64,000 bases of DNA from Zygnema circumcarinatum SAG 698-1b (GCA_037447605.1 CM074812.1:682001-746000); one strand, 5' to 3'; shown: positions 1 through 64,000, counted from the first letter of the stretch. The notes: generated by a model from the letters alone, not told the origin. Made by a program: numbers and translations.

Positions 1-136
1 AAAGCGAGAGAAGGGAAACGTGACAAAGGGAGAGAGAGTTAAGAGCTGTACAGAAAGAGGACGAGAGGAGAGAGGGGACAAACCGTGAAAAGTTACCTCA
101 AGCAGAGTCTACGATAAGCTGCCCTTCGGTACAGAA

Positions 137-3100
137 TCAGTTGCAGTTCAAGTGGCCATCCTTGTCCTCATCGAACTTAGAGAACTCGTTACAAATCCAA
201 ACAATGTCGTCGTCCTCCACCTTCTTCATCTCCTTCAGCTTAAACAACACAAACTCCGCAAGACTGCAGAAAAAACCAAAGACGTTTCTTAAGAAATTCA
301 CCACTTACGCATACTTTGTTCACCTCGAGGAAACCCTTGAACTATATCAGCAACTAAAGACTAAGTTCAAAAGGGCACAGATTTGATCTGCCCCACCTCC
401 TCAACTTGCTCTTATCAAGAGACGACATGAGACAACGCTCGATGAGCGATAAAAAGGAAGGGAGGCCGAGAGAGAATGAGTGAGAGAAAAAGTAAACATA
501 TCCGAGAGAGAAAGCACCAGAGAGAGAGTGAGAGAGAGCGCACCAGAGGGAGAGTGAGAGGATCTGAGGGAGACAGAGAGAGAGAGAGGGAGAGAGAGGG
601 AGCATCTGAGAGAGGGGGGAGAGGGAGAGAGACCGAACACACCTGACTTTCCCGTCCAGGTCCAAATCCGCCGCTGTGAGCTCTTCCCTCGTGAGCGCCC
701 TCGAGAGCACGTCCGCCGCCAACTCTTGCTGCTGTTCGGCCACGCGCAGCTCCGTGATGCACAGGGCGAAGTGTGCGACTAGCAGAGTGCTCGAAAGGAT
801 CCACATTATCTGCACAGCGGCAATCACACTCGTTGGGCTTGATTGACTTGACTTTACTTGACTTGACCAACTTGACTTGACTTGATTTGACCAACTTGAC
901 TTGACGAACTTGCCTTGCCTTGCCTTGCCTTGACTTGACTCGACTCGACTTGACTTGACTTGGAGGTGCTGCTTCCTTCCGTTCCGTACCGCGAAGGCCC
1001 GTCCCCCGAGGGTCGTGAAGCTCTCGTCCCCGTACCCGACCGTTGTGACCGTAACGCACGCGCAGTAGAGTGCGTCTAGCGGCGCTAGGCCCTCCCCGTA
1101 GTGCAGCACGCCCGCCCCCACGAGGAGGGCCAATAGGACCGCGCCACCTGCCACGAGGACGCGCTTCCACGACTTGCGGCGGGAGGTTTCGATTCGCTTA
1201 AATATGGACTCCTCCATTTGAAGGAGGGCGTGGTCGCTGCGATGCTGCGCTTTTCTTCCTATTTCTAAATAGTCCATTACAGTGCTTTCCTGGAATGTTA
1301 GGAAGGGGTTAGGGTTTTGGGGGTTAGTGGGAGGAGGGTAGGGCGCTGCTGCTTGCGGTGGTAAGGGAGGTCGGAAGAAGGAGGGATGTGAGTTTGTGAA
1401 TGGTTTGGAAGGAGGTTTATCGAGGTGAAAGAAAGTCAACATCTATGTCAATAGCTTTGTTTAGTTTAAGCACCTTCCATTACAGTGGAGAAGTTACAAA
1501 CTTTTTGCAAACCGAAGAGCTCAGTAATCTTACAAAAAGAAAGCAAAAGAGGCTCGATAGGGGTGGTTTCGGTTGGATCAGAAGCAATCATAAACAAACA
1601 ATTTTTATTTTTTTGAGTGCCTTGAACATACCTGCTTCCGAACAAGGTATTCAGCTGCTTCAGAAAGGAGAATATTGAGGAGGCCAAAACCTGCAATGAC
1701 ACTACCAAAAAAATAAAAAAATTGGCAAATTGACGCTATTGTGGATTATCTGGAGTGAAAACATTCTAAAAGCAACGCTGTTTTCCTTGTCAAATCATTC
1801 AAAGGAAAACTTCGGTTTGGTGAGGCTCCCATGACTCATTTAAAATAGAGGGAAAAAAAACTGAGAATTTTTTGCAACAGAAGCACTTATTCATCCGCTC
1901 ACCGGCAAAAACAAAAAAACATGTGAAGACTTTAGCAGGGACGGTCTGAGGAGATAAATCTGGAAACCCACCACCCCAACAAAGTAATAAGAGAAAACCT
2001 TAATAAGGAACCCTTGGACCAATACATGCATTCACCTGTTGTATCCTCCACTAGAAGCAGCTCCTCTCCTCTCCCATCCCCACTCTCCGCACTCCTCTCT
2101 CCCCTCCTCTCCTCTCTCCCCTCTCCTCCCCTTCTCCCCCAATCTCCCTCTTCCCTCCCTTCCCCGCCCCCCACATCTCCTCTCCGATCCTCAGCCCTCC
2201 CATCCCATCTCCCCTCTTACTCTCCCTCAAGTTCCCCTTCCCTCCCCTCCCAACCCCTTCCCTTCGCTCCTCTCCTCTCTCCGACATAGCATTGGCAACA
2301 CTTACCTCCATAGCCAACAGAAGTGATTGTGACAATGCAGAAGTATAGCGCGTCTATAAAATTGTTTGTGGTGGAGCCAACCAAAAACCCTCCCACAAGG
2401 GAGTACATGGCCACTCCCACACACAAGTAGACAGCCAGTGCTATCACAGCAGAGTTGTACACAAAACGTGTTTCCGGCTCCGTTTCCACCACCTCAGAAT
2501 CAGCCTTCTCCATGTCCCTGTCTACGCGCGTCTCTACTTTCACAGTTTCTGCTTTGTCCGGAGATAGTCCCAAAAGCTGTGACTGTCCACCCGCACGGAT
2601 ATGCAGGTTCTTGAAGAGAAGCAGGACCTCCTGTAGCACACAAACACACTCTTGCCTATCATCAAGACAAGCGCGAAACCTATCACTCCAATCTCTTCCA
2701 TCTACACCCCCTTTCCCGCCTCCATCGCCCCCTTCCCTCCCCAACCTTTCTCTCTCCCATCCCTTTCCCCCTTCTTCCTTTCCCCGTCTCCTTCCCTCCT
2801 CCCTCTCCCCCTCACCTCCCCTCCTTTCTCTCCCCCTTCCTCCCCTCAAACCTTTCCCCCTTCCCTCCCTTCCCACCTCTCCCCTTCTTCTCCCTTCCTC
2901 CCTCTCCCTCTCCCCCTCCCCTCGCCTCCTTCCTTTCCCCCTCTCCTTCCCTCCTCCCTCTACCCCTTCCCTCCCCTACTCCCCCTCCCCCTCCCCCCCC
3001 TCCTCCGTCTCCCCTCTCCTCCACTCCTTCCCCTCCCCCTTCCCCTCCCCTCCCCTCCTCNNNNNNNNNNTCCCCTCGCCTCCTCCCTCTCCCCCTCCCC

Positions 3101-3388
3101 CCCTCCTCCCTCTCCCCGTCCCCTCCCCTCCCCGCCCCGGGCCCTCCTTACCGCCCGGGCCTTGGCCACACTCCATTTCCTGAGCCTGTCCTTCCATTCT
3201 TGCTCTCCGCCAGCGCGGCCCTCCCCTTCCACCCTCGACGGGGACGGCTCTCCCTTCCCCTCCTCCTTCTCCTTCTTCCACCGTGCGGAAACGCCGATGA
3301 GGGAGTGGAGCTTGCTTTTGAGGAAGGCAGGGGAGAGCTTCTGCGAGTCCTCGCTCGGCAGAGCGAGGTAGCTGCGCTCACTATCCAT
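137..3388 (-). CDS. TPK: Two-pore (tandem-pore) K+ channel, TPK/KCO family, with C-terminal EF-hands (paralog A)
   Basis: Six GT-AG exons in frame: 3388-2306 (contains a 10-N gap), 1959-1903, 1690-1632, 1289-990, 809-643, 263-137. Pore 1 DALYFCIVTITSVGYGD, pore 2 DALYCACVTVTTVGYGD, EF-hand-like ADLDLDGKVSLAEFVLFKLKEM and FDEDKDGHL. The start codon is inferred. Confidence 0.92.
836..962. repeat. (CTTGA)n pentanucleotide repeat in intron 4 of TPK-A
   Basis: Degenerate ACTTG/CCTTG/ACTCG units; they produce the spurious VKSS-rich ORF segment. Confidence 0.85.
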
Positions 3389-3579
3389 GGCGGACTCTAT
3401 CTGTCTCTCCCTCTCCTTCTTCCTATTCCTTCTATCCCCCTCTCTCTCTTCCCCTCTCCATCTTCGTCCTCCTCGTCCTTCCCCCTCCCCCCTCCTCTCC
3501 CCTTCCCCCTCCTCCTCCCCCACCCCCTCCACCTCCCTCTCTTCCTCTGTCCGTCTTCCTCCCCCTCCCTCTCCCTCTC

Positions 3580-3610
<31 letters not shown>

Positions 3611-3984
3611 CCGTCTCCCTCTCTCACCCTTCTCTCCGAACTTTCTGCGACCTCGCATATCTACCAATCGCGACGCGTCACGTGCACACAACAATTTGCT
3701 GATGCTCGAAATGGAAGGTCCAGTGCACATAATATGTACGGAATATACGGAAAAGTACAGTATAGTACAGTATGGTACAGTACAGTACTGTATGAACCGA
3801 TCGATATTTCCGTACATGATGTACGGTCGCACCATGCCACTTTGTAGCCACAATTCATCGAAGCCCGTCAGCCCAACTGGCGTTCACAGGAACCGTCACG
3901 ACGGACGGTGGGTGAATAACGGATATCGTGAAGCTTTCTATGCGAAATTATTCCAAAATTTCTGTCCAATCCGCGGCATCCGAG

Positions 3985-4580
3985 TTTAGGGTTTTAGAGT
4001 TTTAAGGGTTTTATGGCTAGGCTTTTTAGTGTTGTCAGTAGGGTTGGGGGCACGGTCCCCCTCCGACCCGTGCCCAGGGGCACGTGCCCCTCCCCCCTTG
4101 GGGGGAGAACATGCCCCTTTTTCGTGCCCCGTGACGTGACTGCATTGAGCAATTCAAATCGGCCCCAAAAAGAATATAATATTTTAAAAACGGTACGAAT
4201 GAAGGTACGGAAAGTACAGATGAATGTACTAAACGTACGAATCAAGGTACAAATGTACGGAAAAATATGAAAAGTACGGACAGTACTCAACACAACTTCA
4301 ATCGTCACCGGCCCGGGCCCGGTCGTACGAGGTAAGCGTCACGTGACAGGGGGCCGGGGGGGGCACGAAATATATGGGGAAAATTTTTGGAGGCGTGCCC
4401 CGGGCACGGACGGTCAAAAATGGGGGGCATGCCCCCCCCCCCCCGGGCATGCCCGTGCCCCCGTGCCCCCAACCCTAGTTGTCAGGGTTTTTAGCGTTTT
4501 TAGGCTTTCTAGGGCTAGGGTTTTTAATATTTTCAGGGGTTTTTAGGGTTTTTAGGGTTTTTTGGGTTTTTTGGGTTTTT
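3985..4580. repeat. Degenerate interstitial telomere-like (TTTTAGGG) array, interrupted by a MITE
   Basis: gtttagggttttagagttttaagggtttt at 3985-4030 and tttttagggtttttagggtttttt at 4486-4580. Confidence 0.75.
4039..4477. mobile_element. hAT-superfamily non-autonomous element (MITE), 439 bp
   Basis: TIR TAGGGTTGGGGGCACGG...CCGTGCCCCCAACCCTA; perfect 8-bp TSD GTTGTCAG at 4031-4038 and 4478-4485; many subterminal GTGCCC/GGGCAC motifs. Confidence 0.93.
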
Positions 4581-5667
4581 TTCATGGGACGGTTTGTCGG
4601 CACACTCCTAAAATGTCGGTGGGCGACAAATAGGCATTCCCTAAGCGTACACCACAACGGTCCAGGCGAAAAGGCCCACACGGCTGTACAGCCGGTACTG
4701 CCGGCCATTTAGCGTGTACTGTACCGTGCCGTCAGAAGTGAGCCCCCAGACGCAGTTTTGAGAAGTAACGGTTAAATTCATAGGTTGAGCTTATGGGCTA
4801 AATGTCGAAAAGTTCAACTCCGACTTAAGCTTTTCCTTTGGAAAAAGAAGAATTGGACCATCAGGGTTTCTTTGCATAGGAAGAATAAGCGCGCCTTTCT
4901 GTTTCGTAAATAAAGGTTTTTATAGCGTCAGATCTTAAAAAATCAACAAACTTATTGCTGGCCGGCAGGAATGACGTGGGCTGCCCGACAGGAATGACAT
5001 GGGCTGCCCGGCAAGAGCTTCACAGAGAGCAGGAGTGGTAGAGCCATGGGGTTAGTGGCGGAACCACGAATGTCCCTTCTCTAGGGCTCCCTCAGATCTT
5101 GAAAAACGGTTCGCCATTGACGATTGAATAGCAGAAATACGCACTCAAATTTCAGGGTTTTTTTCCCAACTCATTGGTCAGCGNNNNNNNNNNCGCCCCC
5201 CCCCCCCCCCACCCACCCCCCCCACCCTAAGCTAAAATCTTGGATCCGGCCTTGAATGAGCGCAAAAACTCCTGCGCCCTCTGGTTTTTTATTCTTATAA
5301 TGACACACTCACAACTGGAAAAGTAACACATCGTCTATAATCTGTTCAGTATTTGCAATTTTTTTTTTCTTCTGTTAAATAGCATGTACAGAAAGTGCTG
5401 GGTTACCTCGAGCAGCAGAAACAACATTTCAGGAAATCATGAAACCACGAGGAACCTAACACCTCAAGACGTGACGTTAAACAGCACGAGACCAAAACCT
5501 CCACCTTATATTACATCACGTTCGATGATTAAAACCGAACTCTATCCAAGCCTTTTGTAAAGCCTTTCGTAAAGCCCCACATTCCCCATCCTCACCCCGC
5601 ACTCACCTGGTGAAAATAACCCTCATGTTTGTAAAATAAATCAGAATAAATTTCCTCCGATGTTCAT

Positions 5668-8400
5668 TCACAGTGGCGGCCGCATTCCCTTCTCTGCCTG
5701 AGCCAACCTCAAATCATCGCGGTCGATATCCCCATCCCGATCAACGTCTAAGGAGTCGAATTCTTCACAAATCTCCTCCAGTTCAGCATAATTGACCTTG
5801 CCGAGCTCCTTCAGTTTATAAAGAATGAACTCGGCACGGCTGCTTGATAACAAACGGTGGTGAACAAGGAACGGAGAAGGAAATAAGAGAAGGGAAGTAT
5901 CAGAAGGGTGATTGACAGTTCTATAATACGCTTCTACGCAGTCTTCCGAATGCCCATCCTCGTGGTTTCCCTCCTCGTTGCATTGACCTTAGAAAGTTAA
6001 CTCTAGTAAACCATCCCGCAAGCCACCTACGAAAGGACTTCATCACCTTCTTAGTGTGAGCTATAATGCGAAGCCAAAGTTAGCAACTCTCATGCATTCT
6101 TTCGCTTTCTATTATGTCGAGAATAGGAGGAGAATGGACCCCTCGGGTTTGTACCAGGGAACAACTTTCAAGATAACGTGACCCTTTAACAAGTCATGGC
6201 ATCCCTCCCACAGAAACAATGAAGATGCTAACAGTGAACGGGTAGGTAATGGCTCGTACGTGACTTTCCCTTTCATATCAAGGTCAGCTGCATCCAAGTC
6301 TGCAAGAGTGGTCTGGCGATGGACAACCAGGTTTGCCACATGATGCTGTCGAACTGCTACTCGTGCTTCAGTGAGGCATACGAAGAAGTGGGCGGTTATG
6401 AGAGTGCTCGAAAGGATCCAAACAACCTACAAAACAGGTGGAAAACAATAGGAGACCCTTGGAGATTATTCATGAAATTCTTTAGCATCTGACATCCTAA
6501 AGCTTACGATAAATGAGTTGCAGGGAGAGGCAGCTGACAATGTCTGCGCTAAGAGCTTTTTCTGAAAGCGGACGTAGCTGTTACAAACGACTAACTAAAG
6601 AATGAAAAGCTAAGGAATTAATGAAGCAAGAAGGACAGAAAGTAGTTAACTGCAAAAATGCGGCCAGGAAGAGTCTCAAAGCTCTTATCACCATATCCGA
6701 CAGTCGTCACAGTCACACACGCGCAGTAGAAGGCGTCCACAAGAGGCATCTTCTCCAAGAAGTGAAGGACCAAAGTTCCAACTAAAATAACACCCAAAAG
6801 GAAGAATGCAGCGATATACACCCTCTCCCACGCCTCCTCTACTTCTTTAGCCGGACTTTCCGCCTTAAAATGTAGTTTTCCAGTCAGCCGAAGAAGGGGA
6901 ACGGTTTTTTGCAAACGCTTCATAACCATCCGTTCAGCATGAGCCATTCGGGGGGCAGCTCTTTGGTAGATCACATCTTTCACCAAATCCTCCTGCAAAT
7001 TACGACTGACAATTTGTATTAAGTGCAGTCAGACATATGTCGGAGCTCATAGGTTCTGAAAAGTGTAAATGAACAACTGCACATTTCAACTTTGTCATAT
7101 AATTGACAAGGAAGTCATATTGGTGGGGACGCTGCCCGATAAGCCCAAAGTATTGAGTGCATTTTTGGGGGGCAAGACCTTGTAATAATGATCACATTTT
7201 CACCTCTGCCATTGTCCTCATCTTAATGTACTCTAAATAAATTTTGGGGATTTTTTCTTGTAAGGCATGCTTCTTCATCTTAAGCTCCAAGTCCCATAAT
7301 TTGAAAGAAAGAAAGCTTTCACTCTTCGGGCAGGAGTCAGATATCAGCCGGTGTTGCTGACTAACCTGCTTTCGGACAATGAAATGGGCAGTGGCAGTCA
7401 GAAGGAGGTCCACAATTGCAAAGCCTGCCAAGCGCAGGCATGGCATAGCTTATAAAGCTCTTTCACAAGTCAGAGGAAGAAAAGGATCGTCAATCTTCAG
7501 CTTCACCTTTTTTGCCCTCTTTGCGCAGATTGGTTCCATGTTTTTAGTTTGCAGGTCATTACTTCATTCAGTTGCAGTCTCACCCACCGACATTTGCAAA
7601 AACGTAAAATGGGGAAGCAGACTATTGAAAGACGAAGATCAAGCCGGTGTGGAAATGAGCAACTAGCAATGTCGCCAAGAAATCATTCGATTTTGTTTGA
7701 TAGAAGCAAGAGAGAATACTTATCCTAAAGTAAGCACGTCCTTTATAGCTTACAGGAAGATACGGCAAGTAAAAAGATAAGAAAAGTTAACTAGGGTCAC
7801 AAGCACCAAAACCCCTGCATTTCATCTTAAAAATGCTCTCTCTACTCCCTCACTCTCTCCTCTCCATCTACCTCTCCCTCTCCCTCTCTCCCCTTCTACC
7901 CCTCTCCCCCCTCTCTCTCTCCCTCTCCCTCTCCCTCTCTCACCACCTTATCACTCATACGTGATGTGGAAGAAATAGTGCATCACAAAGGACTCAAAAG
8001 AAGTGATCTCAACTTCATTCATTCATCGAGAACATGCGCTGCCGATCCCCGAACTCCATTCGCCATCACCCTCATGAGTTTCACACAGTCCACAGCCCTG
8101 AAATGAAGTAATGGATGTTGCAAAGACAGCAACAAGTGCAATGGATCACAACTGGATAAAAAGCAAACAAAATCACATTTATCGACATTAGAATAAATTT
8201 TCTTTGTGGTGTTGAACAAGGGAACCGACGACTCACCTGCGAACACAAAGACGCAGTTGACGAGCTTGGTGACAACCATCGTCGGAACTACGTCTGCAAA
8301 GGAAACACGCTATAACATGTTACAATATTTCTCAAGGCTTCTCTCTCTCGCTCTCTCTCCCGTTCTCTCTCTCTCTCTCTCTCTGTCTCGCTCTCTCTCC

Positions 8401-8456
<56 letters not shown>

Positions 8457-9290
8457 CACGCGCTCTCTCTCCTGCCCTCTCTCGCTCCTCCAACCTTAGC
8501 TCTAAGTCTCGAAGCCTTAGTCTAACCCTACAATTTAGGCCTGGAAACAAATCTTAACACTGTAAAAATCAGGAAATCAATAAAAATACTGACGTGAGAA
8601 AAAAAAAAACCATAAGTGCAACACAAAAGTACAAGAAGAATTAAAAAAGAAAAAATAGGAATCGTGATGCGATACTTAGTCGATGCAAACTTCAACAAAT
8701 GACAAAAAAAGTAATGGAAAACTCAGATAGCCTGCAACTTCTTCCCGGTGTTCCGGAACAAAAAGGCACCTTCATCATCCGTCTTTATTCCTCTCGTCAA
8801 ACCTCGTTTTTTTTTTTTTTTCTTTACCTCCGTAGCCGACAGTAGTCATTGTAACAACACAGAAATAAAGCGCATCCACGATGCGATTTGTTGGTGAGGA
8901 GGCTCTCATGTCGTTGCCAAGAAACCAAAAAATTAAGATTCCGCCGAGCAAATATAAAGCAAGAGCGGAGCTTGCAGACCACACTCTTTCTTCGGAAGAA
9001 TTAGTTTGTGCAATATCTGCAGGTGAAGGTGCAGAATGAAAATCTCCGTCCTGAGGTTCAGTAGAGAGAAACTTCTCAGTCTTGGAACGAGAGATTATGG
9101 TGTGGTTGAGGTCAAGCCTTTCAAGAAGGAGCCTGCTTTCTCCGTGTAATTGTCGCAGACTGTCAGATCTTTTGGTTGGTTCAGACGCAGAATTATCCCT
9201 TTCTCTGAATGTCGTTGCAGGAATGACTCCATTGCATTTTTTTTCGCCGTCTTCTGCCGGAAGTTGCGCGTAATGAGTAGAAACAGACAT
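5668..9290 (-). CDS. TPK: Two-pore K+ channel, TPK/KCO family (paralog B)
   Basis: Six exons 9290-8828, 8293-8237, 7424-7366, 6992-6651, 6426-6260, 5839-5668, with the same intron positions and phases as paralog A. DALYFCVVTMTTVGYGD, DAFYCACVTVTTVGYGD, AEFILYKLKELGKV, EF-hand LDVDRDGDIDRDDL. Confidence 0.94.
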
Positions 9291-9534
9291 GGAGGAAACA
9301 TAAATATTAAAAAGGTAAAACGTGAGGCACTGCAGATTTGATTATTGCGTGTGCGCGATGCAAGCAGTATGCGGTGACATCATTTGAACAATTTCCGCAA
9401 CAAGGAGCTGCTCAAATGCAGAAAAAATGTTGGAAAATGTATGGAAATGTGTTCCTGAATGCTAAAATTGAAAGTTTTGAAGGTGCACCTGCTGCAGGAT
9501 GCACAGCCAGCTGTCCAACGAAAAAAGATACCAG

Positions 9535-9554
9535 TGACGTTTCTGCTTACGTCA
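9535..9554. promoter_or_regulatory. ocs/as-1-like element (TGA bZIP double site) upstream of TPK-B
   Basis: TGACGTTTCTGCTTACGTCA, reverse complement TGACGTAAGCAGAAACGTCA; 20-bp spacing matches the ocs consensus; ~245 bp upstream of the ATG. Confidence 0.5.
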
Positions 9555-10049
9555 CTTCATGTAAGGGCCAATTAGAGACCATTTCTCCTTCTTATTTATT
9601 TTATTTTTTGAGATTAGACCAATGATAGCTCGTCACGTCAGCAGTTATTTAAAGTCTGTTCCCAAGTTTTGACAAAGTTTTTCAAAACTTTCGTCATCGG
9701 TTCTTCCTCCCAACACCAAAAACTGCAAACGCGGTTTCTGGTTTCTGGTTTCTAGTTTTTAGTTTCTGGTTTTGGTTTGCAGTTTGTCCGCCGACGACGC
9801 CCTTTGTTTTGGGCCTTTTGGCTCGCTGACCGTAGCTCAAGAAATTCCATACGGACAGAGAGTACAGTAAGGTATTCGTACAGTACAGTACAGTATGTCG
9901 TAACTGGTCGTACGGTGATGTAGCGCCTCCTCCCGAAGTGATGTACAGACCATTTATGATAACAAAAATCGAGCAAAAGTGATGTCAGCAAACCATTCCA
10001 TAGTAATGCAGACTTTGGGATGTACTGTCCTGCATCATCTACATTGTAT

Positions 10050-10190
10050 AGAAAGTGATGTATCCCGAGCAGAAAGTGATGTATCCTGAGCAGAAAGTGA
10101 TGTAGCCTGAGCAGAAAGTGATGTATCCCGTGCAGAAAGTGATGAAACCCGACCACAAAGTGATGTAGCCCGTCCAGAAAGTGATGTAGC
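10050..10190. repeat. 21-bp tandem repeat, about 6.7 copies (AGAAAGTGATGTATCCCGAGC)
   Basis: Units start at 10050, 10071, 10092, 10113, 10134, 10155, 10176; the core AAGTGATGT also occurs dispersed at ~9935 and ~9976. Confidence 0.9.
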
Positions 10191-11029
10191 GCGGCGTGGC
10201 TGCAGCAGGAGCCTCCGATCGCCCTCTCCGCCACGTGTCGCGCGCTGAGGCCCTGAAGGGCGCATAAGGAGGAAGCTGGCTGCCGGCCTTGGCATCCATG
10301 GCATGTGAGCTTCGCCATGGCTGCGCCCTCCCGCTTCCCCTCTCCCTCCCTCTCCCTCTCCCTCGCGGCCGCCATGACCTGCCGCCGTCGTCCTACCACG
10401 GCCATGGCTGCGTTCTGCGAGAGAAGGAGGGAGAGCGCACCAGCTGTCGCCTCCAGGCAGCGCTACCTTGCAGATCTGAAGGTTGGAGAAGGAGAGAGAG
10501 AGAGAGAGGAGTGGTCGGCAGTGGAAGGAGTGCGCGTGGGATGGAGAGGAGAGGCCGATCCACTCTGCTAGGGTTAGGGTTAGGTTTAGGGTTGGGAGTT
10601 TCTGGGTCATCCAGTGAGAGAGGAGCACGGATTAAGGGCAGTTTGGATGGCGAAAAGTGGCGAGGGATTTACCGAAAAAAGGAGGAGGAGGAGGAGGAGG
10701 AGGAGGATGAGCGAGTTCTTGAGAAGATGAATGCAGATCGTTTTTCTTTGTTTTCGAAGAAAATTGAACTCAGGTCGGAGGTCGCCTCTCCTCTTTCTTT
10801 GGAGCTGCGTTGGGAGAGAGGGGGAGGGAGAGAGGGAGGGAGAGGTCTCCCCGAGGAGCCTCTGCGGGACTGCGATGAGTTTGGGCCCAACTTTTTTAAA
10901 ACGCTTCCAGAGGGAGTCAGGTGGTGATCTCTGTCATCTCCTCTCTCTCTCTAATTCTCGTGCTCTCTCTCACTCAGTGTCTTTCCGTCTCTCTCCATCT
11001 CGCGCGCTATCTCTCTCTTTCTCTCTCTT

Positions 11030-11092
<63 letters not shown>

Positions 11093-12303
11093 CTCACTCC
11101 GACTTTCTTTCTCTCTCGTCCACTATCGCTCTCCCTCTTTCTTTCTCATGCTGTCGTTCACTCCGTCCCCCCCTCTCTCTTCATCTCGCTTGCCCTTCCT
11201 TTCTGCCTCTCCCTACCCCTTTCTCTCTCTCTCTCTCCCTCTCCCCCCTTGCGCCCTCGTACTTTTTTCGTGTCTCTCTCTCTCACGCCTGTCCCCTCTT
11301 TCGTTTTGTCTTGTGCGTGTCATCTAGTGGAACTGTGTTTCTTTTTTTCTTCTCCATAGTACGTTCTTTTTGTTTGCCGAGCATGGCTGTATGCATCTCG
11401 ATAAAGTAGAGGGTGATATCCTGAATAGGACATAGCTTGCCAATGGAAATGAGAGTGAACTTCAATTTTAGGAGGGAGGAGGAAGATAAAGGGACAGGGA
11501 GGGGGAAAGGGAGAGCAAGAGTGGGAGTGAGAGAGAGGAAGAGAGATAGGAGGAGAGAGGAAAGGTAGACCCAGAGGAGGGAGAGAGGAGGAGAGATTGG
11601 GAAGAGCAGAGGGGAGGAAGGGCAAGAGAGGAAGGGAGAAGGGAAAGGATTGGGAAGGGAAGGGCAAGAGAGGGAGGGAGGAGGGAAGGGAGTGGGAGTG
11701 GGGAGTAGGAGATGAGATGAGAGATGGGGTTAAATGATGGAAGTGTTCTTGGTGTATAAACGTTTTTTATGGGCTTCTCTTATCAACAGCTTTAAGGACT
11801 TGCTGAAGCACTATAGGGCTGTTCGGGCCCAAATACGGAGCTGGAGCGATTATTTTTTTTCTCAACATGGAACTCGACCTTCGGTGAGCAGAGGAGTCCT
11901 TTGTTTATATATGCTGTATATGCTCTATTTATTTGTTTACTTATTGTATCTCTACTTATTTCTAAGTAGAATGCAGTCAGTTAATCGGTGTTTTTTTGTT
12001 TCTGGGGATTTGAGTTAGCGTAATGGCTACATCTCTCCTTCTCTCTCCCCCCCACCCCCCCTCCTTGGCTTGCTTCACTTGACAACGGGAATGGTGACCG
12101 TTTTCTACTTCATGCTGTGTTCTTCAGATTCTCCTGGAACCTTGATTTTAAGATGAAAATTCATCCGTCACTCTTGTTTGAGCCATTGATCTACTGATGG
12201 TTGAAATTTTTGACTTTCGTGCTTGAAGGTTTTGTGTTAGAGCTGTGGGTGAAGAAGGTTTGAATACTTACCTGCAGAGAAAGGGCTTGCCTGCATCATA
12301 AAA

Positions 12304-13512
12304 ATGAAAAAGGAGAAGGAGGTTCATTCTACTGAGTTTCTTCTTATTGTTAAGACTGATGGGTTCAAAAAAGGCTGATTAGCACATTGTATGTGGGGGG
12401 GGAGGGGGAAAGAGAGAAAAAATTGGGGGAGGAAAGATAGGAGGGTGGGGAGGGGGAACTGAAGTAGAGAAGGGAAGTGATGAGACGTATAGAGATAAGC
12501 AAATCAATCGTGAATGTGATCATGAGAAGTAATGCTCTTGTGCTTGATGAATCAGAGGATATTGGCTAAGTTTTCGACATTGAATGTGTTTCTGTACTGC
12601 TCACAGCTGAAAGACGTGGACAATACAGGCCTTCCCTGGCTCAAGAAGAAGTTTCGAGAATACATTGATGTGAGGGCTTTCTTGGAGCAAGCAGCTCAAT
12701 CTGGAGATGATAAAATAAAATATGAAGAAGTGCAGCTACTGTTCGATGGGATGCCGGCTGTGTCAGAAAAGATGCTGCCAATCAGAAAGCGTGTTGAGAT
12801 GGACTTTGTGGATGACTGGATTGATGGAAGCTTCCGTGGAGATAGATTGCTGGGGAAGGGGGGAGAGAAAAGCAGTTACAGGCGTAGTTCAAAGCCTTCA
12901 GATGAAGAGAGCAATGGTGGAAGCTTAACAAAGCAAGTGAGGCTGAATGAAGGGGGAAGGAGACCTCTACAGAAAAAAAACTCGTCTTTGAATGGCTATG
13001 ACGAGCTCACTGTGAATGAAGAAGCCCTCTTGGACCGCTTCTTGCCTTCCTCGAATGAGTCGAAAAGTGAGAGAAGTTTGCGGGATGGAAGGAAGGAAGA
13101 CGATGATGTTCTCTTGTCGAATTCAACGATGGAGAGCAACGAGAGTCCCACTACTCGAGCCTCCCCCTCTTCCAATAGAAGTCTTCAAGGAGGCCTTAAT
13201 CTTCAAAGACCACTGTTTCGCGGTGGGGGATACTCTCGCCAAGGGGAAGCTTCACCTAAAGAAATATTTGGATCTGATATTGGTGACCAAAGAAGGCTTA
13301 TGGAAGCTGCAATAATCTGCTGGCAATCGCTTGCCCTTGTGGGGGTGACTGTCTCAGACTCCCTCTCCATGCTTTACATTCTCCTCTATTGGGCCTGCGA
13401 AGCCCTGACCAGGATCAAGGCCGGTCAGGGCTCTCAGCAATACTCTCTCTCGCCTGTACCTGTGTACCATACATACTCAAAAAATATATATATGGGGGAG
13501 CCTTTGAAATGA
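12304..13512 (+). CDS. Hypothetical protein with a possible C-terminal hydrophobic segment
   Basis: Mini-exon ATGAAAAAGGAGAAGGAG (12304-12321, donor gttcat) is in frame with acceptor tcacag|CTG at 12607 and a ~300-codon open frame of ordinary composition. No family recognised. Confidence 0.5.
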
Positions 13513-14129
13513 TGGGATGGGGTGGCCATTGTACTACTTCCTGTACATATAAAGTGAATGGACCCAGAAAAAACGGATGATGTGGCAGCACGTGATTGGT
13601 TGGCCGGGTGGCAAGCCGATCCCTCCTTCATCCTATTTTTAAATAATGGGATCAGAGCGCAGCATTGGGTTGGGGCTTCATGTACATTTTTTCGTGTGTC
13701 CTTTGTAGGCGGTGCAAGTTGTGACGTATAGAATATCGCCACGTGTCGTGGGGGCTATCTATCACTTGGAGCGGGGGTTTAGGGTTCATGATTACATTTT
13801 GGTTCGTTGAAGTGTAAATACTATTGTTGTGCGAAGCCAACTAGTACTCGTCAAAGTTTGTTTGAATGGTGCTATGTTTGTGTGTGGGCTGGTAGGGTTA
13901 TGGGAGCTTGCTGCCATGTTAGGGTTTGTGTCATTGTCTATGTTATTGTGTACGTTGGGGTTTCTGTTCAGGGTTTACGTCCGTGTTGGGGTTTCCGTCA
14001 GGGCTCTACCAGGGATTAAGTCATGGTCTATGTCTTTGTCTATGTTAGGGTTGATGTTATTGTTTATGTTAGGGTTCATGTCTGCTTTGCGATTTTGGTT
14101 CATCTCTATGTCAATTGTTGGTCACTTCT

Positions 14130-14460
14130 CCCATGGATGCATGGATGCATGGATGGATGGATGCATGGATGCATGCATGGATGCATGGATGCATGAATGC
14201 ATGCATGGATGTATGGATGTATGGATGCATGGATGGGTGAATGGATGTATGGATGCATGGATGCATGCATGGATGAATGGATGCATGGATGCATGGATGG
14301 ATGGATGCATGGATGCATGCATGGATGCATCAATGCATGCATGGATGAATGGATGTATGGATGCATGGATGCATGGATGCAAGGATGCATGGATGCAAGG
14401 ATGCATGGATGCATGCATGGATGAATGGATGCATGGATGCATGCTTGGATGGATGGATGT
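14130..14460. repeat. (ATGG/ATGC)n tetranucleotide microsatellite
   Basis: Mixed GGAT/GCAT/GAAT units over ~330 bp. Confidence 0.95.
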
Positions 14461-14806
14461 GTGTCAAACTGCGACCAAAAGTGCAAAAGGCCAAAGGACG
14501 ACGAATGAACCGACAGACGGACAGAGACAGACGATCACGGCAAACCCTAAAACCCTCGAACACCTGGCCCTAAACGAGGGGCAGGCAAAACGCTGTTGGG
14601 AATCTTTTTATTGTAAAATTTGTTCGGAGGGGGAAAATTTCATTGAACTCACGATGGCGAGGCCATCAAATGTACATGGACAAAAGCACAAAGTTCGGAG
14701 GGTTTAGGTTTTAGAGTTTTGGGGTGTCTATCGCTCGCGGCTTTTTGTCGTTGACGATTCAAGCAAGCACCGACACGCATCCGTACTCACATTGTCAATA
14801 GATCAA

Positions 14807-15195
14807 GGAAAGTTCTATTTACAGTCACTTTTTTTCTGAAAACAGTCACTTTTTCGCCGGGCAGCTTTTACAAAGGATTTTTTAGCTAAAAATGCTGTTT
14901 CATACTTTTGTAGAATAGATACAGACCTTTTTTCGTCGGGTGTACGGATGGTGATTTGAATGTACGAAGCGCGCGTGTCTACAAAGTATAAGGGCGCAAC
15001 ACGTGGAGCGACATGATTGGCCGCGGCAACGTATGACGTGACAAGTATGTTTGGGACCGTGACGTGACGAAACGAGACGCGAAAAAAGTGGACTCCGCCG
15101 ACGGCAGTCGGAAATGGCGGAAAAAAAGTTGACAAACCCTAAAAACCCATTTTAGGGTTTTTGAGTGCGTCTGCCGCACCTCCTTTGGACAGTTC
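14807..15195 (+). mobile_element. Solo long TIR of a Mutator-like/foldback family (same family as 38.3-39.2 kb)
   Basis: Highly similar to 38345-38615 (direct) and 38800-39158 (inverted). It begins GGAAAGTTCTATTTACAGT, versus GGGAAGTGCTATTTACAGT at the 39158 end. Confidence 0.8.
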
Positions 15196-15660
15196 GCGCA
15201 AGGACGCAGACGACTCAAAATATGAAAATATGTACGGCCCACATGTACTGTACTCGACGCTTGCCTACGGTCAATCCGTCATATTTCGGGTTCTGACCAA
15301 CCGACCAACCGACAAAACGACCAGCCGACAAAACGACCGGCCGACAAAACGACCAACGGTTTTTGCGTCACTGCCCGCCAATAGGCAATGGTCGTAGCCG
15401 TACCACCGTAGATGCCCCTGACAAATACCGTACAGTAACGTACGGCCATTCTGTCCTGATCCTCCCCGCCAATCTGCCAGAGCTCGTCACCGAGTAGCGA
15501 TTCTAGCGAACCCTAGCGACAGAGCCCCATACGACAATCGGACGGTCCTTACAGTAGTCCCGTGGATGAAATCGTATTTGGTCAAACATAAACACGTCGA
15601 CGCGTGGCAGGCTCCAGGTGTGCATTGGGCGGGAATGGTTGTCGTTAAATTAAGAGACAA

Positions 15661-15877
15661 CCGCCTGGTCGGTGCCGGCCGGCGGGCCAACGGTGCGGCC
15701 GCGGGCGGCCGGATGGCGCCGCGCGGAGGGGCAGCCCCCCATGGCCATGGCCCATCCCCCCCATGGCCATCCATGGCCCAACCCCCATGGCCATGGGCGG
15801 AAGCCTGTCAGGTCCGGGCGGCGCCATTCGGCCGGTCGGCTCCCCCCGCGGCCCGCCGGCCGGCACGGACCAGACGG
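15661..15877. mobile_element. GC-rich foldback element / MITE-like hairpin
   Basis: 28-bp arms 15661-15688 and 15850-15877 (2 mismatches), a second inner arm GGCCGGATGGCGCCGC / GCGGCGCCATTCGGCC, and a centre of CCATGG repeats. No TSD seen. Confidence 0.55.
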
Positions 15878-16365
15878 CGCGGCCGCTGGCGGTGACTGCG
15901 GCCGGCCGGCTGTCGCACACAAAAACGACAAGCGCGCCCGCCCAAGCACACCTGACTGTACCAAAAGGACCCGGCCGCCTTGGGTCCACGTGGCCGAACG
16001 TCGCGACACATGATTCGTCCACGTGGCAGCCAGCCTGACCGTACAGTCATCTCTGCTGCATTTCCTCCATTGCCAACTGTAGTCGTCGCCCAATGAAAAT
16101 TCGTCACGTGGACAAAAAGTGCTGAGTTGGCCCGCCGCCATTGGCCGTGAAGACAGTAGCTTTTTCGCCGCCTTGCAGGCCGGCCCGCTTGGCCGCTGCG
16201 GAGAGGCCTCCGCCATGGCGGCCGCGCGCAAGAGGGCAGGGCTCGGGCTCAAGGGGGGAGGGAGGGGGGGGGAGGCCGGGGGAGGAGGGAGGGGGATAAG
16301 GAGGTGGGGTGAGAGAGCGAGAGGGAGGGAGAGTGAGAGAGGGGGAGGGAGGGAGCGAGGAAGGG

Positions 16366-16396
<31 letters not shown>

Positions 16397-16414
16397 ATCT
16401 GAATGCGTGAAGCC

Positions 16415-17787
16415 ATGACCCACAAATTACATCCCTTCTCTATATACTTTACTATCTCCATTGCCATTTTTTCTACTCACTTTCCCGCCCTTGCGCTCTC
16501 TTCCTCTCCCGACGGTGATCTTCCATTCACCCCCGCCGCCATGGCTCCATCTTCAACTCCCTCACTTCCTCCTCCTCCTCCTCCTCCTCTCCTCCTCCCA
16601 CCTGCACCCTCCCCTATCTCACCTCCTGCCCCTGTCGACAACTCTCCTCCCCATCCGCAACTTCTTCCACAGCCGTCGCCTCCACCACTTCTTGGAACTC
16701 CTCCCTCCTCCCTCTCTCCCTCTCCTCCTCCTCTTCCTCCTCCTCCTCCACCTTCTCCTTCTCCTTCGCCTCCTTCTTCTTCTCCTCTCCCTCCATTGAC
16801 ACCCTCAACCCCTTCGCCTCCTTCACTCAGGCCGCCTCCTCCTCCTCCTCCTCCTCCTATTGCCGCTCTGGTGAGTATACGTAGAGCATCATTCTCTGCA
16901 CTTTTTTGAAGGTTGAAAAAGTATGAAGTAGGTGTCAAAATGTGTTTACATTTTTTTTGACTATTAATCACTTCCATTTACACAACCTCACAAAAAAGCT
17001 CTTTTTGCGCCTGTCGTCGCCTCAAGACGCCACCTTGAAACCCTAAATTTTCGTGCAATGCAAACACGTTCCATATTCAGTGCATGTCCATCATGAAGCT
17101 GATACGGGACCTATCCGCCAAAAAAATAGCCTGAGGGATAGCCCTGCTGCAACAGAGCATAAGAGACATTCCTCACATCACCTCCCCCTCCATATCTCTC
17201 TCTCTCTCTCTCGCGTCTCTTCCTTCCTTCCTCTGAAGAGTACTTTGTAATAGCATCCACGGGGTCAACTCTTACGGTTTGTTCAGAACTGGGTAGTGTA
17301 CTACAAGCACTCGCTCCCTCTAAGGGAGTGAGGCTAGTGTAACCCTCTCTCCCTCCCTCCCTCCCTCCCTCCCTCTCTCCCTCTTCCCCTCCCTTCCTCC
17401 CTCCTCGCTCCCCCCGTCCCTCCTCCCTCCCTCATCCTTCCTCGCTCCATCCTCACCCTTCCTCCTCCCCCATCCCCCCTTCCTCCCTCTCTCCTCTCAC
17501 CTCCCTCCTCCTCCGCCTCCCCTCTTTCCCTCCTCCGTCCCCCCTCCCTCCCTCCTCTCTCCCTCTTTTTTCACAACAGCGTCCCGGTTCAGCCTGACTG
17601 TTTTGGTGCTCTTCTTGTCCCTGATGTGCCCTGACTCATGCATGCATGCATGCATGCAGGGCACGTGTCCTTTGTCGTTTTCTCCCTCGCAGTGGGCACA
17701 CGCAAAAGGCGAATGCTCGCGCGACTGCGAACTCGCAATCTGTTGCGGAGCCCTAAACCGCGTCGTTATCGATGCACAGGTCCTCTG

Positions 17788-17828
<41 letters not shown>

Positions 17829-17898
17829 CCTCTCTCTCTCTATCTCTCTCTCGTTCTCTTTCTTTTTTTCTCTTTCTCTCTCTCACTCTCTCTCTCTT

Positions 17899-17931
<33 letters not shown>

Positions 17932-18483
17932 GACTCTCTCGCTCTCTTCCCCTCTCTCTCTCTCTCCCCCCTCCCCCCCGACTCTTCCTCACGATCCTCT
18001 TCTCTCCGCCGCTATCACCCCCCTCCCATCCCCTCCCCGTTTCTTTCGACTTTTTTCGACCGCCTTAAAGCCAAAACTGTAAACTTGTCAAGTTCCGTAA
18101 TCGGCATTTCAAGTTGCCATTCTGATGAAAATCTTGTTAATGTGCAGGCCGCGTATGCTACAAGCACAGGGAGCCTCGGAATAGGAATGACTCAGGCGAC
18201 AGACTGCCTCACTTACATCCAGGTACAATAAACGAAGGCAAATTGTCAGAATGTCATTGGATAGAAAATGTAAAGAATGTGCACAATGAATGGCGTGATT
18301 GTTAGGGTTTATCGATTTGCTGGAAATTTGGTGTTTTCTATCTATTTGTTGGAGCTGCTTCAGCAAGCACTTAAGACTAATTTTATGTAGGGCTGGTTAT
18401 GGCAGGCTGAGTTGTACAATGCAGATTTTGGATATTCCTTGGCAGACGTCTGCTTGATTTCGGCTGCCAACTTTACTCGACGA
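16415..18483 (+). CDS. Secreted protein: signal peptide, extensin-like Ser-Pro region, SPARK-like Cys-rich domain (3' end unresolved)
   Basis: Exon 1 16415-16870 (hydrophobic N-terminus, SPPP repeats, donor gtgagt, phase 0). Phase-0 exons 17660-17779 (GTCPLSFSPSQWAHAKGECSRDCELAICCGALNRVVIDAQ), 18148-18222 (AAYATSTGSLGIGMTQATDCLTYIQ) and 18391-~18483 (...SLADVCLISAANF). The Cys spacing CPLxF..C..CC..L..A.Y..TG..A..C resembles SPARK domains. Confidence 0.65.
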
Positions 18484-19671
18484 GTAGGGCACCCATCTCT
18501 CGCTCTCTCTCTCCCCCTCTCTCTCTCTCTCTCTTCTTGCTTTCTCTTTCGATTTCTCTGTCAAACTTGGTCAATATGTTCCGTTCAATACTTACCTGGT
18601 TCGTGGTTTCTTTCTACTATTCGTACTCACCCATTTTTTGTAGAAGTTAGCCTCCAGTTTTCAGTTTCAGGTGGCAGATGTCAAAGCAATCGAACATTAG
18701 ATAGAAAGCTTTGATTCCAGCCACTCATGGCATTCACGTGAAGTGCTTAGAGGCTTTACGTGTCTATTGTTGACTTCAATTTTGACGCTCGAGGTCCACT
18801 CTGACTATATGATGATTCTATGTGCTTCAGCACTACTCAACTCAACGTTTCTTTAATGACTCTTAATGGCTTTCAGTTTCAGTCAATGATCGATTGGTTT
18901 ATCCCACAATCAATTTGTCTTCTGCTGGAGTTGGTGGCAGTGCTGGGACACAACGATACAACTGCATGCAGATGTTCCGGAAGCTTCTCTTTCGTCAGTC
19001 GTCACATCCTGTCCTGATTCTGCAGTTGACACGACTGAGGTGCTCTATCTGCCTCTCTCTCTCTCTCTCTCTCTGTCTTCGTGCATAGCAACTGGCTTGC
19101 GTTCACGTACACGGGTGTGTTTGAGAGAGATCATTACTGGTGCTCGCCACGGAGTTAGAGAGGGTTAGTGGGAGAGGAAGTGGTATACGGGCGAGAGAAC
19201 GAGAGAGAGAGAGAGGGAGAGAGAGAGAGAGAGAGGGACTAGCGGAGCAGATGAACACCCCCCCTTGTTACGTTATCGCTGGCCCTTAAAGCAGGGCAAG
19301 GCATCCAAGGCTCCTTTGTTTTCCCGGCAAGTTTAGAGCTGACGTGGCATCGCCTGCTTGCATGGGCTGCAGGGATGCAGCCAATGCTTGGGCGCCATGT
19401 CAGCCGCTCTGAGGCAAGCGAGGGCGAATGCTTCATGCACAGGAAATCTCATAGTGTATACTGCGATGCAAGTAAGCATTAAAACTAAGATTTCTTTCTG
19501 ACTCGCAACCCTAAATCAGGCGCAGCATGAGCATGATGATTAAGAATCTTCTCTAAAACAGTACCGTTGTTGACCTTTCTGAACCCTTATATCTCTTACC
19601 ATTGCACCTTCTGAAGAATCTGAACCCTACTCCCTCTAACCCTTCCATCGTTGCCCCTTTTTTGGCGCCCC

Positions 19672-19846
19672 TAAACCCCTAAAATCCCTACAAACCCTTA
19701 AACCCTAAAAACCTTAAAACCCTAAAATCCTTAAACCCTGAAACCCTTAAACCCTTAAACCCTTAAAACCATAAAAACCCTAAAACCCTCGAACCCTAAA
19801 GCCCTAAAACCCTTCAACCCTACAAACCCTAAAACCCTAAAACCCT
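19672..19846. repeat. Degenerate interstitial telomere-like (CCCTAAA/CCCTAAAA) array
   Basis: Tandem aaccctaaaa/aacccttaa units. Confidence 0.8.
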
Positions 19847-21385
19847 GCTTGTCTCCCTCATTTTGGACCCCCCCACCTCGGCAGGCTCCGTCGGCCCTCC
19901 CGGCCATGGCGGCCTGCGTTAGTGCACGGGCGCTGGGGCAGAGCGCGACCTGCGATTCTACCGCTGCTTCCACCGTGGATCCGTTTCTGAAAAAGTTGAA
20001 CTCTTCACACGGGTTGATCTTGCGAGCTGATGCAGTTCGACCGTTGGCGCTGTTCTTATTGGTCCTGTGTGGACTCGCCCACTTGGTTTAACTTTTTCTT
20101 TAGTTTTTAACTTCACAACATGTGTTGTTGGGAAGATGCAAGTTTTGAGCATGAAAATGGAAAGTATGGGACTTGGGTTTTTTGGATGTTGGGGGTGAAA
20201 GCTTATAATGGGCTCTTTGATAATGTTCATTTTGGGATTTTGTATTTACATTAAGAGGTGGATGTGGAATGTTGATGATGATTCAAGTCCTCGCACCCCA
20301 AGTCATGCCCATGTTGGCAACCTTGGCGGCTGCCTCTAGAGCCATGTTTTTGTTGTTGTTGGACCTAGAAGCAAACATTTTAGGGTTCAGGGGAGTTTCG
20401 CTCATAGCTTTTCTTTAGTTCTTGGGCTATTTGTGGCATGTTCACCATGGTTCCCCATGTTGTCCATGCCCATGTGATGGCATCGCCATGCGTGAGACCA
20501 ATGCCAATTCATTCAAAGTGCCTTGTCGCACTAGGGTTGTGTCACGCTGAGACATGAAGATGAAGATATTCGAAACTAGTACACGCTTGCCATCGATTAC
20601 AAGCCACCGTGAAACATTTTTCGAATTCAAAATCCCAAGCTGCAATTTCTAGACGTTTTAACGACGGCCCTAGCAATCCATTTCTATGCACTGTTTTACT
20701 GGTTACTGTTGTGGCCGTTCCGTTTTACAGAACAAAGTCACATGGAACCGTTATGGGACTCCGTTCACAATGCAAATGGTGAAGTTTCCGGTTCCGTTCA
20801 CACGTGCGGAGCCCTGGAATCCGGCCGTCCAATTTTGCCTCCTTTCTCACATTTCGCCTTCTCTCTACTCTTCCTCTCCTCTCCTCCTCCGTCCTCCAAG
20901 GTACGCTATGGCTGCCTCCCGCAGCTCATATATCCCCTCAAACCTCCTTTCTCAGCATTATGCCTTTGCTATTTTGTTCCTTTTCTCTTCCCATTTTCTC
21001 ATCGTTTGGCCTGTAAACTGTGACCGGCGGACAGATTCATGCGGACACTATATGTCACAGCTTGTTGCGTTATGCATGATGAGATGTTTCATGCATAGTA
21101 CGCATCAGGCAGTTCTCACGCACTTTCTATGGGGAAGTGGATGGAGCTCTTGGCTGGGAAATGCTGAATGTCTGCAGCTGCCTCAGATTAGGGTTGCAGT
21201 CAAGCACGGCGAAGAGTTAGGGCTTCAGTTGGTTTATATTCGCCGCATCATTTTGGTCTTTCTTGCGATCATTCAACCAGTTGGTTCACTGGATCAAGCT
21301 TCAAACTTCGCTGCTCGGATCTTATCTTGCCAAAGCTTAAGCTTACATTTGATTGAAAGCGCCTCCTCCTCCTCTTGTGTTGCAG

Positions 21386-21496
21386 ATGATTGACGATCAG
21401 GATCTCGGTTTTTTCGCCAATGTTCTCGGCGTCACTATTTTCATCCTTGTCATCGCTTACCACTATGTGGTGGCAGACCCTAAATATGAGGCATGA
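21386..21496 (+). CDS. OST4: Oligosaccharyltransferase 4-kDa subunit OST4 (36 aa)
   Basis: [36 protein letters not shown], the typical plant OST4 signature. The ATG directly follows acceptor ttgcag of a 5'-UTR intron (probable donor gtacgc at 20901). Confidence 0.96.
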
Positions 21497-22417
21497 GCTC
21501 TCAAAAGGCTTCCCGGTTTGCTAGTGGAGCCTGAGTTGCCCTTTTTGTTTCGTCCCATTTCAACTGAACGGAATGTATGCAGCAGAAATTCCGCTTGTTT
21601 AGGAGCAAAAAAAAAAATAAAGGGCCACTTACCAAGTTTTAGAGAGGTGTGAGAAATTGGAGCAGCTGGACACCTTTCAGGGGATTTATTTTGATGCTTC
21701 CTTTTCTTTCAGCATGCGCCGCTGATGTATGTGAAGGCCGACCTTAGGGTTCTGCCCGTGCAGATCTCAAAGAAACCCTAATTCCGCACTTTTTTGTATT
21801 TGTTTAAGATAATTGCCGTAAAGCATTTTGTGACGTTTGGTACTTTGTTGTAAAGTGGCTGCTTAAAGGAGGTATTTAGGGATTTGCGTTCCGGGGTTTA
21901 AGGTTTAGGATTCAGAGCTTCCCCTCTTCAAATGTTCGTATGTTTTGGTTTGGCCCATACTCAGTTTGATTTAGTCGTTTTCACAAATTTGATTATTAGA
22001 ATTCAGGGGTTAATTAATAGTTTTCTTGGAATACATCGAGAAACCCACAAGCGAGCACGTTATACTGTAAATGGCTTTTAGTTCTGCCAATTGGTCGCTA
22101 AAAATTTGTAAAAGAAAAAGAAATGTAAATGTAACTACAAGTTTATAAGCTGATATGCCACGCCAAAAACTCTGGCCTCCCCTTCTAAACTCGAATTCAG
22201 AATGAATTAGATGACTTTGATCTGTCAGGAAAGAAGAAAATTCTGAGACATGTACAACACTATCACTAATTTGGAACCAAAGAATGAATCGTTCTATGAC
22301 ATTCCAAGAATGAACTTCTCAAACCACTTCCACGAACCCTCCTTCCCTCTCCCTCTCCCCCCGCTGCAATCCCTAAAGGCTCAGCAACCTCATCCTCCAT
22401 CCTTTCAAGAGCTCCAA

Positions 22418-25400
22418 CTACGTCCCCTCCTCACGTGTCAGCCTTTGCCCCTTAAACTTCCCCGAACTGAGACTCAATTCAGTGTCACATTTCAGCCAAT
22501 CCATGCTGCCAGGCTCCGCCCTCGTCTGTTTGTGCTGAGCGGCAGCCTCGCTCTGAGGCACGAGAGAGAGAGAGACTGACTCCCTCCCTAAGGGAGGGCC
22601 ATCTCTCGTCCAAAGCTTCTCTGCCTCTGTACCGCCACTCCCCTTCGCCTTCCCTTCACACGCTGACCGTTTCTCCGCTCCGTTGAGGGCCAAAGTGAGG
22701 TCGGTCTCAGTGGCATCCGAAGGGAGGCCCTCCGGCTTGTCCAATGAATGCTTGCCAGCTGGACCGCCAAGTGGACCGCCAGCTGGACCGCCACCGCCAG
22801 GTGGACCGCCAGGTGGCATTGGCGGTCCAGACTCCATGCCAGGTGTCGTCTTCGGAGGGAGCCCAGCTGACATTCTGACCGGCAGGCTCCGGATTCGCGC
22901 CACGTGGCTGCTTCCGCCCGCTCCCCCATTGACCACTCTCTGCCGGCGCAGACTCATCATCCGCGACTCATCCTGCAGCCGCCACGTGGCCTCCAGAACG
23001 AGCTGCCCCTCCCTCCCCACCCGCTCCTCCACCATCTTCTCCGCATCCTTTGCTGACATGGCAGTCTTCTCCTTTGCTGACGTGGCAGTCTTCGCCTTTG
23101 CTGACGTGGCAGCACCTCCATGGCCCTGCTCTTGCCTTGACCCCACCATTTCCGCCGGCTTTGACCGCTCTCCCTCTGCCGGAAAATTCCTTCCAAACAA
23201 GCGAACAGTGGTGGGGCATCCAGATGGACCCCTGCCACTCTCAACCACTCGTGCTGCGCCACGTGTCACCGCACTATTGGATGGAGAGGCATACTCCAAG
23301 CTCCCTGCATTGGCAGCCATGGCTGCCGGACTTGGTCCTCCCTCGCCTTCCGCCATGGAACTCCGTTGACTGCTGCCCTCTGAGGGAGGAGGAGGAGGAG
23401 GCTGAGGGAGAGGGAGAGGGAGAGGGAGAGGGAGTCTCCTTCCCGGCTCGGGGGGTTCATATCCCGAAACTGAACCCATAACTGAACCCATAGGTCGACC
23501 GGCAGCCATTTGAGCTGCGGGAAGAGAGGGCTCTAATGGTCCTCTCCCTCCTGCTCTCACTACCCCTCCATTGCTCTCTCTCCGAGTCTGCCCCTGTTGG
23601 GGTTTAAGAGCAGCTGTAACTGCAGCTTCTGCCCTCTGTTGTATCCGTAGAAAACGTTGCAATTGAGGGTTTTCTATGCTTTCTAAATCCCCTATTTCAA
23701 GAAGTCTGGCAGAGCCCCTTGGTTGAGAAGTCGCACGGAGTTTGAATTCCGGACTCATTCCTTCTGTAGACACTTGCAATGGCAGATTTCCAGCAATTGT
23801 TAAACCCTGCTTGGAAGAAATTTTTCCACTCTTCGGATCCACTTTTTTCTGCTGCGATCCCACATCGTTTTGCCTCACCCCTCCACTTAACCTTGTCAGG
23901 AAACCACTAGTAAGCCCCCCCCCTACATCATCTTTTTTCTGCAATTTTCCCGTTCCCTGACTACTCTGCATATTCTGACTTGCAGAGGCAAAAACTGTGC
24001 CTGTCCCTTTCAGTCCCACCATCTGCGTGTTCCCTGTTGCAGTTCCGTCGCAATTTACGGAACTGCCGACGGGTTTTCCATGCTCGCTTCCCACAGCTTG
24101 TACTATAGAGATACCTTGACCAGCATCCTCTGTTTTCTTCCCGGGAGAATCTTCTTCTCCATCGACGAGAATGGGACGTAAAATTGAGGACCCATGCTGC
24201 ACATTTGGAACAGAATGCGGAAATCCATCATTAGCAATTTGTCGCGGGCTTAATCCCACAGTGAAAACTCTTTCATGCTCCGGAATTTCCACTAGTTTAA
24301 ACATGCGTTCCACTGTGCCCCCTCCTCCTCCTCCTCCCCTTATTTGGGATAAATGGTTTCTGGCAGGCAGGGGGAGGTTTTCACTCCCACTCCCACTCCC
24401 ACTCCCTCCCGACCCACTCCCACGTGACCTCTCACAAAAGCTTGGGGGGTTGCTCAGGGCTACTCCTCCAACTGCTCCTCCTACACTGTCTCCTCTTCCT
24501 CCTCCCACTACTCCCACTCCTTCAGCTGCTCCTAATACACTCTCTCTTCTGCCTTCTCCCACTGCTCCCACTCCTCCTACCGCTGCAACTGCTCCCCCTA
24601 CATTGTCTCCTCGGCCTCCTCCCACTGCTCCCACTCCTCCAATTGCTCCTCCTATACTGTCTCCATTGCCTCCTCCCACTACTCCCACTCCTTCCACCGC
24701 TCCAAATGCTTCTCCCGCTCCTGCCCTCCTCCATTCTACTGCTCCCACTGCTCCTCCTACTCCACCTGCTCCACTTACACTCCCTCTACCTCCTCTAACT
24801 GCTCTCACTGCTCCAAATGCTCCTGCTACAACTGCTCCACTTGGAATCCTTCCTCTACCGGCACTCCCTCGTCTACCTGCTCCACCTACTCCTGCTCTTG
24901 CCCTCCCTCTTCTACCGGCACTCCATCCTCTAGCGGCCCTCCCTCCTCTATCTGCTCTACCTACTCCTTCATCTCCAGCTGCTCCTCCTGCTTCACTCCC
25001 TCCTCCTCCTGAACTCCCCCCTCTACCTCCTCCTCCTACTCCTACTCCTCCACCTTCACTCCCACCTCTTCCTGCTCCACCTCCTCCCACCACTCCAACT
25101 GCTCCTTCTACACCATCTCCTCCCACTCCTTCTGCTCCCTCTCCCTCTCCTCCCTGCCCTCTCTCCGTCGCAACCCCCACTACTCGGTTCACCCTCACTG
25201 CTGTCCCATACCCTAACCCCAACCCCCCATACCAATGGGCCGAAGTCGCTCTCCCTCCTCCCGCGGGACTCTGCATCTCTCTCCCTCCCTGCCCTCCTCC
25301 CACAGAGCCTGGAGAAGCAGGAACGTTATATGACCCTCCCATCATCCTGCTCCCTGAATTCCACTCTCTACTTAACCCTCTTTGCTCACCCTCCTCAGCA

Positions 25401-28400
25401 CTCCCATCTTGTGGGGTTAGCACCTGCATGTTTCCTGTGCCCATAGCCTCCCCTGCACCACTTCCCTTTTGCTTTCGTAGCGACATAGGGCCCGAACCCC
25501 TCGGCCTTATAGCTAGTTTAGCCGGTCTTTTGGCAGTTACAGTTCCGTTACAAACTGAATGTACTCCTGTCAGAAATGGGTTGTTAGGGCAAGCCATGGC
25601 TGCCAATCCTCCTCCTCCTCCACTTCTCTGCTCAGGAGGGATAAACATGCTCTGTCTATCTTCCTCTCTCTCTCTCGATCCTGAAGGTTGATTTTGCAGC
25701 ACCATTTGTAAAGGTCTTGCAGGCATTCCCGACGCTTCCATAGACCGATTCGGAACTGAAAGTGAGGAGTTCTGTGTTGCAGCAGCTGTCCTAACAGACT
25801 CCTCAGGGAGCATCATACTTTGAGGGTTCAGATCAGATTTCTTGCCCTTTTTTGATACATCTAATCTCAAGACCTGTCCTGCAGAGTTATTTTTATAGGC
25901 TGCCATCCCCAGGAGCGGCGTCTCTCGTCCCTCCTCACCCCTCTCTCTCGCTCTCTCTCCTCTCCTTCCAACTGTCCCACTCAAATAAACATTCTCTCCC
26001 AAATTCGCTCCTTCTGCTCTTTTCCCCCGATTATCAAGGCCATGCTGATGATCTCTCCGGTTTCCAGGAGCCCTATTCCTGTCAAAGGTTACTTTGCCAT
26101 TCTTCGCAGAATTCATCTGTTCTGTCTCCTCTCCCTCTCTCTCCCTTTCTCTCTCCTCTTCCTCATCCGAACTTCCTGCCCCTTCAAAGCCCGGAGCTGC
26201 TAAGCCCAGCACAACGTCCTTCATTACTTTCTGCGATATTATAACATCCATTGAAAGTCTTTGGCTGACTTTCTTCATGACAATACCTCCAACACCCAAA
26301 ATACCATTCTTCTTCTTCTCTCCCCTTTCCTCCTCCTCCTTCCTCCCTCTCCTTCTGCTTCCAACAATTGCCTTTTCCTTTGCCCTCAAAACCTCCTTCC
26401 TCCCTCCATCCTCTTTGCCCTCCTCCCTCCTCTCCAGGTCTCCCTGAAGGCCAAGCACTTCTCCCTCCCTTTTTCCTTTTTCTCGTAAACTTTCCATTCT
26501 TTCTGAATTAGTAAGTGATTCCTTACAGCCTCCACATGTGCTACATTCTCCTTCACAACAAGTGTCCATTTCCTTTCGCTTACAACCACATATCCGCAAT
26601 TGCCGTTTCCCAGCCTCCTCTCCTTTATCACCTACCAAACAAGCGTTAAATAACACATCTTCTTTTGCATTCCTCTCCCGCACCTCTCCCTCCGCTCCCC
26701 CCCTCCCTTTTCCTCCTTCTCCCACCACTGTTGTCCCAGATTTCCCCTCACTCTCCCCCTTCCTTTCCATTAACCCCTCTCCCACAACATCATTCTGAAC
26801 CCCCCCCAAGCGGTGCTCAGAGGCTCTCTCTCCCTCTCTCCCTCTGCTTACCTCTACCAGCCCATTGCCCTTCTCCCCTCCCACACCTTCTCCTTTAGCT
26901 CCTCCCTCCTCTCCTGACCCCCTACCCTCCCCTCTCTCTCTCTCTCTCGCTTTCTTCTCTCCCGCAGGCACTCCTCCCTTCAGAGTGGTCTGGCCAAGCC
27001 CCAATTTATGGATCCTGATTGGCTTTTCCTTTCTCCTCCTCTTCATTTCGTCAGAAAATCTGAGCTTCTCCTTCACCCCCCAATCGCGTATCTTTCCGAC
27101 CCTTCGAATTTCCGAATTTCCGATTTTTCCTAAGTTCTGCGACCAGCCTTGCTGATAACTCTCCTCGCCGCTGTCCTAATTCCCAACTCCACATTCATTG
27201 AAAAGGCAAGTAAGAAGCAAGAAACCGACAGGAGACAAGTCTTTACAAAAGCTTTCTAAGCCTTCAAGCAATACTTACTTGCCATATCACTCTTTACAAC
27301 ATATAAAGAAGTCACTATTCCTGTGCTGTCGAAACCAAGATAGATACCACAACATTCAATTGAACTTCAGGGCAGAATGAATCGCAGAGATTTATCCATT
27401 GCTTGGTAAACTCCCAAGATACTTACTCGAAATTTCTTTTTATTCGCTCTAAACTCCTTTTCTGCACTGCTTTTGCGTCCCCACAACCTCCTTTCTTTCT
27501 CACTCCTTCTTGCGATTCCTTTCACCAGCGGTAAGGGCAAAGTCTCCAAGTCTTCCTGCACCACTTCCCTATTCTCTCTCTTTCCCCTCACACAATCATT
27601 ACTCTCAGGCATGCTCCCTCCTTCAGTAAATTTTCTCCTCTTCCTCCTCTCCCCTCCCATCCCCTCCAGATCTTCATCTTTCTCCCTCTCTCCGCTTCCC
27701 TTTCCATTGTCCTTTCCCTCTGCCTCTCCATCTCTCCCCTCTCCATCCTTCCCACTATTCTCCTCTCCTTCCTTACTACTACTACCTCCCTTTTCACTAC
27801 CTCCTTTCTGTGCCTCCATCAAACGTCGAGTTCGTTTCTTTGTGGATACAAATGCAACTCCGTTCCATTTCTCCGTTCCCTTCTTCTTGCCTACAGTCTG
27901 CTGAAGCTGAGTCTTTCCCCTCTCCCACTTCCTCTCCCTTTCCTCCCTCTCCCTCTCTGTCTCCTTCTCCGTCCCTTGCCTCCCCTGCGTTTTGTGCCCC
28001 CTCCTTACCTTCCTCACCTTGAAACACAGATCATCATTGTCTATCTCTAGACTTGCCGGCTTAATCGGTTGCCCATAATCAGACTCCTTCCTTTTCGCCC
28101 TCCTGTATATGTCAGCCATACTTCTATACTTTTGTATTTTTGGCTCTGCTGGAAACTTGAGAGCTCCATCCTCTCTCTCATTAATATCAACAGAGTCCTC
28201 CCCCCCACTCCCACCTTTCCTTCGAGATTTCTCCTTCCCTTCTACTTCGCTTTCCAACTCTTTCTCCTCTCTGTCCCTTTCGTCCCCTTCAGCTCCTCGT
28301 TCCTTTTCCATTTCCATATCTATGCCCTCATTCCCCTCATCCTCTTCTTTTCCGTCCATATCTTCCTTCTCTCCATCCTTCTCTCCATCCTTTTCCACCC

Positions 28401-31400
28401 GACCCATATATCTTCTCATCATCCTTGATACAGACCATCTTCCTCTCCCCCTACGCAAGTGTAGGGGTCCCTTCTCTGTTGACGTGTATTCTATGGGAGC
28501 CTCCATCTCACTCTCAATCTTTCCCTCCCCACGTTTTTCCTCCTCTCTCTCCTCCTCTCTCTCCTCCTCATCTACCTTCTGAAGGCTATTCCTTTCCCCC
28601 CATCCGCCATTTCTCTTCCCCTTGAATACCGGTATTTTACTTCTCTGCCTCAATGTCCCCCTATCTCTAGGTAACACCTTATCTAAGCACCTATTAGTGT
28701 GAGCATTCAAGCTCACACTTGAAGCTGACGAGAACTTTTTGCAGACTGGACACATTCCTCCCCCCATCGCCTGCAATATTATAGCAGCTTCAGCGGTCAT
28801 TTCTTCCACAGCACTCCCTCCATTGCTGTCTTTATCGTTCCCAATTTGTCGACAAGTTAAGTTAGCTCCCATTTGGGGACTGAAATCTTTACCATTGCAG
28901 GAAGAGGCCAAAAGCAAAGAGACTCCTCCTTGCTCTGCATCCTCCTCCCCCTGAATCACTCTCCCTCCATTCAAATCTCCTTCTCCCACGGTGATAGCTT
29001 TATCACGAGGGGGTATGTCCAGAGAAAGACTTTGCAAACCGAAATCAATAGCAGGTGGCAAGGTCATTGGCGGAAGTTGATCCGCATCGATTTCAATCTG
29101 TCCAGTTTCTGCATCCCCGAGGGACAATCTGTACCTTTTTGTCGCCCGTATTTCAGCGACAAGGTTTCTGCAAAAGACCACCAAAAGACCTTCAGTCAGT
29201 TTTCATGTACGGCAGCAGTACCCAACACAGCTCCTCAGATAAATCTCAAATTCAGTATATTTCTTTACATAAGCAAGTCAAGTTCAGCCAAGACTACCTA
29301 AGCTAAGCTACCTTCAACTGCGATAATTCAGAGGTTTAGTTCTTTCTGCCCAGCATTGCCACCGTTTCTTCTTGCATGCCTTCATTCTTATGGTCACAAA
29401 GGCCATTTCATTATTCTCTGCAAAAGGCGGACATTCACACACGCGTCTACATATTCTATTCGCGAACTCCACAAATTTGAGATTGAGCATTCACATCGAT
29501 GTCCTCAGACACTAACACAATGAAGGAACGAAGAAACCCTAAACCTCATCTTGGAGTGTCTGACTTCGCAATGCGAACTTTGAACTTTGCGGCTTTGTTC
29601 AAAACAACTCACGTATGGAATACAAAGAAATTGAGCTCAAAGTTCGTACGGAGGTTAAATGCGAGTAAAGCGGGATCCAAGAGTTACATCGAATGCCGTT
29701 CAAATGATGCAAACCCATTTCTCATACAGCGCACAATTCCTTCAATTCCTCTACGAGTAATTTGCAACAGTCTCAAACAAACAAAGTATCACTATTATAA
29801 CATTCGCTGTCAGCAACTCAGACTGGAGTTGGAGTAATAAATAAGAGATCATTGGCCCGATCAAATTCTTGAAAGCCTTCGGTCTTTGGGGCTTTAAGGA
29901 TTTAGGGTTTTAGGGTTTTTAGGGTTTGTGACTCTCATACGCAGCGAAAGGGCTTGAAGATGTCCACCGACATTGGTATCACGCTTTGGAAGGGACAGTA
30001 CGTGGGGTTCAAAAAATGGCAAGAGGAAAGCGAATGGTGGAGGAGTGTGCCTTTCATTTACGAAAAGTCTATGACCAAATGTTGTACCCTTGTTAAAAAA
30101 AGGGTTTTTCGTTGAAATTGAGGTCGAGCACGACTGCCTTCACACACCACACGCGGTACGTAATAGAGAGTGCGCGACAAAACACAAACTAAGACGAGAC
30201 TTGTCTGACAGGAAACCCCCATAGTCCTTCCTAAAAACCCTAAAAACCCTATAATATGCTCTACCGGGGTTAAACTCGAGAGCGCCCTGCCTCGGGCAGA
30301 GATGCCTCTTGAATGGCTTTACTTCCAACACATCATGTTGGCTTCAAAAAATGCCCTTCAAACGGTATGAGCGACGTCAGCATGCGTCACGTCCCACAAG
30401 TCATCATGAAGGCCATGGAAGTGACGTGACGTGATGTGACAAAGTTGGAACAGCTCGCTACATGGTGTAGGAAGAGACAAGTCATGGCGATAGCACCCAC
30501 GCGTGACAACCGTCACACGCGCAGTTTCATGAAGTTGTAGACCTGGGAGGCAGTATTAGAATAGTCGCCAAACTCAAAAAAGAAGGTGTATGATGCAAAA
30601 TAAGGTTCGTAGAAAAGATTTCCCAAAACTGTAAGTGGGCAAAGTCCCTGTAAAAGGCAAAACAGGCATGATCCAACATTTCATCTTTGACACATTTAGC
30701 GCAAATGTTGACAATCCCAATGATGTGATATTCAAAGACGCACAGAAGGTTGCATTGACAATAGGTCAACATATGGTAACCCCTAAACCGCAAACCCTGA
30801 ATTCTAACCCTAAACCCTAACCGCAAGGCGTGTCAATGGCAAGTAATGGAGGGAAAAAAGTGACGATCAGGGCGAGAATGAACGGCGGCACAGGCGATGT
30901 CGGGCATGAGGAACAAGTTCCGGTTCCGACTCGTCAGTTGAACGCGGGTCAGATATCTACGTTACAGGTATCCAAGATAGAGCAGCAGAATGAATGGATG
31001 GATGGATGGGTTTCACCCTCCTATGTTTGACGGTAAGGGTTCTGAGTACAAATGGGTACATCAAGAGAGAGTATTGAAATGGAATCAGATGGGACGGGAT
31101 GGAATGGCCATAAGAGGGAGAGCGAGAGGGACAAGGAGAAGGAGAGGACGAAGTTGAGGGCGAGGGGAGCAAGTTAAGGTTTAGGGTTTAAGGTTTAGGG
31201 TTTAGTATTGAAGGTTTAGGGGTTCAGGGTTTTAGGTTTCACAACGCTCTATTTCTTAACTAATCAATTGGACAAGAGCAGGGGACGACTATGTTGGCGC
31301 AGGCACATTCTGTCTATACTCTCCATAGCGGCACCCTGCTACACTCGCAATCTTCACTAGTGAGAAAAACCGAAGTAATGAGATGAATGGTAAGGTTGTC

Positions 31401-33651
31401 ACGACTGAAATTGCCAAGTGCTTAGGAGTCTACCATAAGTTGACTTTCAAAAACTGTCATGGTGCAACGAGCTGCTTGTCGCGCATCCAACATGACATTT
31501 ACCCTGCTCACGCATCTTTCATTCTTCATAGCATACTACATAGGAGGTTTCACTTGCTTAATTTCATTGGCTTCAAGGCCCTACTTTGCCTCACTCGTGT
31601 GACATATGTCACTCGTGCCACTGCGGGCAGGAGTCCACTATCGTCCAAAGCAGTGCACATACCCTTCAATAGTGCTATCAAATTAGAAGCAGCACCTCAA
31701 TAAAGTGGTCAACAAACGAGGTCTTGTACAATGCAAGGAATGTGAACACAGTTCACGTGGTTGCAACACCGGTCACGTTAGTTTTGGATTGCTGAAAGGG
31801 GACTTGTAAATCATCGCACGCATTCTAGTGCAACTATCGGCGGCACTAATACAGATTTGGGTGCGGCATACACTTGGGAATCTAAGCCGTCAATTGCATA
31901 GGTATAAGGGCAACCAGGAATGATTGAAGAAGTTGCCCTTTACTGACGTTCATCTTACAACTGGCTCAATGTTAGAGGGAATGTGGATATCCGCTGTAGG
32001 AGTGAAGTCTTGATTTCAGTCTATCGATCAGCATGGAGTGGCTTTCGGCGTCAAGTTTTCAAGACCGCAAATTGATTTCCAGGGCAAACATTGGCCCACA
32101 TGGTTTTCCGGCACAATTGCGACCAACAGATCCAGTTTTGATTGTTTTCATGTGTTGAAACTTCAAACTTTATTGGCACCATTGTCTGACCACCGTGAAT
32201 GCTGAAACGTGATGATCCTCACGCGACATGTGTCACGTTATGTGTGTGACACGAACGAACGTTCGTATGGTTCTGTAACTCGTCGGAGCTTCATACGAAC
32301 CGTGGGGTTTAGCTTAAACCCTCAAGGTCAATCCGCAGCAAAGCGAGAGAGAGAGGACGAGAAGGCCAATAGATGGCTCTCAAGATCTGATGGGGTCTCG
32401 TTCACTGTGCACACATGATCGAAGGCCTTCAAGATTCAACTCCTGTCAATAAATAGACTAATGATGCCTACATACCTTAGACCCCGACAGGGTCGTCTAA
32501 CCTGCACAGCGAGTCAAGACACGCAATTGCTCTCTCCCAAACGAGTGCTTGTCACTTATCGACTGCACTCCCCCTCGATGCACTTGCCACTGCTAAACTT
32601 CATCTGAATCCAGCCATTCCTTGGCGCCAAGGAATCCTTTGCAGAGCTCATCTAAGCATGTTCAAGGGAAGTTCTGAAAGCTCACATCCCCACCTTCAAT
32701 AAAGCACTTGCTTCTGGTGCAAGCCACTACGATGGCATTCGAAGGTGCATCAGTCACCTTGCGATGCTGCATCACGGCATTTGTGAAAGCGAAAGTAGAA
32801 AGGCTCGACCTTTGTGGAGATACGAAAGCTAGTAAGTTTGTCATCGTTCGCTGTCTACGGGGAGCTTTCCTAACCCTCAGCAACTTTACACTTGGTATTA
32901 CAACGTAAGGGCGGAGATCTCCACTCTTTCAGAGTACGGATGACCCCGTGCGAAGTGATTGTGAAGACAGAATACACTTCATTACTATCAAAGGATTTAG
33001 AACGGAGTTGGATCCCTCTCTCTATTAAGCCCCTTGACAAATTCCTAACGCTCCGTACAAGCTGCCACTCACCTGAAGCCTAGGAAACCACAGTAAAACA
33101 CCATACCAGAAAGAGGCAGCATCTTACCGCATAGGCCGAATATTTGCATGATAATCAGTCGAGGCTGAGTCAGTCGAACTGCACAACTGAACTAGTAGAC
33201 AAGTGACTTGCACGTTGCCAGACATATCCTTGTGAACAGGGAACATGGGGAAGGGGGTAGACGAGGAAAAGAGAGAGAGAGAGGGAGAGAGCGGTAGAGA
33301 GGGAGGGGTTATTCACCGAATCCTGAAATGATCTGTTGTTTTCTCGCGATGGTCGTCGGCTGAAACCGTGACTGGGTGCGCCGAGTACAACTGTACATTG
33401 GGCGCATGGAGACGCTCGCTCGTAGAGGGGCTCCGTAGAACCGTCAACACATACTCCATGACGGAAGCTGCAAGGCTCGCCTCCTTCACATCCCCGCGCT
33501 CTTCGTCCGAAAGCCAAGGGGATACCCTCTGAGAGTAATTGAGAGAGAGATCCACTGCATAGAGCGGGTTGTTAGGAGGGCTAATTTGCTGTTTAGCCGT
33601 GAACTGGCATAGAACTTTTCGGTTCCGCGATACGCGCGCTGTGCCGTCCAT
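22418..33651 (-). CDS. EMF1/HAPLESS8-like nuclear protein with a UBZ-like C2HC zinc finger and repression motifs (~2,280 aa)
   Basis: Exons 33651-33317, 29167-27427 and 27175-22418 splice in frame and create DHFRIR|NLVAEIR, matching the family F-S-I/M-R-x-Y/F-V-A-x-x-R motif. Followed by LPPMTLP, CPVCKKFSSASSVSLNAHTNRCL, KYRSMADIY, VRLFGRNF and C-terminal DLTLAL / DTELSLS. Confidence 0.75.
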
Positions 33652-36472
33652 GGAGATGTGCTCCGTAGAGGGACATCTTTAAGCCTTCTGTTGCGCCCCT
33701 ACCATGCCCCCTCCAGATGCTTGAGGGCTTCCAGGGCTCGCCCTGTATCCGAGATACGCACCCCTCTCTATCTCTCACTTCCTCCCACCCTTTCCTGCTC
33801 TACCTCTCCCCCTCTCTCTCTCACTCCTCTCTCACTCCCTCTACCTCTCCCTCTCCCTCTCCCTCTCCCTCTCCCTCCCCCTCGCCATCTCCGAACCTGC
33901 CTCGCACGATTCGTGGTCGAGAGAGCCCGACGACGTGGAACTCGGGCAGATACAAAAATTGCGGGCAAACAACAGCGACCTGAACGGGCGCCACGAATGA
34001 ACGGGCAGCCCGAAACGTTTCACACCAGAAGCTGCCAGGCGGGCTCGCCCTGCCCGAGTTCCGACTTCTCCGGACAAGGCAATGGCGGCCAACCATTGGC
34101 TTCCACCCGCCCCTAGGCGTCGAGCGCCACGTGGTTGCTCGATCCTGATTGGCGGAGAGCCAAGACCGCACTAGCGAAATGTGGTCGTTTCGGCCGCTCC
34201 ACGACAAAACCCAGGGCGTACGACAACCGTCCGATCAGAGGCCGGATGGGATTGGGCACAGATCCGCCGTTCGATCTGATCTGCTCGTGTCGGTGGGGCC
34301 CCGGGCGGCAGCGGGGTTTTTTGTCGTTGATTTTGAGGATCGAACTATTTTGGGTGTCACCGTTAGATGTCGGCCGATATTTGAACCAATGGGAGGCGAG
34401 GGACCGCCTGCCACTGGGGGCTGTTGGGCGGCCGGGGGGGCGGAGCGGAACGGGAAATGCAACGGAGAGCATAGAACTCCTGGGGCAGGAGTACGGTTGG
34501 AGGCTGTCACGTCATGGCCGTTTGGGATCGGATCCAACCGCAGTGGAACATTGTCCAATGGGGAGTGGCCACGTATGTGAAATGTGTACGTGGCGTGAGG
34601 CTATTGGATAATGCCGCGGCTATAGTTGGCAAGAGAGATGGGGCTTTAGGAGGTGAGGCAGTTGCGGAGGGGACCAGATAGGGAGGTGGGGGGACAGATA
34701 ATGCGGGGGGGGGGTNNNNNNNNNNGGAGGGGCGGAGGGAGGGAGGGGGAGAGGGGGGAGGGAGGGAGGGAGAGGAAGCGGGAGAGGGAAGGGGGAGGGA
34801 AGTGGACGGGCAGGTGGTGAGGAAGTGGAAAGAGAGAGGGAGAGGGAGTGTGTGAGAGAGAGGAGCGAGAGAGGGAAAGTGAGTGAGAGAAACGAGGGAA
34901 GATAGAGAGAGAAAGCGAGGGGTTTGGCTGTTCAGGTTTGTGGGTTCTGTGAAGAGGATGGAGGGCCGAAAGAATTTAAAGTCACTTGTAAGATTTTTAT
35001 GGTTTTTTATTTAGGCCTTTTTTTGTAAGCACTTAGAACGTCAGGAAGGATGCCTACAAGTACTCTTTCACTTGGCGGCATAAAAAATCAACAAAGGAGC
35101 CAGTTTCACTATGCTTACGAGGGTTTATAGAAACTCATTATGTGTGTTTTAGGGTTTCATGTTCAACATATTCAAAAAGTTGAAGACCAGATTTTCAAGA
35201 TTGAATACGAACATGATAAAAACGTAGGCATTGTTGCGTTCACATTGGTCTTTGTTTCGTTCAAATTGAGGTTACATCACAATTGGAGGCAAAAAAGCAT
35301 ATTCCACACGTGTGAGGAACCTCTACATTGGAGGCTTCAAATGCCTGTCAACTATTCACTCAATTTGGACGGACTTTTGGTGTTCTTAAAGTGGAAATCC
35401 ATCGATGATCCAATCACAGCACAGCACTGCTTACGTGGCAAACATCCATTGGCTGAAGACATCCAAGATACAACGAGATTTAAAGAATCCAAATGATGAG
35501 GAAGCACACGTGTCAGCACGATGGCTGTTGCACATTAAGATTTGAACCAGAAAGCGAAAAAAGGAGACAACATCGATTACAGAATACACATCAATATAAT
35601 ACTGAGAGGTTATCCTAAAAACCCTAAAAACCCTAAATTCTGGCATCATTTCATGGAAGGTGGGCAGTCTAATGAAGCCCTCTCTAACTCACTCCCATTC
35701 GTCGCCCGCACACCCACCATCTCTCGCCTCCCTCTCAATCTCCCTCCTTTTCTTCCACCTTTCGCTTTCTCCCTGTCTCATTTTACACCTGCTCGCTCAT
35801 ACACTGCTCACCCCTCTCCCTCTGCTTCCCTAAACCCTAAAAACCCTATACTTCTGCCCTCTTCCGTAATTTCCTGTCCATTTCCGTACACTTGCACACA
35901 CCATTTGCCTCCTACCATCTCCCTCCCCTCGCCTCCACCTCCTTCCTCCGATCGCTCCGCCGTCTACTCTCTCTCGTCGTCTCCCGCAGCTCCCACACGA
36001 ACCCCCCCTCCTGCAATCCACACTCCCTTTCTACCCCACTCCCTTCCGCTCCCACTTCCTACCCCTCCCGCTTACTTCTCTCACCTCCCTCTACCTCCCT
36101 ACCTCTACCCCTTCCTCTCTCACACTCTCCTCCCCCTCTCATCTTCCACCGCCTCTCCTCTCCTCTCCCCTTCTCCCTCTCACTCACTACTCCCTCTCCC
36201 TCCCGTCTCCTCCCTCTCCCGCCCTACACTCCATCCCCTCTCTCTCCCACTCCTCCCTCGTACGGTCGTACACGGTCCTCTCCCGTCCCTCCGTCGCCCG
36301 CCCGGGCCCCGCCTGACGTCCGTACACGGCCCTTAGGGCCGTTGGCGCCGCACGGTTCGGATCCGATCTTGCCGACATAATCGGATTCAATTCTTCCAGA
36401 TTCGAATCGAGTCCATATCCAAATCAGAATCTTATGATTCGGTTCGGAGGTTACCGCGTTTTCCAGCCAATA

Positions 36473-36629
36473 GGGGGTGTCAGACTTAACAAAATCTTAC
36501 GAAAAGCGTTACGAAAAAAAAGGTTACGAAAGTACTCCGCCGCAGGAGGATCGCGATTATACTGGAGTACTCGTTCTGATGTTAAACTTACGAACACGCG
36601 TACTGAAATTTTTTAAGTCTGACACCCCC
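36473..36629. mobile_element. Small MITE, 157 bp
   Basis: Perfect 17-bp TIR GGGGGTGTCAGACTTAA...TTAAGTCTGACACCCCC flanked by TA on both sides; internal TTACGAA repeats. Confidence 0.85.
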
Positions 36630-37330
36630 TAATGGGAAGCGAAGTTTAAAGTTCGGGTTAACCGGGAGGCACCACGTGGCGATGTCACCGCTGGAATTTA
36701 TATTTAATGGTTAGAGCCGTATACTGGGGCTGGCGGGATCGCTGAGCGGTCGGTTTGTCGTTTAGCGCAGGCTCTTAAACGACCGTTGCGTCAGGGATTC
36801 GAGTGTGGCAGTGGCGCCGACTACCACCGATACGATATACCGCAGTATGGACAGATACGGTAACAAAACCAAAAGTAGAGAATTTGGCATTTGGTCTCAC
36901 GATGGCCATGCAGCCCCATGGCATGGCATGGATGGGGATGGCCGCACGTGCAATAGTTTATAAATAGGTTTTAAATGGGGTATTTTAACGAATAAAATTA
37001 TGCCTAATAAGGTTAAATTGTGCCAATAGTCGGCCCTCACCGGACTCGCCGCCAACAGTTGGCCGCGCTCACCGCGGGCCGTGACATGATATGACGTCAG
37101 CGTAAGGATTTTAAGTAATAATTTCTAAACCACCGCCGATTATTCAAAATTACTGGTTTGAAAACTAATTTAAAAGAAAATACGTCGCATCTCGCGGGCC
37201 ACGCCGCGATGCGCGGCGCCGTACGTCGGTGCACGGTCGAATCCTGCGCGCGAGGCGCGGGGTCCGATTGTCTACAAGATCTCTCCTCCCGAAAGATCCA
37301 AGGGGGGGGGATGATTAGCCAAAAAAAAAA

Positions 37331-38270
37331 GGGTAGTGATATTTCCACCCCTTTTTTGGATCCAAACACCCCTTCCCTGCCGGGCAGATTTCAAAAGGGA
37401 TTAAAAACGGAAAATGCTTTTTTCACACGTTTTTGGAATCGATACCCACCTTCTTCCGTCGGCTGATTTTATTTTTGCTAACCAAGGAAAATGATACCCC
37501 GTCACTGCATTTTGAATACTGTATCCCGCCTCCCTGAATATTTTTTGAGGGAAAGAAATATCTGCCTGCCCGAATCCGCTCGGAGCGAAAGATCCGTTCG
37601 CCACGAGATCCCGGGTGTCCGTCCTACACGTGTGTGTCAATCGCAACTGTCGATTCCCTCACAGATCGCACCACTGCAGATTACCGTTCGATCTGCAGCC
37701 GGGCTCGATCTTAGCGAATGGAAAGCGCCCACGAGTCCCGTCAAAGCCGGATCGCACGTGCGAGTGCGCGCGTCCATCGGCCCGAGATCTCGTCATTTCT
37801 AGCTCCCAGCCAATCAACAGCTGCCACGTGTTACATTTTTGACGTGGAAATTTTTGATTGGTCCAAGCTCTCAATGTACGAAATTTTGGGTTCCTCAAAG
37901 TTGCGACCGTACGACATTTGTACGGACAAACTGTCGAAGCGACTTTGGCGGGATACGTGGCTCGTGCCATTCGCTGTGACCGAGCCCGGCTGCAGATCAA
38001 ATAGTGATCTGTCGTGTTGCGATCTGCGAGGGAATCGACGGCTGTGATTGACCGCACGTGTGAAAAGAAATTCAGGTAGGCGGGATATTCAAAATGGGGT
38101 GACGGGTTATCATTTTCCTTGTTTCGCAAAAATAAAATCTGCCGATGGAGGGTGCGTATCGATTTCAAAAAGGTGTGAAAAAAGCATTTTCCGTTTTTAA
38201 TCCTTTTTGAAATCTGCCCGTCCGGGAAGGGGTGTTTGGATCCAAAAAAGGGGTGGAAATATCACTACCC
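37331..38270. mobile_element. Non-autonomous Mutator-like element with long TIRs, 940 bp
   Basis: Ends GGGTAGTGATATTTCCACCCC...GGGGTGGAAATATCACTACCC; imperfect inverted arms extend >300 bp (37331-37750 versus 37940-38270); A10 tracts on both sides are consistent with a 9-10-bp TSD. Confidence 0.88.
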
Positions 38271-38280
38271 AAAAAAAAAA

Positions 38281-39158
38281 GTACAATTTTTCCCAAAAGG
38301 GAGCGCCGATATCCAAAAGGTGGGGCCGCTGTATCATTTTCCAATAGATATAGACCTTTTTTCGTCGGGTGTACGGATAGTGATTTGAATGTACGAAGCG
38401 CGCGCGTCTACAAGGTATAAGGGCGCAACACGTGGAGCGACATTGGTCGCAGCAACATATGACGTGACAAGTATGTTTGGGACCGTGACGTGACGAAACG
38501 AGACGCGACAAAAAGTGGAGTCCGCTGACGGCAGTCGGAAATGGCGGGAATTAAAACTGACAGACTTTAAAAAACCAATTTCAGGGTTTTTGAGTGCGTC
38601 TGCCGCACCTCCATTGTACAGTTCAAAGAGTTGTTCGGAAGAGTTAACGGGCCGCAGTGCCATTGAGGCAATGGTGGAGCTGATTTCTGAATGAAGTGAA
38701 CAGGATGTTGGACATATGAAATGACAGAATTTTCTTGAAGCGTACCCCAGCCATGGTGTGGCTGGGGATTTTCTGTATATTAAAACGTCTCCTTATAGAC
38801 GTTGAAAAACCCTAAAATTGGTTTTTAAAGTTTGTCAGTTTTAATTCCCGCCATTTCCGACTGCCGTCCACGGACTCCACTTTTTGTCGCGTCTCGTTTC
38901 GTCACGTCACGGTCCCAAACATACTTGTCACGTCATATGTTGCTGCGACCAATGTCGCTCCACGTGTTGCGCCCTTATACCTTGTAGACGCGCGCGCTTC
39001 GTACATTCAAATCACTATCCGTACACCCGACGAAAAAAGGTCTGTATCTATTTCTGAAAAGTATGAAACAGCATTTTTCGCAAAAAAAATCCATGGTACA
39101 AGCTGCCCGGCAAAAAATGACTACATTCAGAAAAAGGACACTGTAAATAGCACTTCCC
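38281..39158. mobile_element. Long-TIR foldback/Mutator-like element, apparently the target of the 37331-38270 insertion
   Basis: Near-perfect ~250-bp inverted repeat 38345-38592 / 38803-39050. The right terminus ...CTGTAAATAGCACTTCCC matches the 14807 copy. Confidence 0.82.
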
Positions 39159-40402
39159 TCTAAAAAAATGCCAAAAATATCGACGTATCGGCTATCCTGG
39201 ACAGAAGCTGCCGCCCAACTGTACACTGGTACTGTGGCTGACGGCCGGCCAGAAAGTAACGGCGCCAGAGGCGACGCCGGCGACGTCCGTCTGTCACAGC
39301 CGATACGCTTATGATATTCCGATATTTTTGGAAACGACAAACATGCCGCCCTATTGCCCAAGCGCCAGCAGGATGCAGAACGTCACGTCATGGAAACGTC
39401 GTCGTGTCGGTGGCCCCTGATTGGCTGACACCTAGTGGTTCTCCACGTGGCAATATGGCGGTGTGTACGATATATCGAAGGAGGAATCGTACTGGTATCG
39501 TATTGATGGACGCTTCGAATCGGGGGCAGGTACAAGCCAACGGACGTACGTTACAGGCGTACGGCCGACGACCACTGCGCGCCGACATCTGACAGTCGTC
39601 GTTGTAGTGTTCACACTGAGCAAGCCTTTATGCTGCATTCGTCGTTGTTACTCGTTTTGAAAAAAAAAAAAAACGAGAGCTCCCAAGACAGCGATGGCAT
39701 GGACCGATGCACCACAAAATGTTGCCCAAATAATTCGGAGGAATCAAAAACGGTGCTGATAGACTAGCGGTGGCTCACTGACCAAAATTTTAAAAGGGCA
39801 CGTCAAGGCATGCCGATCTTCGACATTTCACTTCCTAATTACTTTCAAAAGACAGTGACTTTCAAAAAGGAAAGGAAGAGTGGCATTGATCTCACGATGA
39901 CGAGTAACTTTTAGCTTCGCATTTACTACATGTTTTGATTGCAAACATGTCCTGATTTTGAGCTCTACTTTTTTGAGTCAATTGCAAAATTGACACGCCC
40001 TAAAAAAAAGGAATGCGACCCAGAAAACTGAATCCTATAAAACTGAAGCATAAACTAGGATATGCTATATAAGCGTATACTAGCCTCTATTAAAAAACAA
40101 ACCCGGGGAAGTTGAAGGTAATTAAAAATTGGAGTTTTGCCTTTACACTTGCCTAAGAGAATAGCTTGGCCCGCTTTTCTTCCCTATGCAAATGAATAAA
40201 TCAAATAATTATGCAAAGTTTGACAAACGGTTTATTATAAAAAATTGGGCCAAAGGTCAATCAGCAAACAATACTCACTTCAAGAGGTTAAAAAACGTGA
40301 CCGGAAAGTAGGATAGAGTTGCCAAAAAGTGCAAAGTCATTAGGGACAAAGAAGTCTATGTACAATGAGTTGTTGTACAATACCATTAAGTCATGTTTTG
40401 TC

Positions 40403-42574
40403 TCAAAGGTGTCTCTTTGCGAGGGCCCGCACTCTCGTGTCAAACACGGAAGATGTTATTCGCGACCCCGGGATGTGGAGAGGGTTCATTAAAACCTGCC
40501 ATTTCCAAAGCCCCTCATATTTAAAAATGCACAAGTGTAACAAACCTGCCTCCAGCAAGGTTTGATCTCAAGACCACTACAACAAGACTCACTACTCGTT
40601 ATACTTGTGTTAGGTTTGAAACTTCGTCATCCGTTTTATTTTTTTTCTTCAAGCAAGGTGACATCTTAAAAAAAAATTGGTCCAGTGAGCATGTTGAAAA
40701 CCCCACTCACCTTGATGTAAAGTTCATGGACCTCTTGAAAGAAAATTCGGATTCCGTCTTCATTCCTGGAGTCGTGCAATAGCATCATCTTGGTCTGTTT
40801 GTTGCAGTCAAGGCTTTGCTCTTGAGCAAAGGTAGTTTCTACTATTGAAACAAATGCATAGATGAATGTTTTGCAAAGACAATCGCCACAAAAAAGACAA
40901 GGAGTTAATCTAAACAAGCAGCAAATTTCAAAACTCTAAAACAAATGCAGACACTCAAACTTGCCTCCTTAACCTTGTTTTAGTGGCCTAAAGGACGGCC
41001 CCCCACTCTCCCTCTCTCTCTCGCTATATCACTCTCTGTCTCTCTTTTTTGTGTGTAGGATATGTCCAGCAGTGACATAAACGGAAACCAACAAATCGTT
41101 GAACTTATCGACCACCTTCAGATACCTGTTTGCCCACGCTTCTCGTAAGAAAATAGAGAAAAGGAAGGAGGGAAAGTTGGTCCAACTTCTGAAGTGTCCT
41201 GCATTCACTATAGAAGAAAGGATTTTTCCCTGACAACAACACAAGTAAACAAAGCGATACCCAAGAAACGCACAAAAATTGACGAGAAAAGTGAAGAGCC
41301 AAAAAGTGTTGAATAACAACCTTCGTTGAAGGTGATCATAATAATATATCATAAATATCATGAAGCACGTCTGTATAGCATAAAATTACACCATTTCTAG
41401 AGTGGTTCCTTGAACACGAAAGGAAACAAGCGAAAGAGAAAAGCGACAAAGGAGGAATATACTTTTCCCGAGGGTGCTGCACGAGAGAGAGAGAGAGAGA
41501 AAGAGAGCGAGATAGAAGAGAGAGGCGAGAGAGGCGGAGAGGGGTAAACACACACATGGTGTTGGCACTCCACACTACATCCTGCACAATGTCGAGAGCT
41601 GCGTGGAGAATGAACTGATGCAGATGTGCTGCTTCATCCTTCTGCATTAACCAAAAAAGTAGGCATGCCATCAAAAGATAATGCACAGATTCACAGCTGC
41701 GAACACTCATGTCAATGTCCGAACCCTACAACATCAGTTTTTAAAGAGTTTGCAGGAAATCGTGCCGAGAATTTCAAAACCTTTCTCGTTGATACCATGC
41801 TAGCGAGTGTAAGGCCTTTTAAATTTAAGTCAGCCGAAATTCCTTCGTGAGCACTACTGACGTTGTCTGAAATTCAAGGCCTCCTGTATGCAAAATCGTC
41901 GCCTATTTTTGTACGGTTATAGAGACTTACAATACAGTAAAATATACAAAAAGCTTACAGAATTACAAGATATTTTACGTTCTGCATCAACCCTAACCTT
42001 AACCCTAACCCTAAACCTAAACCTAAACCTAAACCTAAACCTAAACCTAAACCTAAACCTAACCCTAACCCTAACCCTCTAGTACTGTGAACATCGTTGA
42101 CAGCACTTAGACTCAGATCTTACAAATTTCTGATTGAAAAGCATCCAACAGTTCATAATAGTCTTGAATTAACTCAACCACATTTTCTTGTCCTTCTATG
42201 GCGCGTCCAAAAATAGCAAAAGGGACACCATTATGTCGCCCAAAAAAAAGTACTTTAATATTAACGTGGGCTTTGGCGCAAACCCTAGTTTTGAACCTCC
42301 ATCTGGCGATAAAAGTAACCGCAAAAAACAGCCCTACAACATCTCAAAATGCAACATTTCCTGGATATCCGATATCCAAACACTCATTACATTTCCCCTT
42401 CAATGCGAACCTGGTAAAACCTGCAAAGCAAGGTAAAAAATGACAGCCTCAAGATTCTGTGTGTGTCTGAGTTTCCCCAATGTTTGAGCATACCTTTGGA
42501 GCAGTCCCCACTTCGCTCTCGTATATAGGGCTGTCGTTTCGGCCGACGATCACAAAGCACGCTGTGCTGGCCAT
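40403..42574 (-). CDS. TRAPPC2: Trafficking protein particle complex subunit 2 (sedlin/Trs20), 135 aa
   Basis: Exons 42574-42494, 41641-41556, 41125-41064, 40796-40711, 40495-40403 (408 nt): MASTACFVIVGRNDSPIYESEVG...HQFILHAALDIV...YLKVVDKFNDLLVSVYVTAG...MLLHDSRNEDGIRIFFQEVHELYIKVLMNPLH... Confidence 0.96.
40797..41063 (-). other. U12-type (minor spliceosome) AT-AC intron in TRAPPC2
   Basis: 5' site ATATCCT, branch point CCTTGAC ~12 nt from a terminal AC, no GT donor at the exon end; removal restores the frame. Confidence 0.88.
41989..42078. repeat. (AACCCT)/(AAACCT)n telomere-like hexamer array in TRAPPC2 intron 1
   Basis: About 15 hexamers, TTAGGG-type flanking TTAGGT-type units. Confidence 0.9.
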
Positions 42575-43584
42575 GGTGGCTTCCTTCTCTCTCTCCCACT
42601 CTCCTCTCTCTCCCTCTCTCTCTCGCTCTCTCTCTCTCACCGTGCCTGCCACGCGTCGCGCAGGAAATCTAGAAACTAGAAACTAAAAACTTCAAACTGG
42701 GTTGGGAAGTGCTTCGAATAGGGAAAAAATCCGATATTTCAACACTTGTACCGTATCGAGATATGTTAATACTGAGTCAAAATTGCGATACAATACGAAC
42801 AATATGGTTAAAAATATCGCGTAAAAATTCCTTTGCATCGGCCAATGAAATTCAATCTCCCTTATTTTTTTTCTGCCCGTAAAAGGTTTATCGGCACTCC
42901 AAAGACGCTGAAGAATGGCGGGAAGGAACAGTAAAAAAAAAAAACATTAAACACTATCGGTTACTAGATACGATGTTGCGATATATCGCGATACATTAAC
43001 TTGAAATATATCGATGTTGAGATATCGATACGATATGGACCTTGAAATCCGAATCCTTTGGGAGGCTTATGGTGAAAGGTGAAGCTTTGAGGGGTTTTGC
43101 TTCTTGGCAAGGAGGGGGGCTCCAGGGTTCAGGGCCTGCCAAAAAAATTCTGCTGCTCCTGCACCGCCACAATTTCTGGACATCTATTATTAAACTTCTC
43201 GTTTTCTGTTATTTTCTATTTTATTTTATTTTTGAAGTGCAGATTTCGAGCACATTGAGCCTCTTTTTATTTCTTTTTGGAACAAATAATTGCAGAAAAA
43301 GCCTGGTTTCTCTCCCCTCTACTTGGACATGAACATGTCTATTTCAAAATGATTGATTTCCTTTATCGAATCGCACCGTGTCTCTCTCCAAATTCACCTT
43401 CTGAACTTCATCAATTCTAGAACCAATCATAGTTGCGGTTCCAATTGCAGTTTCAGTTCCTTGCATCTCCCCTCCTTCCAACTCCTTCCAGCTCCTTTGA
43501 TTACATTTGGCCTTAAATCTTATTGCTGCAGCAGCAATAGTCCACTTCTCGGCTCCAGCAGTGAAGGCTCTCACTCTGTTCAGG

Positions 43585-46500
43585 ATGGTGCAGCCTCCTT
43601 CCTTAGAAAGGCAGGAGAACGGTGTAGAAGTGAATGGACGCCTCTGGGAGAAGAAGAAGGAGGAGGAGGAGGATGCCTCCCATGGCCACCATGGTGATTG
43701 TCATGATGATGCCATTCATGCCGAAACGGCAACTGAAACTGACACTGAATCTGAACAAGATGGCAGCGACGGCTATGAGAGCAGTGAGAAGGAGGCGGAG
43801 TCCGAGAGCGAGAGCAGTGCAGGGGAGGAAGGAGAGCATGCAGAAAGCGTCGCCAAGAAGAAGAAAAAAAAGAAGAAGAACAAGGTTTGTTTGAAGTTGG
43901 CGAACTCATTGTGCTTTCTCCTTCCAGTTTTTGTCTCCACCAGAGGTCAATGCACGTGTTGGATGATGCTTTTTTGGACTATTTTGAAAGGAGAGACCGG
44001 TTGCAGCAAGATTTGGAAGGAATTGGAGGAGTTGCTTGATGGAACGTTGACAAGAAGAGTGCCTTTGTTGAATGCAACAGTAATAATTTTGAATTCGATG
44101 CTAGAAGCTCCCTTCATGTTGATGTATATCTGCTTGATGATGTGATGATGTCTCAAATGGAGTGGCGACTAGTGAACTCTACAAACTCCATACTTCATGT
44201 GATCTCACTCTTAATTTTCAGAAAAATGATGAGTGATAGGTGGTACAATTCTTATGGAGATGGCTGTGTTTGTCATCCTTCGGTGTCAGAAAAAGGGAAA
44301 GAAGGATGGAGAGGTGTCTCGGCCAGTTCCTTCTGCTGACGACCGCATGCTTCCTGCTGATGTCGCGGATGCAAGGTGAGGCTGGCAGTGATGTGGCCAA
44401 TGCCGATTCTCCAAACCAGTACAGTAAGATTAAAATCAAAATCAAACTTGAATTTGAAAGGAGGAAAATGGAATGTAGACTGGAATACATCAGAAATGGG
44501 ATTGAAATAAAACTGGATTCAACTTAAAATGAAAGTGGAATGGAGATTGACATTGATTTTGTAACTTACAGTGGAATAGCTTTCACGGTATTTCAGAATA
44601 ATTGCCTGTTGCTTTTGACAGACAGAACGTGAGTTACAACAGTTAACGAACGATATGACAAGATTACGAGCCACCGTTTCACTGAATTTTGATTTATGAG
44701 CAGCAAATACTTGGGCTCGTGCTTCATAAATAGATCGGCAAAAGATAAATGAACTGAGCTCCTATATAACGGCCAATGAAGCATAATGCAGCAGCTCAAC
44801 CATTTCTCCAAATTTTGCTTTGCTGATCCGATGATGTGAACTTGGTTGAGAAGATATGCCGCAGCATTGGAGGGATTGCGTGCGAATGATGAAGCCTGCC
44901 TTTGGGTACAACTTGGAAAGTGCCGACTTGGTGATAAAAAGGCTCGCAAGGTGAGCCGGAATATATGTTTTCAAGTAAAAGTTGAGGTTCTGTTCTGAGT
45001 GACCGATGTATGCTTAGAAGGTCTAAACATGAGTTCTTTCTAAAAAGTTGGGGGCTAGGCCTCCTGATTTTGATCTATTTGTAGTGCAGCGACATGGACA
45101 AACTCAGAACTTCGCTGAGCTTTATCGAGTTTGTTGTCTGTTCAGCTTGCAGACGTTATTATGGAAAATAGGACAGTTACATCAATCGATCTCTCCGACA
45201 ACACCATTTCTGACGATGGAATACAACAGTTAACCACTGTGCTTGCATCTGGAGCTGCTCCAGACCTTATTCAACTGGATGTGAGAGGCAATCAGATCAG
45301 TGAAAAGGGCAAGATGGCACTCTTAAGCCTGCAGAAGATCAGGAAATTGGTCAAGGTACTCTGTTCAGCTTCTTTACATGTATCGTCCATTGTGCTTTTC
45401 TTTCTTGCTTTGCTTCAGCCATAGGCGTCAAGCCTAGCAGTTGGAGGGTTCCTTGTGTTAGTTAACTTCAAAGGTTAACTTCTGTATCCTCCTCGTCTCT
45501 TCTTTTCACCAGGTGGACTTCATGGAAGTGGAATCTGAGCCCAACTCTTCGAAACTTGATGTTTGGAACGAGGCCTTGCCTCAGAATGGATGGGGAGCAG
45601 ATACCAACGGATGGAGTGCACAAGTTGGTGGGCGAAATGCAGCAACAGAAAAGATGAAAATTGGGAATCCACAGGAACGGGTATGTTCATGGCATACAGA
45701 AAGCCGGCAGGCTCAAAATTTGTGGGACTTGCTGAATCTTGGTTCCGAAGAGCAGCTACATGTCTGAGAATACGCACGAATTCTGATCTGGTAGTACAGC
45801 CTGGCAGTAGTTGACATGCGTGTGCTTGTTTTATGCTATTTTGTCAGCGCTTTAGAAGAAATTTAGAGTTCTGGTATTGAATTGCTTGTAGTGCTATGCA
45901 TGTGCAGATAGATTCAGCCTTGAAAGCTATCAAAGACAGTCAACATGCGTTGAACGTTGCTGAACTTACCTCCCATATAGAGGTCGTTATGGCGGTGCTC
46001 CTGCGGGAACTGCAAGAGGAGCAGCACAAAACGTACGCAGCAACAGCAGTGGACGGTCTGCCACAGGTACAGCCTTTGCTTGTTTTGAAGGACTTGTTTT
46101 TGAGGGTGTGAGAGAGAGTTTGTTAGCAATTGGGGGATGCCCTTGCGGTTTTTGTTTACTTTTTTACTTAAAGTGTGACCTTGACATTCCGTGTTTGGCC
46201 TCTCATCGCGCCAGTTGGAGAAATAAAGCTCCATTGTTTCATATCCTACTTGGAGCATGCTACTTTGTAAGGTTGACTATTAACTTGGTTAGGGTTTAAC
46301 TAGTGCCTACGAACTTGCAAGGAAACGAGTCATGTTTCGTATGCTTTGCCACTCCGATCTTTCTTATGACGAATGTTTTTGGAGGATTGCAGGCCTTAAA
46401 GCTCGTGTCTCGAAATTTATCTAAGTTTGTAGGAATTCTTGACCTCTGCCCCCCTTCTGTGGAGTGCCAAAGAAAGCTTTTGGAAGCAGCTGTCGGGCGG

Positions 46501-47640
46501 CATAGAATAGCGACGATACAGCTGCTGTACCGCCTTTCTATTCCCTGCAACCGCTGCATTGATGAGCAACTGATATCCACAAAGGCTGTCTCCAAGCTGC
46601 TTCACATGCTGTTTCAGTTTCCATGGAACAGCAGCTTGCACTGTGCCATCTACCGCTTCTTTCAGGTACTATTGTTCATTCCTGTTTTTCCTCGTTATTG
46701 TAGAACAGCTTTTTGCTTCTGCATTACAGCCCAATTTTCAACCCAGATTTGGTTATGCTGAATGGTTCCCTTGCTGCATGCAGGTGGTTCTATCACGTCC
46801 AAGCTCTCCTTTAGCAGATCATCTTTTGGACGGCAGTGAAGGGCTGCTGGCGCGATTAGCGCATGAAGGGAGCGGCAGCTGTAAACTTCGCATTGGCCGA
46901 AGACTTGGGTAAAATCGCAACTGGAGCAGCTTTTTCTAGATTATAATGGAGAAACTGGAACTGCTCCATTAGTAGCTCCTACTGTTGTTTTCTACGCTTT
47001 TCTCTCTATCCCCCTCCTTTCTTAGATTTTACCTTTTTCTCCATAATGTTATCGTGGCTGCAACTTAATGAGCTGCAAGCGAATGCAGGTACACAGGTCA
47101 TGTGCTTCAGCTGTCCAGGTTGCTGCTTGAGCAAGCTGCGAAACATCCCTCTTTGAAGGTACTCTTTCGCCTTTCTTTTTCAGCTTTCATCTTTATCTCT
47201 TCTGCCGCTGGAAGAATTTGAGCTCCTTTTGAAGCCTTCTCTGTAGCTAGAACACTTCATCAACGTGTTGCTGTCTTTAGAAACTGGCTAAGTTGGGGCA
47301 TTACTTCTGGCTGCTGAAGAAATAGAGTAGGGATAGGGACCACGTGGGGAGAGGGGGAGAAAGGTAGAGCGAGGGGAAGGGAGAGGGAGAGGTTGAGAGA
47401 GGGAGAGGGAGAGGCTGACAGGCCCTGGCCTTGGTCGTTTCGCAGGAGAAGCTGGATGCCCATGCAGAATGGAGCGCTTATGTGGGCGAAGGAGGAGCAT
47501 TTCAAGTGCATAAGGAGCAGCAAGACGGGTTTTTGGGAGGCTCAAAGCCTGACGCTCCGGTGGCAGCAGCTTCTTTCGAATCCGAGCAAGCGGAGGTGGC
47601 TAATGCACTTGAGCAGTTGCGGCTTGTCTATCTCCAGTAA
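43585..47640 (+). CDS. Protein with an acidic/basic N-terminus, RNI-like LRRs and a C-terminal SAPS (SIT4/PP6-associated protein)-like region
   Basis: About 10 exons. LRR: VTSIDLSDNTISDDGIQQL, LIQLDVRGNQISEKGKMAL (45146-45355). SAPS-like: VGRHRIATIQLL...LLHMLFQFPWNSSLH (46392-46665), RLG|YTGHVLQLS (46908/47089), HAEWSAYVGEGG...QQDGFLGG (47445-47640). Confidence 0.75.
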
Positions 47641-48671
47641 GTTCCTCTTCTAACCTTCAGGGGCTCCTTTTGCCTTTTGAGAGTTTGGGGCTTGTGAAGA
47701 GTTTCTTTAGGACCTTATCCATGGGCGAATATTTTGAAGAAGGAGAGGTGAGTTGGTGTTGCATTTGGGTCTGTTTCGGAATTGGTTAAAAACTTGGCTG
47801 CTACCTCAGGCCCATGTTTAGTGCAATTTCTCTTTTGGGATAGTTTGATCATCAATTTTCCGACTTCCAGTTCATTGTATAGGGGATTTCTTGTTCCACT
47901 GTGCAGGCGTGCTACTGGCGGCTCTTTCAAAGTCGCTCGATGAGTTAAAACTGTGCTCCCGTGCCTCCCCTCTCCATAAGTCCATTGGTCCATTACTGCT
48001 CAACCCCTCAGCTTTCCCTCCTCCTCTTTTCAAGTACCCTAGAAGGCCTCTTTCGCTCCATGAGGAATCTCATGTCATTTTCCCATGGAAGAACCTTCAT
48101 GGATAGCTAATGGTCATGAGATGTCAATAGCCATGGGATGCTAATGGCAATGGGATCTCTCTCTATTGACTCGTGTTGGCGATTTGTGCCCAGTTGACGT
48201 CATGTCTATGGGCCTCCATGTTATGCCTGTTAAGTTAGAGGAGCATGGTAGGGAAAGCAAATGGTTATTGATAGCAGTCACAGTTCGAACTTATTCCGCT
48301 TAACAGTTACTGACATCCGGGTCGCTGTCCTAGTCCATCTCCGTGCCGTTTTAGGCCTAGACCTGAAATCCTTTTCGTGAGGAAGAGAATGGGGAAAGTC
48401 CTAAGAATATAGTACGGTAAGACCATTCTAAGTGAATAGGGGTTCGGATCGGGGCTCTATTGACTTAGTCGAGCTTCAACATACAGTAACACCACGGTCC
48501 GCGGACACCTTCGGGTATTTTGGATTGCTCAAGTTTTCCTCAGTTGAATTGATCGAGAGACTTGGAATTGAATTAGGGCTGCCTTGAACTCTTGGGATGT
48601 CAGCTGCGACTTGTCGCCAATGGTTCATCCGCTCGCTTGTAACTACGCCTTGAATATTCCGCACGGGATTT

Positions 48672-49092
48672 CTCCCTCCCCCTCCCCTCCCCCTCCCCTC
48701 CCCTCCCCTCCCCCTCCCCTCCCCCTCCCCTCCTCCTCCCCCCCTCCCCCTCCCCTCCCCTCCCCCTCCCCCTCCCCCTCCCCTCCCCTCCCCCTCCCCT
48801 CCCCTCCCCTCCCCCTCCCCTCCCCTCCCCTCCCCTCCCCTCCCCCTCCCCTCCCCTCCCCCTCCCCTCCCCCTCCCCTCCTCCCCTCCCCTCCCCCTCC
48901 CCTCCCCTCCCCCTCCCCTCCCCCTCCCCCTCCCCTCCCCTCCCCCTCCCCCTCCCCCTCCCCTCCCCCTCCCCCTCCCCTCCCCCTCCCCTCCCCCTCC
49001 CCTCCCCTCCCCTCCCCCTCCCCCTCCCCCTCCCCCTCCCCCTCCCCCTCCCCTCCCCCTCCCCCTCCCCCTCCCCTCCCCTCCCCTCCCCA
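48672..49092. repeat. Long (CCCCT/CCCCCT)n polypyrimidine repeat
   Basis: ~420 bp of pure C/T; G-quadruplex/triplex-prone on the G-rich strand. Confidence 0.95.
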
Positions 49093-49708
49093 TCCCAGAT
49101 GAGGGGAGAAAAAATGGTAGCGAGATACGCCGAGAATGAGGAAGGCGGAAATGGAGAGGGGGCAGCGAAAACGAGAGGCAAGATGGGCCGGATTCCTTCC
49201 CTGCTTTAGGGCCGAAGCCAGGTATACCGTACAGTACGTCATGTACGGTCATAGGAAAATTCACGCGTGTAAAAATTTAAGAGTTGCACCAGTCAAAACT
49301 CGCCACGTGGACAATTCGATATATCCGACGTGCCCAGCAGTCGAGACCTCAACCGGCGGTCACCGCGCGTCGACGTCTGCGGTGCCTACGTGGCATTACT
49401 TCATTTATCACTGGGAACCACGTGATGGCGTGGGATTGGAAGGCGCAGTCACGTTTTTTTTTGTGGACCTGTCCACTCCGACGAAGGCGCGTCCCAAAAC
49501 AAATCGGAGACTTGGGAGCCACGTGGGCGCCACGTGTGTACCTCGTGGATGACACGTGGACGCCACATGGGCACCGCGTCGTAAAAAATGGCTCTGATGC
49601 CTCGATGCCAATGGTTGGCAGCCATTGCCAATGGTTGTTTGGGTCGTGATTCACGGACTCGTGAATCGACTGCAAGCAACCATTGAATCCAAAGGGTGCA
49701 ACTGTTGG

Positions 49709-49799
49709 CAATGGTTGGCTAGATGGGTCAAGAGCCAATGGTTGGCTAGATGGGTCAAGAGCCAATGGTTGGCTAGATGAGTCGATAGCCAATGGTTGA
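49709..49799. repeat. 27-bp tandem repeat, ~3.3 copies (CAATGGTTGGCTAGATGGGTCAAGAGC)
   Basis: Units at 49709, 49736, 49763 and a partial unit at 49790. Confidence 0.9.
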
Positions 49800-51253
49800 T
49801 CCAACGGTCTTACGGACGGTCTTGTTCCGCCTGAATGTTCACTGCTCACGCGCAGACATGTGGGCGTACGAGCTAGAGAGGGAGTAATAAGAGATACAGG
49901 GTGAGAGAGAGGAGGACGGGTTTCTCCGCCGGTGGAGGAGTTTGGATCAGGTGTGTTAAAAGCTGCATCAAGAGTCAGGACTTGGAGAGATTGTGTAGGT
50001 TCCTGGTGCAGCTATCACTTCATAAGGTTGATAATTTTCTCATAAAAGAAATAATTAGTGCTGCGGTTCTTTTCTGGAAAGAGATTGTGAAGGAGGACCG
50101 TTGTCCTCTGCCGCATGTGTTCATGAAGGCCTCGTTTTTATTCGGGTGAATTTTTTATGGATGTGGAAAGAGAGTGAACAGACGGGCGCAGGGGGAGAGG
50201 AGGGAGAGAGAAGGGAGAGAGAAGAGACAGTGGAGGAGAGGGGAGGGAGAGGAGAGGAGAGAGAGAGAGAGTGGTCGAGAGGAGGGAGAAAGAAGGGAGA
50301 GTAAAGAGGCAGTGGAGGGAGAGGGGAGGGAGAGGAGAGGGGAGAGAGAGTGGTCGAGAAGAGGGAGAGTGAAGGGTGAGGGTGAGGGTGAGGAGGGAGA
50401 GAGAAGGGAGAGTAAAGAGGCAGTGGAAGGAGAGGGAAGGGAGAGGAGAGGGGAGAGAGAGTGGTCGAGAGGAGGGGGAGGAGGTAAAGAGAAGAGAGAG
50501 AGGAGGAAAGGGAAATGTGGGACGAAGCAGAGGCTGAAGGGGAGATGGAGTGTTGCGGCTGAGAAAGCTAGGTAGAGGAAGCGAGAGAATGAGAGAGAGG
50601 GAGTGAGAGAGAGAGGAGAGGAGAGGAGAGGAGTGGGGGAAAACGGGAGGGAGTAGCGAAAGGGATAGAGGGAAGGTCTCCTGTAAGTTCGCATTGCCAG
50701 TGTTGATAGACCAACACCCGCAGTGCTGCTTTGCAGTGCAGCTGATGGTCAGGCAGAGCCCTGCAACCGAATGCGCCCGAAATCGTGCAACAAACTTCTG
50801 ACAGACATGCAGCGCAGCAACGTCTACAAGGCGTTGCGGGAAGGATGCAGCATGATCTTTCCAAAATTGAAGGTCAGCTCAAACAGTTGAAAAAAAAATT
50901 TACCTCAAAGAAAACTACTTGGAAGTCTTTAATCTATTTGTTGCCCAACTGCATGCTCAAATTCACTAAAATGACTTATTGTTGAAGCACATTTGCTAAG
51001 CGTTACCAATTTTCGTAATGGGTGCTCAAAGGTAGGTTGGTCTTATCCTTCAGCGCGCTCTTTCGCCTTCCTTTTCTGTGTCTCTCTTTCTTGCTGTCTC
51101 TCTTGCTCGCCCTCCCTGTACCTCCCCCTCTCTCTCTCTTCTTTCTCTCTTCCCCCTTCTTCCCTGTTCCTTTCTCATGCTCTCTCTCTCTCACACACAC
51201 TCTCCCCCACTCCCTCCCTGTATCTCTCCTTTTTGCTCTAGCACTTTCTCTTT

Positions 51254-52593
51254 ATGGATATACACAATGTACAAGTTAAAAGCTATCTGAAGAAAGCACT
51301 AAAAAGAACTTGCAACTGGACAACCAATAAGGTCAATTTTGCAAAGCTGCTTGATTACACCGCCTCCCCTCTCTTCCGCTTGAAGGGAAGCGAGCTGGCA
51401 TAGAGAGAGGAAGAGAGAGGAGGAGAGACGGTGAGGAGTGGGAGGGGTGGAGGGAGGAGAGAGAGTGGGAGAGGGAGGGGATTGACGACAGGAAGGGAAG
51501 AGTGAGGGAGGCAACGATGAGGAAGGGGTATGGAAGAGTGAAGGGAGAGAGAGAGAGGGGGGGGAACAGAAGGATTGTTGGGGAAGAAGTGGAAAGTGAG
51601 GGTGGGGGAGGCAGAGGGTGAGGGAGGGATAAGAGACAGGGGGGAGGGAGGGACTGAGAGTGGAAACGAGAGAAGGGAGACGGAAGAACATAATAAACTT
51701 TCTCTCTCTACGCCCTTTCCTTGCTATTCCAGATTTAGAGTTTTTTCCAGTTTTCCGGGAGTTTTTCCTTGCGTTTGTGGTGTTGAGAAGTGTTATCTTT
51801 TTGCTTAGTTTTTTTGGACAAACTTTTTGAATTGCAGATTTTCAGGAGAAAAATTGATGCTCCGGTGGCGATACTTTTGTTACTTGTTACGATCACTGGG
51901 CTTTCTCTTTGGCACCAAATAGACCGTGATCCCATGTAAGTGATTGAGAAGCTCAAACCATTTAACCCAAAGTTTCACATAGAATTTGGAATAACCCTAT
52001 GAATTTCTTTACTGGTTGAGGGCTATTTCTTTAATTAAATTTCTGCTTTTTGCTTAGCTTCTTTTGGCACCCTTTCGCAACCACTTTGAAGGGCGCTTTA
52101 AACCAGTGAGAGAATAATAAATATTGAAAACAGTGTGTACTTTTGTCTCTTTCTTCTTTTATATCATGAAAGTGAGGATGAGCTTAGCAGAGAGCAACAA
52201 AGTGGAGACACTAGAACAGGAAAGTGATATTCCCCTTAATAAAGCTTCAATTTCCCCCGTTCTTTCTCCTCCCTCTTTCTTCCTCCTCTCTCTCTCTATG
52301 CTCAGTTTGCAGCGAGCTCTGAGTGACGTTGCAACTCCGAAGCGAGTTGTTATTGTGACGGTGTTCACATCTGCCTGGAAAGACATGCTTGACCTGTGGC
52401 TATACCGGCTGAAAAAGGTACAAGATCGGCCTATGGACTTTGGGAGCCATGTGCTCATAATGGCATTGGATGAAGGGGCATACGACTACTGTTCGACTCT
52501 GAATGTGCGATGCTACTATGATGATCAGGTGGGCTCCATAATAACAAGTCTTTTTTTTTACTAGTAGTCACTAAGAGTTTGTCCGGCTGAGTC

Positions 52594-52634
<41 letters not shown>

Positions 52635-55443
52635 ATCTCTCTCTCTCTCAACCTCTCTCTCCCCCCTCTCCCCCCTCTCCCCTCCCCCCCCCTCCTTCTC
52701 TCCCGAGACTCTCCTACCCCCCTTCTTTCCGCCCCTTGGTTAGACTTATCTACTGGTCTGCTTCTCTTCCACCATTTGCGTGAGTGATTCCATTGTGGAA
52801 AGAAAGAAAGAAGGAAGAAAGAAAGAAAGGAAGTGCCTGTGGAGGGAGAGAACTGCAAAAGTACAAATGGAGTGTTTTCTTAGATGGAGGTGCAACAAAG
52901 GGGACACTGCCCTGAAAACCCTAAAACCCTTGAAAACCTAAAAAATTCTAACCTCAACCGTAAAATCCAGATGGAGCAGGAGCTGACAACGTTTTTCTCA
53001 ACGTTTGTTTGCAGCATGATGCAGTCGAACCCTTTCAATATGCACGCGATGAAGTGCAGTTCAACACGCCGGCTTATATTGCGATGGTATGTGTTTCAAT
53101 ACCCTAAAATTCTAATCAAGGTGAATTTGTCAAACTTCATTCAGCTTTCTGATTAAATTCTTAGTGCATTCCGGAATATGCACTATATATATAGTATATT
53201 CGCATATTCGCATATTTGCATATTCGCTTCCCTCTATTGGGAGTCAGAATGGGTATATGTAGAATCTGCATGTTCCTTTCGCTTTCCTAAGGGAGAAGTT
53301 AAGGCAGCTAAGAGCAGGAATGCAGGGGTGGTGAGGAGAAGCAGGGGGAAATGTTCATTATGGCCAGATATAAGATATTTTCTTCTGTCCAATTGTGTTC
53401 CTTTTTCAAGAACACTCTTTTGAGTTGGGTAATGGCCGAGGGCGAGGGGCAGTCATGGAGGCGTTTGGAAATGATTCGGAAAATTATGAAAGACGGGTTC
53501 CATGTGATTTTCTCTGATCTGGACGCTGTATGGCTAAAGGTAAGAATTTGCTCGCAGCAGAGGTTACTTCAGCCTATTACCCCCCTCCACTCTCTCCCTC
53601 TCCCTATACCTCGCCCTCTTCCCTCCCCTCCCCCCTCCCCTCCCCTCCCCCCTCCCCCCTCCCCCCCTCCCTCCCTCCCCTCCCCCCTCCCCTCCCCTCC
53701 CCTCCCCTCCCCCTCCCCCTCCNNNNNNNNNNNNNNNNNNNNNNNNNNNNNNNNNNNNNNNNNNNNNNNNNNNNNNNNNNNNNNNNNNNNNNNNNNNNNN
53801 NNNNNNNNNNNNNNNNNNNNNNGGAGGGAGAGAGAGAGCGTGGGGACTGAGGGAGAGGGAGAGAGAGAGAGAGCGGGAGAGGGAGAGACAGCAAACGGTG
53901 GGCAGGTAGAGAGCAACGCTTCGTCGGATTCAGGCAATGAGGAATTGGAGATACTGAGCTCAGAAGAACAGTGAGTTAAACTTTTTGAGAGCAGAAAGTT
54001 GAAAAGAATTCAGCAATAAGCAAGGGAAGGTGTGTTTCTTAGTTCAAGAAACTTGCTAGAATCCGTTCGCAAGTGCTTATTTCCAGGCATTCCTTGCTTT
54101 TGTAATGCTAGGTCAAACTTTTGACCTTCCCAATCCTCTACTTCCTAATCTTAACTTACAATGAATGGACCTATACCTTAACTCAGTCACTATGAGATAG
54201 TTAAGTTATTACAAGAAATATGAAGGACCAATCTTTTGTTATGTGTTTCAGGTTTATGGAGCTCGCTCGAATCGCTGCTTATCCAGATAGCACTGTCCTT
54301 ATCACTCCCTACCTCTCCTCCTTTGGAGAATTCTTCCGACTTAGACTAGATAGAATGCGGAATGTGGACTACTTGGGAACTTTCATAGATCACACACTCT
54401 TCATCTCTTATTCTCCCGAAGAATACAGCCAATGCAAAAACCTCGAACTCAAGTGTTTTCTGTTGAAACAGCAACAGGCTGAAAATGAAAGTCCACTAGA
54501 GCAGGTAAGAGACAAAAAAGTTCGCCATAACAGTTTCAAAGAGACTCTGAACCCTGAACCCTAAACCCTTTTACAGACCAGTGGTAAAGTTTTTCTTAGT
54601 GGAGATTTCGATGGAGATGTCCCCCCTTATTATTTAGTTAGGGTTGTGCTTCTATCTATGAAGAGACAAAACCTTAAATGTATGAGTGGGGGTATTGGGC
54701 GGCAGGGGTGGCGCCAGCTGGCACTTGTACGGAGGTTGCTGGCGGATGGGCATCATGTGTTGTGCTCGGATGCGCATGTGATGTGGCTCAAGGTGAGGAG
54801 GGGGAGGATTCTCTGTCTCCAGTCAATGGGAGAGAGAGGGCGGAGAGAGTGGGAGGGGAGAGGTGGAAAGAGAGGGGGGGGAAGGGGAGTGAGGGAGGGG
54901 GGGATGGAGAAATGGGGAGAGAGAGAGGGTGGAGAGAGGGGGGAGGGGGGGTGAGGAGGGGAGAGGAGAGGAAGGGGGCGGTGGAGAGAGCGGGAGATAG
55001 GGAGAGGGTGGGGAGGGAGAGACGGAGAGAGAGAGTGGACAGCTGCGGAAGAGGGAGGAGGATGAGAGAGAAGAAAGACGGTGAGGAGGAAGTGGAGGAG
55101 AGGGGAGGGAAGGGGAAGGGGAAGGGAGGGAGAGAGAGAGATAGGGAGAAGGAGAGGGGAGGAACGACGAGAGGGAGAGAGAGAGAGAGCAGAGGGAGAG
55201 AGAGAGAGAGCAAGAGAGGGAGAGAGGAGGGAGAGGCTGAGGGAAACGGGGGAGGGGAGAGAGTATTTTGTGTTTCAACCTATTTGAATGTTCAATGTGC
55301 AGGTTGTAATAAACAGAACATTAGCATTTTGTCGCTATGCCGGATTGTATACATCACTTATTTATACAGCGACTCTCTCCCATATGCTTTCCTTTTCAAT
55401 TCATCCTTTTAATTTTGCTTTAGTTAACCTTCCGAAAGGAAAC

Positions 55444-55495
<52 letters not shown>

Positions 55496-57448
55496 CTCTC
55501 TTTTCACTCTTTTCTTTTCTTTTCTTTTCTTTTTTCGTTTTTTTTTTTTTGTTTGTTTGATTGACAGGATGTTTTTTTCAGTCTGAAAAGGGGCGACGAT
55601 TTGACCGGCACATGTGCGCTGCGAGAAGAGGGGTTCAAAGATGTGCCCTCATCGCTGCTGCTCTTTCTGCGGAGCAACGAACGGACTCTAAAGCTCATGG
55701 ACCTGTGGATCGATGAGCACGAAACAAGGTAGGAACATCAGAGGGAGAGAGAGGAGCGAGAGAGGGAGAGAGAGAGAGAGGAGCGAGAGTGGGGGAGAGG
55801 GAGAGCGAGGGAGATCTGAAATCTCTTCGAAGTGCTTGGTTGGTTGGTTTGTTTGTTGGGGGAGAAGTTGGTGGCAGAGGAAAGGGAGAGAGGAAGGAGG
55901 GAGGANNNNNNNNNNGCAACGCTTCGTCGGATTCAGGCAATGAGGAATTGGAGATACTGAGCTCAGAAGAACAGTGAGTTAAACTTTTTGAGAGCAGAAA
56001 GTTGAAAAGAATTCAGCAATAAGCAAGGGAAGGTGTGTTTCTTAGTTCAAGAAACTTGCTAGAATCCGTTCGCAAGTGCTTATTTCCAGGCATTCCTTGC
56101 TTTTGTAATGCTAGGTCAAACTTTTGACCTTCCCAATCCTCTACTTCCTAATCTTAACTTACAATGAATGGACCTATACCTTAACTCAGTCACTATGAGA
56201 TAGTTAAGTTATTACAAGAAATATGAAGGACCAATCTTTTGTTATGTGTTTCAGGTTTATGGAGCTCGCTCGAATCGCTGCTTATCCAGATAGCACTGTC
56301 CTTATCACTCCCTACCTCTCCTCCTTTGGAGAATTCTTCCGACTTAGACTAGATAGAATGCGGAATGTGGACTACTTGGGAACTTTCATAGATCACACAC
56401 TCTTCATCTCTTATTCTCCCGAAGAATACAGCCAATGCAAAAACCTCGAACTCAAGTGTTTTCTGTTGAAACAGCAACAGGCTGAAAATGAAAGTCCACT
56501 AGAGCAGGTAAGAGACAAAAAAGTTCGCCATAACAGTTTCAAAGAGACTCTGAACCCTGAACCCTAAACCCTTTTACAGACCAGTGGTAAAGTTTTTCTT
56601 AGTGGAGATTTCGATGGAGATGTCCCCCCTTATTATTTAGTTAGGGTTGTGCTTCTATCTATGAAGAGACAAAACCTTAAATGTATGAGTGGGGGTATTG
56701 GGCGGCAGGGGTGGCGCCAGCTGGCACTTGTACGGAGGTTGCTGGCGGATGGGCATCATGTGTTGTGCTCGGATGCGCATGTGATGTGGCTCAAGGTGAG
56801 GAGGGGGAGGATTCTCTGTCTCCAGTCAATGGGAGAGAGAGGGCGGAGAGAGAGTGGGAGGGGAGAGGTGGAAAGAGAGGGGGGGGAAGGGGAGTGAGGG
56901 AGGGGGGGATGGAGAAATGGGGAGAGAGAGAGGGTGGAGAGAGGGGGGAGGGGGGGTGAGGAGGGGAGAGGAGAGGAAGGGGGCGGTGGAGAGAGCGGGA
57001 GATAGGGAGAGGGTGGGGAGGGAGAGACGGAGAGAGAGAGTGGACAGCTGCGGAAGAGGGAGGAGGATGAGAGAGAAGAAAGACGGTGAGGAGGAAGTGG
57101 AGGAGAGGGGAGGGAAGGGGAAGGGGAAGGGAGGGAGAGAGAGAGATAGGGAGAAGGAGAGGGGAGGAACGACGAGAGGGAGAGAGAGAGAGAGCAGAGG
57201 GAGAGAGAGAGAGAGCAAGAGAGGGAGAGAGGAGGGAGAGGCTGAGGGAAACGGGGGAGGGGAGAGAGTATTTTGTGTTTCAACCTATTTGAATGTTCAA
57301 TGTGCAGGTTGTAATAAACAGAACATTAGCATTTTGTCGCTATGCCGGATTGTATACATCACTTATTTATACAGCGACTCTCTCCCATATGCTTTCCTTT
57401 TCAATTCATCCTTTTAATTTTGCTTTAGTTAACCTTCCGAAAGGAAAC

Positions 57449-57500
<52 letters not shown>

Positions 57501-59134
57501 CTCTCTTTTCACTCTTTTCTTTTCTTTTCTTTTCTTTTTTCGTTTTTTTTTTTTTGTTTGTTTGATTGACAGGATGTTTTTTTCAGTCTGAAAAGGGGCG
57601 ACGATTTGACCGGCACATGTGCGCTGCGAGAAGAGGGGTTCAAAGATGTGCCCTCATCGCTGCTGCTCTTTCTGCGGAGCAACGAACGGACTCTAAAGCT
57701 CATGGACCTGTGGATCGATGAGCACGAAACAAGGTAGGAACATCAGAGGGAGAGAGAGGAGCGAGAGAGGGAGAGAGAGAGAGAGGAGCGAGAGTGGGGG
57801 AGAGGGAGAGCGAGGGAGATCTGAAATCTCTTCGAAGTGCTTGGTTGGTTGGTTTGTTTGTTGGGGGAGAAGTTGGTGGCAGAGGAAAGGGAGAGAGGAA
57901 GGAGGGAGGAAGATGGGAAGGGAGAGATGGAGGAGAGAGGGGGGGAGGGGAGTCAGAGGGGGGAAGGGGGAGGGAGGGAGAGCGAGAGATGAGGGGAAGG
58001 GGAGGGAAGGTGGAAGGAAGAGAAGGATATGGAGAAAGTGATGGGGAGGGAGTTTATGGTCCTTTGGGTCGATATCATGAAATGTGGTATGAAGAAAATT
58101 GTTTTGTTTTCAGTTCCTGGATATTAAAAAGCTCGTTTGATACAAGTCAGAGCAGCCCTTTTTTATCCCTTTTCTGCATTCGTCACTTTTATTTGGTTCA
58201 AATAAGGAAGAAAACGAGTGTGTACTTTCGTCCCTTTGACCTTTTCTTGTCCAAAGTCTTAATCACCAGCGGATGACTGACTAGCTTCCCCTTTGTTACT
58301 TTTAAGCTCACCTTATTGTATTGCTTCTATGCTTCGCCTTGTCATTCAGAAACCCTAAAAAGTTGAAAGTGGTATGGATGGGTCTGCAGATTCCCAAACA
58401 TGGATGCGAGGCAAGTGCTTGAAAAGTTGTTTATGACGGAACTGGAAACTATCACAGTTAGCATGGGTCTCTCATACTATTGCCTTCCAAAGAATGTTTA
58501 TCCCTCCGTTTGCGAACTTCCCATGGAGCTTAACTTTGTGAGAGCGGTGATAATGGAGCAATGCCCCAATGACTATCGGCCCCTAATGGACCAGGCGAAG
58601 GAGTTTTTTGTGAAATATGACAGTCTAGGTAAGGGGGAAGAGGGAGNNNNNNNNNNGAGAGGAAGGGGGCGGTGGAGAGAGCGGGAGATAGGGAGAGGGT
58701 GGGGAGGGAGAGACGGAGAGAGAGAGTGGACAGCTGCGGAAGAGGGAGGAGGATGAGAGAGAAGAAAGACGGTGAGGAGGAAGTGGAGGAGAGGGGAGGG
58801 AAGGGGAAGGGGAAGGGAGGGAGAGAGAGAGATAGGGAGAAGGAGAGGGGAGGAACGACGAGAGGGAGAGAGAGAGAGAGCAGAGGGAGAGAGAGAGAGA
58901 GCAAGAGAGGGAGAGAGGAGGGAGAGGCTGAGGGAAACGGGGGAGGGGAGAGAGTATTTTGTGTTTCAACCTATTTGAATGTTCAATGTGCAGGTTGTAA
59001 TAAACAGAACATTAGCATTTTGTCGCTATGCCGGATTGTATACATCACTTATTTATACAGCGACTCTCTCCCATATGCTTTCCTTTTCAATTCATCCTTT
59101 TAATTTTGCTTTAGTTAACCTTCCGAAAGGAAAC

Positions 59135-59186
<52 letters not shown>

Positions 59187-60635
59187 CTCTCTTTTCACTC
59201 TTTTCTTTTCTTTTCTTTTCTTTTTTCGTTTTTTTTTTTTTGTTTGTTTGATTGACAGGATGTTTTTTTCAGTCTGAAAAGGGGCGACGATTTGACCGGC
59301 ACATGTGCGCTGCGAGAAGAGGGGTTCAAAGATGTGCCCTCATCGCTGCTGCTCTTTCTGCGGAGCAACGAACGGACTCTAAAGCTCATGGACCTGTGGA
59401 TCGATGAGCACGAAACAAGGTAGGAACATCAGAGGGAGAGAGAGGAGCGAGAGAGGGAGAGAGAGAGAGAGGAGCGAGAGTGGGGGAGAGGGAGAGCGAG
59501 GGAGATCTGAAATCTCTTCGAAGTGCTTGGTTGGTTGGTTTGTTTGTTGGGGGAGAAGTTGGTGGCAGAGGAAAGGGAGAGAGGAAGGAGGGAGGAAGAT
59601 GGGAAGGGAGAGATGGAGGAGAGAGGGGGGGAGGGGAGTCAGAGGGGGGAAGGGGGAGGGAGGGAGAGCGAGAGATGAGGGGAAGGGGAGGGAAGGTGGA
59701 AGGAAGAGAAGGATATGGAGAAAGTGATGGGGAGGGAGTTTATGGTCCTTTGGGTCGATATCATGAAATGTGGTATGAAGAAAATTGTTTTGTTTTCAGT
59801 TCCTGGATATTAAAAAGCTCGTTTGATACAAGTCAGAGCAGCCCTTTTTTATCCCTTTTCTGCATTCGTCACTTTTATTTGGTTCAAATAAGGAAGAAAA
59901 CGAGTGTGTACTTTCGTCCCTTTGACCTTTTCTTGTCCAAAGTCTTAATCACCAGCGGATGACTGACTAGCTTCCCCTTTGTTACTTTTAAGCTCACCTT
60001 ATTGTATTGCTTCTATGCTTCGCCTTGTCATTCAGAAACCCAAAAAGTTGAAAGTGGTATGGATGGGTCTGCAGATTCCCAAACATGGATGCGAGGCAAG
60101 TGCTTGAAAAGTTGTTTATGACGGAACTGGAAACTATCACAGTTAGCATGGGTCTCTCATACTATTGCCTTCCAAAGAATGTTTATCCCTCCGTTTGCGA
60201 ACTTCCCATGGAGCTTAACTTTGTGAGAGCGGTGATAATGGAGCAATGCCCCAATGACTATCGGCCCCTAATGGACCAGGCGAAGGAGTTTTTTGTGAAA
60301 TATGACAGTCTAGGTAAGGGGGAGGGGGAGGGGGCGGGGTAGGGGAGGGCTAAACATGTGGTCCGAACAGGAGGTGGGAGAGGAAGTGGGAGAGGAGGGG
60401 GGAGGTCGAGTGGCGATAAGGGAAATTTTGCGAAAGTAGGGGAGAAACTACAGAGGTGGTAGGAGGGGAGAGGGAAGGAGAGAGGGAGGAGCGTGGGAAA
60501 GGTGAGGCGCTAGGAGAGGATAGAGGAGGCAGAAGAGAGGGTAGAGAGGGTAAGAAAAGATTGAAGTTTAATGTCTTAATGTGTTAGGGTTCCTGCTTTA
60601 GGGTTCCCTCTCCTTTTCCCTTGCAGGAAACTGAG
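51254..60635 (+). CDS. Nucleotide-diphospho-sugar transferase (GT77, At4g15970-like clade), type II membrane protein with two GT domains or two tandem genes; assembly-disrupted
   Basis: TM exon ~51838-51935 (VAILLLLVTITGLSLW). Domain 1: LQRALSDVATPKRVVIVTVFTSAW...HVLIMALDEGAYDYC...CY and WRRLEMIRKIMKDGFHVIFSDLDAVWLK. After a 100-N gap, domain 2: ARIAAYPDSTVLITPY...HTLFISYSPEEYSQC...CF, WRQLALVRRLLADGHHVLCSDAHVMWLK, LFLRSNERTLKLMDLW. Start and stop are inferred. Confidence 0.8.
53913..60322. repeat. Near-identical tandem duplications joined by 10-N gaps (probable assembly overlap artefact)
   Basis: 53913-55905 recurs from 55916 (offset 2003); ~56971-58640 recurs from 58657 (offset 1686). Introns and microsatellites are essentially identical, and each junction is exactly an N10 spacer. 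Confidence 0.85.
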
Positions 60636-61819
60636 CTTCACTGGTAGCAGAGAGCAGGCGGAGCCATTGCCAGCTGAAAGCTTAAGTCCAGCGAGGGTTT
60701 CCATGTGGTTCCTTAGCTTTACTTTTGTAGAAAACTTAGGGTTCAGGGCCGAGCGGTCAGCTTGGTTGACCGAAATCAGAGTTAAGTTATTTCTGGAGGA
60801 GTTCCGTTTTTGCGGATTGAGGAAAAAGAATATAGAAATGAAGGAGAGGAGAGGGGCTAAAGATGTCAAAAAAAGCACCAGAAGAAACGAACTTATCATG
60901 TCATGATCTCTCACACAATGTACATTTATTGATGTCATTGGAAAAGATTTTGCAGTGGGGCAAAAGTGGCTGGAAACCCAAAGAAACCCAGAGGGAAGAA
61001 ATAATCTTCTGTGTATGTTTGTGCAAGAGTGAATTCAAAGCCTCCCATTGGCTAAAACGATTCGAGGATTCGTTTTCAGTTGGTCTCTCCTTGTGTAGGG
61101 GGTTACCTGTTCCATGTGGTTTTTGAGGGTTCTTGGTCCGGTTCTGTTTCATAAGCATTTACTTTTGCCAAGGTGATTTCCTTGTCGATCTTTTTAGATC
61201 TTTTTATCGCATTCATACTGTTTTGGAAACCACTCATTCCTAAAACTTCATCACAGACAGCGGGTTTTTAGGTCGCCAAAATTATCAAAGTTTAGCGATG
61301 AATACGCGGGCATTAATAGCCTTTTTGAGAAGAGAAAGCTGGAAATGATGTGGTTGAACCAGCAAGGAGGAATGACCGCATATTTGGTTTCGAACTTTCG
61401 ATTTGTAGATTCCGTCCAGTCATTATATTAACGAATTTTGTGAGTGGTGACTTCCTCCGATTAGTAGTGATGCTCGTAATCGCAAGCCCCAGTTAGAAAT
61501 TTTGGACATCGCAATGAAGTCTAGTTAGAAAGGGCTTAATTGCGGTCGCTTTCTACTCGACTAGTTTTTTGCGACGAAGTTTTTCCACCCCAAGTGAAGC
61601 CTATGCAGATTTTTGGATGGAAATCTTCGCTCCATTTATCAAAGGCGGCGTGAGTCAAATGCTCGAATTGTACGGCAAGACATCTCAAAAGGTGGCGGTA
61701 CTGTCAGAACGACTTCAGCTTCAAATCCGTGAGGCACAGTCTTAACCAAATGACTCCAATACCACACAGAAGAGCAAAAAGAGACAGACAAGCCTAAAAA
61801 TCGAAAGTCATTCCTATCC

Positions 61820-61940
61820 TAACCCTACCTACCCTAACCCTAATCCTACTCATAACCCTAATCCTAACCTCTCACTACTTCAACACTACCCTAACCCTAA
61901 CCTAACCCTAACCCTAACCTAACCCTATCCTACCCTTACC
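61820..61940. repeat. Degenerate (CCCTAA)n telomere-like tract
   Basis: aaccctacctaccctaaccctaatcct... downstream of the GT14-like stop. Confidence 0.7.
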
Positions 61941-62011
61941 ATACAGTCGCCCCCCTCCCCTCCCCTCCCCTCCCCTCCCCTCCCCTCCCTCCCTCTCTCT
62001 CTCTCTCTCTC

Positions 62012-63809
62012 TCACTGGAAGAAGACCTTCTCCGCCAAGTAGAGCAGCCCGTGCCTCACTTCACTGCTGAACTTGCGTGCGAAGAGGAAGCAGTGGCGCG
62101 GCCTCCCGTTGACCGTACACTGTACGGACCGGTTCCATCCCGCGTGCACTTGGAACTTGACGGCGGCGGTCGCGTTGAGACTGCGCACGAGCGCGAACGC
62201 GTCGCGGCGAATGTCCGCCGAAGCGAACGTGTGAGGGTGGAGGAAGTTCTCGGGCCGCCACTCGACGTACGTCACGGGACGGTTCTCCACGCGCGCGGGG
62301 TCCTTCATCTGCAACAAGCAAGGGGAAAGGGGGGAATGAGGGAGAGGGGGGGGAAGGGAGGGAGGGAGGGGGAGGGGGNNNNNNNNNNGGAAGGGTTGAG
62401 GGGGGAGGGCGGAAGGGAGAGGGGGGAGGGGGAAGGGTGTGAGGGGGGAGGGGGGAACGGGGAACGGGGAGGGGAGAGGGGGGAAGGGGGAGGGAGGAGG
62501 GAGGAGGGAGGAGGGAGGAGGGGGTAGGGGAGAAGGGAGAGGAGAAATGGAGGAGGAGAGGGAAGGGGGAAAAGGAGGGAGAGTTCACCCCCAGGAGAGT
62601 CTGAACGTAGTGCTCGTTCATTATCTGCAACCCCCTCCCACAGCTTCCCCAGAGACGTTCAGTGGTCTGAAACAGCAGGTGGTACGGCCTATCACAAGGG
62701 AGTACTTCTGTCAAGAGGGACAAAAATTTCAATTTGCGAGTTGACATGGGGGCCATATCTTCAGATGGGGCTCTCACATAATGTGTGGACCTCATAACAA
62801 TTGCATCGTATATGTTGGTGTCGTTGATTACTTCCAGTGCGTGATCGCGGATTATAGCAAACCACTGCCCCCTCCAGGGAGGCAACCAAAAGTCTCAGAA
62901 CCCTTTATTAGGGCTTTAGGTTTTGTAGGGCCTGCCTTCAACTCGAGAAACTCTACAAACTCACAAAACCATAGAAATTAGCCAACCCTAATTCTATTCA
63001 CTGCGTTCCCCCACTCATTGTTTTGCGCCAATTCCCACGCTTCCTGCTCAAGGCAGCTTCCTGGAAGCTTCTTGAAGTTGTTAACGTGAATTCTCTCATT
63101 ACCTGTGAGCCTTTCCGCCAGCTCAAAAGTGGGATGTCCGGTTCGTAATTTTTAGTCCATCGAAAAGGTGTCCCAATGCTGTCCTCCCCTCACACAAAAA
63201 AAAAAAAAAAAAATTAGTCTTTCTTACATCTTCGATACAGTAAATATTCTCAATAACTCCTCCCCAAGTATTTATTATTTTATTATATTTTATATATTAA
63301 TTTATTTATTTATTCCAAGTATTTCATGTCTCCAAATTCCCCGCGTCTTTACTTCGACAGATCAACCCTAAGACTGAATGCGTTTGAAGCTTTTGAAACC
63401 AACGTAGAGGCGGACAGGAGCATTCAGCTGACTTTACTTGCTTAAAAAACAAGTAAGAAAGAGTACCTTGCAACGTAGCTATTGCGGGACCTGGTGAGGT
63501 AGCGATGTATGTATGTCAAGTTCCAAAGGGGCGCACATCTGCAACACATCAACAAGCAGAAACCCCTTCAACTTTGGAGGCAGAAGAAAACTATAACTTC
63601 AGGAAGCAGGCAGCAGGCAGCAAATAGTTTGAAACTGAAACTAAAACTAAAACTGAATCTGAAACTGAAACTGAAACTGAAACTGAAACTGCGAGTTCTG
63701 TGAAGACTTACGAGTCCGACAGCAGCACGAACATGTAGTTCCGCGGTTCCGTTAAAGCCGTTGCAAGGAGCCGCCGTTCCGCGCGGAGGACGCCGTGGCC
63801 GGCCCACGA
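62012..63809 (-). CDS. Core-2/I-branching (GT14-like, DUF266/BC10-type) glycosyltransferase, 5' end beyond the window
   Basis: Exons encode VSWAGHGVLRAERRLLATALTEPRNYMFVLLSDS|CAPLWNLTYIHRYL, WRKGSQ|WFAIIRDHALEVIND, NEHYVQTLLG, NRPVTYVEW...HPHTF and CFLFARKF, all hallmark family motifs. Confidence 0.92.
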
Positions 63810-64000
63810 CACCTGGCAGCATTTCATTCGCCGAGAAGAGCAGCAGAGCCAATAAGAGAGTGGCATCGATTTATGTTCGTCTGCGGGGAAAGCTCTCAAA
63901 TGCAAATGAAGGCTCCATGACGAGAATTATTTTTTATGATTTTTTTTATTTCAAAAAGTATGAATTGGAAGGCAACAAGCAACCGGGGAACCTCGCTGAA

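Follow-up and report, generated by a model that had tools for sequence, protein, structure and literature searches.

The minus strand of the window (the whole 64,000-nucleotide stretch analyzed here) carries a transcribed nuclear gene of three exons, which correspond to the minus-strand open reading frames at 33313-33651, 27367-29184 and 22418-27076. We propose that its product, about 2,277 amino acids long and mostly disordered, is probably a divergent member of the EMF1/HAP8 (PF28218) family, predating the duplications that separated EMF1, AT5G56240/HAP8 and AT3G58770. The members of the EMF1/HAPLESS8 family are plant chromatin-silencing helpers, which published surveys report from seed plants only, in three groups (Berke & Snel 2015); EMF1, AT5G56240/HAP8 and AT3G58770 are paralogues sharing their N-terminal part (PMC4397884). 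Arabidopsis EMF1 acts with PRC2/PRC1 and BAH readers and is needed for H3K27me3 at its targets (PMC8760139). An earlier note on this DNA had suggested a deep-branching EMF1/HAP8 member; that suggestion finds support in the finger block, in the matches to family proteins and in a shared phase-2 arginine-codon intron, the last of which the note had not predicted.

Transcription and both splice junctions are directly observed. Transcript contigs of runs X1, X2 and X3 (two studies, same organism) join 29167 to 33317, precisely as had been predicted from the donor ATTCG/gtgaat (33316) and the acceptor ttttgcag/AAAC (29168), giving DHFRIR-NLVAEIR (slashes mark splice sites); the spliced-read check of this junction that the earlier note proposed has thus returned contigs that cross it. 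The ends of intron 1 in these contigs read CT..AC on the plus strand, equivalent to GT..AG on the strand of the gene. In run X1 the shorter side of the junction is anchored by 83 nt and the depth is zero over most of intron 1, which identifies this run as RNA. Intron 1 itself holds dispersed repeats and degenerate TTTAGGG arrays. Contig 4 of X1, 1,068 nt long, aligns to 33317-33399 and extends about 357 nt past the end of the stretch examined for read contigs (27400-33399), and therefore probably includes the start codon together with some 100 nt of leader. Contigs of all three runs cover 27426-29167 except for short breaks at simple repeats, and all of them break at 27426. As the loose end in X2 maps uniquely to 27146-27174, we place the second intron at 27176-27426, with phase 0 and in frame with the third open reading frame, which opens at 27175; this junction (27427/27175) had been left unspecified, and with it the claim that the three frames splice in frame into one gene holds throughout. 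The coding parts of 335 + 1741 + 4758 nt amount to 6,834 nt, i.e. 2,277 codons plus the stop, and the protein has 2,277 residues if exon 3 is undivided.

Table 1. Features of the gene, in the order of transcription (positions in the window)
Feature	Coordinates	Strand	Details
Upstream ORF	33593..33676	-	27 codons; out of frame; overlaps main ATG
Exon 1, coding part	33317..33651	-	ATG 33651-33649; 335 nt; ends DHFRI + CG of split Arg codon
YAVDLS	33544-33561	-	inside exon 1
Intron 1	29168..33316	-	4,149 nt; GTGAAT...TTTTGCAG; phase 2, within Arg codon
Exon 2	27427..29167	-	1,741 nt; 580 whole codons past split Arg
Second half of N-terminal motif	29146..29167	-	last Arg-codon base + NLVAEIR; compared with AtEMF1 DHFSMRGFVAETR and plant FS[IL]R[DE]YVF.ARS
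LPPMTLP	29056..29076	-	counterpart of plant LPPF/LPPM (LPP[FM] closing N-terminal module)
Finger block CRQIG...QAMGGGM-CPVCKKFSSASSVSLNAHTNRCL	28684..28854	-	phmmer, HMM, hhalign
C2HC finger proper	28684-28752	-	
RSMADIY	28105..28125	-	candidate counterpart of plant R.RLMVDIY / KKRSIAEI[FL]
Intron 2	27176..27426	-	251 nt; GTAAGT...AATTAG; phase 0
Exon 3 to stop codon	22418..27175	-	4758 nt; 1,585 codons
Gly/Ala/Val-rich tract	24462..25163	-	degenerate tandem repeats
VRLFGRNF	23183..23206	-	perhaps a degenerate form of plant LRLMGK[DN][LV]
DLTLAL	22685..22702	-	candidate EAR-like LxLxL motif near C-terminus; pattern match alone

Exon 2 encodes NLVAEIR, LPPMTLP, a UBZ4-type finger, an acidic/basic low-complexity stretch, RSMADIY and a basic cluster, RRKRRK. 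Among these, the finger block is the only statistically strong match to the family, with DIY and LPP being marginal. A phmmer search with exon 2 over 1.8 billion protein representatives returned only seven matches (E 1.3e-5 to 7.9e-4 over the finger block), six of them from plants and displaying the same series of motifs; the recovery of HAP8-family proteins is the outcome that the earlier note had sought from a profile or protein search. Four of the five matches looked up are NCBI angiosperm records, and UniRef labels the P0005/P0007 subfamily 'Hapless 8' or 'UBZ4-type domain-containing protein', while the related protein P0060 carries Pfam PF28218 (EMF1). In the protein atlas the nearest cluster likewise has PF28218 EMF1 (0.94, 204 shared features), and the third nearest has zf_UBZ. 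The protein databases searched yielded no bryophyte, fern or other algal intermediate and no counterpart of the gene itself.

The plant finger-block HMM scores 42 bits on exon 2 (E 4.6e-12 among 1,283 window ORFs), and hhalign aligns the corresponding profile with exon 2 over 57 columns with a probability of 96.7% (E 3.5e-10). In this alignment the family-specific match reaches 35 residues upstream of the finger, where the algal CRQIG is paired with the plant KKCRLIVKF. The finger's invariant columns C, P, V, C, F, N, A, H, C and L are kept in the alga, 16 of 23 residues are identical to the plant consensus CPVCK.FSS.S...LNAH...CL, and the UBZ4 ligand spacing C-x2-C-x14-H-x3-C is present. An AF2 model predicts a beta-beta-alpha fold (pLDDT 64-77). 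The Asp of the UBZ4 pattern H-[ILV]-D-x-C-L contacts ubiquitin and is conserved among ubiquitin-binding fingers of solved structure; it is found at this position in all 19 plant rows of the alignment as well as in the Pol kappa and RAD18 fingers. As the algal finger reads H-T-N-R-C-L, with Asn in place of Asp, its binding of ubiquitin may be weak or different.

A further line of support comes from the N-terminal motif, which is assembled across the confirmed first junction as DHFRI, CG/A (Arg) and NLVAEIR, and matches the family pattern F-x-[ILM]-R-x-[FYL]-V-...-R (the background rate of F.[LIVM]R..V is about 5e-5 per residue). Intron 1 cuts the Arg codon of HFRI-R-NLVAEIR after its second base, and a phase-2 intron occupies the same position in the relatives: the alga has FRI-CG/gt..ag/A-NLV, guava (L001) FSL-CG/gt..ag/A-EYV, banana (L003) FSI-AG/gt..ag/G-DYV, Prosopis (L002) FSI-AG/gc..ag/G-DYT with a GC donor, and the metagenomic L021 FQI-AG/gt..ag/G-KFV, with L022 likewise having a phase-2 Arg-codon intron. 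This common position and phase lends added support to family membership. Moreover, the HAP8 genes of guava and banana, the two monocot/eudicot ones checked, resemble the algal gene in having three exons and a phase-0 second intron. The N-domain HMM gave no match on exon 1 or exon 2, which were scored separately, and WPF[SR], located about 18 residues past the N-terminal motif and invariant in 26 plant sequences, is absent, the alga having R-L-S-L-G-D.

The earlier note had given the start of Arabidopsis EMF1 as SIDL...LPTL, in agreement with the sequence in the supplement of PMC6599366 (...SISIDL...DHFSMRGFVAETR...CWPFS...LPTL), and had correctly listed a finger, DIY and LRLMGK motifs for HAP8-like proteins, which indeed carry CPVCKTFSSSSNTTLNAHIDQCL, R.RLMVDIY and LRLMGK. 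Its further claim that all of these have counterparts in the alga stands in part: the finger is strong and DIY and LPP are marginal, but the matches to LRLMGK (E 0.24) and S[IV]DL (E 0.49) are not significant. When hhalign compares exon 2 residues 1-60 with the plant N-domain profile A2, LPP gives the best local alignment (Kd~LPPFq versus ADQLPPMTLP, P 0.021). With a marginal 8.2 bits (E 0.12), the plant DIY-block HMM ranks this ORF second among the 1,283 window ORFs, the match falling where the motif would be expected and recurring in an alternative hhalign alignment. The family pattern here is R-x-[RK]-[LS]-[MI]-[VA]-[DE]-I-[YFL]; the algal KYRSMADIY lies 209 residues past the finger, versus about 45 in plants. 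The HMM for LRLMGK, a motif of the C-terminal quarter in the family, found no match in the gene, and the E of 0.24 belongs to the best local hhalign match between the C-terminal part of exon 3 and the plant C-terminal profile (PSGCPTTVRLFGRNFP versus PSaSNPVLRLMGKNLM). HMMs of the middle and C-terminal plant HAP8 blocks YIDANGTK, PIPGPPGSFLPSP, PCCC.RKER and LNYQESQ had no match on any exon. Some of the short matches must be due to chance, since a match to KRNGGW sits on the opposite side of DIY from its place in plants. In the 87,412 amino acids of window ORFs, the patterns CP.C..N.H...CL, [RK].M.DIY and RL[FM]G[KR] are each present a single time, always within this gene, and they follow one another as in the family.

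Among known proteins, the HAPLESS 8/AT5G56240 group (P0005 of Psidium guajava, P0105 of Musa textilis) shares with the alga the three-exon layout with its phase-2 Arg-codon intron in F-x-[IL]-R and phase-0 second intron, LPP, a single C2HC finger with an upstream C-R-x-I patch, a marginal R.M.DIY match after the finger, and a very long, poorly ordered last exon. The alga differs from it in lacking WPF and the four unmatched HAP8 blocks, in having an LRLMGK that is degenerate at most, in an acidic/basic insert of about 190 residues between finger and DIY, in T-N for the plant I-D in the finger, and in about 800 additional residues with Gly-rich tandem repeats. Arabidopsis EMF1 (AT5G11530) is comparable in the N-terminal motif DHF-x-[MI]-R-x-[FL]-VAE-[TI]-R (8/13 identical, DHFSMRGFVAETR versus the algal DHFRI-R-NLVAEIR), in S[IV]DL upstream (the non-significant match), in an L-P motif about 37 residues downstream, and in being long, charged and largely disordered; however, its first ~470 residues contain no UBZ4 finger of the CPVC type, and its CWPFS and KFRWW are missing in the alga. 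As the algal gene would predate the seed-plant duplications, it is not a strict EMF1 orthologue. A two-finger subgroup (P0002 of Prosopis, P0004 of Arachis), perhaps the AT3G58770 group, displays FSIR/DY with the same phase-2 intron (GC donor), LPPM, and a CPVC..F......NAHID.CL finger followed by KKRSIAEI[FL], but has two fingers versus one and additionally KCWPFS, KFKWW and PTMRLMGKDV. The UBZ4 fingers of RAD18, WRNIP1, DNA polymerase kappa and FAAP20 resemble the algal one in spacing, CPVC start, N-x-H...CL end and predicted fold, with nothing in common outside the finger and with the Asp-to-Asn difference described above.

We considered whether this might instead be an unrelated long disordered protein with a generic UBZ4 finger, obtained by domain shuffling or convergence, whose remaining motifs are fortuitous. 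UBZ4 fingers are found in many unrelated eukaryotic proteins, every non-finger match is individually weak or not significant, and WPF and four plant blocks are missing; however, the generic finger models in Pfam (set searched without PF28218) do not match exon 2 at E <= 1, whereas the HAP8-specific block does so strongly and beyond the finger itself. Together with the motifs following the family's order, the confirmed junction lies in the same codon, phase and N-terminal motif as in four family members, which shuffling of a finger would not yield, and we regard this explanation as very improbable. Less remote, although still doubtful, is the proposal that the gene is a true member and that both its own role and the family's original one lie in ubiquitin-dependent signalling of DNA damage or replication stress, as for RAD18, WRNIP1, Pol kappa and FAAP20, the Polycomb role of EMF1 being a later seed-plant novelty. 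Consistent with it, the family finger profile matches the UBZ fingers of Pol kappa (E 4.5e-6), RAD18 (0.028) and WRNIP1 (0.037), and the closest folds of low rmsd are the UBZ fingers of WRNIP1, RAD18 and FAAP20 (1.2-1.6 A over 25-28 residues, with Foldseek E-values that are not significant). Furthermore, the absence of the finger from the early part of Arabidopsis EMF1 would make EMF1 the derived form, and the published functional data for the finger-bearing paralogues consist of the HAP8 pollen-tube phenotype (PMC4397884). Yet modules that would point to DNA repair (nuclease, helicase, RING or PIP-box) are missing from the algal protein, its finger has Asn where ubiquitin-binding UBZ4 fingers typically have Asp, and EMF1, the only studied member, works with PRC2/PRC1 (PMC8760139).

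A different objection, which we consider unlikely, accepts the gene and holds that the 2,277-residue model is too long, with part of the third open reading frame (e.g. 24462-25163) being spliced out in frame or the locus decaying. The read contigs examined cover only the first 199 nt of exon 3, which share an X1 contig with exon 2 (examined stretch 27400-33399), the plant relatives are 1,200-1,500 amino acids long, and the tract at 24462-25163 is a degenerate tandem repeat that also carries a long antisense ORF. Against this, only a single stop occurs among the 1,586 codons of the exon 3 frame, whereas the other two frames contain 76 and 70, and the TRF periods of the tract (15, 18, 21, 27, 33, 39, 45, 54, 63, 75 and 117) are all multiples of 3, as expected of a coding repeat. 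Moreover, X1 contains 0.46 of the sampled words from 24000-33700, near the exonic share of 0.55, while exons 1 and 2 make up only 0.22 of this stretch; hence, most of exon 3 within it must exist as RNA. The exon 3 product is Gly/Glu/Arg/Lys-rich and mostly of low complexity, with KRRRK-type basic clusters.

On the preferred reading of a divergent EMF1/HAP8 member, the alga would have kept the front third of the family layout, namely the N-terminal helix motif split by the phase-2 intron, LPP, one UBZ4-type finger with its flank and R-x-M-x-DIY, followed by a long, charged Gly-rich tail. We infer that the protein may be a nuclear, chromatin-associated scaffold, possibly with a repressive or Polycomb role, in which the N-terminal module would dock partner proteins, the finger would dock on ubiquitin or a ubiquitylated chromatin protein, and the long, charged disordered tail would make multivalent contacts with nucleic acid or chromatin, like those reported for EMF1. 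More tentatively, and with considerable doubt, we suggest that streptophyte algae already possessed the common ancestor of EMF1, HAP8 and AT3G58770, a chromatin scaffold that read ubiquitin and consisted of an N-terminal module, one UBZ4 finger and a long charged tail, and that EMF1 later lost the finger. An expressed and spliced member in a streptophyte alga makes the family look much older than thought. A 2021 review stated that no plant PRC2-associated H2Aub reader was known (PMC8760139); provided that H2A monoubiquitin is what the finger reads, this family would be the plant link from PRC1's mark to PRC2-associated factors.

The three minus-strand ORFs from which the earlier note assembled an EMF1/HAP8-like gene are present in the window sequence, as are the splice sites proposed to join the first two (ATTCG/gtgaat at 33316 and ttttgcag/AAAC at 29168). 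A sequencing-run search found the gene stretch in five runs from one organism and two studies; in run X1 the fraction of sampled words of 24000-33700 was 0.46, the exonic share there being 0.55. Contigs of X1 and of runs X2, X3 and X6 were placed on 27400-33399, and in X1 (shorter side 83 nt), X2 and X3 a contig joint passes directly from 29167 to 33317, omitting 4,149 nt with ends that read CT..AC on the forward strand, i.e. GT..AG on the gene strand. Depth across this stretch is zero over most of it in X1 and falls from about 70 to about 12 in X2 and X3; based on this loss we regard the three runs as RNA, and their joints remove the intron exactly at the 33317-29167 junction predicted in the earlier note. 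Furthermore, contigs of all three runs break at 27426, and a 29-nt loose end in X2 has a unique placement at 27146-27174, which together define a second intron. The coding parts sum to 6,834 nt, a predicted 2,277 codons plus stop if exon 3 is taken as undivided; across that exon the coding frame holds a single stop, the other frames 76 and 70, and every tandem-repeat period encoding its Gly/Ala/Val tract is divisible by 3. The gene is expressed as one spliced mRNA, whose frame is intact and encodes the front part of the EMF1/HAP8 layout.

Features of the gene and its surroundings (window positions unless a locus is named) and introns of family genes compared with it
Feature	Position	Strand	Junction or remark
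Exon 1	33317-33651	-	
Intron 1	29168-33316	-	
Exon 2	27427-29167	-	
Intron 2	27176-27426	-	GTAAGT..AATTAG, phase 0; third ORF opens at 27175 in frame
Exon 3	22418-27175	-	
Upstream ORF	33593-33676	-	27 codons in another frame; begins 25 nt ahead of the main ATG and overlaps it
Thr-Asn of the finger	28693-28698	-	
CT-rich simple repeats, exon 2	28538-28569; 27919-27976		transcript contigs break here
Degenerate plant-type telomere repeats (TTTAGGG)n, intron 1	29900-29928; 31174-31239		
(TTTAGGG)n, six more window sites	19696; 20379; 30808; 35828; 54552; 56555		
ORF rejected as a gene	24171-25691	+	506 aa, Pro/Thr/Ala-rich
Intron, guava P0005			NFSL-CG/gt..ag/A-EYV, phase 2 in Arg codon
Intron, banana P0105			NFSI-AG/gt..ag/G-DYV, phase 2 in Arg codon
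Intron, Prosopis P0002			GFSI-AG/gc..ag/G-DYT, phase 2 in Arg codon
Intron, metagenomic L021/L022	L021:2045-3654; L022:439-1902		SFQI-AG/gt..ag/G-KFVSSIRS, phase 2 in Arg codon

We did not accept as splices three further contig joints, at 28569/29900, 29928/31182 and 27734/27943, whose ends are non-canonical and lie at simple or telomere-like repeats. The CT-rich repeats of exon 2 draw unrelated contigs from every run, X6 among them, and thereby give false joints such as 28569/29900. Matches to a 14-mer of the telomere repeat number 8 in the window against 0.01 expected; since contigs cover these sites 5-10 times as deeply as the exons and many finish there in chimeric joints, the sites look like pieces of a dispersed repeat. 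Telobox-like repeats recruit PRC2 in Arabidopsis by way of TRB proteins (PMC8760139). The forward-strand ORF facing exon 3 is probably no gene, being the antisense shadow of the in-frame Gly/Ala/Val repeats. The ATG of the upstream ORF is preceded by A at -3, while the main ATG has T there and G at +4, and the long ORF may depend on leaky scanning or reinitiation for its translation.

The HAP8-type finger recognized by the earlier note in exon 2 was recovered with significance by two profile approaches. In hhalign, a profile of 112 plant exon-2 equivalents matched algal exon 2 over 57 columns (probability 96.7%, E 3.5e-10), with the match beginning 35 residues ahead of the finger (CRQIG vs KKCRLIVKF) and pairing algal QAMGGGM-CPVCKKFSSASSVSLNAHTNRCL with plant SE.MASKV-CPVCKTFSSSSNTTLNAHIDQCL; among the window's 1,283 six-frame ORFs, an HMM of the finger block matched exon 2 at 42 bits (E 4.6e-12). 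When the algal segment is aligned with 19 plant ones, C, P, V, C, F, N, A, H, C and L are invariant, and the sole algal departure at nearly invariant plant positions is a Thr-Asn pair where 19 of the 19 plant rows have Ile-Asp and the solved UBZ4 fingers of Pol kappa and RAD18 carry [LV]-Asp. An AF2 model of the finger forms a beta hairpin followed by a helix (pLDDT 64-77); Foldseek returned no significant match for it, the non-significant superpositions including the WRNIP1, RAD18 and FAAP20 UBZ fingers at 1.2-1.6 A over 25-28 residues. Searched against the PDB, the family profile matched both UBZ fingers of DNA polymerase kappa (E 4.5e-6), RAD18 (0.028) and WRNIP1 (0.037). Based on the profile and superposition evidence we assign the algal finger to the UBZ4 type; in place of the Asp of H-[ILV]-D-x-C-L, which all of the matched fingers share, the alga has Asn, so ubiquitin binding by its finger is not to be assumed. 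The first ~470 residues of AtEMF1 contain no CPVC-type finger.

Homology searches were run exon by exon, on separate exon translations. Pfam gave no match to any of the three with a model set that we take to lack PF28218, the family's own model, because the HAP8 proteins P0005 and P0007 were blank too. A word-index protein search was blank, self matches included, both for exon 2, where low complexity swamps the words, and for exon 3 residues 940-1585, so an annotated protein with this C-terminus and a length of 872-2,774 aa is absent from that database; exon 2 alone, searched against PDB sequences, matched nothing above noise. For exon 2 residues 1-200, the nearest cluster in a language-model atlas was a Streptophyta one annotated with PF28218 ‘EMF1’ (score 0.94, 204 shared features), with zf_UBZ as the third-nearest cluster. 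The same residues in an exhaustive phmmer search of 1.8 billion representatives gave only seven matches at E 1.3e-5 to 7.9e-4, nothing below 1e-10 and no self match. Six of the seven are plant proteins with a common motif series, FS[IL]R[DE]Y, WPF, LPP[FM], CPVC..F......NAHID.CL, R.RLMVDIY or KKRSIAEI[FL], and LRLMGK; the seventh, P0003, comes from an ENA assembly and is a short protein with two fingers. The guava protein P0005 as query returned 408 relatives, many named ‘Hapless 8’ or ‘UBZ4-type domain-containing protein’ by their sources and one, P0060, with PF28218 on record. HAP8-family members, the outcome on which the earlier note made its reading depend, were retrieved by these searches; no algal or bryophyte relative came up in either the phmmer search (exon 2) or the word-index search (exon 3 C-terminus). 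A metagenome scan yielded 41 loci, all with plant-type family sequences and probably host DNA, among which no clearly algal or bryophyte relative was recognized. Loci L021 and L022 (ERZ1034427 and ERZ1034409) encode a divergent single-finger member (SFQI-R-KFVSSIRSIDFSKCWPF, MPQVCPVCLNFTSTSNTALNAHIDHCL, RKMRSMVEIC) whose 44-45% identity to the algal finger block is the highest observed; L018, which carries NPILRLMGKNL, is likewise divergent, and either it or L021/L022 might come from a non-angiosperm source. We also observed a subgroup with two UBZ4 fingers (P0001, P0002, P0004 and P0006, including Prosopis and Arachis proteins), each finger followed by KKRSIAEI[FL], in which P0001 and P0006 are forms of ~410 aa ending shortly past the second finger; no literature on it was found.

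Beyond the finger, the strongest support for family membership is the shared position and phase of an intron. Across the confirmed junction the algal gene reads DHFRI, an Arg split as CG/A, and NLVAEIR; its AtEMF1 counterpart DHFSMRGFVAETR (PMC6599366 supplement) is identical at 8 of 13 residues, and the L-P motif lies downstream at a near-equal distance in the two proteins. By comparing fetched genes with deposited proteins we located the introns of three family genes, and those of guava, banana and Prosopis, as well as of L021/L022, all match the alga in having a phase-2 intron inside the Arg codon of the motif. The pattern F.[LIVM]R..V has a background rate in the window of ~5e-5 per residue, so that a chance meeting of the junction with that codon is very unlikely. 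The guava and banana genes moreover share with the alga a layout of exactly three coding exons in which the second intron is of phase 0. AF2 predicts the plant N-terminal module as a small helical unit at pLDDT 73-81, for which the PDB offered no fold match.

For each of the remaining pieces, the best local hhalign match is the motif named in the earlier note, though with weak support: LPPMTLP with plant LPPF (P 0.021), VRLFGRNF with LRLMGKNL (E 0.24) and YAVDLS with pevDL (E 0.49). Of the HMMs of eight conserved HAP8 blocks searched against the same 1,283 ORFs, that for the DIY block hit its expected place in the gene at rank 2 in the window, with a marginal score (8.2 bits, E 0.12) for the proposed RxMxDIY counterpart, and those for the N-domain, YIDANGTK, PIPGPPG, PCCC, LNYQ and LRLMGK blocks found nothing on the gene. 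As patterns, CP.C..N.H...CL, [RK].M.DIY and RL[FM]G[KR] occur once each in the 87,412 aa translated from ORFs of the window, every time within this gene, and they follow the order seen in the family.

On this evidence the algal protein belongs to the EMF1/HAP8 family and is predicted to work like its members; at the family level the interpretation of the earlier note is quite likely to be right. Its N-terminal motif has the EMF1-like form and its single finger is of the HAP8 type, but it differs from the plant family in that WPF and four HAP8 blocks are absent, LRLMGK is doubtful, and the predicted 2,277-aa model is ~800 aa longer than its plant relatives. As it predates the seed-plant duplications, it is an orthologue of no single group. 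About 75% of the residues of exons 2 and 3 are disorder-promoting, the basic clusters RRKRRK and KRRRK could act as nuclear import signals, and DLTLAL near the C-terminus resembles the EAR repression motif as a pattern match. We propose that the protein may be a nuclear chromatin scaffold, in which the N-terminal helical module would dock partner proteins, the finger would dock on ubiquitin or a ubiquitylated chromatin protein, and the long charged tail would bind nucleic acid or chromatin multivalently, by analogy with EMF1, for which such binding is reported (PMC8760139). A real alternative is that the ancestral function of the family was ubiquitin-dependent DNA-damage signalling, like that of other UBZ4 proteins.

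EMF1 is regarded as a late-arising Polycomb factor specific to plants, and Huang et al. 2019 restrict it to eudicots (PMC6599366). Berke & Snel 2015 described EMF1, AT5G56240/HAP8 and AT3G58770 as paralogues that arose in the seed-plant ancestor and have a conserved N-terminal part in common, and found none in mosses (PMC4397884). The literature searched yielded no account of EMF1, HAP8 or UBZ4 family members from algae or bryophytes, or of the family outside seed plants, and a 2025 MBE paper (PMC11982613) does not mention EMF1. These negative results, like those of the protein and metagenome searches, do not establish absence, and InterPro may already list non-seed-plant members under PF28218. 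The protein databases searched contain no counterpart of the algal gene, and it is invisible to ORF-based and domain-based calling, which is a warning for annotation. It much extends the range of the EMF1/HAP8 family, and suggests an ancestor that had both an EMF1-like N-terminus and a UBZ4 finger. The presence of the N-terminal motif, the same-codon intron and the HAP8-type finger in an expressed gene of an alga would place the origin of the family before land plants.
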